From a virus (Duplodnaviria > Caudoviricetes): a stretch of DNA of 43,447 bases. Below the pieces are notes generated by a model. The model searched no databases. It was given only the letters and a program-made list of their open reading frames with translations, and was not told where the DNA came from. Within the stretch, counting starts at the first letter, position 1, and each line of letters starts with the position of its first letter. This document shows, in pieces, positions 1-43,447 of this stretch. The translations under genes were made by a program, and so were the position numbers. The DNA lies in IMG/VR virus record IMGVR_UViG_3300044708_000152, positions 1 to 43,447 of that record, one strand, 5' to 3'.

Positions 1-70
1 GCCCACCCCTCGGGCGGGGGGTCACCCTATAAACCCCGTGGTGGTACCCCTGGGGGCGGTCGTGGACGGT

Positions 71-84
71 AGAACAAACGTTCG
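71..84. promoter_or_regulatory. Gram-positive-type LexA/DinR SOS box (AGAAC-AAAC-GTTCG)
   Basis: Matches the GAAC-N4-GTTC consensus; intergenic, between terS (if circular) and the early promoter. Confidence 0.6.
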
Positions 85-127
85 GCCCTGGGGACCGCGG
101 AGCTCTTAACGGCGTCTAATCAAACGA

Positions 128-140
128 TAACATTTTGTTA
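128..140. promoter_or_regulatory. Palindromic operator O1 (TAACA-TTT-TGTTA)
   Basis: Perfect 5-3-5 inverted repeat; related copies at 164-176 and 3289-3301. Confidence 0.6.
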
Positions 141-151
141 GCACCAGGCCC

Positions 152-180
152 TTGCACCTTACGTATCAATTTGTTATATT
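152..180 (+). promoter_or_regulatory. Sigma70-type early promoter P1, containing operator O2 (164-176)
   Basis: -35 TTGCAC 152-157, 17-bp spacer, extended TG at 172-173, -10 TATATT 175-180; AT-rich island in a GC-rich genome. Confidence 0.8.
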
Positions 181-264
181 GTAGTTGTCGGGAGCGAGAG
201 ACCTCCCACACAGAACCAAACGGATCGCCCGCACGGCGATCAACACGAAAGAGAGTCACCAAAA

Positions 265-702
265 ATGAGAGCAGCACAGGCCGCACGCGCACAGCGCGAC
301 GCTCAGACCCGCATCGTGGATATCGTCAACGCGGGCGAGCAATTCCATAGCGCCTATGACCACATCTCGCGCCAGGCATTCGCGGCAATTCCGCCAACGC
401 TGCCGGGTTACGCCCGGGAATATCTCCGCGGTTATCTCAACGCGCGGCTCGATTTACTCTGGCGCAACACGGAATTCCGATATCAGCTCGCGGACGGTTC
501 ATGGGTCAACGCAACGGACCTTGAATACAACGGCACAGACCAAAGCTCCGGGCACTGGGTAGCAACGCACAATCCACCGGCTGCGCATTTCTGGAAAGGT
601 ACCGACCGTCCGTTCACTCACCCACAACCTATCAACAATACAACGCTCACACCAACGCCCGACTGCCTTACTCAGACTGTCGCCGACGCTTGGACCCACT
701 AG
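265..702 (+). CDS. Early hypothetical protein
   Basis: 145-aa ORF preceded by the conserved GAGAGTCACCAA motif (251-262). Confidence 0.75.
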   Translation: MRAAQAARAQRDAQTRIVDIVNAGEQFHSAYDHISRQAFAAIPPTLPGYAREYLRGYLNARLDLLWRNTEFRYQLADGSWVNATDLEYNGTDQSSGHWVATHNPPAAHFWKGTDRPFTHPQPINNTTLTPTPDCLTQTVADAWTH

Positions 703-722
703 AGACCACAGAGGAGTCACCA

Positions 723-992
723 ATGATCACCAAGCAGCAAGCCGTCATGGCTGACGAATTCCACTACACCGGAAATCACGAATGCTCGCGCACCGTAGGC
801 CCGCGCGGGGGAGTCACGGAAAAGATAGTGCGCGTGCGTCGCAACGGCGCAACGCAAACCTGGAAAACGCGCCCGGACGAATGGCGCCTCCCGGTCAAGT
901 ATGGAATGCGCGCACGCGACCAATTCTCAATCCACCATTACGAAGCGGCTAACTGGCATACCGCTAACGACTGCCCACTACAGACCACATAA
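723..992 (+). CDS. Early hypothetical protein (89 aa)
   Basis: ATG at 723 after GAGGAGTCACCA; stop immediately before hammerhead 1. Confidence 0.85.
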   Translation: MITKQQAVMADEFHYTGNHECSRTVGPRGGVTEKIVRVRRNGATQTWKTRPDEWRLPVKYGMRARDQFSIHHYEAANWHTANDCPLQTT

Positions 993-994
993 CA

Positions 995-1044
995 GGTCGA
1001 AACGTCGCGAGACGTCTAGGCGTTAGGCGCCTGCTGAAGAGACC
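995..1044 (+). ncRNA. Type II hammerhead ribozyme HH1 (predicted cleavage after C1016)
   Basis: GGUC-GAAA-CGUC(GCGA)GACG-UC-UAGGCG(UUAGG)CGCCUG-CUGAAGA-GACC: all three stems and the canonical CUGANGA/GAAA/GUC core are present. Confidence 0.92.
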
Positions 1045-1064
1045 AATTTAGGAGAGTCACAACG

Positions 1065-1388
1065 ATGCACACAGTTATTCGCGCGGACCTGCGCGCCAAT
1101 TGGGACAACGGCGACGCGTGGGGCTCCACAATGGGCGCCTGGTTTTCCATCGCCGACGTCCTTTACGTCACCGGCGAGGATATCCCCAACGACTGGGGAT
1201 ACCGCCAGCCCAACACGACAACGCGCGTACTGGCCAATATGTACGACGAAAACAACGGCGACTGGTTAGCCGCCGACCTGCGAGAGTCTTACTACACAAA
1301 CCTGGTTACCGCCGACGACTTGCGCCATGCTGGCAACGTCCTAAAGCGCCTCTCAGACATTCTCGAGGCCAACGACCGGAGCTACTGA
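1065..1388 (+). CDS. Early hypothetical protein (107 aa, acidic/aromatic)
   Basis: ATG after GGAGAGTCAC, downstream of HH1. Confidence 0.85.
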   Translation: MHTVIRADLRANWDNGDAWGSTMGAWFSIADVLYVTGEDIPNDWGYRQPNTTTRVLANMYDENNGDWLAADLRESYYTNLVTADDLRHAGNVLKRLSDILEANDRSY

Positions 1389-1389
1389 C

Positions 1390-1602
1390 ATGATCACCCT
1401 CGAATCCGGCGCGTTCGGATGGGACTACCTGCTAGTCAACGACAACGGCGAGTCCATCCTGATTCAGACCGACTATGACTACCCCGGCGTGGCGACAACG
1501 TTCGGCTGGGGCGGCTCCGAAGACGACATATCAGGAGCTGCTGCGTACCTTGACGACAACGTAGGCGCGAGCGTCGAAGACCCCGGCTACTTCAACGACT
1601 GA
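1390..1602 (+). CDS. Highly acidic 70-aa protein (DNA-mimic/anti-defence candidate)
   Basis: 14 D/E and no K/R/H; starts 1 nt after the upstream stop; stop adjacent to HH2. Confidence 0.8.
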   Translation: MITLESGAFGWDYLLVNDNGESILIQTDYDYPGVATTFGWGGSEDDISGAAAYLDDNVGASVEDPGYFND

Positions 1603-1604
1603 CA

Positions 1605-1654
1605 GGTCGAAACGTCGCGAGACGTCCAGGCGTAAGGCGCCTGCTGAAGAGACC
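1605..1654 (+). ncRNA. Type II hammerhead ribozyme HH2 (predicted cleavage after C1626)
   Basis: Same fold as HH1; stem I CAGGCG/CGCCUG; canonical CUGAAGA core. Confidence 0.92.
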
Positions 1655-1674
1655 ATTTGAGGAGAGTCACAACG

Positions 1675-2241
1675 ATGGAACCTGTTGAAACCACCGAACG
1701 CTACGGATATACCGCTCGCATCGAATATGACAACGATCCGGAGTCCCCGCGCGAATGGGACAACCTTGGCACCATCATCACATGGCACCGCCGCTACGCC
1801 TTCGGCGACCGCGACGGATACCGTGAAGGGATCGACCCTGGAGAACTCTACAACGAGCTGAAAAGCGAAGGCGCTCTCATTCTGCCGATCTACATGTACG
1901 AACATAGCGGGATCACCATCCGAACGTCAGACTTCGCTGATCCTTGGGATTCCGGCCAGGTCGGGTTTATCTATGTCGACCGTGCCAAGATCTTGGAGGA
2001 ATACAACGCCAAACGTGTAACAACATCCGTTCGCGAACGCGCGTTGGCGTGCTTGAAGGCCGAAGTGGAAGTACTGGACCAGTTTCTTACCGGCGACATC
2101 TACGGCTACATCATCGAAGACGCGGGGGGTGACCACATCGACTCATGCTGGGGCTACTACGGACTTACAACGGTCCGCGAAGAGTTAAACGCAGCGCTTG
2201 AAGCCCTGCCGCATACGCTCCCTTTGCCGGAACTTGCGTAA
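1675..2241 (+). CDS. Conserved-looking phage/MGE hypothetical protein (SPREWDNLG...WDSGQVG...DSCWGYYG), acidic
   Basis: ATG at 1675 after GGAGAGTCAC; motif pattern recalled from phage early proteins of unknown function. Confidence 0.85.
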   Translation: MEPVETTERYGYTARIEYDNDPESPREWDNLGTIITWHRRYAFGDRDGYREGIDPGELYNELKSEGALILPIYMYEHSGITIRTSDFADPWDSGQVGFIYVDRAKILEEYNAKRVTTSVRERALACLKAEVEVLDQFLTGDIYGYIIEDAGGDHIDSCWGYYGLTTVREELNAALEALPHTLPLPELA

Positions 2242-2244
2242 TCA

Positions 2245-2294
2245 GGTCGAAACGTCGCGAGACGTCCAGGCGTGATGCGCCTGCCGATAAGACC
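2245..2294 (+). ncRNA. Type II hammerhead HH3, variant core CCGAUAA (U4C, G8A; probably impaired)
   Basis: All stems intact; two core substitutions, including loss of the C3-G8 pair. Confidence 0.8.
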
Positions 2295-2318
2295 ACTTTT
2301 GGAGAGTCACAACCGATC

Positions 2319-2600
2319 ATGGAAACTATCCACCTTACACTAATGATCGATCCATCCGACGCCGGGGAATTCGACCCGTATCATCCAGCGCTCAGCCCCG
2401 CACAACGCGCGGCGCTCGTCCGCGCACGATTGTTCGCAATTCTCGAAGAGGAAAACGACGTCGAATTGGCAACACGCCTGACCATAGAGCACAACGGCCT
2501 GGCTGCACTTGCGCGCAACGCCGTACGCGAGTATCGCAACGATTACCACTCGCCCGCCTTGGAGGAGGCTATCGAGCGGCTCGCATCAGCGCTTGACTGA
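2319..2600 (+). CDS. Early hypothetical protein (93 aa)
   Basis: Lies between HH3 and HH4; GGAGAGTCAC RBS. Confidence 0.85.
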   Translation: METIHLTLMIDPSDAGEFDPYHPALSPAQRAALVRARLFAILEEENDVELATRLTIEHNGLAALARNAVREYRNDYHSPALEEAIERLASALD

Positions 2601-2602
2601 CA

Positions 2603-2652
2603 GGTCGAAACGTCGCGAGGCGTCCAGGCGTGATGCGCCTGCCGATGAGACC
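2603..2652 (+). ncRNA. Type II hammerhead HH4, core CCGAUGA (U4C variant; predicted cleavage after C2624)
   Basis: Stems intact; a U-G wobble replaces U-A in stem III. Confidence 0.85.
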
Positions 2653-2670
2653 AATTCTGGAGAGTCACCT

Positions 2671-3006
2671 ATGAAAACACTCGCGGACCTCAACGCCAAC
2701 GCCCACGAGTACCGCACCTTCGGCAACGAGGGCAGCGGCACCGGGCCATTCACTCTACGGACCTCGTGGGCCGTGGGCTCGCAATCACGACGATGGAACC
2801 GCTCCGGTAAAACGCATCTGCTGCGTATCTCAACCGTGCTCGCAACGCACCCGGATGGCGGCTGGAAACCGAACTACTACAAGGTCGGCCAGGTCTACTC
2901 CGCCGCCGCCATGTGCGACTCCAACGGCCAGCACACCGGGCATGTGTACCCCAACGTCGACACGGACGCAGTGGACTGCCAGCGTTGCCTGAAGGCACTC
3001 CAGTGA
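2671..3006 (+). CDS. Early hypothetical protein (111 aa, C-terminal Cys motif)
   Basis: ATG at 2671 after GGAGAGTCACC; contains C...CQRC. Confidence 0.8.
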   Translation: MKTLADLNANAHEYRTFGNEGSGTGPFTLRTSWAVGSQSRRWNRSGKTHLLRISTVLATHPDGGWKPNYYKVGQVYSAAAMCDSNGQHTGHVYPNVDTDAVDCQRCLKALQ

Positions 3007-3273
3007 TCTACTACGCCGAGTGTTTCGCGAAACCGTACGGTGGTGGCTGGGCCGTCGCCGAGACTCCAGAAGAGGCGCTCAAAGCGGGCCCGTCGCAACG
3101 TCGGCGAGACCGCCCGCCACGAACGCGGATCGTACGTGCTCGAGTTCCCCGACAACGCCAACGTGAGTTGCGGGAGCGAGCTGTACGGTGGGTATCGTGC
3201 CAACGTCCACCCGCTGCGCATCGTCTCGAAGCACAAAATCACCATGGACGACAACGCACTGCTGGGCCGGTAA
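3003..3273 (+). pseudogene. Small gene apparently interrupted by a +1 frameshift near 3081-3083
   Basis: GTGA-coupled start MIYYAECFAKPYGGGWAVAETPEEALK continues naturally as RARRNVGETARHE...LLGR* in another frame if one A is removed. Confidence 0.55.
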
Positions 3274-3288
3274 TTCTGGCCCTCGCCC

Positions 3289-3305
3289 TATCATTTTGAT
3301 ATACT
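3289..3305 (+). promoter_or_regulatory. Second early promoter P2 (extended -10 TGaTATACT) overlapped by operator O3 (TATCA-TTT-TGATA)
   Basis: TG at 3297-3298, -10 TATACT 3300-3305; similar to the P1 core; no good -35. Confidence 0.7.
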
Positions 3306-3335
3306 GAACGCACAACGAAAACAGGAGAGTCACCA

Positions 3336-3740
3336 ATGTCTACCGCCAACGCTCGCGCCATTCTTGACAACGTCGAACTGCCCACCGCCCGCTATCGCGC
3401 CATTCGGACCCGCTACGTCGGGCCAACGAACACCCGCGGCTCGCGCATCATCGCCGACGCCGGGGACCGCGCCTCGCGCGTCGTCGTCAGTTACGACCCA
3501 GCGCTCAACACCGACCAGAACCACGCGTACGCCGCCGTGCTGGTCACCCGCAAAATGGGCTGGGACGATCCCCAGTATTTCACCCCATTGGTTGGCGGTG
3601 GATACAACGCCGAATACTTCTGGGTTTTCCAGAACCGCCCGGAACCCTGGATCGTATGCGCCGCGTGCGGCCATAGCGGGCCGCACACTTCCGATAGTGG
3701 GTGCTCACTCTGCGACTGCACAGAGAAAGTGCCGGCATGA
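3336..3740 (+). CDS. Phage hypothetical protein (YVGPTNTRGSRI motif) with C-terminal Zn ribbon
   Basis: GGAGAGTCACCA RBS; CAACGH...CSLCDC. Confidence 0.85.
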   Translation: MSTANARAILDNVELPTARYRAIRTRYVGPTNTRGSRIIADAGDRASRVVVSYDPALNTDQNHAYAAVLVTRKMGWDDPQYFTPLVGGGYNAEYFWVFQNRPEPWIVCAACGHSGPHTSDSGCSLCDCTEKVPA

Positions 3741-3955
3741 ACAGTGTAGAAGCGCTGGACTTCGCCCTCCAGATCCTCCGCAACCGGCAACGGCGCGTCG
3801 CGCCGGCCCCGGACGGCTCAAGCCCCACCGCGGACGCCATTGAAACCCTGAGCGCACTCCGCCAGCTCATCGAAGAAAACGAGCGCATACTCGACGCCGA
3901 AGAGAGCAACGACGACAACGCGCAACAGTCTTTCTGGAATGCGTACGTCCGATGA
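3737..3955 (+). CDS. Hypothetical protein (72 aa)
   Basis: ATGA overlaps at both ends. Confidence 0.75.
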   Translation: MNSVEALDFALQILRNRQRRVAPAPDGSSPTADAIETLSALRQLIEENERILDAEESNDDNAQQSFWNAYVR

Positions 3956-4164
3956 GCGGTTGCCCGTGCTGCGGCGCCAACGTCGCGCCGAATGTCCTTC
4001 ACATCAGCGGGCCCTGCTTCGGCCCGGTCCAACGCGCGGGCGACGGTGAACTGATCACCGTCTGCCACCGCCGAGCCAACCATGCGGGCGCGTGCTCCGA
4101 CTGGGCGCCCAACGAATGCACCGTCCCGGACTGTGCCTGCACTGAACAGGAACCCCTCCTATGA
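3952..4164 (+). CDS. Cys/His-rich small protein
   Basis: ATGA coupling; CPCC...C...CH...H...C...C...CAC. Confidence 0.65.
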   Translation: MSGCPCCGANVAPNVLHISGPCFGPVQRAGDGELITVCHRRANHAGACSDWAPNECTVPDCACTEQEPLL

Positions 4165-4319
4165 ACGTCTATGACATCCGCGAAGACACCGCCGGTCGCT
4201 GGTACGTGGTGCGCATCGACCTGGACACCGGCCAGGCCACGTACATCACCTGGTTTGACACACGGCTCCAGGCGCAACGCAACGCGGACCACCGCAACCT
4301 GGAGGCGAGCCGATCATGA
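4161..4319 (+). CDS. Hypothetical protein (52 aa, MNVYDIREDTAGRWYVV...)
   Basis: Not in the ORF track; fills the gap exactly with ATGA overlaps at both ends. Confidence 0.75.
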   Translation: MNVYDIREDTAGRWYVVRIDLDTGQATYITWFDTRLQAQRNADHRNLEASRS

Positions 4320-4582
4320 CTGAACAACGCATTGATGCCATCGAGCGCCGCCTTGCGGACCTCGAGCGCGTCGACCGTGAAACGATCCGCCTTCTTGACC
4401 GCCTCACCACCGCGATAGAGCTGCTGACCAACTCTCAGGTCAACCAGCAACGCATCCTCAACGAGCACACCGGTTTGCTGCGCGACCTGGTGCAGCTTGT
4501 TGGCAGCGTCGACGACCGCCTCGGCCGCATCGAGCAAATCTTGCTCGAGCGCGGCCACCAGAACGGAGCATCATCCACATGA
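4316..4582 (+). CDS. Coiled-coil protein
   Basis: Heptad-rich 88 aa; GGAGG RBS. Confidence 0.8.
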   Translation: MTEQRIDAIERRLADLERVDRETIRLLDRLTTAIELLTNSQVNQQRILNEHTGLLRDLVQLVGSVDDRLGRIEQILLERGHQNGASST

Positions 4583-4803
4583 GCAACGCAGCGACGCCGG
4601 CGCCCAACGCGGCGGCTGCCTCCTCTCTGCGCACACCTGAGGGTGTGCGCGCCTGGCGCAAGGAGCGCGGGCTCTCGCAGATCGACCTGGCGGAACTCCT
4701 CGAGGTGGTCCCCCTGACCGTACTGCGCTGGGAGAACGGCCAGGTCGCCATCCCGCGCACCGTCGAGCTCGCGCTGCTCTACCTCAGCGAGGCGCGGTCA
4801 TGA
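4579..4803 (+). CDS. XRE-family helix-turn-helix regulator
   Basis: VRAWRKERGLSQIDLAELLEVVPLTVLRWENG is a classic HTH_3 pattern. Confidence 0.9.
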   Translation: MSNAATPAPNAAAASSLRTPEGVRAWRKERGLSQIDLAELLEVVPLTVLRWENGQVAIPRTVELALLYLSEARS

Positions 4804-5054
4804 CAACGCTCGAAGAGTTAGCCGCACGCGTCGCACGCCTCGAGGAGCGTCAGGACCTCGCCACCAAAGCGGACCTGCTCGAGGTCCGTCGCGACATCGC
4901 CAACATGGCCACCGGCATTGGCACCGATCTTCGCGACATCCGCGGGCAGCTCGCAACGCAAGGTCAGAACATCGGCGAGATTCACCAGGACATCGCCGAA
5001 ATCCGCCGCATCCTTGTCCGCGGCATCTTTCGCTGGCCATGGGAGAAGCGCTAA
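4800..5054 (+). CDS. Coiled-coil protein (DUF1640-like LATKADL motif)
   Basis: DLATKADL, heptad repeats, hydrophobic/aromatic C-terminus. Confidence 0.75.
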   Translation: MTTLEELAARVARLEERQDLATKADLLEVRRDIANMATGIGTDLRDIRGQLATQGQNIGEIHQDIAEIRRILVRGIFRWPWEKR

Positions 5055-5148
5055 CGCCCCACCTCAACACAACACTGGATATCCGCCCGTGCGGGCGGGG
5101 TGTGTCACCACCCCGCCACGCTTACACGCCGATCACCGGAGGATCGAC

Positions 5149-5877
5149 ATGCACATCAAGACTACACTGGCCGCGCTCGCATTTGCGCTGGCCACCACTG
5201 CCAGCAGCACGCCTCAGGTGGCTGCCCAAAGCTACACCGCCACCACCACAACGGACCTGGCCACGGTCGCACCGTACCAGCACCTCAGCGACACGTCCAA
5301 CGCGGGCATGGACAGCATTCTGTTTATCTACCTGCGCCCGAACCTCGACAGATACTGGGGTCAAACCCTCGGCAACATGTACACCGCGCCCGGCTGGTCA
5401 TGGATCAATCGTAGCGGCGGCACCGCCACAGCATGCGGCAACATCACCCTCGAAAACGCGGCTAAGCAAGCCGCGTTCTACTGCCCACGCGACAAGGTGC
5501 TCTACTTCAACGCCGACTTTCTGCAGTACCAGGAGCGCCTGTTCGGCTTTCCTGGCATAGCTACCGTCATCGCCCACGAATACGGGCATCACATCCAGAA
5601 CCTCGAAGGCTGGGCGTCCGTCATGACAACTCAGCAGGAAGAGCTTCAAGCTGACCGCGACGCCGGGGCGTACCTGCGCTGGGCAGGCTGGACCTACACC
5701 ACCAACAACGGCGGCATAGCCAGTTGGTACACACTCAGCGACGTACAGGGCGTGGCCTGGGCCGCCGGCGATTACCTGTACTCCGATCCCGACCATCACG
5801 GCACGCCATCAGAGCGCTCTGAAGCGGTCACGCGCGGCTGGAACAACGGCCCCGGACTGAGCAGCGCCGCTATCTAG
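5149..5877 (+). CDS. Secreted neutral zinc metallopeptidase (YpfJ-like)
   Basis: Signal peptide; AFYCP, IAHEYGHHIQ, ELQAD and HGT motifs; GGAGG RBS. Confidence 0.88.
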   Translation: MHIKTTLAALAFALATTASSTPQVAAQSYTATTTTDLATVAPYQHLSDTSNAGMDSILFIYLRPNLDRYWGQTLGNMYTAPGWSWINRSGGTATACGNITLENAAKQAAFYCPRDKVLYFNADFLQYQERLFGFPGIATVIAHEYGHHIQNLEGWASVMTTQQEELQADRDAGAYLRWAGWTYTTNNGGIASWYTLSDVQGVAWAAGDYLYSDPDHHGTPSERSEAVTRGWNNGPGLSSAAI

Positions 5878-5885
5878 ACCCAAGG

Positions 5886-5956
5886 TATAGTTCTTCTGGG
5901 TTCACAGGCCCACCTGGTGAGGATGCAGTCGGCCCCGTGTCATGCGGGGTCGTTCT
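5886..5956 (+). ncRNA. Possible small RNA 1 (TATAGT -10 box followed by a short transcript ending in a hairpin)
   Basis: GGTATAGT at 5884-5891; hairpin CGGCCCCG/CGGGGTCG followed by TTCT; could simply be the peptidase terminator. Confidence 0.3.
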
Positions 5957-5978
5957 GCGCCTGGGGTATAGTCTGACT

Positions 5979-6053
5979 GGTACGCGGTGTCTTGGTGACT
6001 CTTCCACCGCGTGCGAGAAGGGGCCCCCGTTGTCGACAACGGGGGCCCTCTTG
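5979..6053 (+). ncRNA. Predicted trans-acting antisense sRNA against the early-gene RBS motif
   Basis: -10 TATAGT 5967-5972; 10-bp stem 5980-5989/6005-6014; loop UCUUGGUGACUCUUC complementary to GGAGAGUCACCAA; followed by a terminator. Confidence 0.75.
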
Positions 6054-6054
6054 C
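6015..6054. terminator. Bidirectional terminator between convergent operons
   Basis: Perfect 28-bp palindrome GGGCCCCCGTTGTCGACAACGGGGGCCC (6021-6048) with pyrimidine tails on both strands. Confidence 0.8.
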
Positions 6055-6055
6055 G

Positions 6056-6277
6056 TCAACGCCGACTCTTCTTGGGCTCTTTGCGCGGCACGATCTCCGG
6101 CGGGTGGTCGAAGCACATCTCCAGCCCGCGGTCGCAGGTGCCGCAGTATTGCCCCATCAAGATCCTCACCGGTAGGCCGCGCACGTGGTCACCGCACCGC
6201 GTGCAGGCGCCACACACCAGCTTGTCACCGGCGCGCAGCCCCCAGCGCACGTCCAGCTCGACCCTGCGCACGTTCAC
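6056..6277 (-). CDS. Zn-finger-like hypothetical protein
   Basis: GTGA overlap; CTRC...CGTC. Confidence 0.65.
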   Translation of the reverse strand: MNVRRVELDVRWGLRAGDKLVCGACTRCGDHVRGLPVRILMGQYCGTCDRGLEMCFDHPPEIVPRKEPKKSRR

Positions 6278-6489
6278 GCGAACACCACCACACGGCCGGC
6301 CCATAGCTGCCGCATCACCACGCTCCTGCGCAGCTGCGTCATCTCGCGCTGGTACAGCAGCTCCTCAACCTGGTCGAAGTGCTGATACTGGACGGCGCGT
6401 GCGATCCACGCGTCGTAGCGGATCATCTCGTTGCCGAGCTGGCGGATCTCCGCCAGCAGTTCCGCTTCAGCCTGGTTGTACGCCCTCAT
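6274..6489 (-). CDS. Hypothetical protein (71 aa)
   Basis: ATGA overlap with the primase stop. Confidence 0.7.
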   Translation of the reverse strand: MRAYNQAEAELLAEIRQLGNEMIRYDAWIARAVQYQHFDQVEELLYQREMTQLRRSVVMRQLWAGRVVVFA

Positions 6490-9317
6490 GACGTGCTCTC
6501 GAACGGCATCGTGCAGTCGAAGTGCAGGCCGAACCCTGCGCGCTCTTCCGCCTCGCTCAGGTGGATGCCGCAAGCGCGGCAAAGTTTGGCGCCAGGGTTG
6601 ATTGCCACGGTTTGTTGCCCTGGTTCTTCGGTCAAAATGGGCGTCAACAAACCCTCGTCAACAAACCCCACCGCAGCCACCACCTCCGCCTCTCGAGTCA
6701 GGGTTTCGAGATCAGAATCGGCCGCAACAGGCGAACTCTCCGGAGTATGAGATGCCACCCCCTCGATTTGGCAGCTAACCTCCTCGACCACCTCGCTGTC
6801 CGGTATGCCGCCAAATCCGCTTACCCCGGTCTCGCTCCACGGACGCCGGCGCGGGGCAAGGACCAGCACACCTGGTCGCCCGCCCTGCGGGCCGGCAGGC
6901 TTGCTGATGACGCAGCCCTTGTAGATTGACTCGTAGCGCTCGAGCACCGCCTTGAGCTGGTCACTGTTGCGGATACCGCCCACGTGCGCGTGCAAGATGT
7001 CCCTGCCATACGCCTGCCGCTCGTCGCGCTGCTCGAGCCAATCGACCACGCGATCAACGGAGCCGTCGAGACGTTCGTCTTTGAACGTGAGCGACAGGCG
7101 TTCCTGTTCCGGGAGTGCGCGCCAGCAGTCCAGAATTGCGTCCATGTACAGCGCGGCGCGCTCGACCATGCTCGCCTCGACCAGGCCGCCCTTGCCGGGG
7201 TTCTCGGCTTCGCAGAACACGCCGATGATGCGCAGTAGATGCACGTCCGCCTTCTGCAGCGCGGCCGAAACCGACGAGCCCTCCATGGCCTGGGCCCGCT
7301 GCTTCCAGCGCCGCTGATGCGCGCTGAAGGCGGCCAGCGCGCCAGCGTCCAGGCGCCAGCCACGATGCAGCGCGCGCTTGCTTAGCAGGTCGAGCAGCAG
7401 CGTGTCCCACACGCCGGGCGTGAACAGCCCGCCGTCGGGCAACTGCAGCGAGCGCAGGTCAGACAGGTGCGGCAACCAGCGCGGTCGAAGCCCATCCTCT
7501 TCCCCGCCCAGGCGTCCGTGCAGGCCAGTCTGCAGGCCGCCGCACACCACCATCGTGGGCTTCTCGATCAGGATGTCGACGTCGTTGCCGCCCTTGCTGC
7601 CAGTGCCGACGCGCTCGTACTGCCATTGCTCGCCTGTCCACAGTTCCAGAAAGCGCGCGCGGTCGGCGCTACTGGTTCCACGCTGGTACTCGCCGAAGGT
7701 GAGCAGCAGCTTGGACAGTTCGTCGGCGTCCCAGATGATCGAACCGCTGCCATACTGCAGCCGCCGCGCAATCGCCGACATGGTCGAGTCACTGAGGCGC
7801 AGGCGCTTGTCCCTGGGCGCTTCACTGTTGGCGCGGTCGGGCGCCTTCTGTGCGCGCCAGGCGCTCATCGCATCCTGGTACTCGCGGTACGCCTTGACGT
7901 CGTAGTCGCGCAGAGGCTTGAAGGCCATACTCTGCACAGGCGACTTCCCCGCACCACGAGGCGCCAGCAACACCACCCACAGGACCATGCGATCCGTCCA
8001 GGGGCCCTCGATCTCCACCATGCCGCCAGCCGCGCCGGCTACCGCGGCCACCGCAGCGCCGCACGCCAGGTTCGCCGGCAGCCCCATGCGCTGGGCCAGA
8101 CGCACAAAGGCCTGCATCGGCTCGGGCAGTACATCGATGGGAAACCTGGGGATGCCGGCCAGGTGATAGTCGTCGGGACTCTCCGCGGCGTACTCCGTAT
8201 GCGCTCGAGCGACGAACACCGTGTTCAGGTAGTCGCCCAGCTCAGGCCAGTTCTTGACGATGGTCGGCAGCCCCTGCGCCGGCTGGCCGGCGGCGATCTT
8301 CTGCGTCGAGTCGTGCGCCAGGCGCTCGATCTCTGCCTCCCAGTGGCGCGTGCGGTCATCCAGAAAGCTGCGATCATTCGCCTGCTGAGCGGCTGCCTTG
8401 AGCAGCGCCGAGATGGATGACTCCTCCATCCCCTGGCGCGCCAGGAAGCCGCTCAGCGGCAGCAGGAAGTCGCTATGCCGGCTGATGATGGGCGTCCGCG
8501 GCCAGGACTCAGCGATGGCGGTCACCAGCGTGGCGTCGAAGATGGCGCTGCTGCGCAGCGTCGACCAGGGCACCGCCGACTCGGCGAAGACGTCCGTTGC
8601 GATCTGAGGAGCTGCTTGTCCGCTGCGAGCTCGAGCCCAGACCTCGACCAGGTACGGGTTCGCGTTCCAGTCGTCATCGGGCGCGGTCTCGAGCCCGCTC
8701 CGCGGATGCTCGGCCAGCGCCAGGATGGCCGGCATGTCCAGGCTCAGCGCTTCCTGGGTGCTCAGGCGGACCTTGTAATGCCCGCCGTGACTGTTGAAGC
8801 TATTCGTCAGCCGCCACAGGCGCAGCTTGTCGTAGACCGCGTGGTCGAAGGGGGTCGACCCCATCAGCTCGACGGCGGCGGCCTTCTCCCAGATGTGCAG
8901 GTTCTCATCCGGCTCAAAGCCACCGAACAAGGTGTGCGGGATCTCAACATGAAATCCCTTGGCTCCACTGAAGTAGACCCGCAGCGCTTCCAGCGGCACG
9001 TCGGCAAGCGCCAGGCGCGCCATGAAATCCCTGACCCACTCCAGCGCAACCGCGGGGTTGTCGCGGTTGTCGAAGTCGAAGCGCAGGCTGGCATCCCAGA
9101 CCTTGCCAGCGAAGCCTTCGACCGTCCCGTTCCCGCTACTGTTGACGTGGGTGCGCGGCCACTCCACCAGCGCATCATCGCCGCGCGCGTGGCTGATATA
9201 GCGCTCCGCTCCGGTGTTGGAGAGCGCGACGACATCACGGATATGCCGCACCCGGTTGCGGCGGTTCAGCGCGCCCAGCGCTGTTTCGACGTACACAAAG
9301 CCCGCAGGTTCTGGCAT
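6486..9317 (-). CDS. Primase (AEP/prim-pol-like) fused to DUF3987/YfjI-like P-loop helicase
   Basis: N-terminal FDFD...YFSGAKGFH; FPIDVLP, APRGAGKSP, WDADE, GGLQ and DGLRPRW motifs. Confidence 0.85.
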   Translation of the reverse strand: MPEPAGFVYVETALGALNRRNRVRHIRDVVALSNTGAERYISHARGDDALVEWPRTHVNSSGNGTVEGFAGKVWDASLRFDFDNRDNPAVALEWVRDFMARLALADVPLEALRVYFSGAKGFHVEIPHTLFGGFEPDENLHIWEKAAAVELMGSTPFDHAVYDKLRLWRLTNSFNSHGGHYKVRLSTQEALSLDMPAILALAEHPRSGLETAPDDDWNANPYLVEVWARARSGQAAPQIATDVFAESAVPWSTLRSSAIFDATLVTAIAESWPRTPIISRHSDFLLPLSGFLARQGMEESSISALLKAAAQQANDRSFLDDRTRHWEAEIERLAHDSTQKIAAGQPAQGLPTIVKNWPELGDYLNTVFVARAHTEYAAESPDDYHLAGIPRFPIDVLPEPMQAFVRLAQRMGLPANLACGAAVAAVAGAAGGMVEIEGPWTDRMVLWVVLLAPRGAGKSPVQSMAFKPLRDYDVKAYREYQDAMSAWRAQKAPDRANSEAPRDKRLRLSDSTMSAIARRLQYGSGSIIWDADELSKLLLTFGEYQRGTSSADRARFLELWTGEQWQYERVGTGSKGGNDVDILIEKPTMVVCGGLQTGLHGRLGGEEDGLRPRWLPHLSDLRSLQLPDGGLFTPGVWDTLLLDLLSKRALHRGWRLDAGALAAFSAHQRRWKQRAQAMEGSSVSAALQKADVHLLRIIGVFCEAENPGKGGLVEASMVERAALYMDAILDCWRALPEQERLSLTFKDERLDGSVDRVVDWLEQRDERQAYGRDILHAHVGGIRNSDQLKAVLERYESIYKGCVISKPAGPQGGRPGVLVLAPRRRPWSETGVSGFGGIPDSEVVEEVSCQIEGVASHTPESSPVAADSDLETLTREAEVVAAVGFVDEGLLTPILTEEPGQQTVAINPGAKLCRACGIHLSEAEERAGFGLHFDCTMPFESTS

Positions 9318-9754
9318 TACTCACGCTCCAGCATCTTGCGCATCAATGCGGCGCGGTCAGCCAATTCACCAGCGGGCTTCACTCCAGTTCTGGACCTACC
9401 AGGCTGCCCGCGCACGCCGGCGCGGCTATTGTCAGGTTCGGGCGGATTCAATGGGTGGATGTCGCGCGCTTCGACGAGCAGCGCGACCCCTGTCCGCCCA
9501 TTGATCGGCCATGTCTTGACCTCCAGAAAACCAGTCACCACCAGGTGCTGACCAGGGCGCGCCCAGCGCTCGAGCTGGGCACGCTGCAGACCACGGAAGC
9601 GCACAACACATTCAGGATGTTTGACGTGCGCGTCCACCACCTTGCCGCGCAGCTGCAGCACGTCGTTGCCATCCGCATCGAAGCGCCGCTCCGGCTCACG
9701 GCTGACCATCAGGCGAAGTTCGACCTGGAGCCCACCGTCATCGACAAGGCTCAT
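9317..9754 (-). CDS. SSB-like OB-fold protein
   Basis: PGQHLVVTGFLEVKTW...LLVEARDI resembles the SSB core. Confidence 0.6.
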   Translation of the reverse strand: MSLVDDGGLQVELRLMVSREPERRFDADGNDVLQLRGKVVDAHVKHPECVVRFRGLQRAQLERWARPGQHLVVTGFLEVKTWPINGRTGVALLVEARDIHPLNPPEPDNSRAGVRGQPGRSRTGVKPAGELADRAALMRKMLERE

Positions 9755-9755
9755 C

Positions 9756-10160
9756 TCAGAAAGGCAACTCGCCTTCTTCTTCTGCGGCTTCCGCCCTGGT
9801 GGTCGAGCGACTCCCCACCGCAGGGATGACCTTCATGACGTAGTTGTGGTATTCGTTGCCGCCTTTGGTCCTGGGCGGAGTGACACCGACGTACTTCAAT
9901 CCGATGGTGTCGCCGACGCGCGGGTCCAGGGTTTCAAACCGCTTCTTGAGCACGCTCCTGAACAGCGCCACACCCCAGCGGTGACCGTCTTCCTCATCTT
10001 CAATCACCGCGATTTTGGCCGGACCAAAGTCCGTAACAATGTCTTCCCACCCGACGAGTTCGCCGACCAGCGTCGTACCGGGTTCATCGTCAGGGTTCCA
10101 GCGATCAGGGAGACTTCCGTCGTCAGCTGCCAGCTGACTGCGCAGATCCGTTGAGGACAT
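9756..10160 (-). CDS. Phage ssDNA-binding-like protein with acidic tail
   Basis: OB-like core; C-terminus EEEGELPF resembles an SSB-Ct. Confidence 0.65.
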   Translation of the reverse strand: MSSTDLRSQLAADDGSLPDRWNPDDEPGTTLVGELVGWEDIVTDFGPAKIAVIEDEEDGHRWGVALFRSVLKKRFETLDPRVGDTIGLKYVGVTPPRTKGGNEYHNYVMKVIPAVGSRSTTRAEAAEEEGELPF

Positions 10161-10377
10161 CCTTCTTCACTTTCCTTTTAGGTTTCACTGGTGGTTTACC
10201 GACCAGTGACTCGTCGTCGGATAACATCCATTCCGCGAGTGTTTGAGGGCTTAGCACCTCCATATCGTTGACCTGGCGCACGCCGGTCAGCTTTGCGATC
10301 TCGAGCAGCAGGTCTTCGCGTAACCCTGGATGGAGCCCGCACCACGCTTCCAGCTCCACGTGCAAGTGGAGGCTCAC
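10123..10377 (-). CDS. Hypothetical protein (84 aa)
   Basis: GTGA overlap with the nuclease stop. Confidence 0.65.
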   Translation of the reverse strand: MSLHLHVELEAWCGLHPGLREDLLLEIAKLTGVRQVNDMEVLSPQTLAEWMLSDDESLVGKPPVKPKRKVKKDVLNGSAQSAGS

Positions 10378-10739
10378 GCGAGCGCGCGCGCGATCAACTC
10401 CACAGCGCTGCCGTCAAGGATCATGTTGTCCGTGACGCGCACCACCCGCCAGCCGAGCGCCGCGGCGAGCGAATACTTCCGACAGTCTTCCTCGAAGCCG
10501 GCGCCGCGGTTGTGGCGACCCTGGATCCAGATAGCGCCTTCCACTTCGATGCCGAGACGCTGCGACACGTAGGCGCCGTCGAAGCGATAGCGGCGACCCT
10601 CGGCCTGGGCGAAGGCGTACTCCAGTGTGGGGCGCGGCAGGCCGGCGTCGGCCAGGCGCTGCCACAGGGCCCACTCGAGCTTGCGGACGCTGGCGTCGCG
10701 CAGAATCTTCTGCGCAGGCGTGGGCTTGGCTACAGCCAT
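10374..10739 (-). CDS. PD-(D/E)XK endonuclease (Vsr/DUF559-like)
   Basis: EYAF...RYRFDGA...IEVEG...H...D..KY..A...GWRVVR. Confidence 0.85.
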   Translation of the reverse strand: MAVAKPTPAQKILRDASVRKLEWALWQRLADAGLPRPTLEYAFAQAEGRRYRFDGAYVSQRLGIEVEGAIWIQGRHNRGAGFEEDCRKYSLAAALGWRVVRVTDNMILDGSAVELIARALA

Positions 10740-10858
10740 CGGCGTGCAATCAACCAGATGAAGCCGGCCACGCCGCCGAAGATCAGCGCCAGCATGAACA
10801 TGAGCAGGAACCATTCGCCCAGCGACGTGTGACTGGAGCGATAGTTGCGCGAGCTCAT
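10730..10858 (-). CDS. Small single-TM membrane protein (42 aa)
   Basis: MSSRNYRSSHTSLGEWFLLMFMLALIFGGVAGFIWLIARRWL; ATGA overlap. Confidence 0.7.
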   Translation of the reverse strand: MSSRNYRSSHTSLGEWFLLMFMLALIFGGVAGFIWLIARRWL

Positions 10859-11338
10859 CGGAGGCCGACCACGCGGCTGCACACGGGCCATGGTTGAAAC
10901 CCTCGCTTCGCCCTCAGGCGTTCGGCGACCACGATCTGCGCTTCACGACTGGCGTAGCCGGCGATGCTGGCGTACACGCCGCCGCCATACGCTAACCAGG
11001 TCGGTTGATCGAACTGCAATCCACCCGAGTACGTTCTGCCGATCAAGTGCCAGCGGTTGTTGCTCTCGCAGCTCGCCAGCAAATCCCAGACACCGGACAC
11101 CTGAGCGACGGGGGCGCTCACCGTCAGGTCTTGTGACTCCGGGGGCTGAGGCGCAGGACTGGGCTCTTCAGCCGACACCGCTTCAACCTCAGAGGGCAAC
11201 TGGCCCCTGCCTTCCCCATTTGTCTGCCAGTGGCCTGTCAGAGCTACCCTCGTCGCCCATGTCATACGCGAAGGCGGTCGCCGGATTGGTGACCACCATC
11301 AGCACCGCCGTGCCGACGATCGCCAGCGTGCGCGCCAT
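10855..11338 (-). CDS. rpf: Secreted resuscitation-promoting-factor (Rpf)-like transglycosylase; signal peptide and catalytic domain are in different frames
   Basis: WDLLASCES..W....YSGGLQFDQPTW..YGG...ASREAQI.VAE......G..PWP.C; signal peptide MARTLAIVGTAVLMVVTNPATAFA starts at 11338 (TAATG overlap). Confidence 0.85.
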
Positions 11339-11517
11339 TACGCTGCGTTCTCCTTCGGCGCGCTCTCTACCTGCTTCTCGCGTTCCAGCGCCGCCAGGTA
11401 TCCATTCACGAACCCATAGCGCATTCGCACCGAAGGTGAGTCGATCATTGCTTCCGCACACCAGCGGTGGAAGGCCTGATCGCACTGGATCTGCACCGCG
11501 AGCGATGGCCACTTCAC
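11338..11517 (-). CDS. Hypothetical protein (59 aa)
   Basis: GTGA and TAATG overlaps; GAGG RBS. Confidence 0.7.
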   Translation of the reverse strand: MKWPSLAVQIQCDQAFHRWCAEAMIDSPSVRMRYGFVNGYLAALEREKQVESAPKENAA

Positions 11518-11786
11518 GGCTTCACCTCTTCGGCGACCATGCGCAGCGCATCGCGCTCCACCAGGAGCGACTCCATCACCTCGAGCATCCGCCGCGTCAG
11601 CGGCGCGTAGCCACCGAACTCGAATTGATCCGCCAACATGTCTTTCACCGCACGTTGGTAGCCGGACAGGTAGCAGAGCCGTGGATCTTCCGCGGATGCG
11701 GGGTTGTAGTGCTTGAAGGTCCACCAGCTCGTGGTGGCGGCCTCGGTGGGCGAAGGCACGCCGAAGCTAGGGGTCTGACGGACCAT
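11514..11786 (-). CDS. Hypothetical protein (90 aa)
   Basis: Operonic ORF. Confidence 0.7.
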   Translation of the reverse strand: MVRQTPSFGVPSPTEAATTSWWTFKHYNPASAEDPRLCYLSGYQRAVKDMLADQFEFGGYAPLTRRMLEVMESLLVERDALRMVAEEVKP

Positions 11787-11789
11787 GAC

Positions 11790-12005
11790 CTACGCCGCTG
11801 CCGGCTGCTCGTCGAGCAGCCCATCAAGGCGCCGGGTTAGCTCGACATCATGGCCGGCGATGGACTGGGCAATTGCATAGCGCAAGAGCGCCAGTGCCTG
11901 CGCGCCGGGTTTGCGATTTCGTTTACGGGCGAGGTCGTGGAGCTCTCTCCAGCCGGCCACGCCCAGGTTGCCGTCGCTGATAATGACGGTCCGACTCGAG
12001 GACAT
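11790..12005 (-). CDS. Small DNA-binding-like protein (ribbon-helix-helix-like)
   Basis: TVIIS...WRELHDLARKRNRKPGAQALALLRYAI. Confidence 0.55.
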   Translation of the reverse strand: MSSSRTVIISDGNLGVAGWRELHDLARKRNRKPGAQALALLRYAIAQSIAGHDVELTRRLDGLLDEQPAAA

Positions 12006-12061
12006 GCCCCGAAGTGTCGGAGGATTGGGAGCGCCATGCGCTCCTCATTTCCTACCCAATT

Positions 12062-13117
12062 TCAGGCAAGAACTCTGGCGGCCTGGTGCAGCATGCGGCA
12101 CCAGTGCACGACACCGTCGTACTTCCCATCGCTGCCATCCAGAATGGATACCGCCGACAGTCCGGCCGCCACGACGATGGACGCCGCCGAGCGGAACATC
12201 GGGAGCTGGAGGATCGCCTGGACCACCTCGCCAGCGTCGGCGATGACGCTCTTGCCGTCAGGTGTTGGCACTTCGATCAGCACCGGCTCATCCCTGCGTC
12301 GCAGCGCGTGGTAGTCAGCGAAATGCTGGCGGTCCAGCACATCCGGGAACTGTGCCCCCGGGTGCTGCATGCGATAGCGCGCATCCTCTTCGTCCGAAAT
12401 GAAGGCCGAGATCACCCAGCACCCCTGACCGTGGACACTCCAGAACAGGTCGACCCGTTCCACGTCCACCAGATGACCATTCGACGCGCGCAGGGTAATG
12501 GGCCCGTACGTGAAGACCTCGCCCGGGTGCTCCTTCGCCTTCCGAAAGAACTCGCCCCCCCGCCCGCCGACAGCCCGATCCTGGTCAGGGCAGAACAGGT
12601 CCGGCGCGCGGCAGCCGATCATTTCATCGCTGCGGTAGCCCAGGATCTTGCACATGTAGTCATTCGGGCTGCCGATCTTGTAGCGCTTCTCAAGGTCCTC
12701 GTGATCGCTGAGCGTGTAGCTCAGGCGATGCGGCGGCACATCCTCCGGCAGCACGATCTGCGGCAGCGCCTTCCCCCACCCGAGATGGAGGCTCGCTATC
12801 TGCTGCGGCGGGGACACGATCACCTCGGGCGGCGTCTCCACCGAACCGTCTTCCCACGGAGGCCGCATGCCCGGCCGCAATGGCCACTCCGGCATGAGCT
12901 CCGGCCAGCCCGAACGCGCGCGGTCGAACTGGGTCTTGCTGCCCGGCAATGACGCATCATCATCGGTCAACAAGGTCCCCATCCGCTCCCGGGTCATCTT
13001 GCCGCCCCTGGGATACTTCGGGATCTTGCCCCCAAAGTACGCGGTGGCGACAGCCCACGCGCGAACGATCATCAAGCGGTTAGCGACGGTTCTCTGGCTT
13101 TGGGCATGCGGCAGCAC
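12062..13117 (-). CDS. PAS-like domain protein
   Basis: GAGGAGG RBS; NDYMCKILGYRSDEMIGCRAPDLF...LRASNGHLVDVE matches the PAS signature. Confidence 0.7.
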   Translation of the reverse strand: MLPHAQSQRTVANRLMIVRAWAVATAYFGGKIPKYPRGGKMTRERMGTLLTDDDASLPGSKTQFDRARSGWPELMPEWPLRPGMRPPWEDGSVETPPEVIVSPPQQIASLHLGWGKALPQIVLPEDVPPHRLSYTLSDHEDLEKRYKIGSPNDYMCKILGYRSDEMIGCRAPDLFCPDQDRAVGGRGGEFFRKAKEHPGEVFTYGPITLRASNGHLVDVERVDLFWSVHGQGCWVISAFISDEEDARYRMQHPGAQFPDVLDRQHFADYHALRRRDEPVLIEVPTPDGKSVIADAGEVVQAILQLPMFRSAASIVVAAGLSAVSILDGSDGKYDGVVHWCRMLHQAARVLA

Positions 13118-13486
13118 GGAGACGTTCCCCTCCTCAACACGAAGAAGACATGTCCCCCGCGAGGCTGTGCGCCTGTGGGTGGGGGCCTTACTGGACGCTG
13201 TCGAACAGGCGTCCTACACGAGTATTCTGCACATTCCGTGCTCCTCATGGTCTCCCCAAAGCCTCACCATGCCGGCGAAATGGCCACGGAAGGTTAACGC
13301 ATCGTGACCCTGCATGCACACGGGCGGTTACGCCGACGTTGCAAACGCCAAACCATCGACCGGCTAACGCCGCAGGTTAGGCTGGTCTGCACTGTGCATT
13401 TGCATGAGCGTGTTGCCAGCAATACAGCACGTACGCGACTGGAGTGCACTGTTCAAGTATGGTCACACTACTGATCATCTCCTGTC

Positions 13487-13678
13487 GTGCTAACGCCGCA
13501 GTTGCGACGCCTACGAATGGACCGCGCTCTGTCCCAGGAAGAGCTTGCCTACCGCGCCGGCATCAGCCGCACCACGGTCATGCGTGCCGAGCTAGGGAAG
13601 CACATACGGCCGTCTACGCTCCGAAGCCTGGCGCGCGTGTTGCGCGTCCAGCCGAGCAAGCTTCAGCGCCCGACGTAG
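13487..13678 (+). CDS. XRE-family HTH protein (Cro/repressor-like)
   Basis: LRRLRMDRALSQEELAYRAGISRTTVMRAELG...RPSTLRSLARVL. Confidence 0.9.
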   Translation: MLTPQLRRLRMDRALSQEELAYRAGISRTTVMRAELGKHIRPSTLRSLARVLRVQPSKLQRPT

Positions 13679-13738
13679 GACAGCCTGGCGACCGAATGAA
13701 GAGCGCATGGTGAGCTGCCTCGCGGCAGACTTGTCGAC

Positions 13739-13909
13739 ATGCCTGATGAGCCCCAGGGCGAGCCCGTCACCGACCGAAACAGCGCGATCCGTGAACTCGT
13801 GCGCCTGTTACGAATCGGTCACAAAGCATACTTAGAGAAGGCGTCTCCTCAACCTGACGCCAACACTAAGCATGTATCATCTGAGCATGTACGCGATCCA
13901 GCCGCTTGA
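13739..13909 (+). CDS. Small protein upstream of the integrase (56 aa)
   Basis: MPDEPQGEPVTDRNSAIRELVRLLRIGHKAYLEK...; amphipathic helix; overlaps the integrase start. Confidence 0.5.
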   Translation: MPDEPQGEPVTDRNSAIRELVRLLRIGHKAYLEKASPQPDANTKHVSSEHVRDPAA

Positions 13910-15512
13910 AGGGCGGCGCATTCTGCGCGGTGTCCGCGTCTCGACGCCGCACCAGGTCGAGAACTGGTCCATCATCGCCCAGGAGCGAGACTTTGATGAA
14001 GTCCTGCGCGCCTGGGGCGCAACCATCATTCCGTTCAATGAGCAGCAGGTCTCCGGCCGCGACCTGGCCAAGCGCAAGGTCTTCCTCGAGCAGATGGAGC
14101 GGCTCAAGCGTGGCGAGGCCGACGGCATCGCCTACTACGACGTCAAGCGCCTGACGCGAAACGAGTTCGGCATTGATGGCGGCATCATCGCCAAGCAGCT
14201 CGTCGAACTCCGCGCGGTGCTCGTCACCTTCCGCAAGGTCTATGAGCTCTGGCGCGAGACCGACCTCAAAGACTTCACATTCGAATGTATGCTGGCCGGT
14301 ATTGACGTGCGCGGCATCCGCGATACGTTCTGGCGCGGACTGTTCGCGCGAGCGGAAAGTGAGCCGTTTCAAATGGGCAAGGCACCGGTCGGGTATCGCA
14401 ATCGGCGTGAGGTCTTCGTCAAGTCCAATGGCCGCGAGAAGATCCAGACCTTCCTGGAAAAGGATCCCGACGCCGAAGAGGTGATGCGCGAAGTCGTCCG
14501 CCTGATGGACGAATGCCACAGTCTCGGCGAGGTCTGCCGCCAGCTCAACCAGGTCGCGCGCTTCCTGCTGCGCGCACGCGGCGAGCAGCGCGGTGAGCGC
14601 ATCGTGCCGTGGAAGCCAAACAACCTGCTGCGCATGCTCAAGAACCCGAAGTACCACGGGCAGTGGTACTTCGGCCAGAACAGCAAGCGGACCTCCCCGG
14701 TGTGGGAAGGGCGCGAAGACAAGCGCTTCCACCATGACGCGCCTGAACTGGCGTACTGGACCGCGGCCGACGCGCTGCGCTGGCGCAAAAAGTTCAAGCC
14801 GACGGGCGCCTGGGTGCCGCAGTCACGCGCGCGCAAGTACCAGCGCGGGCTTATCGGTGTGCTGGCGTGTGTGACCTGCGGGCGCCCGATGGTCAGCGCC
14901 GGCGCGCTCGGCTATCAGTGCTCAAGCCAGCGCAATGGTCTGTGCCCTGCCGCCCAGGTCCTGGGCGAACTCCCCGCCCTCAAGGCGCTGCGCGCCATCT
15001 TACCCGACCTGCTGCCCAGCGCCGACGATCTGGCCGCCGAGAACGCGCGCCAGGCCTCGAGCAACACCCTGATCGCCGACCTCGAGGCCAAACTGGCCAT
15101 GCTCGAGGAGCAGCAGAAAGACGACACCGCCGAGTGGATGCGCATCCGCGGCGCCAAGCCCGCGGCCATCACTCAGGCATTGCAGGACCGTGAGCAGGAA
15201 ATCGAAGCGACGCGCGCGCGACTGAGCGACGCGCGCATTGAGCTCGCGGCCAGCGATGGATCATTCATCAACGCCCAGGAACTACTCGAGCACTCGCAAG
15301 AGAAGATCGACACCCTGACCCCGTACCAGCAGGCCATGGTCTATCGCCTGCTGGTCGCCGACGTGCGCATCAAGGGCGAGGGTATCGCCCGCGGGCGTCG
15401 CTGGACCGTGCTGCCTGGCTACCGCGCGCTTCTCAAAGAAAGCACGCTTAGCGATCCTATTGCTGCGCATTGGTACACTAACCTTGCAATGGCCTTAGGC
15501 GCCTGCGCCTGA
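13872..15512 (+). CDS. int: Large serine recombinase (integrase)
   Basis: RVST..Q...S catalytic motif, KRLTRN, G.APVGY, L.NPKY.G, Zn ribbon LACVTCG...YQC...CP and a coiled coil; start may be 13887. Confidence 0.92.
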   Translation: MYHLSMYAIQPLEGRRILRGVRVSTPHQVENWSIIAQERDFDEVLRAWGATIIPFNEQQVSGRDLAKRKVFLEQMERLKRGEADGIAYYDVKRLTRNEFGIDGGIIAKQLVELRAVLVTFRKVYELWRETDLKDFTFECMLAGIDVRGIRDTFWRGLFARAESEPFQMGKAPVGYRNRREVFVKSNGREKIQTFLEKDPDAEEVMREVVRLMDECHSLGEVCRQLNQVARFLLRARGEQRGERIVPWKPNNLLRMLKNPKYHGQWYFGQNSKRTSPVWEGREDKRFHHDAPELAYWTAADALRWRKKFKPTGAWVPQSRARKYQRGLIGVLACVTCGRPMVSAGALGYQCSSQRNGLCPAAQVLGELPALKALRAILPDLLPSADDLAAENARQASSNTLIADLEAKLAMLEEQQKDDTAEWMRIRGAKPAAITQALQDREQEIEATRARLSDARIELAASDGSFINAQELLEHSQEKIDTLTPYQQAMVYRLLVADVRIKGEGIARGRRWTVLPGYRALLKESTLSDPIAAHWYTNLAMALGACA

Positions 15513-15560
15513 GTGTTGCAGCGTCACGAAACCGTTAGACTGCCGTGATGTGCCCTGAAT

Positions 15561-15591
15561 GAAAAGGCCCCGCCGCGAGCGGAGCCTTTTC
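15561..15591. terminator. Bidirectional intrinsic terminator
   Basis: GAAAAGGC-CCCGC...GCGGA-GCCTTTTC. Confidence 0.75.
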
Positions 15592-15616
15592 GGGGCCTAT
15601 GAACACCTGATGGGAG

Positions 15617-16810
15617 GTGCCCAGACCGTTGTCTAGTGTAGCCATCGAAGAGTCCCCAGCACCCCGAGCAGTGCCGGTTCGCGGTAGCCGCTGGCTGAGA
15701 AAGAACGGCAAGCATCGCGACGCTGAGATCGAAGTCACCGAATCAAACGGGCTCAGCGTGATGTTCAAAAACGTCGTCGGCGGCGCCCATATGGGCAATC
15801 AGAAGGTTGACCCGAGCAAGGTCTACACGCTGCCCTATGAGACCTTCCTGCGACAGTACGTCGTGGCCGCGGGCGCCGTCGGATCTGGCGGCGGACGTAG
15901 CTTTCGCCAGGTGAACCTGCCAAAGCCGCCCGTGTACGAAGCACCGCCGGCCAATGGCAAGGTGGCCACGGTTGACGAGATCACCTCAGCCATCGAAGAC
16001 GTCTCGCCAGCTCAGGCGCAGGCCTGGCTCAATCGTGGCGGCCACAACCGCCCCACGACGAAAGGGCGCATCTCGCGCTATGCGCGGGTCATGGGTCGGG
16101 GCGAGTGGCGGCTGAATGGTGAGGCCATCAAGTTCGACCGCAATGGGCTGATCATCGACGGCAAGCATCGCCTGCTGGCGTGTGTCGAGTCGGGGGTCAC
16201 CTTCCGCACGCTCGTCATCCGCGGGCTCGAGCCGGAAATCTTCACCGTGCTGGACATCGGCAAGAACCGCACGCCTGGCGACATCATGGGCATCGCCGGC
16301 TACCAGAACCGCGTCGCCGTCGCATCAGCCGCACGCGGGCTCATCTTCATCCAGGCGACCGGGCGGTATGACCCCCCGACGCGCCGAGAGCTCGAGCCGC
16401 TGGTCACCCACGCCGCGCTGCTGCAGTACGTCCAGGAGCATCCTGAAGTTGTCGACGGCGTGCTGCTGGCGAATCACGTACGCACGGGCGGCTTGTCTGG
16501 CGGCTCTGGCCTGCTGGGCACGCTGTTCACGCTGCTGCTGCGCGTCGACCGCGACGCTGCTGCGGACTTCGCCGAAGCGCTCAAGAGCGGTGCTAACCTG
16601 GACGTCGATAGCCCCATTCTGCGCTACCGCAACCGCCTGATCACCGACCAGCGCCTGCCAAGCAACCAGGCGTCGCGCGAACACCTGTTGGCGCTGGGCG
16701 TGAAAGCCTGGAATTTCTGGCGAGCTGGCGAGCAGGTCGGCCAGCTCACCTTCCACGCCGAGCGTACGTCTGGCCGCCGCGGTGGCGAAGCTTTCCCGGT
16801 CGCGGTGTGA
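15617..16810 (+). CDS. ParB/Srx-like (DGxHR) domain protein
   Basis: HNRP...YARVM..GEW.LNGEAIKFD..G.IIDGKHRLLA...D.GK.RT; start codon uncertain. Confidence 0.8.
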   Translation: MPRPLSSVAIEESPAPRAVPVRGSRWLRKNGKHRDAEIEVTESNGLSVMFKNVVGGAHMGNQKVDPSKVYTLPYETFLRQYVVAAGAVGSGGGRSFRQVNLPKPPVYEAPPANGKVATVDEITSAIEDVSPAQAQAWLNRGGHNRPTTKGRISRYARVMGRGEWRLNGEAIKFDRNGLIIDGKHRLLACVESGVTFRTLVIRGLEPEIFTVLDIGKNRTPGDIMGIAGYQNRVAVASAARGLIFIQATGRYDPPTRRELEPLVTHAALLQYVQEHPEVVDGVLLANHVRTGGLSGGSGLLGTLFTLLLRVDRDAAADFAEALKSGANLDVDSPILRYRNRLITDQRLPSNQASREHLLALGVKAWNFWRAGEQVGQLTFHAERTSGRRGGEAFPVAV

Positions 16811-16977
16811 GGGTCTTCGCGCGCGACTGGGTCGACTGTTTCGCTGCCGTGATGCTCAGCCTCACCAGCATGTTCAGCTACGTCCACGAGGCGTACGGCA
16901 CCGCAGTTGTGAGCGCTCTCTGCGCAGGCCTGGTCGGCGGCATGGCCTTCACGCGTTGGGCGATCCGCCGACGATAA
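16807..16977 (+). CDS. Small 2-TM membrane protein (56 aa)
   Basis: GTGA overlap; MRVFARDWVDCFAAVMLSLTSMFSY...GGMAFTRWAIRRR. Confidence 0.6.
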   Translation: MRVFARDWVDCFAAVMLSLTSMFSYVHEAYGTAVVSALCAGLVGGMAFTRWAIRRR

Positions 16978-16991
16978 ACAATGAATCAGCA

Positions 16992-17204
16992 ATGTCGAAG
17001 TCATCCAGAAATCATCCCGAAGTCATCCCGAACTCATCCCCCTATTTCCGTCGGTGCCTGTACCTGTTGCCGCCGCTCGAGGGGCAAACCCGCCGACGCC
17101 CGTGCTATCAACCTTCCACCATTCGCGGGCTGCCGCTCTGCGACTTCCACTGGCGCGTCGTCGAGCGACGGCTCAAACATCGGATCGAAGACGGCATCAG
17201 CTAG
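16992..17204 (+). CDS. Hypothetical protein (C...C...C..H)
   Basis: 70-aa ORF whose N-terminus is made of the tandem repeat. Confidence 0.45.
   Translation: MSKSSRNHPEVIPNSSPYFRRCLYLLPPLEGQTRRRPCYQPSTIRGLPLCDFHWRVVERRLKHRIEDGIS
16997..17040. repeat. 4 x 11-bp tandem repeat GAAnTCATCC(C/A)
   Basis: GAAGTCATCCA GAAATCATCCC GAAGTCATCCC GAACTCATCCC. Confidence 0.9.
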
Positions 17205-17315
17205 GGACATAAACAAACCCCCCACCGTCCGGCAGTGAGGGGCCTGTTCCCGCAATGGCGACGGTCTGGGATACCGAGGAGCCCGTCGCCGCTAGCAGTC
17301 TACCAGGAGCAAGTC

Positions 17316-17522
17316 ATGAGCGAGTACGTGGTTGTGCGGAGGTGGCAAACCCAAAAGCGCGCCTACCAGGTCGCGGTTGGCCCATTTCCGACTCGTCACC
17401 AGGCGCAGCGGAAGATCGAAGAATACATCCGCGAGTGGGGCTACTGGGATAACCGCGACCAATTCAGCGTGGCGTTGTACCGACACCCCGAAGGTTCCGA
17501 ACGTTTGGGGGAGGTAGTTTGA
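17316..17522 (+). CDS. Hypothetical protein (68 aa)
   Basis: AGGAG RBS; YQVAVGPFPTRHQA weakly resembles a SPOR motif. Confidence 0.75.
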   Translation: MSEYVVVRRWQTQKRAYQVAVGPFPTRHQAQRKIEEYIREWGYWDNRDQFSVALYRHPEGSERLGEVV

Positions 17523-17774
17523 ATGGTGCTTAGCGCTACCAAACATGACCTCGTCAAAGGGTGGAACTACGTACGGGGGCGACGCAGTGCGTCGGTATGG
17601 CACGTCGCCGAGAACTTTCCACCAGACAGTTGGTTTCCAAGCAGCATGGCGCTCTGCGGCAAAGAAGGTCCATGGTCAGGCAACACACGAGGGGCCTGGG
17701 CGGTCGGGAAGTTGTGTGGTACATGTCGGCGACGGTTGCCCGAAACAGCGCTTGCTAGAGATAGAGATGGATAA
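17523..17774 (+). CDS. Hypothetical protein (H...C...CxxC)
   Basis: GGAGG RBS; adjacent to the upstream stop. Confidence 0.65.
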   Translation: MVLSATKHDLVKGWNYVRGRRSASVWHVAENFPPDSWFPSSMALCGKEGPWSGNTRGAWAVGKLCGTCRRRLPETALARDRDG

Positions 17775-18108
17775 GTCGACCAAGGACGATTCGGCACTGA
17801 GAGCCGCGCACATGGCACTGACTGAGCGCGCCCGCTCCGCTGAAGATGCCATCGAGCAGACGTGGCGGCCAGAAGTGAAAGCACTCCGCGCCGCACTAAA
17901 CGAGGCCCTGGCGCAGAACGAGCGATTCAACACTCGCTACAGGGACAGTGAGGCCGAGAACGAGCGGCTGCGGGCTCGGATCATTATGCTGCTGCGCTGC
18001 CACTACGACGAGCACGAGCACCATGGGTCACCAACCTGCTTTGATATCCAGTCACCCACAGACGAATGGGAAACTGCGGCGCTGTTCCATGTTAGATGGA
18101 CCGCTTGA
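17767..18108 (+). CDS. Coiled-coil hypothetical protein
   Basis: Overlapping start; EAENERLR heptads. Confidence 0.7.
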   Translation: MDKSTKDDSALRAAHMALTERARSAEDAIEQTWRPEVKALRAALNEALAQNERFNTRYRDSEAENERLRARIIMLLRCHYDEHEHHGSPTCFDIQSPTDEWETAALFHVRWTA

Positions 18109-18123
18109 TAGAGCTAAGTGCCG

Positions 18124-18282
18124 TTAGAGCAAGTACGCCAGCGCGAGCCCTCCGATGAGCAGGCCCGTCTTGAGCTCCATCTGCCCAGTGGCCAGGAACA
18201 CGACGTCGAGCACGAGCACGAGGAGCGCGATGATCGCGCCGATCCACGAGCGAGTGATGGGGTAAGCGGGCAGTCCCTGCAT
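18124..18282 (-). CDS. Holin-like 2-TM protein (52 aa)
   Basis: MQGLPAYPITRSWIGAIIALLVLVLDVVFLATGQMELKTGLLIGGLALAYLL; TAATG overlap; GGGAG RBS. Confidence 0.7.
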   Translation of the reverse strand: MQGLPAYPITRSWIGAIIALLVLVLDVVFLATGQMELKTGLLIGGLALAYLL

Positions 18283-18482
18283 TAGCGGTTTGTCTCCCTT
18301 CCAAAGATAAAGCCGACGGCTGAGCCGATGACCACGAGCGCGGCTTTGGCCGTCTCGTCAGTCGTCGGGCTCACCACGATCCACGTCATCGCCAGAATCA
18401 GCGTGATTGCGATGATCGCCATCGCTATCGTTTTGACCAGCTCGAGCTGACCGTCGCCAGCGGACCCATCGGGCTCTGGCAT
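18282..18482 (-). CDS. Holin-like 2-TM protein
   Basis: Two hydrophobic segments; downstream of the endolysin candidate. Confidence 0.7.
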   Translation of the reverse strand: MPEPDGSAGDGQLELVKTIAMAIIAITLILAMTWIVVSPTTDETAKAALVVIGSAVGFIFGRETNR

Positions 18483-18582
18483 CAGCACCCACAATGCCAC
18501 CGACGAAGCCTGCGAGGGTAGGTAACCCGTGGTTGGTCAGCCAGTCGGCCAGCGCGAGCAGACCGGTGTTCGAGTCGCTCAC
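18358..18582 (-). CDS. Single-TM protein overlapping the holin-like gene
   Basis: Hydrophobic GLPTLAGFVGGIVG, basic RWVRWRR, acidic tail. Confidence 0.5.
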   Translation of the reverse strand: MSDSNTGLLALADWLTNHGLPTLAGFVGGIVGADARARWVRWRRSARAGQNDSDGDHRNHADSGDDVDRGEPDD

Positions 18583-18585
18583 ACA

Positions 18586-19248
18586 TCACACGAGCCAGAC
18601 GACGCTGAACCCACCTAGCGCGGCGAACTGCTCCCGCGACACGTGGTCATACACTCCCTTGTATCCCGGTGCGGAATTCGCCACCCAGATACAGCCACTA
18701 TCCACACCCCGGATTCCAACCCAGTGGTACCACTTGGCGCCTGACATCATGCCCGGCGTCTCGCTGGCGAGCTCGTACGTCGTGTCGAAGTCCAGCCAGC
18801 CCTGGTCGGTGGGCGCGCCGTAATTGTCCAGCACGGCGCGCAGCGCTGAACCGTCAGCGTTGGTCAGTCCGACCTGCGCGTTGATGTTGTGGGTGTAGCC
18901 GATTTCGTAGACGGTGCTTTCGCGGCTGGTGTAAATGTCCGCGGGGACGATCAGTCCCGTCGCACGCTGCAGCCAGTTGAGGCTGCAGGCTGAACAGGTC
19001 CAGTCGTAAAGCTGCCCAGGCTGCGAAGTCCAGGGGTCGAAGAGCGGCTCTTCTTCGGCCCCATCACCGAAAGGGAGGCGATTGACCTTGTTGTCGTACT
19101 CGTAGTACCAGTATTGAGCGTCCCTCGCGAGCGTCAGGCTCACTCGAGACCCTTCATCAAGGATCACGTAGCGCTCGTCTGAGCGAGCCTCGTCACCGTT
19201 GTCGGCAATGGCCTGGGCGACTCCAGGTCCGATGTTGTAGTCCGTCAT
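18586..19248 (-). CDS. Endolysin candidate, peptidase C39-like
   Basis: QLYDWTCSACS...HWVGIRG...VANSA (Q/C-H-N papain-like pattern); located before the TM genes. Confidence 0.7.
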   Translation of the reverse strand: MTDYNIGPGVAQAIADNGDEARSDERYVILDEGSRVSLTLARDAQYWYYEYDNKVNRLPFGDGAEEEPLFDPWTSQPGQLYDWTCSACSLNWLQRATGLIVPADIYTSRESTVYEIGYTHNINAQVGLTNADGSALRAVLDNYGAPTDQGWLDFDTTYELASETPGMMSGAKWYHWVGIRGVDSGCIWVANSAPGYKGVYDHVSREQFAALGGFSVVWLV

Positions 19249-19532
19249 TGGCGTGGTACGAACCTCACTTCTCCCGTGCTCCAGTCAATCTGCGCATCGT
19301 GCTCGCCGGCTGGGATTTGAATGCCGACGTCTTCGCAGGCAGCCTCGAATGCCTGCTGGTAGGCCTGCCGCCGCTGGTTGTGCGCTGCAATCGCGGCCTG
19401 GGCGACTTCCGTTGCGCCCTCCACGCCTGCGCCCATGCGCGACAGGCGGCGGAGTTGGCCGGCCTGGAGGCGTGGGGTCTGCGCGGCGTATTGCGCTTCT
19501 TCGACATGGCCGTTTTCGACAATTGTTTCCAT
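19245..19532 (-). CDS. Hypothetical protein (95 aa)
   Basis: Coupled ORF after the tail fibre. Confidence 0.75.
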   Translation of the reverse strand: METIVENGHVEEAQYAAQTPRLQAGQLRRLSRMGAGVEGATEVAQAAIAAHNQRRQAYQQAFEAACEDVGIQIPAGEHDAQIDWSTGEVRFVPRQ

Positions 19533-20824
19533 CAGATTCCTTTCGCCTGGCAGCGGGCGTCGAGCTGGCGCAAGGCGCCCCAGAGCATCGCGGACATATT
19601 GGCGTAGTTCAGGCCGACCGGATTCCCGCTATCGTCCAGGGTGACGAACTCCGGCGAACTGGCGTACACATCGGGAGCGCTGAAGCCGATCTCCCAGGGC
19701 GTGGGCTGCGGCGTATCCGACGGCGGCATCTCCATCTGATAGGTCTGGACTGGCACGACCGCCCGAACTCGTCCCATGCAATCGTCATCGCTGATCGCCG
19801 TCAGGTTCGCTTTGAGCTTGGGGTCCGACGTCTGATTGAAGGAAATCGCGTACATGCGCAGGCCCGCGTACACATCACCAGGCACGTACAGATAGTTGGC
19901 AATCGCCACTTCGCCGGCGCTCGCGCCTGAGCGCGTGCTCTTGTTGAACACACCGTAGCTGCCGTTGCGCAGGTTGATCGTGATGCCGTTCGGACCGTCG
20001 TCCACGTAGAAGCCGCCGCCGACGGAGCCGCCGCCCGAAATGTTGATGCCGGCTGCCAGGAAGTTCGTGAACCCGAAGGCGCGTAGTTCCGTGCCGTTGA
20101 CGAGCTGGAGGCCCACCGTGCGGTTGGAGTGAAAGTATGCGACGCTGCCGTCCAACTGGATACCGCCATTGGTTTCGATGACACCCACCCCTGCGATGCC
20201 CTGCCACCAGTAGCCGTTCTGGCTGAAGGTGACGGTCGGTGCCGTCAGCGAACCCGTCGAGGAGAGACTGACAACCTGCAGGTTGCTGGTGGGCAGAACA
20301 TAGTTGGTGCCATCGAAGCCGATGTAGTGGGTTGGGTTGCCCAGGAACAGATAACCCATGTTGTTACCGCGATTCGCGGTGAGGTCGCCAGGACTGACAC
20401 TGATCACCGGGCCAGCCGCGACCCATCCACTGCAGTTGACTGACGATGTCACCTGAAGCGTGCCGACCGTCGTCGTGCTGGTCACGGTCAAGCTGCTGTC
20501 GAGCGTGACAGCGCCGGTCGCGTGCAGCGTGCCGAGTGTCGTCGCCCCATCCACATTCAGCGATGGGAAGTGCGCCGCGCCCAGGCTGGTGAGCGTGCCG
20601 TTCGCGGTGAAATTGCCGCCAATGGTCAGATCACCGCTGATGTCCAGACTGCTGAAATTTCCACCCTGATGAGCTCCGTGGTGATTGTGGCCAGTCGCGG
20701 AATTGAACAGGCCGTCGATGATGTTCAGCGACCCGCGCAGTCCGGGGTTGGTGGTCAGGTAGTCAGCGGTGTCATCGTCATCAACGCATAGCGCCAGGTT
20801 CAATTCCGCGGTCAGATCGCTCAT
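19532..20824 (-). CDS. Tail fibre/spike with C-terminal S74 intramolecular chaperone
   Basis: G/T/S-rich beta repeats; SDPKLKANL...IGFSAPDV...GLNYANM...L.GALRQL. Confidence 0.88.
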   Translation of the reverse strand: MSDLTAELNLALCVDDDDTADYLTTNPGLRGSLNIIDGLFNSATGHNHHGAHQGGNFSSLDISGDLTIGGNFTANGTLTSLGAAHFPSLNVDGATTLGTLHATGAVTLDSSLTVTSTTTVGTLQVTSSVNCSGWVAAGPVISVSPGDLTANRGNNMGYLFLGNPTHYIGFDGTNYVLPTSNLQVVSLSSTGSLTAPTVTFSQNGYWWQGIAGVGVIETNGGIQLDGSVAYFHSNRTVGLQLVNGTELRAFGFTNFLAAGINISGGGSVGGGFYVDDGPNGITINLRNGSYGVFNKSTRSGASAGEVAIANYLYVPGDVYAGLRMYAISFNQTSDPKLKANLTAISDDDCMGRVRAVVPVQTYQMEMPPSDTPQPTPWEIGFSAPDVYASSPEFVTLDDSGNPVGLNYANMSAMLWGALRQLDARCQAKGI

Positions 20825-22854
20825 AGTGCCCTCAATGCTGAGACTTTGTAGCCGCGCAGGTCGCCGACCCTGGTGCCGCGCAGTCGGCGGACGATGCCGT
20901 ACACGGTCAGGATGCGGAACTGCGTCGCTGCGATGTCGATACCCCACGACCGTCCGCCGCCGCGCTGAAGCCCGCGCATCGACTCCTGGTACCCGAACAC
21001 GGCGATTTCGTTGATCGTCTCATCCGGCAATTCGATGGCGAGACTGCCTGGATTGGCGGCAAAGTCCAGGAGCTGCTGATGCAGCGAGTCAGAGTTGAGG
21101 CGCTGGACTGCGCCGTCGAGGCGCGACTGGTAGCCATTGGCGTCGATGGTGGCCTGGATGTCGCGCTTGAACGCAGGCACGACACGCTCGTGGTAGGCAA
21201 CCGCCTCGAGCACTGGTGTATCGGCAGTCGACGTATTACTGAGCACCGCCTTGAGCGACAGGGCATTTCCGACCAGGTTGGACGGTGTCTCGATGCGCTG
21301 GCCATTCGAGGTGAACTCGCCCAGATACAGCCAGTTGCCGGTGGGATCTGTCGGCGGAGCGCCGGCGGAGGCCATGATGCGGTAGTACAACTGCACCTCG
21401 TCACCCGGGCGCATCACCGGACCGAAGCAACTGAAGCCAAGCCAGTGCTTCAAATCAGCCTGAAACATGGCGTGATGCAGCGGAAAGATGATCTCGCTCG
21501 GGCCAAGGATGAACTCGGCACCCGAGTCCGCGGCGAGCGGCGTGCGCACCAGTTTGATCCAGTTCCACGTCCCATCCGCGAAGCCGATGTACAGGCGATC
21601 AATGCCGCTCGCGCCTGAGATACCCATCGTCGTGGCGCGGCCGGTCCAGTGCGCCAGAGCGCCGTCGTACTGAGCATCAAAGGCGTACGTGGCGCCTGTG
21701 TCCGCTTCGTGGGGTTCCCAGTTGCCATAGCTCAGCAGATAACTGGTGTTGAGGCCCGCGTTGTAGACCACCAGGTAGGCGCGATAGCCGCCCCAACCGC
21801 AAAAACACTGCGTATCACCCCGAACGGGTGATGCGTTTTCCAGCAGCATGCCGGGCCCAGCGGGATTCAGCTGTTCGCCTGGTACGTCCAGGCGGTAGAA
21901 GGTTGGTCCGACGCGGAACCAGATGGCGCCCAGCCAGGCGGCTGCCGTCCGCCCGTTCTCGGAACTGGGCGGCGCCTTGATGCCCGGGAAGAGATCGTTG
22001 ACCGAGCCATCCGAATTCAAGGTGTAGACCCGGCCATCGTCCTTGAAGATGTGCAGGCTATTGCCACTCTGCCGCAGGGAGGTGATCTTCGTCGCGGGCG
22101 TGCCGATCAGGTACGGACCGCTCCAGTTCCCCGCGACTTTGGGGTCAGAGGTGACTTTGCGAATGACGCTGTTAGTGGGGTCAGCTGCCCAGAGCTCAGA
22201 ACCAACCACCTCCAGAAACTGCGGAGCAAAACCGCTCGGCAAGCTGCAGCCGGTGTAGGTGCCGACCGGCGTCCGTTCGTTAATTGTCCCATTGGCGAAG
22301 GCGATATACATGGAGTACGTCGCGCCACCGAACCCGCCCTGAAAGACGACACAATCGGTGATCTGCACTCCGAAGGCATGGTCCACTGGCTGCAGGTTGC
22401 TGTCGTCCACGCGGCGGTAGACGTTGCCGCCGGCCAGGATGAACTGCACTCCAGATCCACCTGTCGGCAAGTCGATGAACTTGGTGACGTAGCCACCCGC
22501 GGCGGTCTGTGGCGTGATCGGGTGTGTCAGCGGGCCTTTGCCAAACAGGCCGCCGTCAACCTGGATGTCGGAGCCCCAGTAGTAGCGGCGGTCGCCAAAG
22601 CTGGACTGCACGCGCTCGCCGTAGCCCGCCGTAGGGCGCAGCGGGAAGGTGCGCTCACGGTAGACCGGCGCCGAGCCGTACTCCTGCACCGACGGCACGA
22701 CCTGGTCGAGCATCTGCTGTTTTTTGGTCAGCATGATCGTGCCGTCCTGCTGCACGACAAGCATCAACCCCAGGCGATTCAGCGGGTCGCCCAGGATGCT
22801 GCCCAACCGCATGTGATACGGGTAGGGGTGGCGGCGCGATGACTGGAGCGGCAC
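20821..22854 (-). CDS. Podovirus tail nozzle/stabilisation-like protein
   Basis: 677 aa, beta-rich; located in the tail module. Confidence 0.6.
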   Translation of the reverse strand: MPLQSSRRHPYPYHMRLGSILGDPLNRLGLMLVVQQDGTIMLTKKQQMLDQVVPSVQEYGSAPVYRERTFPLRPTAGYGERVQSSFGDRRYYWGSDIQVDGGLFGKGPLTHPITPQTAAGGYVTKFIDLPTGGSGVQFILAGGNVYRRVDDSNLQPVDHAFGVQITDCVVFQGGFGGATYSMYIAFANGTINERTPVGTYTGCSLPSGFAPQFLEVVGSELWAADPTNSVIRKVTSDPKVAGNWSGPYLIGTPATKITSLRQSGNSLHIFKDDGRVYTLNSDGSVNDLFPGIKAPPSSENGRTAAAWLGAIWFRVGPTFYRLDVPGEQLNPAGPGMLLENASPVRGDTQCFCGWGGYRAYLVVYNAGLNTSYLLSYGNWEPHEADTGATYAFDAQYDGALAHWTGRATTMGISGASGIDRLYIGFADGTWNWIKLVRTPLAADSGAEFILGPSEIIFPLHHAMFQADLKHWLGFSCFGPVMRPGDEVQLYYRIMASAGAPPTDPTGNWLYLGEFTSNGQRIETPSNLVGNALSLKAVLSNTSTADTPVLEAVAYHERVVPAFKRDIQATIDANGYQSRLDGAVQRLNSDSLHQQLLDFAANPGSLAIELPDETINEIAVFGYQESMRGLQRGGGRSWGIDIAATQFRILTVYGIVRRLRGTRVGDLRGYKVSALRAL

Positions 22855-22855
22855 G

Positions 22856-23140
22856 TCACCCCATGCCGACGATGCGGTTAATGAAGGTCATGTCGATGGC
22901 ATCCAGGGCGGTGTCCAGATCCGCAATAGCCGACTTGATCAGCGTCTCCTGATCGACGGTGAAGTAGTACGGCGCGGCTTTCAAGTCAGCGCTGGCGAAG
23001 AAGTCGTGGTCCTGATTGATGGTGTTCTTGTTAGCGATGAACCCGCGCAAGTGAGTGCCCACCAGGGCGTTCACCTCGTCGGCGTTGCGCGGCTGCGTGC
23101 CGACGGTTGCGGGCGGAGACGGTTCAACGGGGAGAGTCAT
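22856..23140 (-). CDS. Hypothetical tail-associated protein (94 aa)
   Basis: AAAGGA RBS; ATG at 23140. Confidence 0.75.
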   Translation of the reverse strand: MTLPVEPSPPATVGTQPRNADEVNALVGTHLRGFIANKNTINQDHDFFASADLKAAPYYFTVDQETLIKSAIADLDTALDAIDMTFINRIVGMG

Positions 23141-23157
23141 GCAGTGATCCTTTCGTT

Positions 23158-25299
23158 TCAGATAGCCCTGGCGACAACCATCATGCCCGCGCCGCCATCC
23201 GCTACAAATGTGTACGCCTGACCGTGGGCAATGGAGATGGACGTGGGGCCTGATCCGTCTGGCATGCCAATCACTTGACCATTCGCTGCGGCAATAGTCA
23301 CAGCGGAGCCCGACCAGTTCTTGACGATCACCCACTCGCCGGCGCGACCACCCCCATTCGGCAAGTAGGTTGTGGAACCGGGAGCGTTGATGACGATGAA
23401 TGACGACCAGTGGTCAATCGTCCAGCCGTTGGTGGCGGTGGTGTAGTACAGCTTGAATGAGCCTACAGACAGCTTGCCACTCAACGTTGTGTCACCCGTG
23501 CCATTGATCGCTCCCACGCTCAACCAGGCAATTGGGTTCGCACCAGACGGCGCCGCGTAGAAGCTAATCGTGTCTGGGCCCGCGATGACACCCATCGCGC
23601 TGCTGCCGACATTGAAGCGGTTCCAGTTTGTGCCGTCGTAAAAGGCATTGCCCATCAAGTGCGCGCCGCTCTTACCCGAAACGAACAAGTAGCCATCGGT
23701 GCTCTCAAGGCTCAATCCGGCAGGGTTGTTGACTGGAGTGCGGATGCGCTCACTGCCGCCGCTGTTGATCCAGAGTGGGCCAGTGATGTACACGACGCCG
23801 TCGTCGCGTGTGTAGAACAGGTTGGTGGTGAGAGCAGAGTTGAGGTACTGGAAGCCGTAAGTGGTGCCGGCGGACCCAAGCGCCTTACTGGTCACCAGCA
23901 CTGTGGCGGTAGGTGGTGTGTTCACGCCGACGGTGCCTGCCACGCTCAAGTTGCGGCCCAGGAACAGGTCGCGCGGCCTGGTTGCGCCGCTCGCGCCGAT
24001 GTCCAAAGTGTTGTCGGTGACCGCCACGAAATGCCCGGCGGTTGTCACTTGCCAGCGGTCCACGTTGTTGGAAAACAGCGTCAGGGTGGTCGCGGAGTAT
24101 GTCCCGACACGTAGATTCCCTGCACCGCCGCCGATGTTGTATGAATCGATGGTGAGTGACGGCCCGACCAGCACCGACATCGCCACGTACACGCTGCGAG
24201 GTCGGCTCGCGCCACTCAGCCCGATGTCGTAGGTGGCGTCAGCAGTCGCGATGAAGTGACCCTGGTTATTGATTTGCCACTGCCAATTGCCCGCTGCACC
24301 AAGGTTCAGCGTGGCTGGGCCGACGATACTGGGCGTGACGATACCGTTCGTTCCGACGGTCAACTGATTGGCGATGAACGCGTTGCGTGGACGGTTCGCG
24401 CCGCTGGCGCCAATGTCATAGAGGTTGTCCGCAAACGCGGTCAGGTGTCCGGTGGTGCCGATATTCCAGCGGCTGGTGCCCGCCGTAGCCAGGTTCAGCC
24501 CCGACGTGCCACTCAAAGAGAAGGTCGAACTGCCCAGGAGCAGCGAGCCGTTGAGCGTGGCGATTTGCGCGCCGGTCCCGACAACAGCACTGGTAGCCAG
24601 ATACGCCGTGCGCGGGCGCGTAGCCCCGCTCAGGCCAATGTCGTAGGCGTTGTCGGAGACTGCGGTGAAGTTGCCCGCACTATCAATCGTCCAGCGGTTG
24701 CTTCCACCAGCACCTAACCGCAGCGGCTGCCCGGAACCTGCGCGGATCGTTAGGTCGTACGCCGCCGCAATCGTGTCAGGCAGCACGTTGAGTTCGCCAC
24801 TCCCGCCGATGCGGATATTGGAGTAGACGTAGACCTGGTACGGACGGAAGTCGCTCGTAGAGCCGATGTTCCAACTTGCATCGGGGCTGAAGGTCAGGTC
24901 TTGCGTCAAGGGCAACTGGATGCCGGCCCCGCTCGGCGTGCCCCAGGCGTAGTCATAGTCCGCGTTGGACGCCTTGATCAGGTACTGATTGGTGAGGCCA
25001 CCGGTGGGAATACCGGCGCCCATCGGCCCTGTTGGACCCATGGGACCAGGTACACCCTGGGGACCGGGCGAGCCATTGATGCCAGCTGGCCCTTGAGGCC
25101 CGGTCGCGCCTGTCGCGCCGGCGGGACCCATCGGACCAGCGATGCCTGGTTGCCCATCGATGCCGGCTGGGCCCATCGGCCCAATCGGACCCGCTGGCCC
25201 CGGCGGCCCCGGCGGGCCCTGTGCCCAGGTGGGTGGTAGCGGCTCCCCACCGACCGGGTTCCAGTTGACGCGCGGCTCAGTATTGACGACGTCGGTCAT
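23158..25299 (-). CDS. Tail fibre with collagen-like Gly-X-Y region and five DN.YDIG.SGA.RPR repeats
   Basis: About 22 GXY triplets near the N-terminus; internal repeats visible in the translation. Confidence 0.85.
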
Positions 25300-26177
25300 A
25301 GCGGCAGGCTGACCACCTCACTGAAGCCGATGCGGTTGATGGGAGCTGGACCATAGATCAGCGACTGGCGCGTGAACTCGCGCGCGGCCATTTCCTGTGT
25401 CGCCTGCAGGTTGCCCGCGGCGGCCGCATACATGTGTGAGGGGAACAGGTGCCAGGCTTCGATGTGGCCTGCGCTGGCGGCGTAGTCCAGGTCGACGTCC
25501 AGTTGATCGTTGTCGTCGACGGGACCGCTGAGGCTTTCAGTGCCATTGACCCACGTCCACGCCGGCCGCAGCGCGGTGGCCCACACATTCGCTGGTGCGG
25601 TGCTCCCACTGGTGCCGCGCAGCATGACGTGGCCCTGCTGCATGGTGGCTTCGAACGGCGCGTCGGCGTACGGCTTGTACCAGCCGTATTGCACGCGGAT
25701 GACCTGGCTCGGGTTGGTGATCCAGGGGTACTGATACGTCAGGTCGATATCGCCGTAGCCGCTGGTGATCAGCGCCGGCAGGGTGTCTTCCGAAAAGCAG
25801 CGTCGCAAGCCGGCCAGGACGGCCTGGCGCAGCTCCTGGTCTGGGTGGAGGTGGGTGAAGTCGGCGAGCTCGCTCGGATCCATGGCGCGGTACCAGTTGC
25901 GGTCGATGACCACGCGCCCCGCGCTGGCGTCGAAGCTCTGCACCATGCGCGTGCGGTCCTGCGGGTTGTATGCAGCGACAAGGCTCCCGTCGGACAGCAC
26001 GCCACGGCGCAGCAGCCACAGGTTCTCCGGACCGCCCAGCACCGCAGACGAGCGCAGTCCAGGCATATACGCCGAGCCCGTCGTCGACGTGGTCGGCACC
26101 GAAGAATCCTGCGCAGCCTGAAAGAACGGCCCCGTACGCCGTGCGACTTCCTGCTCGAGGCGCGCCAGTGTGATCAC
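25296..26177 (-). CDS. Head-tail adaptor/tail tubular-like protein
   Basis: 293 aa; N-terminal [12 protein letters not shown] helix; position after the capsid module. Confidence 0.55.
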
Positions 26178-26179
26178 GC

Positions 26180-26593
26180 TTATGCAGTCCTGAAGGTTGC
26201 GTCCGGAGTGGAGGTGGTGAAGCCGCCGGAGGTGACATTGATGCGGTAGTGGTAGAGCGTGCCGGTGGTGAGGCCGGTCAGGCTGGCGACAACCGCCCCG
26301 CTGCCCGCTGGCGGTGTGGCGGCCTGCGTCGATCCGTAGGCAGTTGTCGTGCCGTAGTCCACCGACATGCCGGTGCAGGCCTGGTCCACGATCCAGTTGA
26401 CCGTGGCCAGCGTGGCGGCGATGCCCGAGACGCCGACACCGCGGATGCGCGCGCCGCGGTACGAGGCCTTGCCGTCGTTGATCAGCCTGGCCACGAACGC
26501 CTCGTCAGTGAAAGCACCGACGTGGCCAGCTCCGTGGATGGTGGTCGGCACCGCCGAGTCCGCCGCGGGCGCCAGGAAGACGATGTCCGACAT
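26180..26593 (-). CDS. Fibronectin type III domain virion protein
   Basis: ATVNW...VDYGTTTAYG...LTGLTTGTLYHYRI...DATFRT. Confidence 0.85.
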   Translation of the reverse strand: MSDIVFLAPAADSAVPTTIHGAGHVGAFTDEAFVARLINDGKASYRGARIRGVGVSGIAATLATVNWIVDQACTGMSVDYGTTTAYGSTQAATPPAGSGAVVASLTGLTTGTLYHYRINVTSGGFTTSTPDATFRTA

Positions 26594-26805
26594 CAAGCAC
26601 CCTCTTCGGGTGGCGTGACGTTCTGGCCAGCCGGTGGCGTGATGCCGCTCCAGTCGAAGATTTCGACGCGCCCCGTATGCCACATCTCGATGACGTAGTC
26701 GTAGTCATCGGCGTCGAAATCTGTTTCATGGCCGCGACCGTAGACCGTGCCTTCCTTGCCAACCCGCGAATCAGGGGTGGACGCCAGGAACCTGCACCTG
26801 GCCAT
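26593..26805 (-). CDS. Small virion-associated protein
   Basis: TGATG coupling. Confidence 0.7.
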   Translation of the reverse strand: MARCRFLASTPDSRVGKEGTVYGRGHETDFDADDYDYVIEMWHTGRVEIFDWSGITPPAGQNVTPPEEGA

Positions 26806-27041
26806 CAATCCTTGTCCTTGCTCTTCGAGGGCTTGGTACTGGTGGCGTCTTCGCGGCCGGTGCGTGCGTTGTAGACGCCCTGCTGCTTGGCCTGCTCCTG
26901 CTCGACAGCGACATCGGAGACCTTCCCATCGGCGCGCCAGTCGCGGAAGACCTCGTCATCCACGTCCACCTCCACGCCCGCAGCGAAGACTTCACCGGTC
27001 TTGGGGTGGGTGACCGGCACCAGGGTGCGAACCTTGGGCAT
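26805..27041 (-). CDS. Small virion-associated protein (78 aa)
   Basis: Coupled ORF downstream of the capsid gene. Confidence 0.75.
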   Translation of the reverse strand: MPKVRTLVPVTHPKTGEVFAAGVEVDVDDEVFRDWRADGKVSDVAVEQEQAKQQGVYNARTGREDATSTKPSKSKDKD

Positions 27042-27215
27042 TTACTTCTTCCCCTTTCCCTTAGCGGTCCTGGGCAGCTTGCTCTCATCGGTGCCCTTCA
27101 GCTTCCGCTGCGCGTCTTTGGGGTCGAAGCCGGGGACGTTGCCCCCAGCCGCAGCTCCAAAAAAGCGGGCCTGGGCCTGGCTGACAGGCTTCTTATAGGC
27201 ACGTCCGCCGGGCAT
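27042..27215 (-). CDS. Small basic protein (57 aa, MPGGRAYKKPVSQAQARFF...KGKGKK)
   Basis: GGAG RBS; stop abuts the next start; Lys-rich. Confidence 0.7.
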   Translation of the reverse strand: MPGGRAYKKPVSQAQARFFGAAAGGNVPGFDPKDAQRKLKGTDESKLPRTAKGKGKK

Positions 27216-27217
27216 GG

Positions 27218-27304
27218 TCAGGCTCCAGGCTCGGGTGCCGGCTCGGGTTCTGGCTCTGGTTCGGGCGGAGTCGGTGGAACCGGAGGTTTGGGATCTTCTC
27301 GCAT
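27218..27304 (-). CDS. Pro/Glu-rich 28-aa ORF in frame with the capsid gene
   Basis: MREDPKPPVPPTPPEPEPEPEPAPEPGA*; begins one codon after the capsid TGA. Confidence 0.4.
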   Translation of the reverse strand: MREDPKPPVPPTPPEPEPEPEPAPEPGA

Positions 27305-27307
27305 GGC

Positions 27308-28318
27308 TCAGCCCTCGCCGCCCGTGGTGGCCTTCTGCTGGATAGCGAAGAACGGATAGCGCGACGCTTTGGTGGCCTGTTGGCGGTTGATGGGATTCGG
27401 AATCGCCCAGGCGAACCGCGCAGTCACGCGCAGCGCGACCATATCTTGCTGCATGAGGTTGTACTGAATGACAGGCGGCGAACCGTTGTCGGTGATGACG
27501 CCCGAGTCAAACATTTCCATGCTGATGTCGTCACGGATGGCGAGCATGGACTGGTCCCACTCTCCGCCGATCATGCTGTAGCCGGTGGCGCCCGTGTTGA
27601 AGCTCGCCAGGCCCGCGTTGGAGAAGACGATGGGCTCGCCGAAGAGGCTGCCGGTGTTGATCGCGGCGTTCGGGGTGCTGTTGTCGCCGACGAAGAGCAT
27701 GCCCTTGGTCGTGTCGCGCATGCCGCGGAGTTTGGCCTTGACCTGGCGGCGAGCCCAGAAGCCGGTCACGTCGTAGCCATCCGCCTCCACCAGGCCCATG
27801 GCGGTGTTGACGTCGTCGACGAAGTCGACGGTGGAGGTGCCCGCGATGACCAGGTTGCCTGCGGAGTTGGCGCCGGAGACGATGCTGGGCGGGAAGGTCG
27901 ACGGTGCGTTGGTGCCGAAGAAAATCGCGTCGTCCAGGGCGACGCCGAAGGCTTCGGTGATCTTCGGACGCGTCTGCGCCCAGAAGTCGTAGTCCATGTC
28001 GTCCAGGAGGTTCTTGGCGATGGGGACGATCACGGCCATTTCTTCGGCGTTCAGGTAGACATTGTCCCACTGGAGCGACGTCGTCTGCTTCATGCCGATG
28101 TCGCGCGCGTCCAGGCTGGCGCCGGTGATCCAGTACGCCACTGGCAGCTGCGACATGACCGGGATGCGCTGCTGGGCGCGCTTCATGCGGACGTGCGGCA
28201 TGAGCTGCAGCGCAGCACTCTTGACCTCGATGGACTGAACGATTTCCCGCTGCACTTCTTCAGGGATCAGCGGACCCGAGCCAGGCGTGGCACGGGAGGC
28301 GATGCTGTTGTACGGCAA
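27308..28318 (-). CDS. Major capsid protein (HK97 fold)
   Basis: LIPEEVQREI...MAVIVPIAKNLLDD...ALDDAIFFGT...NLMQQDMVALRVTARF. Confidence 0.92.
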   Translation of the reverse strand: MPYNSIASRATPGSGPLIPEEVQREIVQSIEVKSAALQLMPHVRMKRAQQRIPVMSQLPVAYWITGASLDARDIGMKQTTSLQWDNVYLNAEEMAVIVPIAKNLLDDMDYDFWAQTRPKITEAFGVALDDAIFFGTNAPSTFPPSIVSGANSAGNLVIAGTSTVDFVDDVNTAMGLVEADGYDVTGFWARRQVKAKLRGMRDTTKGMLFVGDNSTPNAAINTGSLFGEPIVFSNAGLASFNTGATGYSMIGGEWDQSMLAIRDDISMEMFDSGVITDNGSPPVIQYNLMQQDMVALRVTARFAWAIPNPINRQQATKASRYPFFAIQQKATTGGEG

Positions 28319-28374
28319 TCGAGTGAGCCCTCGTATCGAATGGGGCTCACTCTCGCGATTCGCTCAGCGCCGAG

Positions 28375-29130
28375 TCAGCCCGCAGTGTTGTGTCGCGCTC
28401 CCCCGACGCCGTAGTAGTCGCGGAGGATGTCGGCGACCTTTTTGTCAGATGCGCTCGGCGCGCTGGCCGGCAGCAGATCGGGATCGGCGAAGCCTTGACG
28501 TGACTCCGATAGGACCTGCTTGCGGAACGCGGGATTGCGGCGGAGTTTCGCCTCAGCGTCGCGTTCAGCCTGGGTTTGTGCCTGCTTCTGGAGGCTCTTC
28601 AACGCCTCTCGAACAATCAAGTTCCGTCCCTGCAAGCCGACTCCGGCGCCCTCGAGCTTCATAATCCGCTCGCGTTCGCTCATCGGCAGCATTTCCATGA
28701 GTGGGTCGATGGCGACCCGGTCGTGCTGCGTTCCGATATCCGCGAAGAATGACGCGAGGCCCTGCGTCTGCTGTTGCTGCTGCTCGGCTTCGCGCTCTCT
28801 CTGGGCGAATTGCCAGGGATCTTCATCCCGAAGCTTGCGGCGTTCAGCCGCCCTCGCCTCCTGGAGCCGCTTCGCTTCTCGGCGGTCGGTCTCAGCCTGG
28901 ATTCGACGGTCTAACTCCTCCTGGGTCAGCGTGAGCTTGCTCGACGCTTGTCCGTCCGTCCCCAGTTCCCCGCCATCATTCGGAGCCTCCGTGGTGCGTC
29001 GGTTGAGTAACCGATCCCACCAGTGTGGTGAAGACCCTTCCTTCGGCTCGTCGGAAACCGGTTCCGCCGCGACTGCATCGGGTGCGCTCTCGACACCCTG
29101 AGAAGGCGTGTTTGGTTGTTCGGGTTGCAT
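28375..29130 (-). CDS. Capsid scaffolding protein
   Basis: Acidic N-terminus, TQEELDRRI coiled coil; directly upstream of the capsid gene. Confidence 0.75.
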   Translation of the reverse strand: MQPEQPNTPSQGVESAPDAVAAEPVSDEPKEGSSPHWWDRLLNRRTTEAPNDGGELGTDGQASSKLTLTQEELDRRIQAETDRREAKRLQEARAAERRKLRDEDPWQFAQREREAEQQQQQTQGLASFFADIGTQHDRVAIDPLMEMLPMSERERIMKLEGAGVGLQGRNLIVREALKSLQKQAQTQAERDAEAKLRRNPAFRKQVLSESRQGFADPDLLPASAPSASDKKVADILRDYYGVGGARHNTAG

Positions 29131-29139
29131 GATAAGCGC

Positions 29140-30831
29140 TTAGCCTCCGAATTGGTACTTCATCCAGTCCCAAGGGGTTCCCGTGCCCGTCGTCGCGCCG
29201 ACGATGGGTCCCGTCGCCGGCGTGCCTGCCCCGCCACCGGGGTACATCTGCTGGTACGCGGGGTTGTACAGACCTGGCGTTGTGGGTGGCGGGGGCATGG
29301 CCACCGGCGGGAGCCCCTGTGCTTGCGCTGGAGCAGGCGCTGGAGCTGGGGCTGGGGCTGGGGCTGGCATCCCGCTGGGCATGTACCTGGTGCGGTTCAG
29401 CTGACCGGGCACGTCGATGGCCTGGAAGTTGGGCGGCGGCGTGCCGGTGGCCGCTGCCGCGGTGGGCGAGATGTACTTGAGCGCGTCCATGACCGCGTCG
29501 TTAGCCGTCTTGGTCAGGTCCGGCGCCTGGTACGTCACCGCGTTCGGGACCGCACCCAGCCCTGCGAAGTCGCCTTTGGAGGCAGCGGCACTGGCAGCCT
29601 CGAAGCCCGGGCCCACCCGCCCGTTCTGCATGCCCGCGAAGGCGCTGATGGCCTGCGTACCAGCCCCCAGCGCGGTCTGGTACGCGGCGCGTTGCATCTC
29701 GCTCTGATCTTTGGCCTGCTGGAATTGCGCAGCCTGTTGCGCGGCCTGGAGGCTCTGCTGCTGGGGTGCGACCTGGGCGTCGTACCAGGAGTTGTATTCC
29801 CTCAGCGCGTCGTCGGCGGTGTACTGCTTACCGGCGATGGTCTGACCGACCTTGCCCTGCACCTCCGCGCCCTTGGCCTGCATTAGCGACTGGATCTGAC
29901 CGACGCGCGCAGCGACCTCCGCCTGCGTCTTGGGGATGAACTCGGGGTTGATGCCCGCCGCCGACACCGCGCCGCTGTTCGGGTCGCGCTGCCAGATCGA
30001 CATGCCTGTCGGCGTGGTCTGCACCGTCGGCGCGTTGCCCTGGGCGATCTGCTGCTGGGTGCGCGCCGTCGAGGCCTGGGTGCCGGCGGTGGACGCTTCT
30101 GTGCCGGCCAGCGTGGCGGCCTGCTGCGCCAGGTCACCAGGCAGCTTGGCTTTAGTGACGTCGATGTTCTGCTGGATCTGCTGCGTTTCGGCGCCAGTGC
30201 GCTGGGTGGTCGCCTGCTGGCCGGCCGTCTGCGCGGTGGTCAGGCCGATATTGGCGGCGTCAACCTTTTCCTTCTCCGCCTGCGTCTTGTCGAACTGGCG
30301 CTGCTGCTGGCCCTGGGACTGATCGAACTCGTAAATCTTCTGTTTGAGCTGAGCTTCGCTGAGGCCCTGCGCTCGAGCGTCGAGCTGCATCTTCTGCAGT
30401 TCCGCGGACGTCATGTACCCGTTGCCTGCAGCAGCGTTCGCTTCACGCTCACCGCGGAGCGCCTCGTTCTTGTTGCGGTCGAGCGCCTTGTTGATCTCGT
30501 CGTCGGCGTTAGGGGTGTGCGCGGGGACAATCAGCTTGACGCCGTTCGGTGACGAGGGGTCCAGGACGTACCAGCCCGTGTCGGCGCTGCCGTACGCGGT
30601 CGGCTGCGCCGTGCTCGGCTTCGCCGCAGCGTTGGGGCTGGGCACAGTAATAATCGGGGAGTTCGTCGCCGACACCGGCTGTGACGCATCGAACTTGTCA
30701 TTCTTGATGACGATGTTTTCTTGACCCTGGGGCGCGCTGATGGCGCCCGTGCCGCCACCAGTCTGGATTGCAGCGAGGATGGCCTGGGTCTGCTCAGGCG
30801 TGAACTGCGTTGTCTTCGATTCAGCCATCAC
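29140..30831 (-). CDS. Internal virion (ejection) protein
   Basis: 563 aa, A/Q/T-rich and helical; GGAGG RBS. Confidence 0.6.
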   Translation of the reverse strand: MMAESKTTQFTPEQTQAILAAIQTGGGTGAISAPQGQENIVIKNDKFDASQPVSATNSPIITVPSPNAAAKPSTAQPTAYGSADTGWYVLDPSSPNGVKLIVPAHTPNADDEINKALDRNKNEALRGEREANAAAGNGYMTSAELQKMQLDARAQGLSEAQLKQKIYEFDQSQGQQQRQFDKTQAEKEKVDAANIGLTTAQTAGQQATTQRTGAETQQIQQNIDVTKAKLPGDLAQQAATLAGTEASTAGTQASTARTQQQIAQGNAPTVQTTPTGMSIWQRDPNSGAVSAAGINPEFIPKTQAEVAARVGQIQSLMQAKGAEVQGKVGQTIAGKQYTADDALREYNSWYDAQVAPQQQSLQAAQQAAQFQQAKDQSEMQRAAYQTALGAGTQAISAFAGMQNGRVGPGFEAASAAASKGDFAGLGAVPNAVTYQAPDLTKTANDAVMDALKYISPTAAAATGTPPPNFQAIDVPGQLNRTRYMPSGMPAPAPAPAPAPAPAQAQGLPPVAMPPPPTTPGLYNPAYQQMYPGGGAGTPATGPIVGATTGTGTPWDWMKYQFGG

Positions 30832-30861
30832 TTCCCTCCAAAATTGGATACAGTGCGCGGC

Positions 30862-31200
30862 ATGTCGGAAGAGTCACCCGAGCGCGATTGGGATGCGCTC
30901 CTCGAGCCTGAGAAGATCACCATCTGGGAGCAGCGTCGGCGCGAGCGAGCGCTCAAGGCCATGCGGCGTCGAGACCGCATCTGGACCGTGTTCACCTGGA
31001 TCGTGATCGGCGCCGTCTTCCTGATCTGGCTCGCGCTGTTTCCCTGGGCCACACGCGTACCGGGGCCGTGGAATTGGCTCACCTGGCCTGCCTGGATACT
31101 GCTGTTCCCCTCACTGCTGTTCGTCACCGTCGTCATCCTGCGTTGGCTAGAGCGTCGATTTCTTCCTGGTTCTGATCAGGAGTTGCTGCTTGAATCCTGA
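30862..31200 (+). CDS. Opposite-strand 2-TM membrane protein (moron; probably leaderless)
   Basis: -10 TACAGT 30849-30854 lies 7 nt before the ATG; two Trp-rich TM helices. Confidence 0.75.
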   Translation: MSEESPERDWDALLEPEKITIWEQRRRERALKAMRRRDRIWTVFTWIVIGAVFLIWLALFPWATRVPGPWNWLTWPAWILLFPSLLFVTVVILRWLERRFLPGSDQELLLES

Positions 31201-34200
31201 TCGCATCGCGCCGATTCTGCTGACGCTGGTAGCCCTCGAGGCCCTGCCCCAGAAGCTCCGGCGTCATCATCGTGCGCGCCACCTCGCGCGACTTGCTGTA
31301 AATACGCTCGATCTCCTTCGCCTTCTGCTCGTCTGGTAGCTTCTTCCACGAGTCGGTGTCGACAAGCGCTGTCAGGAGCGCGTACGCGAGCTGGCCAGAC
31401 TGCTCCTGGTAACGGCGCTGCTGGTCGTCGGTCAACTCCACGGGAAGTTTCCCGTTCAGGACGGTGATGTTCTTGTCGGGCGCGCCTGGCTCGACGCCGT
31501 ACGCGTCCTGGAGTCGGTGCAATTCGATCTCGACCGGGTCATCGCGCACGTGGCTGCTCGGGAAGGGGTTGAGGAAGGCATCGAGCCCGCTTTGTGGACG
31601 CTCCACGGGAAACCCAAAATTGTCCAACCGCTCGGGCACCGTATGCGACACGCCCGGCAGGTTGGCGGCAACCCCTTCGAGCACACTGTTCGGATCGCGC
31701 ACCGTGTTGTCGGTCATACGCGCCAGGCCGCGCAGCAGTGCTGAGCCAGGGATGGCATTGCTGGCGTACTGCGTCGCCAGGCGCTCGATCTGTTTGGTGG
31801 GGTCCTTGCCGCCGCTAGAGCCGTTCTGGAACAGGTCCAGCGTGTCGTACAACCCCTGCGTCCAGGTCTGATTCAGCAGGCCTTTGCCGGCCGCCAGGCC
31901 AGCCATGGTCGCTACCCCGCCGATGTCTTCGGGATCCTTGAGCTGCCCGCGCTTGACGGCGTCGGCGATATCCGCGGCTGAGCCAATCAGCGTCGAGTAC
32001 GGCTGCAGCGCCTGGTAGCTGTGCCAGTTGCCGGTGACCGGATCCTTGAAGGCGTACGGGAGTTTGCCCGAACGGTAGAAGGCGTCGCGCTCGGTCGGGT
32101 CATCCGGTGCGCGGCCGGTCAGGTTGTCGCCGGAGGCGGCGTAGGCGTACAGACCGCCCATGAGCGCGCTGCCCATCGCCGTGCGCGACATGCGGTCCGC
32201 CAGGTCGCCGGCGCCCGCTTCGCGCAGTGCTTGCCGCCCAGCCTTGGTGCTGAAGTCCGCGCCGATTTTCAGTGCGCCCAGCGGTGAACGCTCCAGCATG
32301 TACTTGGTGACGTTGATCGGCGTGCGAGTAAACGGCACGACGAACTTGAGCACAGGCCATTTATTCCAGGCGGCGTTGAGCTTGGAGGCGAACTCGTCGT
32401 TCTGTTGAAAGACGCGGTACTCCGCTTGCTTGCCGACGCTATCCAGCATCTCTTGCGTCGGTGCGCTGGTCAGGCGCGCGACCCGCTCAGCGAACGCATC
32501 GCCGCTCAGGCCTTCCTGCTTGGCGATGCGGTACGCCTCACCCCGCAGTGCGCCCGCGCCGTTGACGCCGCGGAAGAACTGGTCTTCTGCCTCGAGCGCA
32601 CGGCCGGGATAACCCAGCGCCTCGAGTGGCGTTCCGGCAAACGGCTCGTGCGTCAGGCGCGTGATCTCGCCACCTTTGCCTGGCGTGCCGTATTTCAGCG
32701 CGTCGAGCGTATCGCGCCAGGTGCCCGGATCGGCGATTGCGTCCTTCATGCCCTGCAGCTGGGCGATGGACTCGCCAGCGTAGCGCTGGCGCGGGCCGCT
32801 GTCGCCCAGCAAGCGCCTGGCGAGCGGATCGAAGGCCGCGGAGCCCAGGCTCTCCGCCGGTGTGCCGACTGCGGTCGCGGTGTTCGAGACAATGTTGCGA
32901 ATATGCGTCAGCGGATTCGAGAGCAGGTTGAAGTACCACAGCGCGGTGAGCTTGTCGGTGAAGGTATAGTTCCGCGCGATCTTGGCAAAGTTCGACAGTT
33001 TCTCCGGGTCGCTCAGGTCCACCTTGGACAGCTGAGACGCCCACTCCTCTGGCGTCATCTTGGCGTTGCCGGCCATCGTTTCGACCTGGCTAATCAGGTT
33101 CTTCTGCCCACTCATCGTGTCCGCGGACAGGCCTTCCAGCAGTGAGCCTGCCTTGGGCAGGCGCTTGCCGACCGCTTCCTGAAGCGCCTGGTAGCGCGCC
33201 AGCTCGCCCACCATCTCGGACACCGCCTGAGTGTTGCTCGTGTCGTAGCCCAGCTGTTGCTGAAGCCGCGCCAGACGACTCTGGGACTGCGTCATCGCCT
33301 CATCCAGTGCGCGCAGGGCGTCGGGGTTGTCGCTCCAGGCCTTCACTATGCGGCTGGAGTCCTCACCCGATGCCGCAGCCAGGCGCTGAATCGGACCGTC
33401 CAGCGAGGTGGTGCGATCAAAGGGGTTGGCGTGTGCGGTCTGGACCAGGTCCTGAACGGGTTGCGGGATGTAGCCCGGCAGTTTCAGTTCGGGCGGAGTG
33501 AATACGTCCGGCCCGGTCATGCGCGGGCCTTCACCCTCGCCCTTCGGCAGGCGCTCACTGCCGACCGGGAGCTCCTGACCCATGCCGCCCAGCGGCAGCT
33601 GGCCGGGCTGCGCGCCGCCGGGAATGTCAGGCCCGACACCAGGGCTCAGACGCTCGCCGCCTGTCACTAGCTCCTGGCCCATGCCCTCGAGCGGAGTCTG
33701 GCCAGGCATCGGCCGATTGGGCAGGTCGACGCCGCCGACGTCGGGCAACCGCTCGTTGCCCACCGGTAGCTCGCGGCCCATACCACCAAGCGGCAGCTGC
33801 CCAGGCGTTGGGCCCTTCGGCATCTCCGGGTTCTCCATGCCGCCGACTGCGATCATCGCCTTCTGATAGGCGTCACGGTCTTCCGGTGTCATCACCGACG
33901 GATCGACACTCAGGGTCAGCGGTGCCTGGCCTTTCATCGGAATGGACTGTGCGCCCGCCGTGCCCGCGTACTTGTTGTTCAGGTCGACAATCGTCTGAGC
34001 TGAGTCGGTCGGGCTCGAGCCTGACAGAAGCGCGCTGAGCACGCCGCTGGCGACCGGGATGTTCTTGTCCTGAAGATCTCTGGCGAGGCTTGCTCGCGTC
34101 TCAGGTGACATCACGTCCGCTGCGCTCTTGATCGCGTCGCCGACGCCGGTGAGGTGCGGGGTGGTGACAGCATCCAGGACCTGCTGGTCCAGGCCACTGG

Positions 34201-36178
34201 GCTGCCCCGCGGCGGCCTGCGCGTTGGCCTGGCCGAAATTGGTGTAGTCCGGCGGGCCGCCCGGACTGCCAGGCCGCAGACGCCCGGTCGCCGCGGCGGT
34301 GAGGTTGCCGGACGTGTCCACCAGCGGCTGATCGACCTGAAACTGGGGCGCCGCCGGCTGGTTTTCGTCTGGTTTCCGGCTGGTTTCCGTGTCGCTGGTA
34401 CGGCTGGGCTGGAAGAGGCTTGTCACTGCATCCTTGGCCTGGCCAAGACGATTGAGCACTCCCTGAACACCGCCGACCGCCTGCTGCGTCGGCACGTCCT
34501 GCTCGAGGGATTTCAGGAGCACCTGCGCGTTGTAGTCCTGGCCGAGACCGCCTTCAGAGCCCACCCCATTCGAGATGCCCTTGCCGATGCCGATGTGCAG
34601 ATGAGTCGCGCCCTCGCCACCTTTCCAGGCGTTGCCGGAATTGCCGACGGCGCCGATCTGCTGCCCGGCCTGCACCGTATCGCCGATCTTGAGCGAAGGC
34701 GGCGCATCGAAGTGCGCGTAGTAGTAGTCCAGGCCGTCAGTGCCGTGGATCAGCACCGCGTTACCGCCGACCTGGTGGTCGCCCTTGTCCTGGAAGACCT
34801 CGACAACCTTGCCGCCCAGCATGGCAGCCACCGGCGTCCCCCGTGGCGCCATGAGGTCGCTGCCGCCCTCAGAGTGGTAGGTCGCGTCCGGATTGTTGTC
34901 CGAGCGGAAGGGCAGCGGGAAGATGCGGCCGACCTGGTCCGGAGTGCCCGTCTGCAGCACCGTCGAACCGTTGCTTTGCCGTGGCGGCGCCGGCGCATGC
35001 GCGTCGACCGAACCACCGGCACCGATGTCGTTGTAGGCACTCGCGTAGTTGCGGCGCGCGGATGACTGTGGGTTCGTAAAGTCGTAGGGCCTCTCGGCCT
35101 GGGCCGCGACCCACGAGGCTTTCTCGGCGCCGGTCAGGCCAGCCGGCGCACTGGCGTACGCCTTGGCGTACAGCGGCACGATCTGAGACGCTTGCAACTG
35201 CGCACCGCTTTCGCCAAGCAACTGCTGCTCGTTGTTGGCGTACGGCGCGCCCATCCCGCCCAGATCGAACTGGAACAGTCCGCGGCCTCCGCCGCCTTTC
35301 TGGACGGCGTTGGGGTTCCAACCTGACTCTGCTTTGGCGCCGGCGGCCACGGTACGAATGAAGTCGGGGTCATTCGCGAGCTCGGGCGGGGCGTTGGCGG
35401 AGATGAGCTGGCTGAGCCAGTCCGGCACGCTGCCTACCTGAGGAACTGCGCCTGCATTCGCAGCGGTAGGCGACGTGCCGGCGCTCGTCGGCGCGGCGGG
35501 CAAGCCCGGCAGGCTGGAGCCGAACGTGCTCAGATCCGCGCCGGCCTTCAGGGCCGCACCCATGGCGCTGCCAATCGGGTCACCGCTGTACGGCTGCAGG
35601 TTCGAGGCGAAGGCATTCAGGTCAGCGCCAGACTTCACAGCGGCGCCCATCGCCGACGTGATCCAGTCCTGCATCCCGCCAGACGGCTGCCCGCCCGACA
35701 CGCTCGGAGTGGCGTTTCCACTGGCGGGCAGCGGCTCTGGCGCGGGAGCAGGCGCCGTAGCTACTGGCGCTGCGGGCGCCGGAGAGGGGAAGTCTGGCGG
35801 GGGTTGACCCAGATCTGGCGCGGATTCTGCAGGAGCCTGGGCCGGCGCCGACTCTGGAGCCGAAGGATGCCACTCCGGGAGGGGGACACCCCCTGGTCCA
35901 GGAATCGACACCGGCGTCGAGGGAGCGGGCGCCGGCTCGGGAGGCGGAGCCGGCGCAGCCTCTGGGGGCGGCGGTGCGGGGGCTTGCCCCGTGACTGACC
36001 CGATGGTGTCGCCGGCCGCGGATGCTGCTCCGCCGACGAGTGACTGCAGGCCAGCGATCTTCTCGCTGATGGCCTGCTGCAACCCGAACGTCTGCTGCTT
36101 CTGCTCGAGCTCGCGCTGCAGCCGCTCCTGCTCGTACTGGTCGTACGCGTTTTGATCGATGTCGGGCAGCATCGTCAT
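31133..36178 (-). CDS. Large internal virion protein with lysozyme-like and M23 peptidase domains
   Basis: AESGWNPNA...GRGLFQF; H..G.DLMAPRGTPV...YAH...GDTVQAGQQIGAVGNSG...HLHIGI; large helical C-terminus (VPFTRTPIN). Confidence 0.85.
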   Translation of the reverse strand: MTMLPDIDQNAYDQYEQERLQRELEQKQQTFGLQQAISEKIAGLQSLVGGAASAAGDTIGSVTGQAPAPPPPEAAPAPPPEPAPAPSTPVSIPGPGGVPLPEWHPSAPESAPAQAPAESAPDLGQPPPDFPSPAPAAPVATAPAPAPEPLPASGNATPSVSGGQPSGGMQDWITSAMGAAVKSGADLNAFASNLQPYSGDPIGSAMGAALKAGADLSTFGSSLPGLPAAPTSAGTSPTAANAGAVPQVGSVPDWLSQLISANAPPELANDPDFIRTVAAGAKAESGWNPNAVQKGGGGRGLFQFDLGGMGAPYANNEQQLLGESGAQLQASQIVPLYAKAYASAPAGLTGAEKASWVAAQAERPYDFTNPQSSARRNYASAYNDIGAGGSVDAHAPAPPRQSNGSTVLQTGTPDQVGRIFPLPFRSDNNPDATYHSEGGSDLMAPRGTPVAAMLGGKVVEVFQDKGDHQVGGNAVLIHGTDGLDYYYAHFDAPPSLKIGDTVQAGQQIGAVGNSGNAWKGGEGATHLHIGIGKGISNGVGSEGGLGQDYNAQVLLKSLEQDVPTQQAVGGVQGVLNRLGQAKDAVTSLFQPSRTSDTETSRKPDENQPAAPQFQVDQPLVDTSGNLTAAATGRLRPGSPGGPPDYTNFGQANAQAAAGQPSGLDQQVLDAVTTPHLTGVGDAIKSAADVMSPETRASLARDLQDKNIPVASGVLSALLSGSSPTDSAQTIVDLNNKYAGTAGAQSIPMKGQAPLTLSVDPSVMTPEDRDAYQKAMIAVGGMENPEMPKGPTPGQLPLGGMGRELPVGNERLPDVGGVDLPNRPMPGQTPLEGMGQELVTGGERLSPGVGPDIPGGAQPGQLPLGGMGQELPVGSERLPKGEGEGPRMTGPDVFTPPELKLPGYIPQPVQDLVQTAHANPFDRTTSLDGPIQRLAAASGEDSSRIVKAWSDNPDALRALDEAMTQSQSRLARLQQQLGYDTSNTQAVSEMVGELARYQALQEAVGKRLPKAGSLLEGLSADTMSGQKNLISQVETMAGNAKMTPEEWASQLSKVDLSDPEKLSNFAKIARNYTFTDKLTALWYFNLLSNPLTHIRNIVSNTATAVGTPAESLGSAAFDPLARRLLGDSGPRQRYAGESIAQLQGMKDAIADPGTWRDTLDALKYGTPGKGGEITRLTHEPFAGTPLEALGYPGRALEAEDQFFRGVNGAGALRGEAYRIAKQEGLSGDAFAERVARLTSAPTQEMLDSVGKQAEYRVFQQNDEFASKLNAAWNKWPVLKFVVPFTRTPINVTKYMLERSPLGALKIGADFSTKAGRQALREAGAGDLADRMSRTAMGSALMGGLYAYAASGDNLTGRAPDDPTERDAFYRSGKLPYAFKDPVTGNWHSYQALQPYSTLIGSAADIADAVKRGQLKDPEDIGGVATMAGLAAGKGLLNQTWTQGLYDTLDLFQNGSSGGKDPTKQIERLATQYASNAIPGSALLRGLARMTDNTVRDPNSVLEGVAANLPGVSHTVPERLDNFGFPVERPQSGLDAFLNPFPSSHVRDDPVEIELHRLQDAYGVEPGAPDKNITVLNGKLPVELTDDQQRRYQEQSGQLAYALLTALVDTDSWKKLPDEQKAKEIERIYSKSREVARTMMTPELLGQGLEGYQRQQNRRDAIRIQAATPDQNQEEIDALANAG

Positions 36179-36273
36179 CGGCGACGTCTCCAGGGCAAGT
36201 GCGTCCAGTAACGGCAGCCTTTCCAGCCCAGGCCGTTCCAGAGCAACCAGTCAGCCAGGCTGTAGCGCCTCAC
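36175..36273 (-). CDS. Trp/Arg-rich 32-aa peptide linking two virion genes
   Basis: MRRYSLADWLLWNGLGWKGCRYWTHLPWRRRR; GTGA and ATGA overlaps at both ends. Confidence 0.5.
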   Translation of the reverse strand: MRRYSLADWLLWNGLGWKGCRYWTHLPWRRRR

Positions 36274-37859
36274 TGGAGTCGCCAGGTCCCCGCGCTAGAA
36301 GCGTTCTGGGCGTATTTCGGCAGTGCCTGCTGGCGGAGCGCTTCGACATCCTGCTTGTCCCAGCCGTTTGCCTCGTACATGCCCTGCAGCATCTGCTGTT
36401 GGCTTGGGGTCATGTTGTTCCAACTCTGCGCCGCGATCTGGTTCGGGGCCGGCAGGTTGTACTGCTGGTTGGCACCGTAGGCGTTGGTGCCGTTGCCCAT
36501 GGCCTGCTGGTACTGCGCCTGGGTCTGCTGTTGGCTACTGCCAGTGCCGACGCCGAGACCTGAACCCCAGGTCTGAGCGCTCATTTGTGAGGGGTCCTGG
36601 CCAGTGTTGCCACCGTTGGGCATGGCCGCATTGCGGTAGTTGCCCGCGGCCAGCATCTGGTTCTGGTAGCCAGGCTGTTGGTAGCCAGGTTGCATGTAGC
36701 CAGGCTGTTGCGGCTGGCCTGGGTTGGTGGTGTAGCCGCCGACCTGCTCCTGGAGCGTGTTCAGGTTGGCTGCCTGAGGCTGGTAGCCCGTCGTTGCTCC
36801 GCCGCCAGGCACGTACTGGCCCATAGCGGCGGCGTACAGGTCGCGCATCCCGTTCGGCGTCGAGCCCAGGACCTGCTGATACTTCGCCCAGTCAGCGGGC
36901 CCGCGCAGGCTCGAGAGCAACTGCAGGTACGCCTGAGTGTTCTGCTGGTTGGCCTGCGACTGCTGGTAGGCCTGATTCCAGTATTGCTGTTGGGCTGCCA
37001 GCGTCTGCTGGCCTGAGCCTGGCGTCGGATTGGCGCCGGTCGACGCCGTCGAGCTCGGGGCGTTGTACCAGCCGGTGATGCCCGCCTCCGTGGCCGCCTC
37101 GTTGAAATACTGCTGCTGAGCGGCCAGGGTCTGCTGATTGGCCGTCGGCGCCGCATTCGAGCCATAGAGCGCCTGCATGGCCATCGTCGGCGCTCCCGCG
37201 GTCGGCATGCCGTAGGTGCCGTACATCTGCTGCATCTGCAGTGAGGCAGTACCGCCTGGGCCGTTGCCGTTCTGGCCAGGCGCCTGAGCGAGGCGCTGGT
37301 ACGTGGCGGTGTCCACGTTGCGCACCATGTCCGGGTTGTTGACCATGTCCCAGGACCCGCCGGCGCGCAGGAAATCGCCCTGGTCGCCGAACATGCGCAG
37401 CTGACCGTTCTGCTGGATCTGGCCGATGGCGTTGGTGCTCGGGTCGCGGATGAAGGTGCCCGGCGCGTACGTCATCTGGCCGGGGTCGTAGTAGACGCCG
37501 GTGACGCCCGCCTGGTTCAGGCCGTACTGCTGCGAGTTCTCGAGGGCAGCCTGCGTCATGGTGCCCGGTGACACGGACTTCAGACCATTGGCGTATGCCT
37601 GGCCGAAGGTGGTATCGGTCCACTGCATGTTGGGCAGCGTCGCCTGGCCGGCGGTCGTGCCGAAGCCGTAGCCACCAGGGAAGTAGCCCGACAGGGTCGC
37701 GGCGTCATTCATCTGCTGCCAGGCAAATTTCGCCTTGGCCAGGGCGGTTTGCTCGCCCTCGTTGTTGGCCATCGAGGTGTTGTAGGCAGCCTGAGAGGCG
37801 GCCTGCGCACGCTGCGTCAGCGCCTGGTAGGCCTGGATGTCGGCGTAGGTCATGCCCAT
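36270..37859 (-). CDS. Internal virion (ejection) protein, Q/A/G-rich
   Basis: 529 aa; repeated QQTLAAQQQY; GGAGG RBS. Confidence 0.65.
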   Translation of the reverse strand: MGMTYADIQAYQALTQRAQAASQAAYNTSMANNEGEQTALAKAKFAWQQMNDAATLSGYFPGGYGFGTTAGQATLPNMQWTDTTFGQAYANGLKSVSPGTMTQAALENSQQYGLNQAGVTGVYYDPGQMTYAPGTFIRDPSTNAIGQIQQNGQLRMFGDQGDFLRAGGSWDMVNNPDMVRNVDTATYQRLAQAPGQNGNGPGGTASLQMQQMYGTYGMPTAGAPTMAMQALYGSNAAPTANQQTLAAQQQYFNEAATEAGITGWYNAPSSTASTGANPTPGSGQQTLAAQQQYWNQAYQQSQANQQNTQAYLQLLSSLRGPADWAKYQQVLGSTPNGMRDLYAAAMGQYVPGGGATTGYQPQAANLNTLQEQVGGYTTNPGQPQQPGYMQPGYQQPGYQNQMLAAGNYRNAAMPNGGNTGQDPSQMSAQTWGSGLGVGTGSSQQQTQAQYQQAMGNGTNAYGANQQYNLPAPNQIAAQSWNNMTPSQQQMLQGMYEANGWDKQDVEALRQQALPKYAQNASSAGTWRLQ

Positions 37860-37865
37860 GAGCGG

Positions 37866-38384
37866 TTACCTCCCTGCTGGGCGTACCATCGGCGGCGTCG
37901 GGGGACGTGGCGGAGCGACGGGTGGCGGACGTAATGACGGTGGTAATGCACCGGCTGGGCCTGGTGGTGGCCCGGCTGGAGGACCTGGCGGCACGCCAGG
38001 AGGACCTGATGGCACGCCTGGAGGCATTGGAGGCCCACCTGGGACACCGCCCGGCGGGGTACTCGGCCATTCCTTCGGAACCTCAATCGGCGCCGGCTCC
38101 GCGGGACGATACTCCGGCCAGCGTTTGACGACGGCCTGATACACGCCGCCGAAGCCCTCTGGGCCCAGGCGCTGCAGCTCCTCCTGCCGCCCCTGCACAT
38201 TCGGCGTGCCGTCCGGGTTGAACAGACGCGTGCGGTAGAACTCGAGCTTCTGGTCTTCGGTGATGTTGGCCGAAAACGGCGCCCTGGCCGGCGCGAACGC
38301 CAGCGCCACGTCGGTGGCGGTGGAGTCGATCCAGTTGGCCAGGTCGTCGGAAACGTCGTCGAGGAAGTTCGCGCTGCCAGGCAT
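37866..38384 (-). CDS. Hypothetical protein with Pro-rich C-terminus
   Basis: GGAGG RBS; follows the portal gene. Confidence 0.75.
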   Translation of the reverse strand: MPGSANFLDDVSDDLANWIDSTATDVALAFAPARAPFSANITEDQKLEFYRTRLFNPDGTPNVQGRQEELQRLGPEGFGGVYQAVVKRWPEYRPAEPAPIEVPKEWPSTPPGGVPGGPPMPPGVPSGPPGVPPGPPAGPPPGPAGALPPSLRPPPVAPPRPPTPPMVRPAGR

Positions 38385-40520
38385 CTAGGCACCTCCAGGC
38401 AGTGGCATTGCGTTGCCAGGCGGACCTGGCACGACCGGCGTACCGGGGACACCTCCAGGTGGCATACCACCTCCTCCACCGCCAGGAGGTGGAGGAGCGA
38501 CCGGCAACCCATTCCCAGGAGATGGAACTGGGTTCGGAGGCATACCACCCGGACCCGGTACAGGCGGCGCACCCGGTGTGCCACCCGGTACTCCGGCCGA
38601 TCCCGTGCCCGCTAGCTCCTGCGGGCTCGGCATGCCCGCGGCGGCCATGCGCTGCGAGCGGATCGTGCCAATCTTCTGCAGGATGGCGTTCTTGAGTTCC
38701 TGCTGGATTTCCTGGCTACTCTTGAGATCGTGCAGGAGCCAGGACTTCTCGACCTCGTCGGGATTCCCTCCGGCGCGCTCGACGGCGTCCTCGTAGGTGA
38801 TGAGCTTGAGCTGCATCTTCTCGCCGATAGCCCGCGTCTCGATGATTTCGTTCGAGGGTGTGGAAGGCGCGAGCTTCGCTTCGTAGCGGTGGACGCCCTT
38901 CAACTCGTCGGGTCCGATGCCGAGCCAGGCGGCTTTACTCTGCCCGCCGATGGACTTCTTGCCACGCTTGGCTTCGATCTCACCCCAGGCGTACACCTTC
39001 TCACCGATGCGGTTCTCGATCAGCCAGGACTCGAAGCCGACGCGCTCGCCGAGGGTGACTTCTGCATTGCCGACAATCGGGTCCCAGCCCAGGCGCGCCA
39101 GGTAGGCGGCCTGGTTGAGGGCGTAGCCCGACTGATCGCTGGCAACCACACCCTGGACCACGCTAGGCAGCGCGAGCTCGAGCATCTGCTGCACGTTCTG
39201 GAGCAGTTTGTCGGCGTCGATACCCGAATGCGGTTGGTCGATGGGCGCGATATCGAACGGAAACAGCTTGCCAGGCTCGAGCGTGGAGTTCTGCGAGCTC
39301 TGTTCTCGGGCGTCGGTGCCGTACGGCATAGCCGGCAGGCCTGGAATCTGGCCTGGTGGGGTGGTCTTTTTGAACGCCGGATACGCGGTCATGTACGCCG
39401 CCTGGCCCTGCATGGTCAGCAGGCTGTCCAGCAGGGGAAACAAGCGCAGGAAGCCGAACAGAATCGACAGTCCAGCGTGCTCTGGCAGCCTGGAGGCCGT
39501 CGTCAGCCCCAGCGCGTGGAAGTACGGGCCTTTGAGCGTCTTGAGGATGGGGTCGCCGTAGGAATGGCGCAGCACACGGCAGAGCGTCGACTTGTCGAGG
39601 CCCTTTTGGCGCTGGCTCGGGCCCTGCAGGCAGATGACCTGGACCTGGTAGTCCCACACTTCGATGCAGCGCACCGTCTGACCACTGGTGCCATTGCCGC
39701 TGCCGCCCATGATCTGCGACCACTCCGCGCGCGCCAGTTCCGCGGCGCGTGGATCGAGTCCGCTCCAGGTCTTGGGGTCCACCACGTTGCCGTTGCGGTC
39801 CAGGCCAGCGCCGAATTTCTCGAGCGCTTCCTGGTATGGCAGTTCCTTGACCTCCATGCACGCGGTGTAGCCGTTCTCGTTTTTCGAGTAGTACCAGGTC
39901 TCGGGCGGAACGTCCGTGCTGGCAATCGGATACGGCAGCGACAGTTTGAACTCTTCGGTCTTCTGGTTGTAGATGCGGTCTTTGGCGTCCTGGTCGTACT
40001 CCTTGACCTGCTCGAGCTGCTTTTCCAGGTCCTTGGACTTCTCGTCGTACTCGCCCCAGGCGGTTCTCGAGCGCTCGACGGTCTTGATGACGCCCTCGCC
40101 TTTGGTGGCCAGGCTCCACATGAACAGGCGCAGGAGCTGGCGCTTGGACTCTTGCTCCTGGCGCTTCCAGGACGACTCGAAATAGTTCTCGCGCAGCGTC
40201 GAGTTCTGCTGGTAGACGTCGCCGAAGCCGATGGGCTTGAACACGACGCTCATCGGGTTGACGCTCAGCGCCGCGGTGACGGTGTTGGCGATGTGGAGTG
40301 CCAGGGGCGAGCGGACTTCGATGGCGGTCTTGCGGTACGCCTCCGGGATCTCGACCGGCAGGTTGCCAAAGAGCACCGCATCGATGTCGGAGTACAGTTC
40401 GTCGCGCTCGCGGAACTGGCGGCGCAGGTCCTGGGCCAGTTCCATCGTCGCCCGCTCCATAGCGTCCTGGTCAGAGGGCTTATCAAACCAGCCCTTGGGC
40501 GGCGCGACGGACATACTCAT
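38385..40520 (-). CDS. Portal protein
   Basis: 711 aa downstream of terL; podovirus portal-like layout (LATKGEGVIK; ALPSVVQG...SGYAL); Pro/Gly tail. Confidence 0.8.
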   Translation of the reverse strand: MSMSVAPPKGWFDKPSDQDAMERATMELAQDLRRQFRERDELYSDIDAVLFGNLPVEIPEAYRKTAIEVRSPLALHIANTVTAALSVNPMSVVFKPIGFGDVYQQNSTLRENYFESSWKRQEQESKRQLLRLFMWSLATKGEGVIKTVERSRTAWGEYDEKSKDLEKQLEQVKEYDQDAKDRIYNQKTEEFKLSLPYPIASTDVPPETWYYSKNENGYTACMEVKELPYQEALEKFGAGLDRNGNVVDPKTWSGLDPRAAELARAEWSQIMGGSGNGTSGQTVRCIEVWDYQVQVICLQGPSQRQKGLDKSTLCRVLRHSYGDPILKTLKGPYFHALGLTTASRLPEHAGLSILFGFLRLFPLLDSLLTMQGQAAYMTAYPAFKKTTPPGQIPGLPAMPYGTDAREQSSQNSTLEPGKLFPFDIAPIDQPHSGIDADKLLQNVQQMLELALPSVVQGVVASDQSGYALNQAAYLARLGWDPIVGNAEVTLGERVGFESWLIENRIGEKVYAWGEIEAKRGKKSIGGQSKAAWLGIGPDELKGVHRYEAKLAPSTPSNEIIETRAIGEKMQLKLITYEDAVERAGGNPDEVEKSWLLHDLKSSQEIQQELKNAILQKIGTIRSQRMAAAGMPSPQELAGTGSAGVPGGTPGAPPVPGPGGMPPNPVPSPGNGLPVAPPPPGGGGGGMPPGGVPGTPVVPGPPGNAMPLPGGA

Positions 40521-40657
40521 GCGGCAGGCTTCCTTTCAGGGATGGGGTGACACACCTGGCAGACCCACTGACCATTCCGCCAGACCCAGGCGGCCTGAAG
40601 GCAGGGCGTATTCCGTAGACAGGTAGAGCGCAGGTCCGGCGGCGGCGTGAGGCTCAT
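40517..40657 (-). CDS. Small Cys-containing protein (46 aa)
   Basis: ATGA overlaps at both ends; WVCQVCHP. Confidence 0.6.
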   Translation of the reverse strand: MSLTPPPDLRSTCLRNTPCLQAAWVWRNGQWVCQVCHPIPERKPAA

Positions 40658-41358
40658 GCGCGCTGCTCCGTAACGTAGAAGGAAGTGTAGGAGCCAGGCC
40701 AGAAGCCGCCGGTGCCGGTGTTGAGGTAGCAGCAGATGGCGTAGCGGTGGACCCCAGCCAGCGGAGCCGTGTCGTAACCAATGATCGACCAGCCGCTCAG
40801 AGCGCCCGCAACCGCAGACTGGACGCACTGCTGAGTGTCGAAGTACAGCGCGCCGTCGCGCATGAAACCGAAGTACATCAGCGCCTGGGCGGTAGCCATC
40901 GTCACTGTGCCGCACGCTTCGAGGCGGATGGTTGTGCCGCTGCGGCACGTGGCGTTGGCCTGGGCGGCAGTCTCGAACCACTGGCCTGCCGCCGGAGCCG
41001 ACCAGTTACTGGTGGCGCGGTAGTAGCCGAGAATCGCCTGGGCCGAGCCAGCCGGCAGGGTGAGGCCGCCCCCGCTCTGTGGATTCAGGCTGATGTTCTT
41101 GCCGTAGATGTTGAGGTCCAGCCACTGGCTGGTGTCGCGGTCGTAGGACTGGATGTTGCTGGACTGTTTGGGGTAGTGCGCCAGTTCCAGGCTGGAACCG
41201 GAGCCTTGACCGTCGCGCGGCCAGACGGCCTGAGCGGTGACGGGTGAACCGATGGCGCGCACGAGCGCTGCGCTCAGCGGACCACGGTGGATGATCAGCC
41301 CGCTGCTGGTGCTCTGCTGACCGTTTTCAGCCTCGCCGTAGGCGACCGCTTGCGTCAT
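40654..41358 (-). CDS. Beta-rich, fibre/receptor-binding-like protein
   Basis: ATGA overlaps; IQSYDR...LNP..G neck and a jelly-roll-like C-terminus. Confidence 0.55.
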   Translation of the reverse strand: MTQAVAYGEAENGQQSTSSGLIIHRGPLSAALVRAIGSPVTAQAVWPRDGQGSGSSLELAHYPKQSSNIQSYDRDTSQWLDLNIYGKNISLNPQSGGGLTLPAGSAQAILGYYRATSNWSAPAAGQWFETAAQANATCRSGTTIRLEACGTVTMATAQALMYFGFMRDGALYFDTQQCVQSAVAGALSGWSIIGYDTAPLAGVHRYAICCYLNTGTGGFWPGSYTSFYVTEQRA

Positions 41359-42716
41359 CCGAACGTCACTTTTCCGACCGGTTCCGCGGCCCAGGGCTGC
41401 GCTTCGGCGCACAGGCCGTAGCGCAGCGCGTCGACCTCATCGTCAGGCGTACGCGTGCCGCCAATCTTGTCGGCGACGTCTTCGGGGTCGAGCGGGTCCA
41501 TGACCATGGCCGGCAGGTTGCGCACCAGGGCCGGGCAGCGCTGGTGCATGATCTTGAGCCGCGGCAGCGCGTCTTCTTCGACCTTGCGCTCGAGCGCGAC
41601 CTGCACGCCGTGTGCGAGCGCTCTACGCATGACCGCCCAGCCCTGGCGGCGGTTGTTGAAGCCCGGCACAATGTTGGGCACACCGCCGGAGGCGTACACC
41701 TGGGCGATGCTGGGGCGCATCGACTCCGTGCGCGGGTTGAACATGCTCGGGTCGAGCACCACCTGAGTGATGCGCTCATCCTTGCTGCGGTCGATGATCA
41801 ACTGCGCCTGTTGCTCGTCGCGGATGCCCGCCGCGCTGATCTCGCGATAGACGTAGATGTGGCCGCCTGGTCGATCTCGCGTGAGCCAGAGCGCGACCCA
41901 GGGATGCGCGAAGCCCCAGTCCACACACACCCAGCGGATCCAGTCTTCGGGCGGGTCGAAGGCGTCGACCAGGTGCTGCCGCGGGTCGAATTCGGTGAAG
42001 TACATGCCCTCCGCTGCCACTCTCAGCCCGAGCAGCAAGCGGTCACGCAGATAGCCCGTCAGCGCCTCGAGCGGCGCCAATCGTGCAGGGGTGATGGTGG
42101 GGTTGTCGGTGTGTCTGGCGATCAGGAACGTCGTCTTGCCTTCGCGCTCACGGTCGTACAACCAGAAGCTCGGCTCACGCGGGTTCAGGTCGGCGAGGAG
42201 CTGCTGGTAGGGCATGATCCCGCCGCGCCCAGTCACACGCGTGGTCAGGATCTCCCAATCCGACTGCTCCAGCTCGGAAACTTCCTGCACGTAAATTAGG
42301 TCGCCCTCGAACGATTTGACCTTCTCGGGGTCGTCCATGCCGAACAGGTAAATTTTCGAACCGTTGATGTAGCGGTACTCCTCACCGTTCCACAGGCGCG
42401 CTGCGCCGTCGGGCAGGACCTGGCGCTCGAAGGTCTGCATCGCCGTCGAGGTGAGGCTCTTGCGCGTCTTACGCACAAACGCCGCGACTGCACCCGGGTA
42501 TTTGGTCATCGCGGCGTGCATCTTCTCGAGGCACGCCCTGGATTTGCCGCAGTCGGCCGGACCTTCGACCACGACCTCGCGGTCGCGGCAGCGGAACAGC
42601 TCAGCGTTGGCGCCGTACGGCTTGAACGGCTTGGTCTCAGGGTCGAGGGTGGCGACGCTCGCCGTCGGCTCGACCAGGAGCTGGCTGGTGGCCTGAAGCC
42701 CGCGCGGCGTGGCCAC
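41355..42716 (-). CDS. terL: Terminase large subunit
   Basis: EGPADCGKS Walker A, IYVQE Walker B, DLNP, VDWGF.HP, DPS and DD.VDALRY nuclease motifs. Confidence 0.95.
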   Translation of the reverse strand: MATPRGLQATSQLLVEPTASVATLDPETKPFKPYGANAELFRCRDREVVVEGPADCGKSRACLEKMHAAMTKYPGAVAAFVRKTRKSLTSTAMQTFERQVLPDGAARLWNGEEYRYINGSKIYLFGMDDPEKVKSFEGDLIYVQEVSELEQSDWEILTTRVTGRGGIMPYQQLLADLNPREPSFWLYDREREGKTTFLIARHTDNPTITPARLAPLEALTGYLRDRLLLGLRVAAEGMYFTEFDPRQHLVDAFDPPEDWIRWVCVDWGFAHPWVALWLTRDRPGGHIYVYREISAAGIRDEQQAQLIIDRSKDERITQVVLDPSMFNPRTESMRPSIAQVYASGGVPNIVPGFNNRRQGWAVMRRALAHGVQVALERKVEEDALPRLKIMHQRCPALVRNLPAMVMDPLDPEDVADKIGGTRTPDDEVDALRYGLCAEAQPWAAEPVGKVTFG

Positions 42717-43379
42717 CTAGACGCTGTTCCAGGCGTCCGCGTCGATAGCCTTGACCACCGTCGTCTGGGTTACCGTCAGCTTGTCGCCGTACTTTTCGGG
42801 CTTGTGCGCCTGCAGCAATTTGGTGAGCATGGCGTCGCTCGGCCGCCACTCATGGATCTCTTCGTACAGCAGCCCATGGCGGTAGACGCGGCGTGTGAGC
42901 TTCGAACCGGCCACCGCGCGGGTACGTGCCTCTGCCTCGAGCGCCTCGATGGCTTCGGCTTCCGCGGTGTGGAAGCGCATCGCGAAGGCCTCGTCCATCT
43001 CCTGCCACTTGTGGAATTGACTGCGGAGAATACCGCCTGCCTTGAGCGCGGCGGCCAGGTCGCCATTGGCGGCGTAGCTGGTCAGGAAGGCAGTCTGCGG
43101 GTCGAGGGGGTACTTTGGCGGTGCTACTGCCTCGAGAGAATTCTCCTCAGAGACTTCCTGGCGGACAGGTCGCGCGAGAAGGTGCTTCTCACGATGACGC
43201 ATGACCGCCCAGCGGGTGATGCCCAGCTCGCGGCCGATCTCGGAGACGTTGTGTTCTCCGCGGAGCCGCGCTTCGATTTCAGCGCGTCGGGGATGTGCGC
43301 ACAGACCACACCGCTGGGCCACGGGGCCACTGTACTCGTTCTCATGAGAGAATTCACGAGAGAGAAGTCTGGTGCGCAC
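42717..43379 (-). CDS. terS: Terminase small subunit (N-terminal HTH)
   Basis: HTH-like NVSEIGRELGITRWAV; LEAEARTRAV.G...SDAML..LL.AHKPEKYGDK; directly upstream of terL; start uncertain. Confidence 0.85.
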   Translation of the reverse strand: MRTRLLSREFSHENEYSGPVAQRCGLCAHPRRAEIEARLRGEHNVSEIGRELGITRWAVMRHREKHLLARPVRQEVSEENSLEAVAPPKYPLDPQTAFLTSYAANGDLAAALKAGGILRSQFHKWQEMDEAFAMRFHTAEAEAIEALEAEARTRAVAGSKLTRRVYRHGLLYEEIHEWRPSDAMLTKLLQAHKPEKYGDKLTVTQTTVVKAIDADAWNSV

Positions 43380-43447
43380 CGTGCGCCGGTAGGCGGGCGA
43401 GCTGCGGGGCTGTCGGGCTGTCGACCCGCACAGCGTTACGAGGAACC

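Follow-up and report, generated by a model that had tools for sequence, protein, structure and literature searches.

The left end of a phage genome of 43,447 nt (the whole stretch of DNA analysed, referred to below as the window) contains four near-identical repeats, each of which combines a type II hammerhead ribozyme motif with the SD sequence of the following gene. According to the explanation that we favour, to which we assign a probability of roughly 70%, these repeats likely self-cleave the early message into pieces carrying one or two genes, and likely serve in addition as joints for recombination. For the hammerheads of this phage, the role that we consider most likely is to process an early message that is polycistronic.

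Genomic setting of the repeats

The window (64% G+C) represents a tailed, probably temperate phage. PHROGs matches were obtained for a terminase, a major head protein, a tail fibre, a primase-helicase and an integrase; the resemblance of the terminase is distant (26-40% identity in the 12 matches listed). The left end is composed of small genes on the + strand, preceded by a candidate promoter of the extended -10 type (172-180), and it is this layout that suggests the term early operon. The elements of the putative promoter (P1) are also present in L445, one of the relatives described below; P1 is absent from the output of a sigma70 consensus scanner for the window. The features of this block are the following:

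152..180, + strand: candidate early promoter P1 (TTGCAC, 17 nt, extended -10 TGnTATATT, match at 172)
265..702, + strand: ORF1, 145 aa; a different gene lies in its place in relatives L445 and L448
723..992, + strand: ORF2, 89 aa
994..1044, + strand: hammerhead copy 1, canonical core, cut predicted after C1016, 63.1 bits; A994 and U1023 form the conserved predicted tertiary pair
1051..1060, + strand: shared SD block GGAGAGTCAC, a portion of the ~69-nt repeat; also at 1661, 2301, 2659 and 3324, with variants at about 250 and at 713
1065..1602, + strand: ORF3 (1065-1388) and ORF4 (1390-1602), on a predicted 610-nt fragment
1604..1654, + strand: hammerhead copy 2, canonical core, cut predicted after C1626, 65.4 bits
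1675..2241, + strand: ORF5, 188 aa, phrog_6186 (family of unknown function); cassette missing in relatives L445 and L451
2244..2294, + strand: hammerhead copy 3, U4C and G8A, C3.A8 mismatch, predicted cut site after 2266, 54.6 bits
2319..2600, + strand: ORF6, 93 aa; cutting at both copy 3 and copy 4 would place it on a 358-nt fragment
2602..2652, + strand: hammerhead copy 4, U4C, predicted cut site after 2624, 60.6 bits
2671..3006, + strand: ORF7, 111 aa
3297..3305, + strand: candidate second promoter closing the hammerhead block (extended -10 TGnTATACT)

Searches of Pfam and PHROGs with ORFs 1-7 gave no informative match, ORF5 matching only families of unknown function. The descriptors detected no hammerhead at the 63 loci encoding ORF5 relatives (0/63), and a link between this family and the ribozyme was rejected on this basis.

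All gene starts of the block that have an SD of their own use a GGAGAGTCAC-type motif, and some of the gene swaps in the relatives end there; the bare motif could also be the binding site of a translational regulator. A 16-nt direct repeat (15/16 identical) occurs at 695-710 and 974-989, i.e. where ORF1 and ORF2 each end, and ORF2 with its SD may therefore be a repeat-bounded insertion. The look-alike at 695-710 was rejected as a ribozyme, since it is the 16-nt repeat of the ORF2 end. The relatives of ORF1 end earlier than the ORF1 of the window.

Four copies of a type II hammerhead motif

When both strands of the window were scanned with a descriptor for type II hammerheads, exactly four matches were obtained (995-1044, 1605-1654, 2245-2294 and 2603-2652), at the same coordinates as those given in the initial annotation of this DNA, while the mean number of matches in 50 first-order Markov sequences was 0.0. 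Every copy has a 4-bp stem II, a 5-bp stem III with a GCGA loop, a GUC triplet and a 6-bp stem I with a 5-nt loop; loops cap stems I and III and stem II is open, which is the type II permutation. The gap between the preceding stop codon and the motif is 2, 2, 3 and 2 nt for copies 1-4, and GGAG begins 6 nt downstream of each motif, in agreement with the spacing noticed initially (2-3 nt past a stop codon and about 6 nt ahead of an RBS). The differences outside the core that had been described there, U-G versus C-G (at 1.1-2.1) and, in copy 4, U-G versus U-A (in stem III), were found again.

A repeat finder grouped the same four copies into one family that extends through the SD (a repeat of ~69 nt) and has 60-65 of 69 nt identical among the copies. 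When folded as isolated 50-mers, copies 1-3 adopt the hammerhead as their MFE structure, and copy 4 favours a different fold. A covariance model trained on 70 other viral copies assigned 54.6-65.4 bits to the window copies; no fifth or decayed copy was found in the window, where the next best match to the model scored 11 bits. A blastn search with one repeat against annotated phages gave no match.

A widespread phage subtype lacking the pseudoknot

By their sequences, the four motifs are members of a widespread, pseudoknot-free subtype of phage hammerhead. The number of stretches in IMG/VR, as estimated from pattern scans, was 570 with the stem II of the window and about 1,900 with stem II left free, and 124 (stem II fixed) and 131 (stem II free) loci among the matches listed were analysed. 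Pairing was not required by the pattern, and stems I and III were nevertheless formed in 142 of the 150 raw matches listed, and all three stems in 135 of the 152 unique matches listed. In prokaryote genomes 72 of 127 raw matches were complete motifs, and the remaining 55, which are incomplete, look like chance occurrences. In an alignment of 70 copies (146 were eligible), two-sided changes were observed at 12 of 15 pairs, with a covariation score of 0.785 compared with 0.157 for shuffled and at most 0.108 for slid controls; the rows had been selected for pairing, which biases this score towards structure.

Among the matches listed, 270 of 286 motifs of the subtype have a 4-bp stem II and 260 of 286 a 17-nt stem-loop I. 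Two bases stand out. An A immediately 5' of stem II, which lay outside the search pattern, was present in 151 of 152 of the matches listed and, in prokaryote genomes, in 71/72 complete versus 17/55 incomplete matches. U1.7 was found in 164 of the 168 matches listed in which the pattern had left this position free. Both bases are present in all four window copies. A pseudoknot pairing loop I with the 3' tail was rejected as a feature of the subtype (37/260 among the matches listed, compared with 41.0 after shuffling); in the window copies these two segments can form only 3-5 pairs, G-U included. A trans-Hoogsteen contact between U(+7) and A has been reported for minimal hammerheads (PMC9217987). 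Since both bases match this contact and the pseudoknot is not enriched, we infer that the A-U1.7 contact stands in for the pseudoknot in the phage subtype. The position in the genome is also characteristic: of 241 motifs with flanks, 200 are preceded by a stop codon on the same strand and 183 are followed by an SD and an ORF (31 and 6, respectively, in opposite-strand controls).

The initial annotation proposed an Infernal search with the Rfam hammerhead models, and this search recognised none of the four copies: no Rfam hammerhead family gave a match at E<=1 over the window, nor at E<=10 over positions 900-2750. The Hammerhead_II family (RF02276), which we take to be a pseudoknotted type II consensus, has the type II permutation and the core in common with the window copies. 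These lack the pseudoknot, did not reach its gathering threshold and received no score from it at any threshold tried. The silence of Rfam might be read as a sign that these repeats arose by chance or have no catalytic function, being e.g. protein-binding sites or terminators. Rfam 15, however, likewise misses the experimentally tested ribozyme of phage Bcep176, so that a common phage hammerhead subtype has no curated model and escapes detection. Moreover, the control sequences contained no match, the conserved core is accompanied by covarying stems, and a terminator scan gave none at the four sites. We therefore consider an explanation by chance or non-catalytic repeats very improbable.

The Bcep176 hammerhead (Burkholderia phage; DQ203855, 12165-12238) belongs to the subtype of the window (37 bits, E 4.7e-9 by the present model). 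It has an A before a 4-bp stem II, a 6-bp stem I and a 5-nt UNANG loop, and lies directly after a stop codon; it differs in being the single copy above threshold and in having a long stem III and an A6C core variant. It is listed among active ribozymes, with a kobs of <0.1 per min (PMC3088659). Two IMG/VR contigs (loci L155-L157 and L131-L134) contain larger arrays of the same subtype, with 9 and 6 pattern matches, and 2 U4C copies lie within the larger of the two.

Variation of the catalytic core

The core consensus of PMC3088659 (C3 U4 G5 A6 N7 G8 A9, G12 A13 A14, A15.1-U16.1, H17) was used for comparison. Copies 1 and 2 (core CUGAAGA) agree with it at all positions and, with the stems of the family covarying, the identification of these elements as hammerheads in the initial annotation is correct. 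The two remaining copies depart from the consensus: copy 3 (CCGAUAA) by U4C at 2285 and G8A at 2289, the latter breaking the C3-G8 pair, and copy 4 (CCGAUGA) by U4C at 2643. Full IMG/VR scans yielded 40 structurally complete motifs with U4C out of 53 raw matches, all 40 of which retain the tertiary A and 2 of which belong to a relative of the window phage; there were no complete motifs with G8A (0/33 raw) or G5A (0/4 raw). It follows that U4C is tolerated specifically. This agrees with a viroid case cited in PMC3088659, in which U4C reduced activity in vitro yet was sufficient in vivo. When a type III hammerhead was subjected to a deep scan, however, the activity of mutants of the CUGA turn was low (PMC9901934).

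The G8A change is the sole difference between the window and relative L450 over 1,017 nt, and relatives L445 and L451 also have G at this position. Being private to the window assembly, it would represent either a very recent mutation, i.e. a dead copy, or an assembly error; if it is real, copy 3 is likely inactive. Only two or three of the four copies probably cut well.

Probable gene exchange at the repeats

The initial annotation also suggested a search of related phages for the same layout. Six relatives carrying the repeat were found, comprising one viral contig (L445) and five metagenome contigs (L447-L451). Their gene orders, in which H denotes the repeat, are:

Window: 1-2-H-3,4-H-5-H-6-H-7
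L445: X-3,4-H-6-H-Y-H-7
L451: 1'-W-H-Z-3,4-H-6-H-7
L450: 3,4-H-5-H-6-(deleted H)-7
L447: 1-2-H-Z'-Z2-3
L448: X-W-H
L449: 3,4-H-5

Two whole genes are present in some of these sequences and absent from others, with both breakpoints within repeats in each case. ORF5 occurs in the window, L449 and L450 and is missing from L445 and L451, where the single repeat left is a chimera of the 5' part of copy 2 and the 3' part of copy 3 (these two copies have 31 identical nt in common). Gene Y occurs in L445 and is missing from the window, L450 and L451; copy 4 of the window matches L445 copy b in its 5' part and L445 copy c in its 3' part. The chimeric repeat left consists of the 5' flank and stem of one copy and the 3' tail and SD of the next. 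Further junctions are located at H or at a bare SD block (ORF2 versus W on the upstream side of copy 1, and Z following this copy), and about four or five junctions in the region, counted by eye, fall outside any repeat. In contigs assembled from short reads, the apparent loss of DNA between two repeats may reflect their collapse during assembly, though the ORF5-less form was found in 2 contigs and the form lacking gene Y in 3. At the gene level, breakpoints lie in intergenic DNA in any case.

We propose that the exchangeable cassette would consist of the 3' half of a ribozyme, the SD, the gene, its stop codon and the 5' half of the next ribozyme. A crossover within the repeat, which offers recombination a perfect block of 20-31 nt, would carry the gene together with its SD and restore a full-length ribozyme. 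PHROGs comparisons of the 47 window ORFs revealed no recombinase other than the serine integrase, and host recombination is therefore assumed. A more tentative extension, which we regard as quite possible but less likely than not, is that the hammerhead-plus-SD repeat is the post-transcriptional equivalent of the PeSL cassette of T4 (see below): a crossover within it would restore a working ribozyme and turn the captured gene into a self-excising mRNA unit, whose cutting is tuned by the U4/C4 state. Exchange of cassettes, if true, would explain why arrays are uniform within a phage while the genes lying between the copies vary.

The lineage contains 16 copies of the repeat (6 with U4, 9 with C4 and 1 internally deleted), 14 of which were included in the alignment used to study variation. 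U4C is present in 9 of the 15 full-length copies, including all three of L445 and all three of L451, and the U4/C4 state follows the downstream gene, ORF5 always being associated with U4 and ORF6 with C4. The differences within the lineage are found in loop I, at N7, at positions 1.1-2.1 (compensatory U-A/C-G) and in loop III (GCGA/GUGA). In L450 (reverse strand, 1515-1553) the middle of copy 4 has been deleted at a short microhomology, and in L447 (reverse strand, ~960-989) a junction with the 3' half of a U4C ribozyme cuts gene Z short; L445 has no ribozyme ahead of ORF3. In view of these deleted, halved and missing copies, either cutting at a particular junction is dispensable or some of the contigs are misassembled.

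It could be argued that the repeats are kept mainly as modules of DNA homology and SD for shuffling, and that ribozyme activity is weakening in this lineage. The prevalence of U4C, the tolerance of a deleted and a truncated copy, and the close identity of the copies would all fit such a scenario. Nevertheless, variation in the lineage is confined to positions at which hammerheads tolerate it and, of the three core changes checked, only U4C recurs in complete motifs, which makes the loss of a role for cleavage improbable in our opinion.

Probable processing of the early message

In the model that we favour, which combines self-cleavage with recombination at the repeats, transcription would start at P1 and continue through the block, and each motif would fold with the aid of the single A-U1.7 tertiary pair in place of a pseudoknot. 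Self-cleavage would follow the GUC triplet, being efficient in copies 1 and 2 and slow or partial in the U4C copies, while copy 3 would scarcely cut if G8A is real. The predicted pieces are ~830 nt (with an assumed start at ~187) and 610 nt, followed by 640 and 358 nt, or by 998 nt with a dead copy 3. Each cut would leave a 2',3'-cyclic phosphate on the upstream product, whose last element would be a GNRA hairpin, while the downstream product would open with a 5'-OH and a fully paired hairpin ~35 nt before the SD; being joined by only 4 bp, the two should separate.

Folding in the native context with ViennaRNA, a model outside which tertiary contacts lie, gave a stem II probability of <=0.09 in 19 of 20 folding windows. 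The median of the family is 0.05 (n=251), so this value is typical. For stem I of copy 4 the probability was 0.01-0.37, compared with a family median of 0.96, and competing folds were predicted. A look-up of public RNA runs listed none for positions 150-3400 of the window, a result that speaks neither for nor against cleavage.

The close approach of the upstream gene to stem II is compatible with control of cutting by translation, a ribosome stopping 2-3 nt upstream covering the 5' strand of this stem. Upstream stop codons lie at offsets of -7 to -2 from stem II in 177 of 200 motifs, and in copies 1, 2 and 4 GGUC can base-pair with the last part of the gene upstream. Such upstream competitors, however, are not enriched in the family (21/252, compared with 22.9 after shuffling), and an upstream anti-stem-II switch was rejected as a family trait on this basis; tight spacing is in any case expected in compact phage genomes. 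Gating by translation therefore seems to us a poor candidate.

RiboJ, which is sited in a 5' leader, was engineered from a satellite-RNA hammerhead of type III, whereas the T7 early mRNA is processed by RNase III, a host protein that leaves 5'-monophosphates. In both systems the message is cut ahead of an RBS, as proposed for the window ribozymes. The predicted change in the energy of opening the region from SD to AUG upon cleavage is -0.9, -0.4, -1.1 and +0.3 kcal/mol for copies 1-4, and release of the SD by cleavage was consequently rejected as a major effect, its predicted size being ~1 kcal/mol or less. Given these small predicted shifts, and the fact that cleavage by glmS can trigger decay, the RiboJ-like insulation proposed in the initial annotation is unsupported; the stabilisation by 5'-OH ends also put forward there is likewise hypothetical.

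It is rather unlikely, but by no means negligible as a possibility, that cleavage shortens the life of the early message instead of insulating it, the cut ends admitting host nucleases and so providing timing or shut-off, with the slower U4C copies grading expression along the operon. The 3' product of such a cut would begin with a fully paired hairpin according to the predicted fold, which argues against rapid decay; a paired 5' hairpin would hinder the loading of a 5' exonuclease. The linkage of the U4/C4 state to the downstream gene is consistent with graded expression, but is equally expected from shared descent. Precedent is provided by the glmS ribozyme: far from being protected, its 3' fragment is broken down by RNase J1 (PMC10810187). 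In addition, a 2019 review (PMC6765202) describes the in vivo function of phage hammerheads as undefined and leaves open a choice between effects on stability and on translation. Shortening of the message is compatible with cleavage into one- or two-gene pieces and differs from it only in the outcome.

Comparison with known systems

Clusters of prophage hammerheads flanking single genes or blocks of genes were described by Perreault et al. in 2011 (PMC3088659), who proposed cutting into operon- or gene-length mRNAs and reported cleavage in vitro for three tandem arrays and in E. coli for one. The layout of the window is the same, with several ribozymes around single genes and short blocks in a genome encoding a terminase, a major head protein and an integrase. 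Neither this layout nor the role in splitting mRNA is therefore new. As in the 2011 study, type II hammerheads lie among varying genes and include core variants such as U4C. In contrast, the window copies are all nearly the same, extend over the SD and are traceable in six relatives, and the sections of that paper available to us make no mention of recombination between copies. What is added here is the presence or absence of two whole genes among relatives, the breakpoints inside the repeats and the chimeric ribozymes. No paper on hammerheads as recombination joints was found in the literature searched, outside which most subscription journals lie.

The closest parallel to the exchange of genes is found in the PeSL cassettes of T4-type phages, short repeated regulatory elements between non-essential genes, in which insertion, deletion and replacement occur via recombination between repeats (Arbiol et al. 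2010, PMC2839356; also PMC4122927). The two gene indels with breakpoints inside repeats and the chimeric repeats described above work in the same manner. However, PeSL are transcriptional elements composed of a promoter and a terminator, whereas the window repeat is composed of a ribozyme and an SD and would act post-transcriptionally; no match to a sigma70-like promoter or a terminator was obtained at the window repeats, which are thus not PeSL by composition. Mini-circles have been demonstrated for PeSL (PMC2839356).

The lineage constitutes a natural test set, in which nearly identical canonical, U4C, G8A, deleted and truncated states of the ribozyme occupy matching junctions, and genes are present or absent between copies.

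Other features of the region

One extra base at 3081, private to the window, shifts the frame of the gene that follows ORF7 (3003-3273) relative to L445 and L451, and may be either a genuine lesion or an assembly error. After the early block, positions 5149-5877 encode a putative neutral zinc metallopeptidase (PF04228) of 242 aa with a hydrophobic N-terminus. In L445, an inverted repeat (2983-3068 / 3199-3284), whose 86-bp arms match perfectly and are separated by a spacer of 130 bp, links the end of the small terminase gene to the start of the window. The window, L448 and L451 start within the right arm of this repeat, so the window (ends 1 and 43447) lacks ~300 bp; the region may be an invertible segment or an end used in packaging.

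Follow-up and report, generated by a model that had tools for sequence, protein, structure and literature searches.

A candidate phage small RNA with a loop complementary to a ribosome-binding tag shared by seven gene starts

A stem-loop beyond the end of a rightward phage operon presents a 15-nt loop complementary to a tag, GAGUCAC, which lies within the ribosome-binding site of seven rightward gene starts. The element that carries it, at positions 5967-6053 of the window (the whole stretch of DNA analysed, a complete virus record of 43,447 bp labelled G000), is a real feature; its function we infer. Judged by pairing and comparison of sequences, it is probably a trans-acting, multi-target anti-RBS small RNA that would occlude the tagged ribosome sites.

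The genes of G000 include those for terminase, capsid, a tape-measure-like protein and a serine integrase. The rightward operon spans 265-5877 and holds small ORFs, mostly of unknown kind; from its gene layout it is likely to be an early operon. A leftward replication operon, ending at 6056, converges on it. The likely promoter of the rightward operon, located by eye on the + strand at 152-180 (TG-extended TATATT at 175-180, weak -35 box 17 nt upstream), is below the threshold of the consensus scan. Reading of the sequence gave a second extended -10-like site on the + strand (3297-3305) ahead of gene 3336, whose ATG begins a run of six overlapping ORFs reaching up to 5054. A small HTH gene is located within the operon at 4579-4803. 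The region 5149-5877, immediately upstream of the RNA element, encodes a putative secreted neutral zinc metallopeptidase (PF04228), and genome G006 retains a short remnant of its start. A terminase search of GTDB genomes gave 37 loci, all distant (best full-length matches 46% or less), and for this reason no prophage and no host were assigned. The closest cultured capsid proteins are 41% identical to that of G000, and a primase search of viral contigs gave no match. The one sequencing run examined yielded a 189-nt contig at 5748-5934, which does not cover the hairpin and has no bearing on expression.

The hairpin and its predicted targets

The first-pass annotation had described a -10 box, a 10-bp stem, a 15-nt loop and a strong terminator. 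The hexamer TATAGT is present at 5967-5972 on the + strand, 7 nt upstream of the stem, and is one of only eight TATAGT-type hexamers on that strand of the 43 kb. As a promoter it is less certain: there is no -35 box, and a sigma-70 consensus scan of positions 1-7000 found no promoter, TATAGT 5967-5972 not being among its results. The predicted small RNA is ~75 nt long, with a predicted start about 5979. The stem and loop were borne out: the + strand arms at 5980-5989 (5′) and 6005-6014 (3′) form 10 bp, including one U-G pair, around the loop at 5990-6004, whose core is predicted to be 0.75 unpaired. The fold has a z-score of -4.24, with 0/200 shuffles folding equally well, and is more stable on the + strand (-17.8 kcal/mol) than on the - strand (-13.9 kcal/mol). 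A GC-rich, terminator-like hairpin of 13 bp, to which no strand was assigned, follows at 6020-6049 between the converging operons. In G000 it is succeeded by a CUUGCG-type sequence in place of a U-run, and a terminator scan of 1-7000 did not list it; the hairpin of the claimed terminator is thus present, and its strength rests on the U-tracts of relatives. Across three family members the -10-like hexamer is found at a conserved distance in 3/3, without a -35 box, the terminator hairpin in 3/3 and a U-tract in 2/3.

An Rfam covariance-model search of G000, in which C4 and phage antisense RNA families were included, gave 0 matches at the gathering threshold. Over 1-7000 there were two chance-level matches only (E up to 5), at other places than the element, and the hairpins of loci L465, L475, L522 and L539 had no match. 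Read-through RNA from the early operon of G000 is predicted to fold the same loop. In the adjoining region, 5878-5966, a structured stretch of 75 nt lies downstream of a further TATAGT (5886-5891) and stops just short of the small RNA's own -10-like site; as modelled, it could represent either a longer precursor or another small RNA.

On the + strand, GAGTCAC occurs eight times within 253-3333, with seven copies preceding an ATG, and twice in the other 40 kb; 200 mononucleotide shuffles averaged 0.19 copies per 3.4 kb and never exceeded 2. All seven sites belong to the rightward non-structural operon, lie 2-8 nt upstream of the ATG and hold a fixed place between the Shine-Dalgarno core and the ATG. 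The tag therefore has the features of SAS-type tags, namely an extended ribosome site in a single orientation near the ATG of non-structural genes. On the - strand the copy within the loop is, as had been claimed, not followed by a start codon.

The loop was said to pair over 10-13 nt with sites before seven named ATGs, and it does so at every one of them. The contiguous pairs, all with + strand sites, number 12 at 250-264 (ATG 265; -19.7 kcal/mol), 13 at 711-725 (ATG 723; -21.7), 10 at 1051-1065 (ATG 1065; -15.8), 10 at 1661-1675 (ATG 1675; -15.8), 10 at 2301-2315 (ATG 2319; -15.6), 11 at 2659-2673 (ATG 2671; -18.7) and 13 at 3324-3338 (ATG 3336; -21.0), with 8-11 Watson-Crick pairs at the seven sites. 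Combined with the predicted opening of the loop core, these 10-13 contiguous pairs at seven starts constitute a predicted exposed seed. When 122 other Shine-Dalgarno-bearing starts were paired with the loop, the mean was -9.0 kcal/mol (sd 2.7) and the best -16.7 kcal/mol; four targets (-18.7 to -21.7) are clear of this background, and three (-15.6 to -15.8) are not beyond the best untagged start. By mean duplex energy with the seven tagged starts, the loop ranks first of the 2,736 hairpin loops in the genome.

Seven of the 16 rightward ORFs in the 1-5.9 kb region are tagged. Because 8/9 of the untagged ORFs abut or overlap the preceding stop codon, the tagged starts appear to be the heads of translation units. 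The proposal that the whole early set is silenced consequently holds for the seven tagged unit heads, and for the other genes only by way of an inferred translational coupling.

Relatives with and without the hairpin

Two diverged relatives (terminase 73-74% identical) have the same arrangement where their early operon ends: after a -10-like hexamer comes a stem of other sequence that presents the same loop core, followed by a U-tract terminator. The first, G001, is 73% identical to G000 in terminase, 86% in capsid and 34% in integrase, shares 2/23 left-end proteins and, like G000, has a serine integrase. It has six tagged starts, and its element lies right after the integrase gene in the order extended -10-like site, 8-bp stem of other sequence, 15-nt loop and U-tract terminator on the target strand. 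Its loop is identical to that of G000 at 12/15 positions, forms 11 Watson-Crick pairs with 4/6 of its own targets and ranks first of 3,109 hairpin loops by mean duplex energy with its own tagged starts. The second, G024 (terminase 74%), was obtained from a tag scan (88 loci, 85 of them newly analysed); its tagged starts number three, and its element is laid out alike, the terminator having a U6 tract. In both relatives the hexamer is of the form TAnnnT with a preceding TG, at a distance similar to that in G000. A hammerhead-plus-tag scan gave 13 loci, two of which are relatives.

Two of the three targets of G024 read GAGUCACCAC and its loop reads GUGGUGACUC, the G000 counterparts being GAGUCACCAA and UUGGUGACUC. 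One position is compensatory: a loop G stands opposite a target C in G024, and a U opposite an A in G000. The covariation of loop and ribosome-site motif that had been proposed as a check was thus found at one position in one genome; none was seen between tag and loop core in tag-bearing genomes without the hairpin, and phage SirPhilip is a counter-example within the look-alike described below. In a three-way alignment of G000, G001 and G024 the conserved columns are the -10-like hexamer and the loop core, and the stems vary; 7/27 predicted pairs changed on both sides, a count that carries little weight since the stems align poorly. The predicted fold of G024 is ambiguous. A sense copy of its tag is located just upstream, overlapping the -10-like site (L522:9115-9215), and would sequester the loop in read-through RNA, where the modelled unpaired probability of the loop is 0.06 as against about 0.5. 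This sense copy might be an on/off switch for the antisense loop.

A further close relative, G002, is a fragment with six tags that ends short of the operon junction, so that the tag core is common to four related records (G000, G001, G002 and G024). By eye, a small element with long inverted ends (L012 reverse 3500-3720) splits a genome-end region in G002 that is contiguous in G000.

For a wider comparison, 79 terminase loci were taken, 23 further records were completed and 66 records were scanned for repeated leaders. The hairpin is found in 2/17 genomes that are at least 90% complete, G000 included, and the independent family members that have it number only three. Genomes G003 (7 tags), G011 (7) and G004 (6; 61% complete) repeat other tags, and neither a pattern search nor duplex ranking gave an antisense hairpin in them. 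All three have tyrosine integrases, and on this ground we rejected the rule that temperate phages have the RNA and lytic ones lack it. G006, whose serine integrase is 71% identical, has neither tag nor hairpin, its early region being cut by the contig end. G037 has nine GAGUCAC copies in the part fetched and no exact antisense copy in the record; the part tested had no protein match to G000. As tag-repeating genomes occur that lack an antisense hairpin, the tag does not need the RNA. Repeated leaders are common among phages with hammerhead cassettes.

These tag-only phages bear on the possibility that the tag is a protein-binding site, either a DNA operator oriented with transcription or an RNA site bound by a translational repressor, and that the reversed copy is the same site on the - strand, acting as operator or decoy. 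It would agree with this that the motif is one base off a pseudo-palindrome, that the operon contains a small HTH gene and that, for the SAS of cluster K mycobacteriophages, extracts of PMC3203893 allow an RNA or a protein partner. Yet the reversed copy sits in a hairpin loop in 3/3 family members although their stems differ, and the tags keep their fixed place from Shine-Dalgarno core to ATG. Moreover, on the - strand the copy would lie beyond the terminator hairpin and in the weaker fold, and the U-tracts are on the + strand. We consider a protein site quite improbable.

The loop pattern is rare as a true hairpin: 43/44 viral matches and 118/120 metagenome matches (56/64 parts of the metagenome collection covered) have a stem of less than 5 bp, and the exceptions (one and two, respectively) are copies of G001. 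A stricter hairpin-target scan is represented by the best 22 of 149 records, and G024 is not among the matches listed. Several candidate analogues were rejected. The reversed matches in L243/L244 and L248 are ribosome sites of leftward genes; the match in L265 is inside the end of a leftward ORF, past a terminator; and that in L271 is of 9 bp, adjoins an integrase and a tRNA and may be attachment-site sequence. At L271:4900-9100 about ten hammerhead cassettes are each followed by the same leader (nine tagged starts), and then come a tyrosine-integrase-like gene and a tRNA-Leu. In an unrelated phage (L253:7868-8035), a hairpin after a tRNA-Asp has a loop of 11 nt, the complement of a GAGGCTCA tag found at four gene starts, and is followed by a U-tract terminator; with 9-bp pairing it would be a weak analogue.

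It could also be supposed that the reversed copy has no function, being left over from an inverted cassette leader or matching by chance within the ordinary structure of a terminator region. In many phages tags have been duplicated along with their gene cassettes, the hairpin is missing from most relatives, and some reversed matches elsewhere (L243, L248) are ribosome sites of leftward genes. Against this, position, strand, hexamer spacing and loop placement are alike in three genomes whose stems and neighbours differ, and 161/164 of the other loop-pattern matches are without a stem of 5 bp or more. We accordingly give this explanation very little credence.

Three further observations concern the genomes without the hairpin. 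Gene-free leaders of ~400 nt, with a hammerhead at their end, separate the likely early promoter from the first gene in G003 (L065:7480-7950) and G011 (about 24700-25100), and may contain further structured RNAs. In the same two genomes the starts adjoining tyrosine-integrase matches (42855 in G003, 35149 in G011) are preceded by the leader that is repeated before the early genes. By eye, the early region of G006 (L149:370-1200) shows two short motifs with 4-5 repeats in one orientation, near gene ends and away from ribosome sites.

A look-alike hairpin in cluster K mycobacteriophages

Extracts of PMC3203893 report that in cluster K phages a 13-bp SAS occurs at the starts of 11-19 genes, and that four K1 phages have one reversed SAS away from gene starts; either an RNA or a protein is left there as the partner of SAS. 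In extracts of a 2024 paper (PMC11373665) the role of SAS is still called unknown. The right half of Adephagia (JF704105) has 15 SAS; a single further copy, at 58682-58694 in the interval from gene 92 to gene 93, is reversed. When the strand of the SAS genes is folded, this copy forms a 10-nt apical loop on top of a long hairpin, in a region at about 58650-58715 (L462:28650-28715; related loci L465-L476). The hairpin stretch is covered to 80% or more by 127/149 matching records. In an alignment of 11 records selected for their diversity, nine have the exact loop and 98.3% of the stem cells are paired, a value reached by 3/500 shuffles. Many of the stem changes are G-U compatible; only two pairs changed on both sides, which 145/500 shuffles reached.

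Larva and Thyatira have the same loop on a different 16-bp stem, at another place near the left end. In Kratiovirus phages this loop is found in another stem, downstream of a tRNA gene. Amohnition has the loop minus one base, and in SirPhilip 13 SAS copies and the stem are kept and the loop has diverged. A kept ribosome-site motif with a diverged loop is the pattern that the first-pass annotation had named as speaking against its reading, and it is seen here, within the cluster K look-alike. No such hairpin loop was found in the whole genome of TM4 or in the 12 of 61 kb of Pixie that were read, and in AnnaSerena a reversed copy is missing from the whole genome, which has 10 tags.

Some features of the region blur the comparison. 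A hypothetical ORF is annotated over the hairpin in 3/10 K records, and gene 5 of Larva is called across it, its counterpart in Thyatira beginning after the hairpin; the stop-codon count over the cluster K region took in the ends of upstream genes and is compatible with an overlapping ORF. The loop also has a generic anti-Shine-Dalgarno run, and given this run it may be less specific. The look-alike sits where, according to the literature extracts, late transcription reportedly begins. Its sequence suggests an independent look-alike that follows the same logic in unrelated phages. The structures differ in that the cluster K hairpin is within a longer structured region and is without an obvious terminator of its own.

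Hammerheads, known phage RNAs and the proposed mechanism

Hammerhead-like elements precede 4/7 of the targets, all on the + strand. Type II elements with the core CUGAAGA are located at 995-1044 (predicted cut after 1016; no Rfam match) and 1605-1654 (predicted cut after 1626). The third, at 2245-2294, has the core CCGAUAA, changed at two positions, and is likely impaired; the fourth, at 2603-2652, has CCGAUGA, changed at one. By the type II definition (a CUGANGA/GAAA/UH core in which only stem II is left open, I and III being closed) the first two are canonical and the others altered, self-cleavage being a prediction. Extracts of PMC3088659 describe type II hammerheads that flank prophage genes in clusters and whose cleavage was demonstrated, and propose that they cut long transcripts to gene size. 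As far as these extracts go, the likeness is close: the hammerheads of G000, too, have closed stems I and III and an open stem II, and each of the four sits immediately upstream of a gene; apart from the changed cores of two copies they differ in nothing essential. A hammerhead scan of the viral collection covered 11/64 of its parts. In the genomes above the features come apart: G003 has four hammerheads by pattern and repeated tags without an antisense copy, and in G024 the antisense hairpin is present and no hammerhead is convincing. The all-RNA processing-plus-silencing circuit that had been envisaged is not supported as a unit, since only four of seven targets follow a hammerhead, the two features are split between genomes, and type II hammerheads between prophage genes are already published (PMC3088659). 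We conclude that the hammerheads are a known feature, separable from the antisense hairpin, and that the two are not one obligatory circuit.

C4 of P1/P7 and CI of P4 are structured phage RNAs that pair in trans, via exposed loops, with short sites in their own mRNA. Each serves one operon (an antirepressor operon or the P4 leader), is processed by RNase P and has a multi-stem fold. The G000 element, in contrast, is a single stem-loop plus terminator without an Rfam match, and its one loop addresses seven separate gene starts, those of unrelated early ORFs. Extracts of PMC12197685 state that sar (P22) and OOP and aQ (lambda) repress phage genes by pairing, sar blocking translation initiation; the known phage antisense RNAs covered in those extracts each act on one gene or operon. 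There, each of the three is described against one target gene, whereas the G000 pairing is short, its targets are 2.6-5.7 kb away and they share a private tag. The closest likeness on the target side is to SAS in cluster K (PMC3203893, PMC11373665) and in cluster EF Microbacterium phages (PMC7302621), where, in the extracts available, the tag extends the Shine-Dalgarno core at many non-structural starts in one orientation. The SAS sequence differs from the G000 tag, the phages are unrelated, those extracts propose no antisense partner, and the SAS-type phages AnnaSerena and TM4 have no such hairpin. In the literature searched, which held few subscription journals, we found no description of a phage RNA that targets a tag common to many genes of the same phage, and none of a partner for SAS. 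What would be new is accordingly a multi-gene tag addressed by one loop, a variant of phage antisense control; hammerheads and repeated SAS-type tags are known.

Shut-off of early genes by one trans-acting small RNA, as first suggested, has gained comparative support from the layout in two relatives with replaced stems, one compensatory change, U-tracts on the target strand and the cluster K look-alike. Transcription would begin about 5979 and stop at the hairpin of 6020-6049, and the stem of the RNA would keep the loop open for pairing in trans. Pairing would start on GAGUCAC and extend over the GGAG Shine-Dalgarno core up to the AUG. 30S binding at the tagged starts would then be lost and the seven genes blocked as a set, with overlapping downstream ORFs silenced indirectly through translational coupling. 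Silencing could take place in the lysogen, both G000 and G001 encoding a serine integrase, or at a late stage of infection, the look-alike of cluster K lying at the reported start of late transcription.

The same pairing might serve another end, the main job of the RNA being immunity against superinfecting relatives, or decay or premature termination of the transcripts. One loop would indeed reach relatives, given the tag core in four related records, and the neighbouring genes (a secreted peptidase in G000, the integrase in G001) would fit expression in the lysogen; phage P4 CI RNA, for its part, acts by termination. However, the duplex spans the Shine-Dalgarno core to the AUG, the usual geometry of a translation block, and the loop details follow each genome's own targets. 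We regard immunity or transcript decay as the main role as unlikely, and retain a block of translation initiation as the preferred reading. Of the two parts the repeated tag is most likely the older, having begun as the leader of gene cassettes that were duplicated; the antisense hairpin would be an optional addition that makes use of it.

It is possible, if somewhat short of probable, that unrelated phages have repeatedly evolved such an RNA-addressed regulon, in which many early genes share a private RBS tag and one hairpin-loop RNA, with no repressor protein, reads it and turns the set off; the reversed cluster K SAS, noted in 2011 and unexplained, would then be such a hairpin in the late transcript. 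If true, one short loop reading a many-gene tag would be a compact, protein-free off-switch for a gene set, and the reversed copy would give SAS a function. The SAS question thereby becomes testable, since the hairpin is present in cultured phages of M. smegmatis, a non-pathogenic laboratory host for which RNA-seq data and genetics exist.
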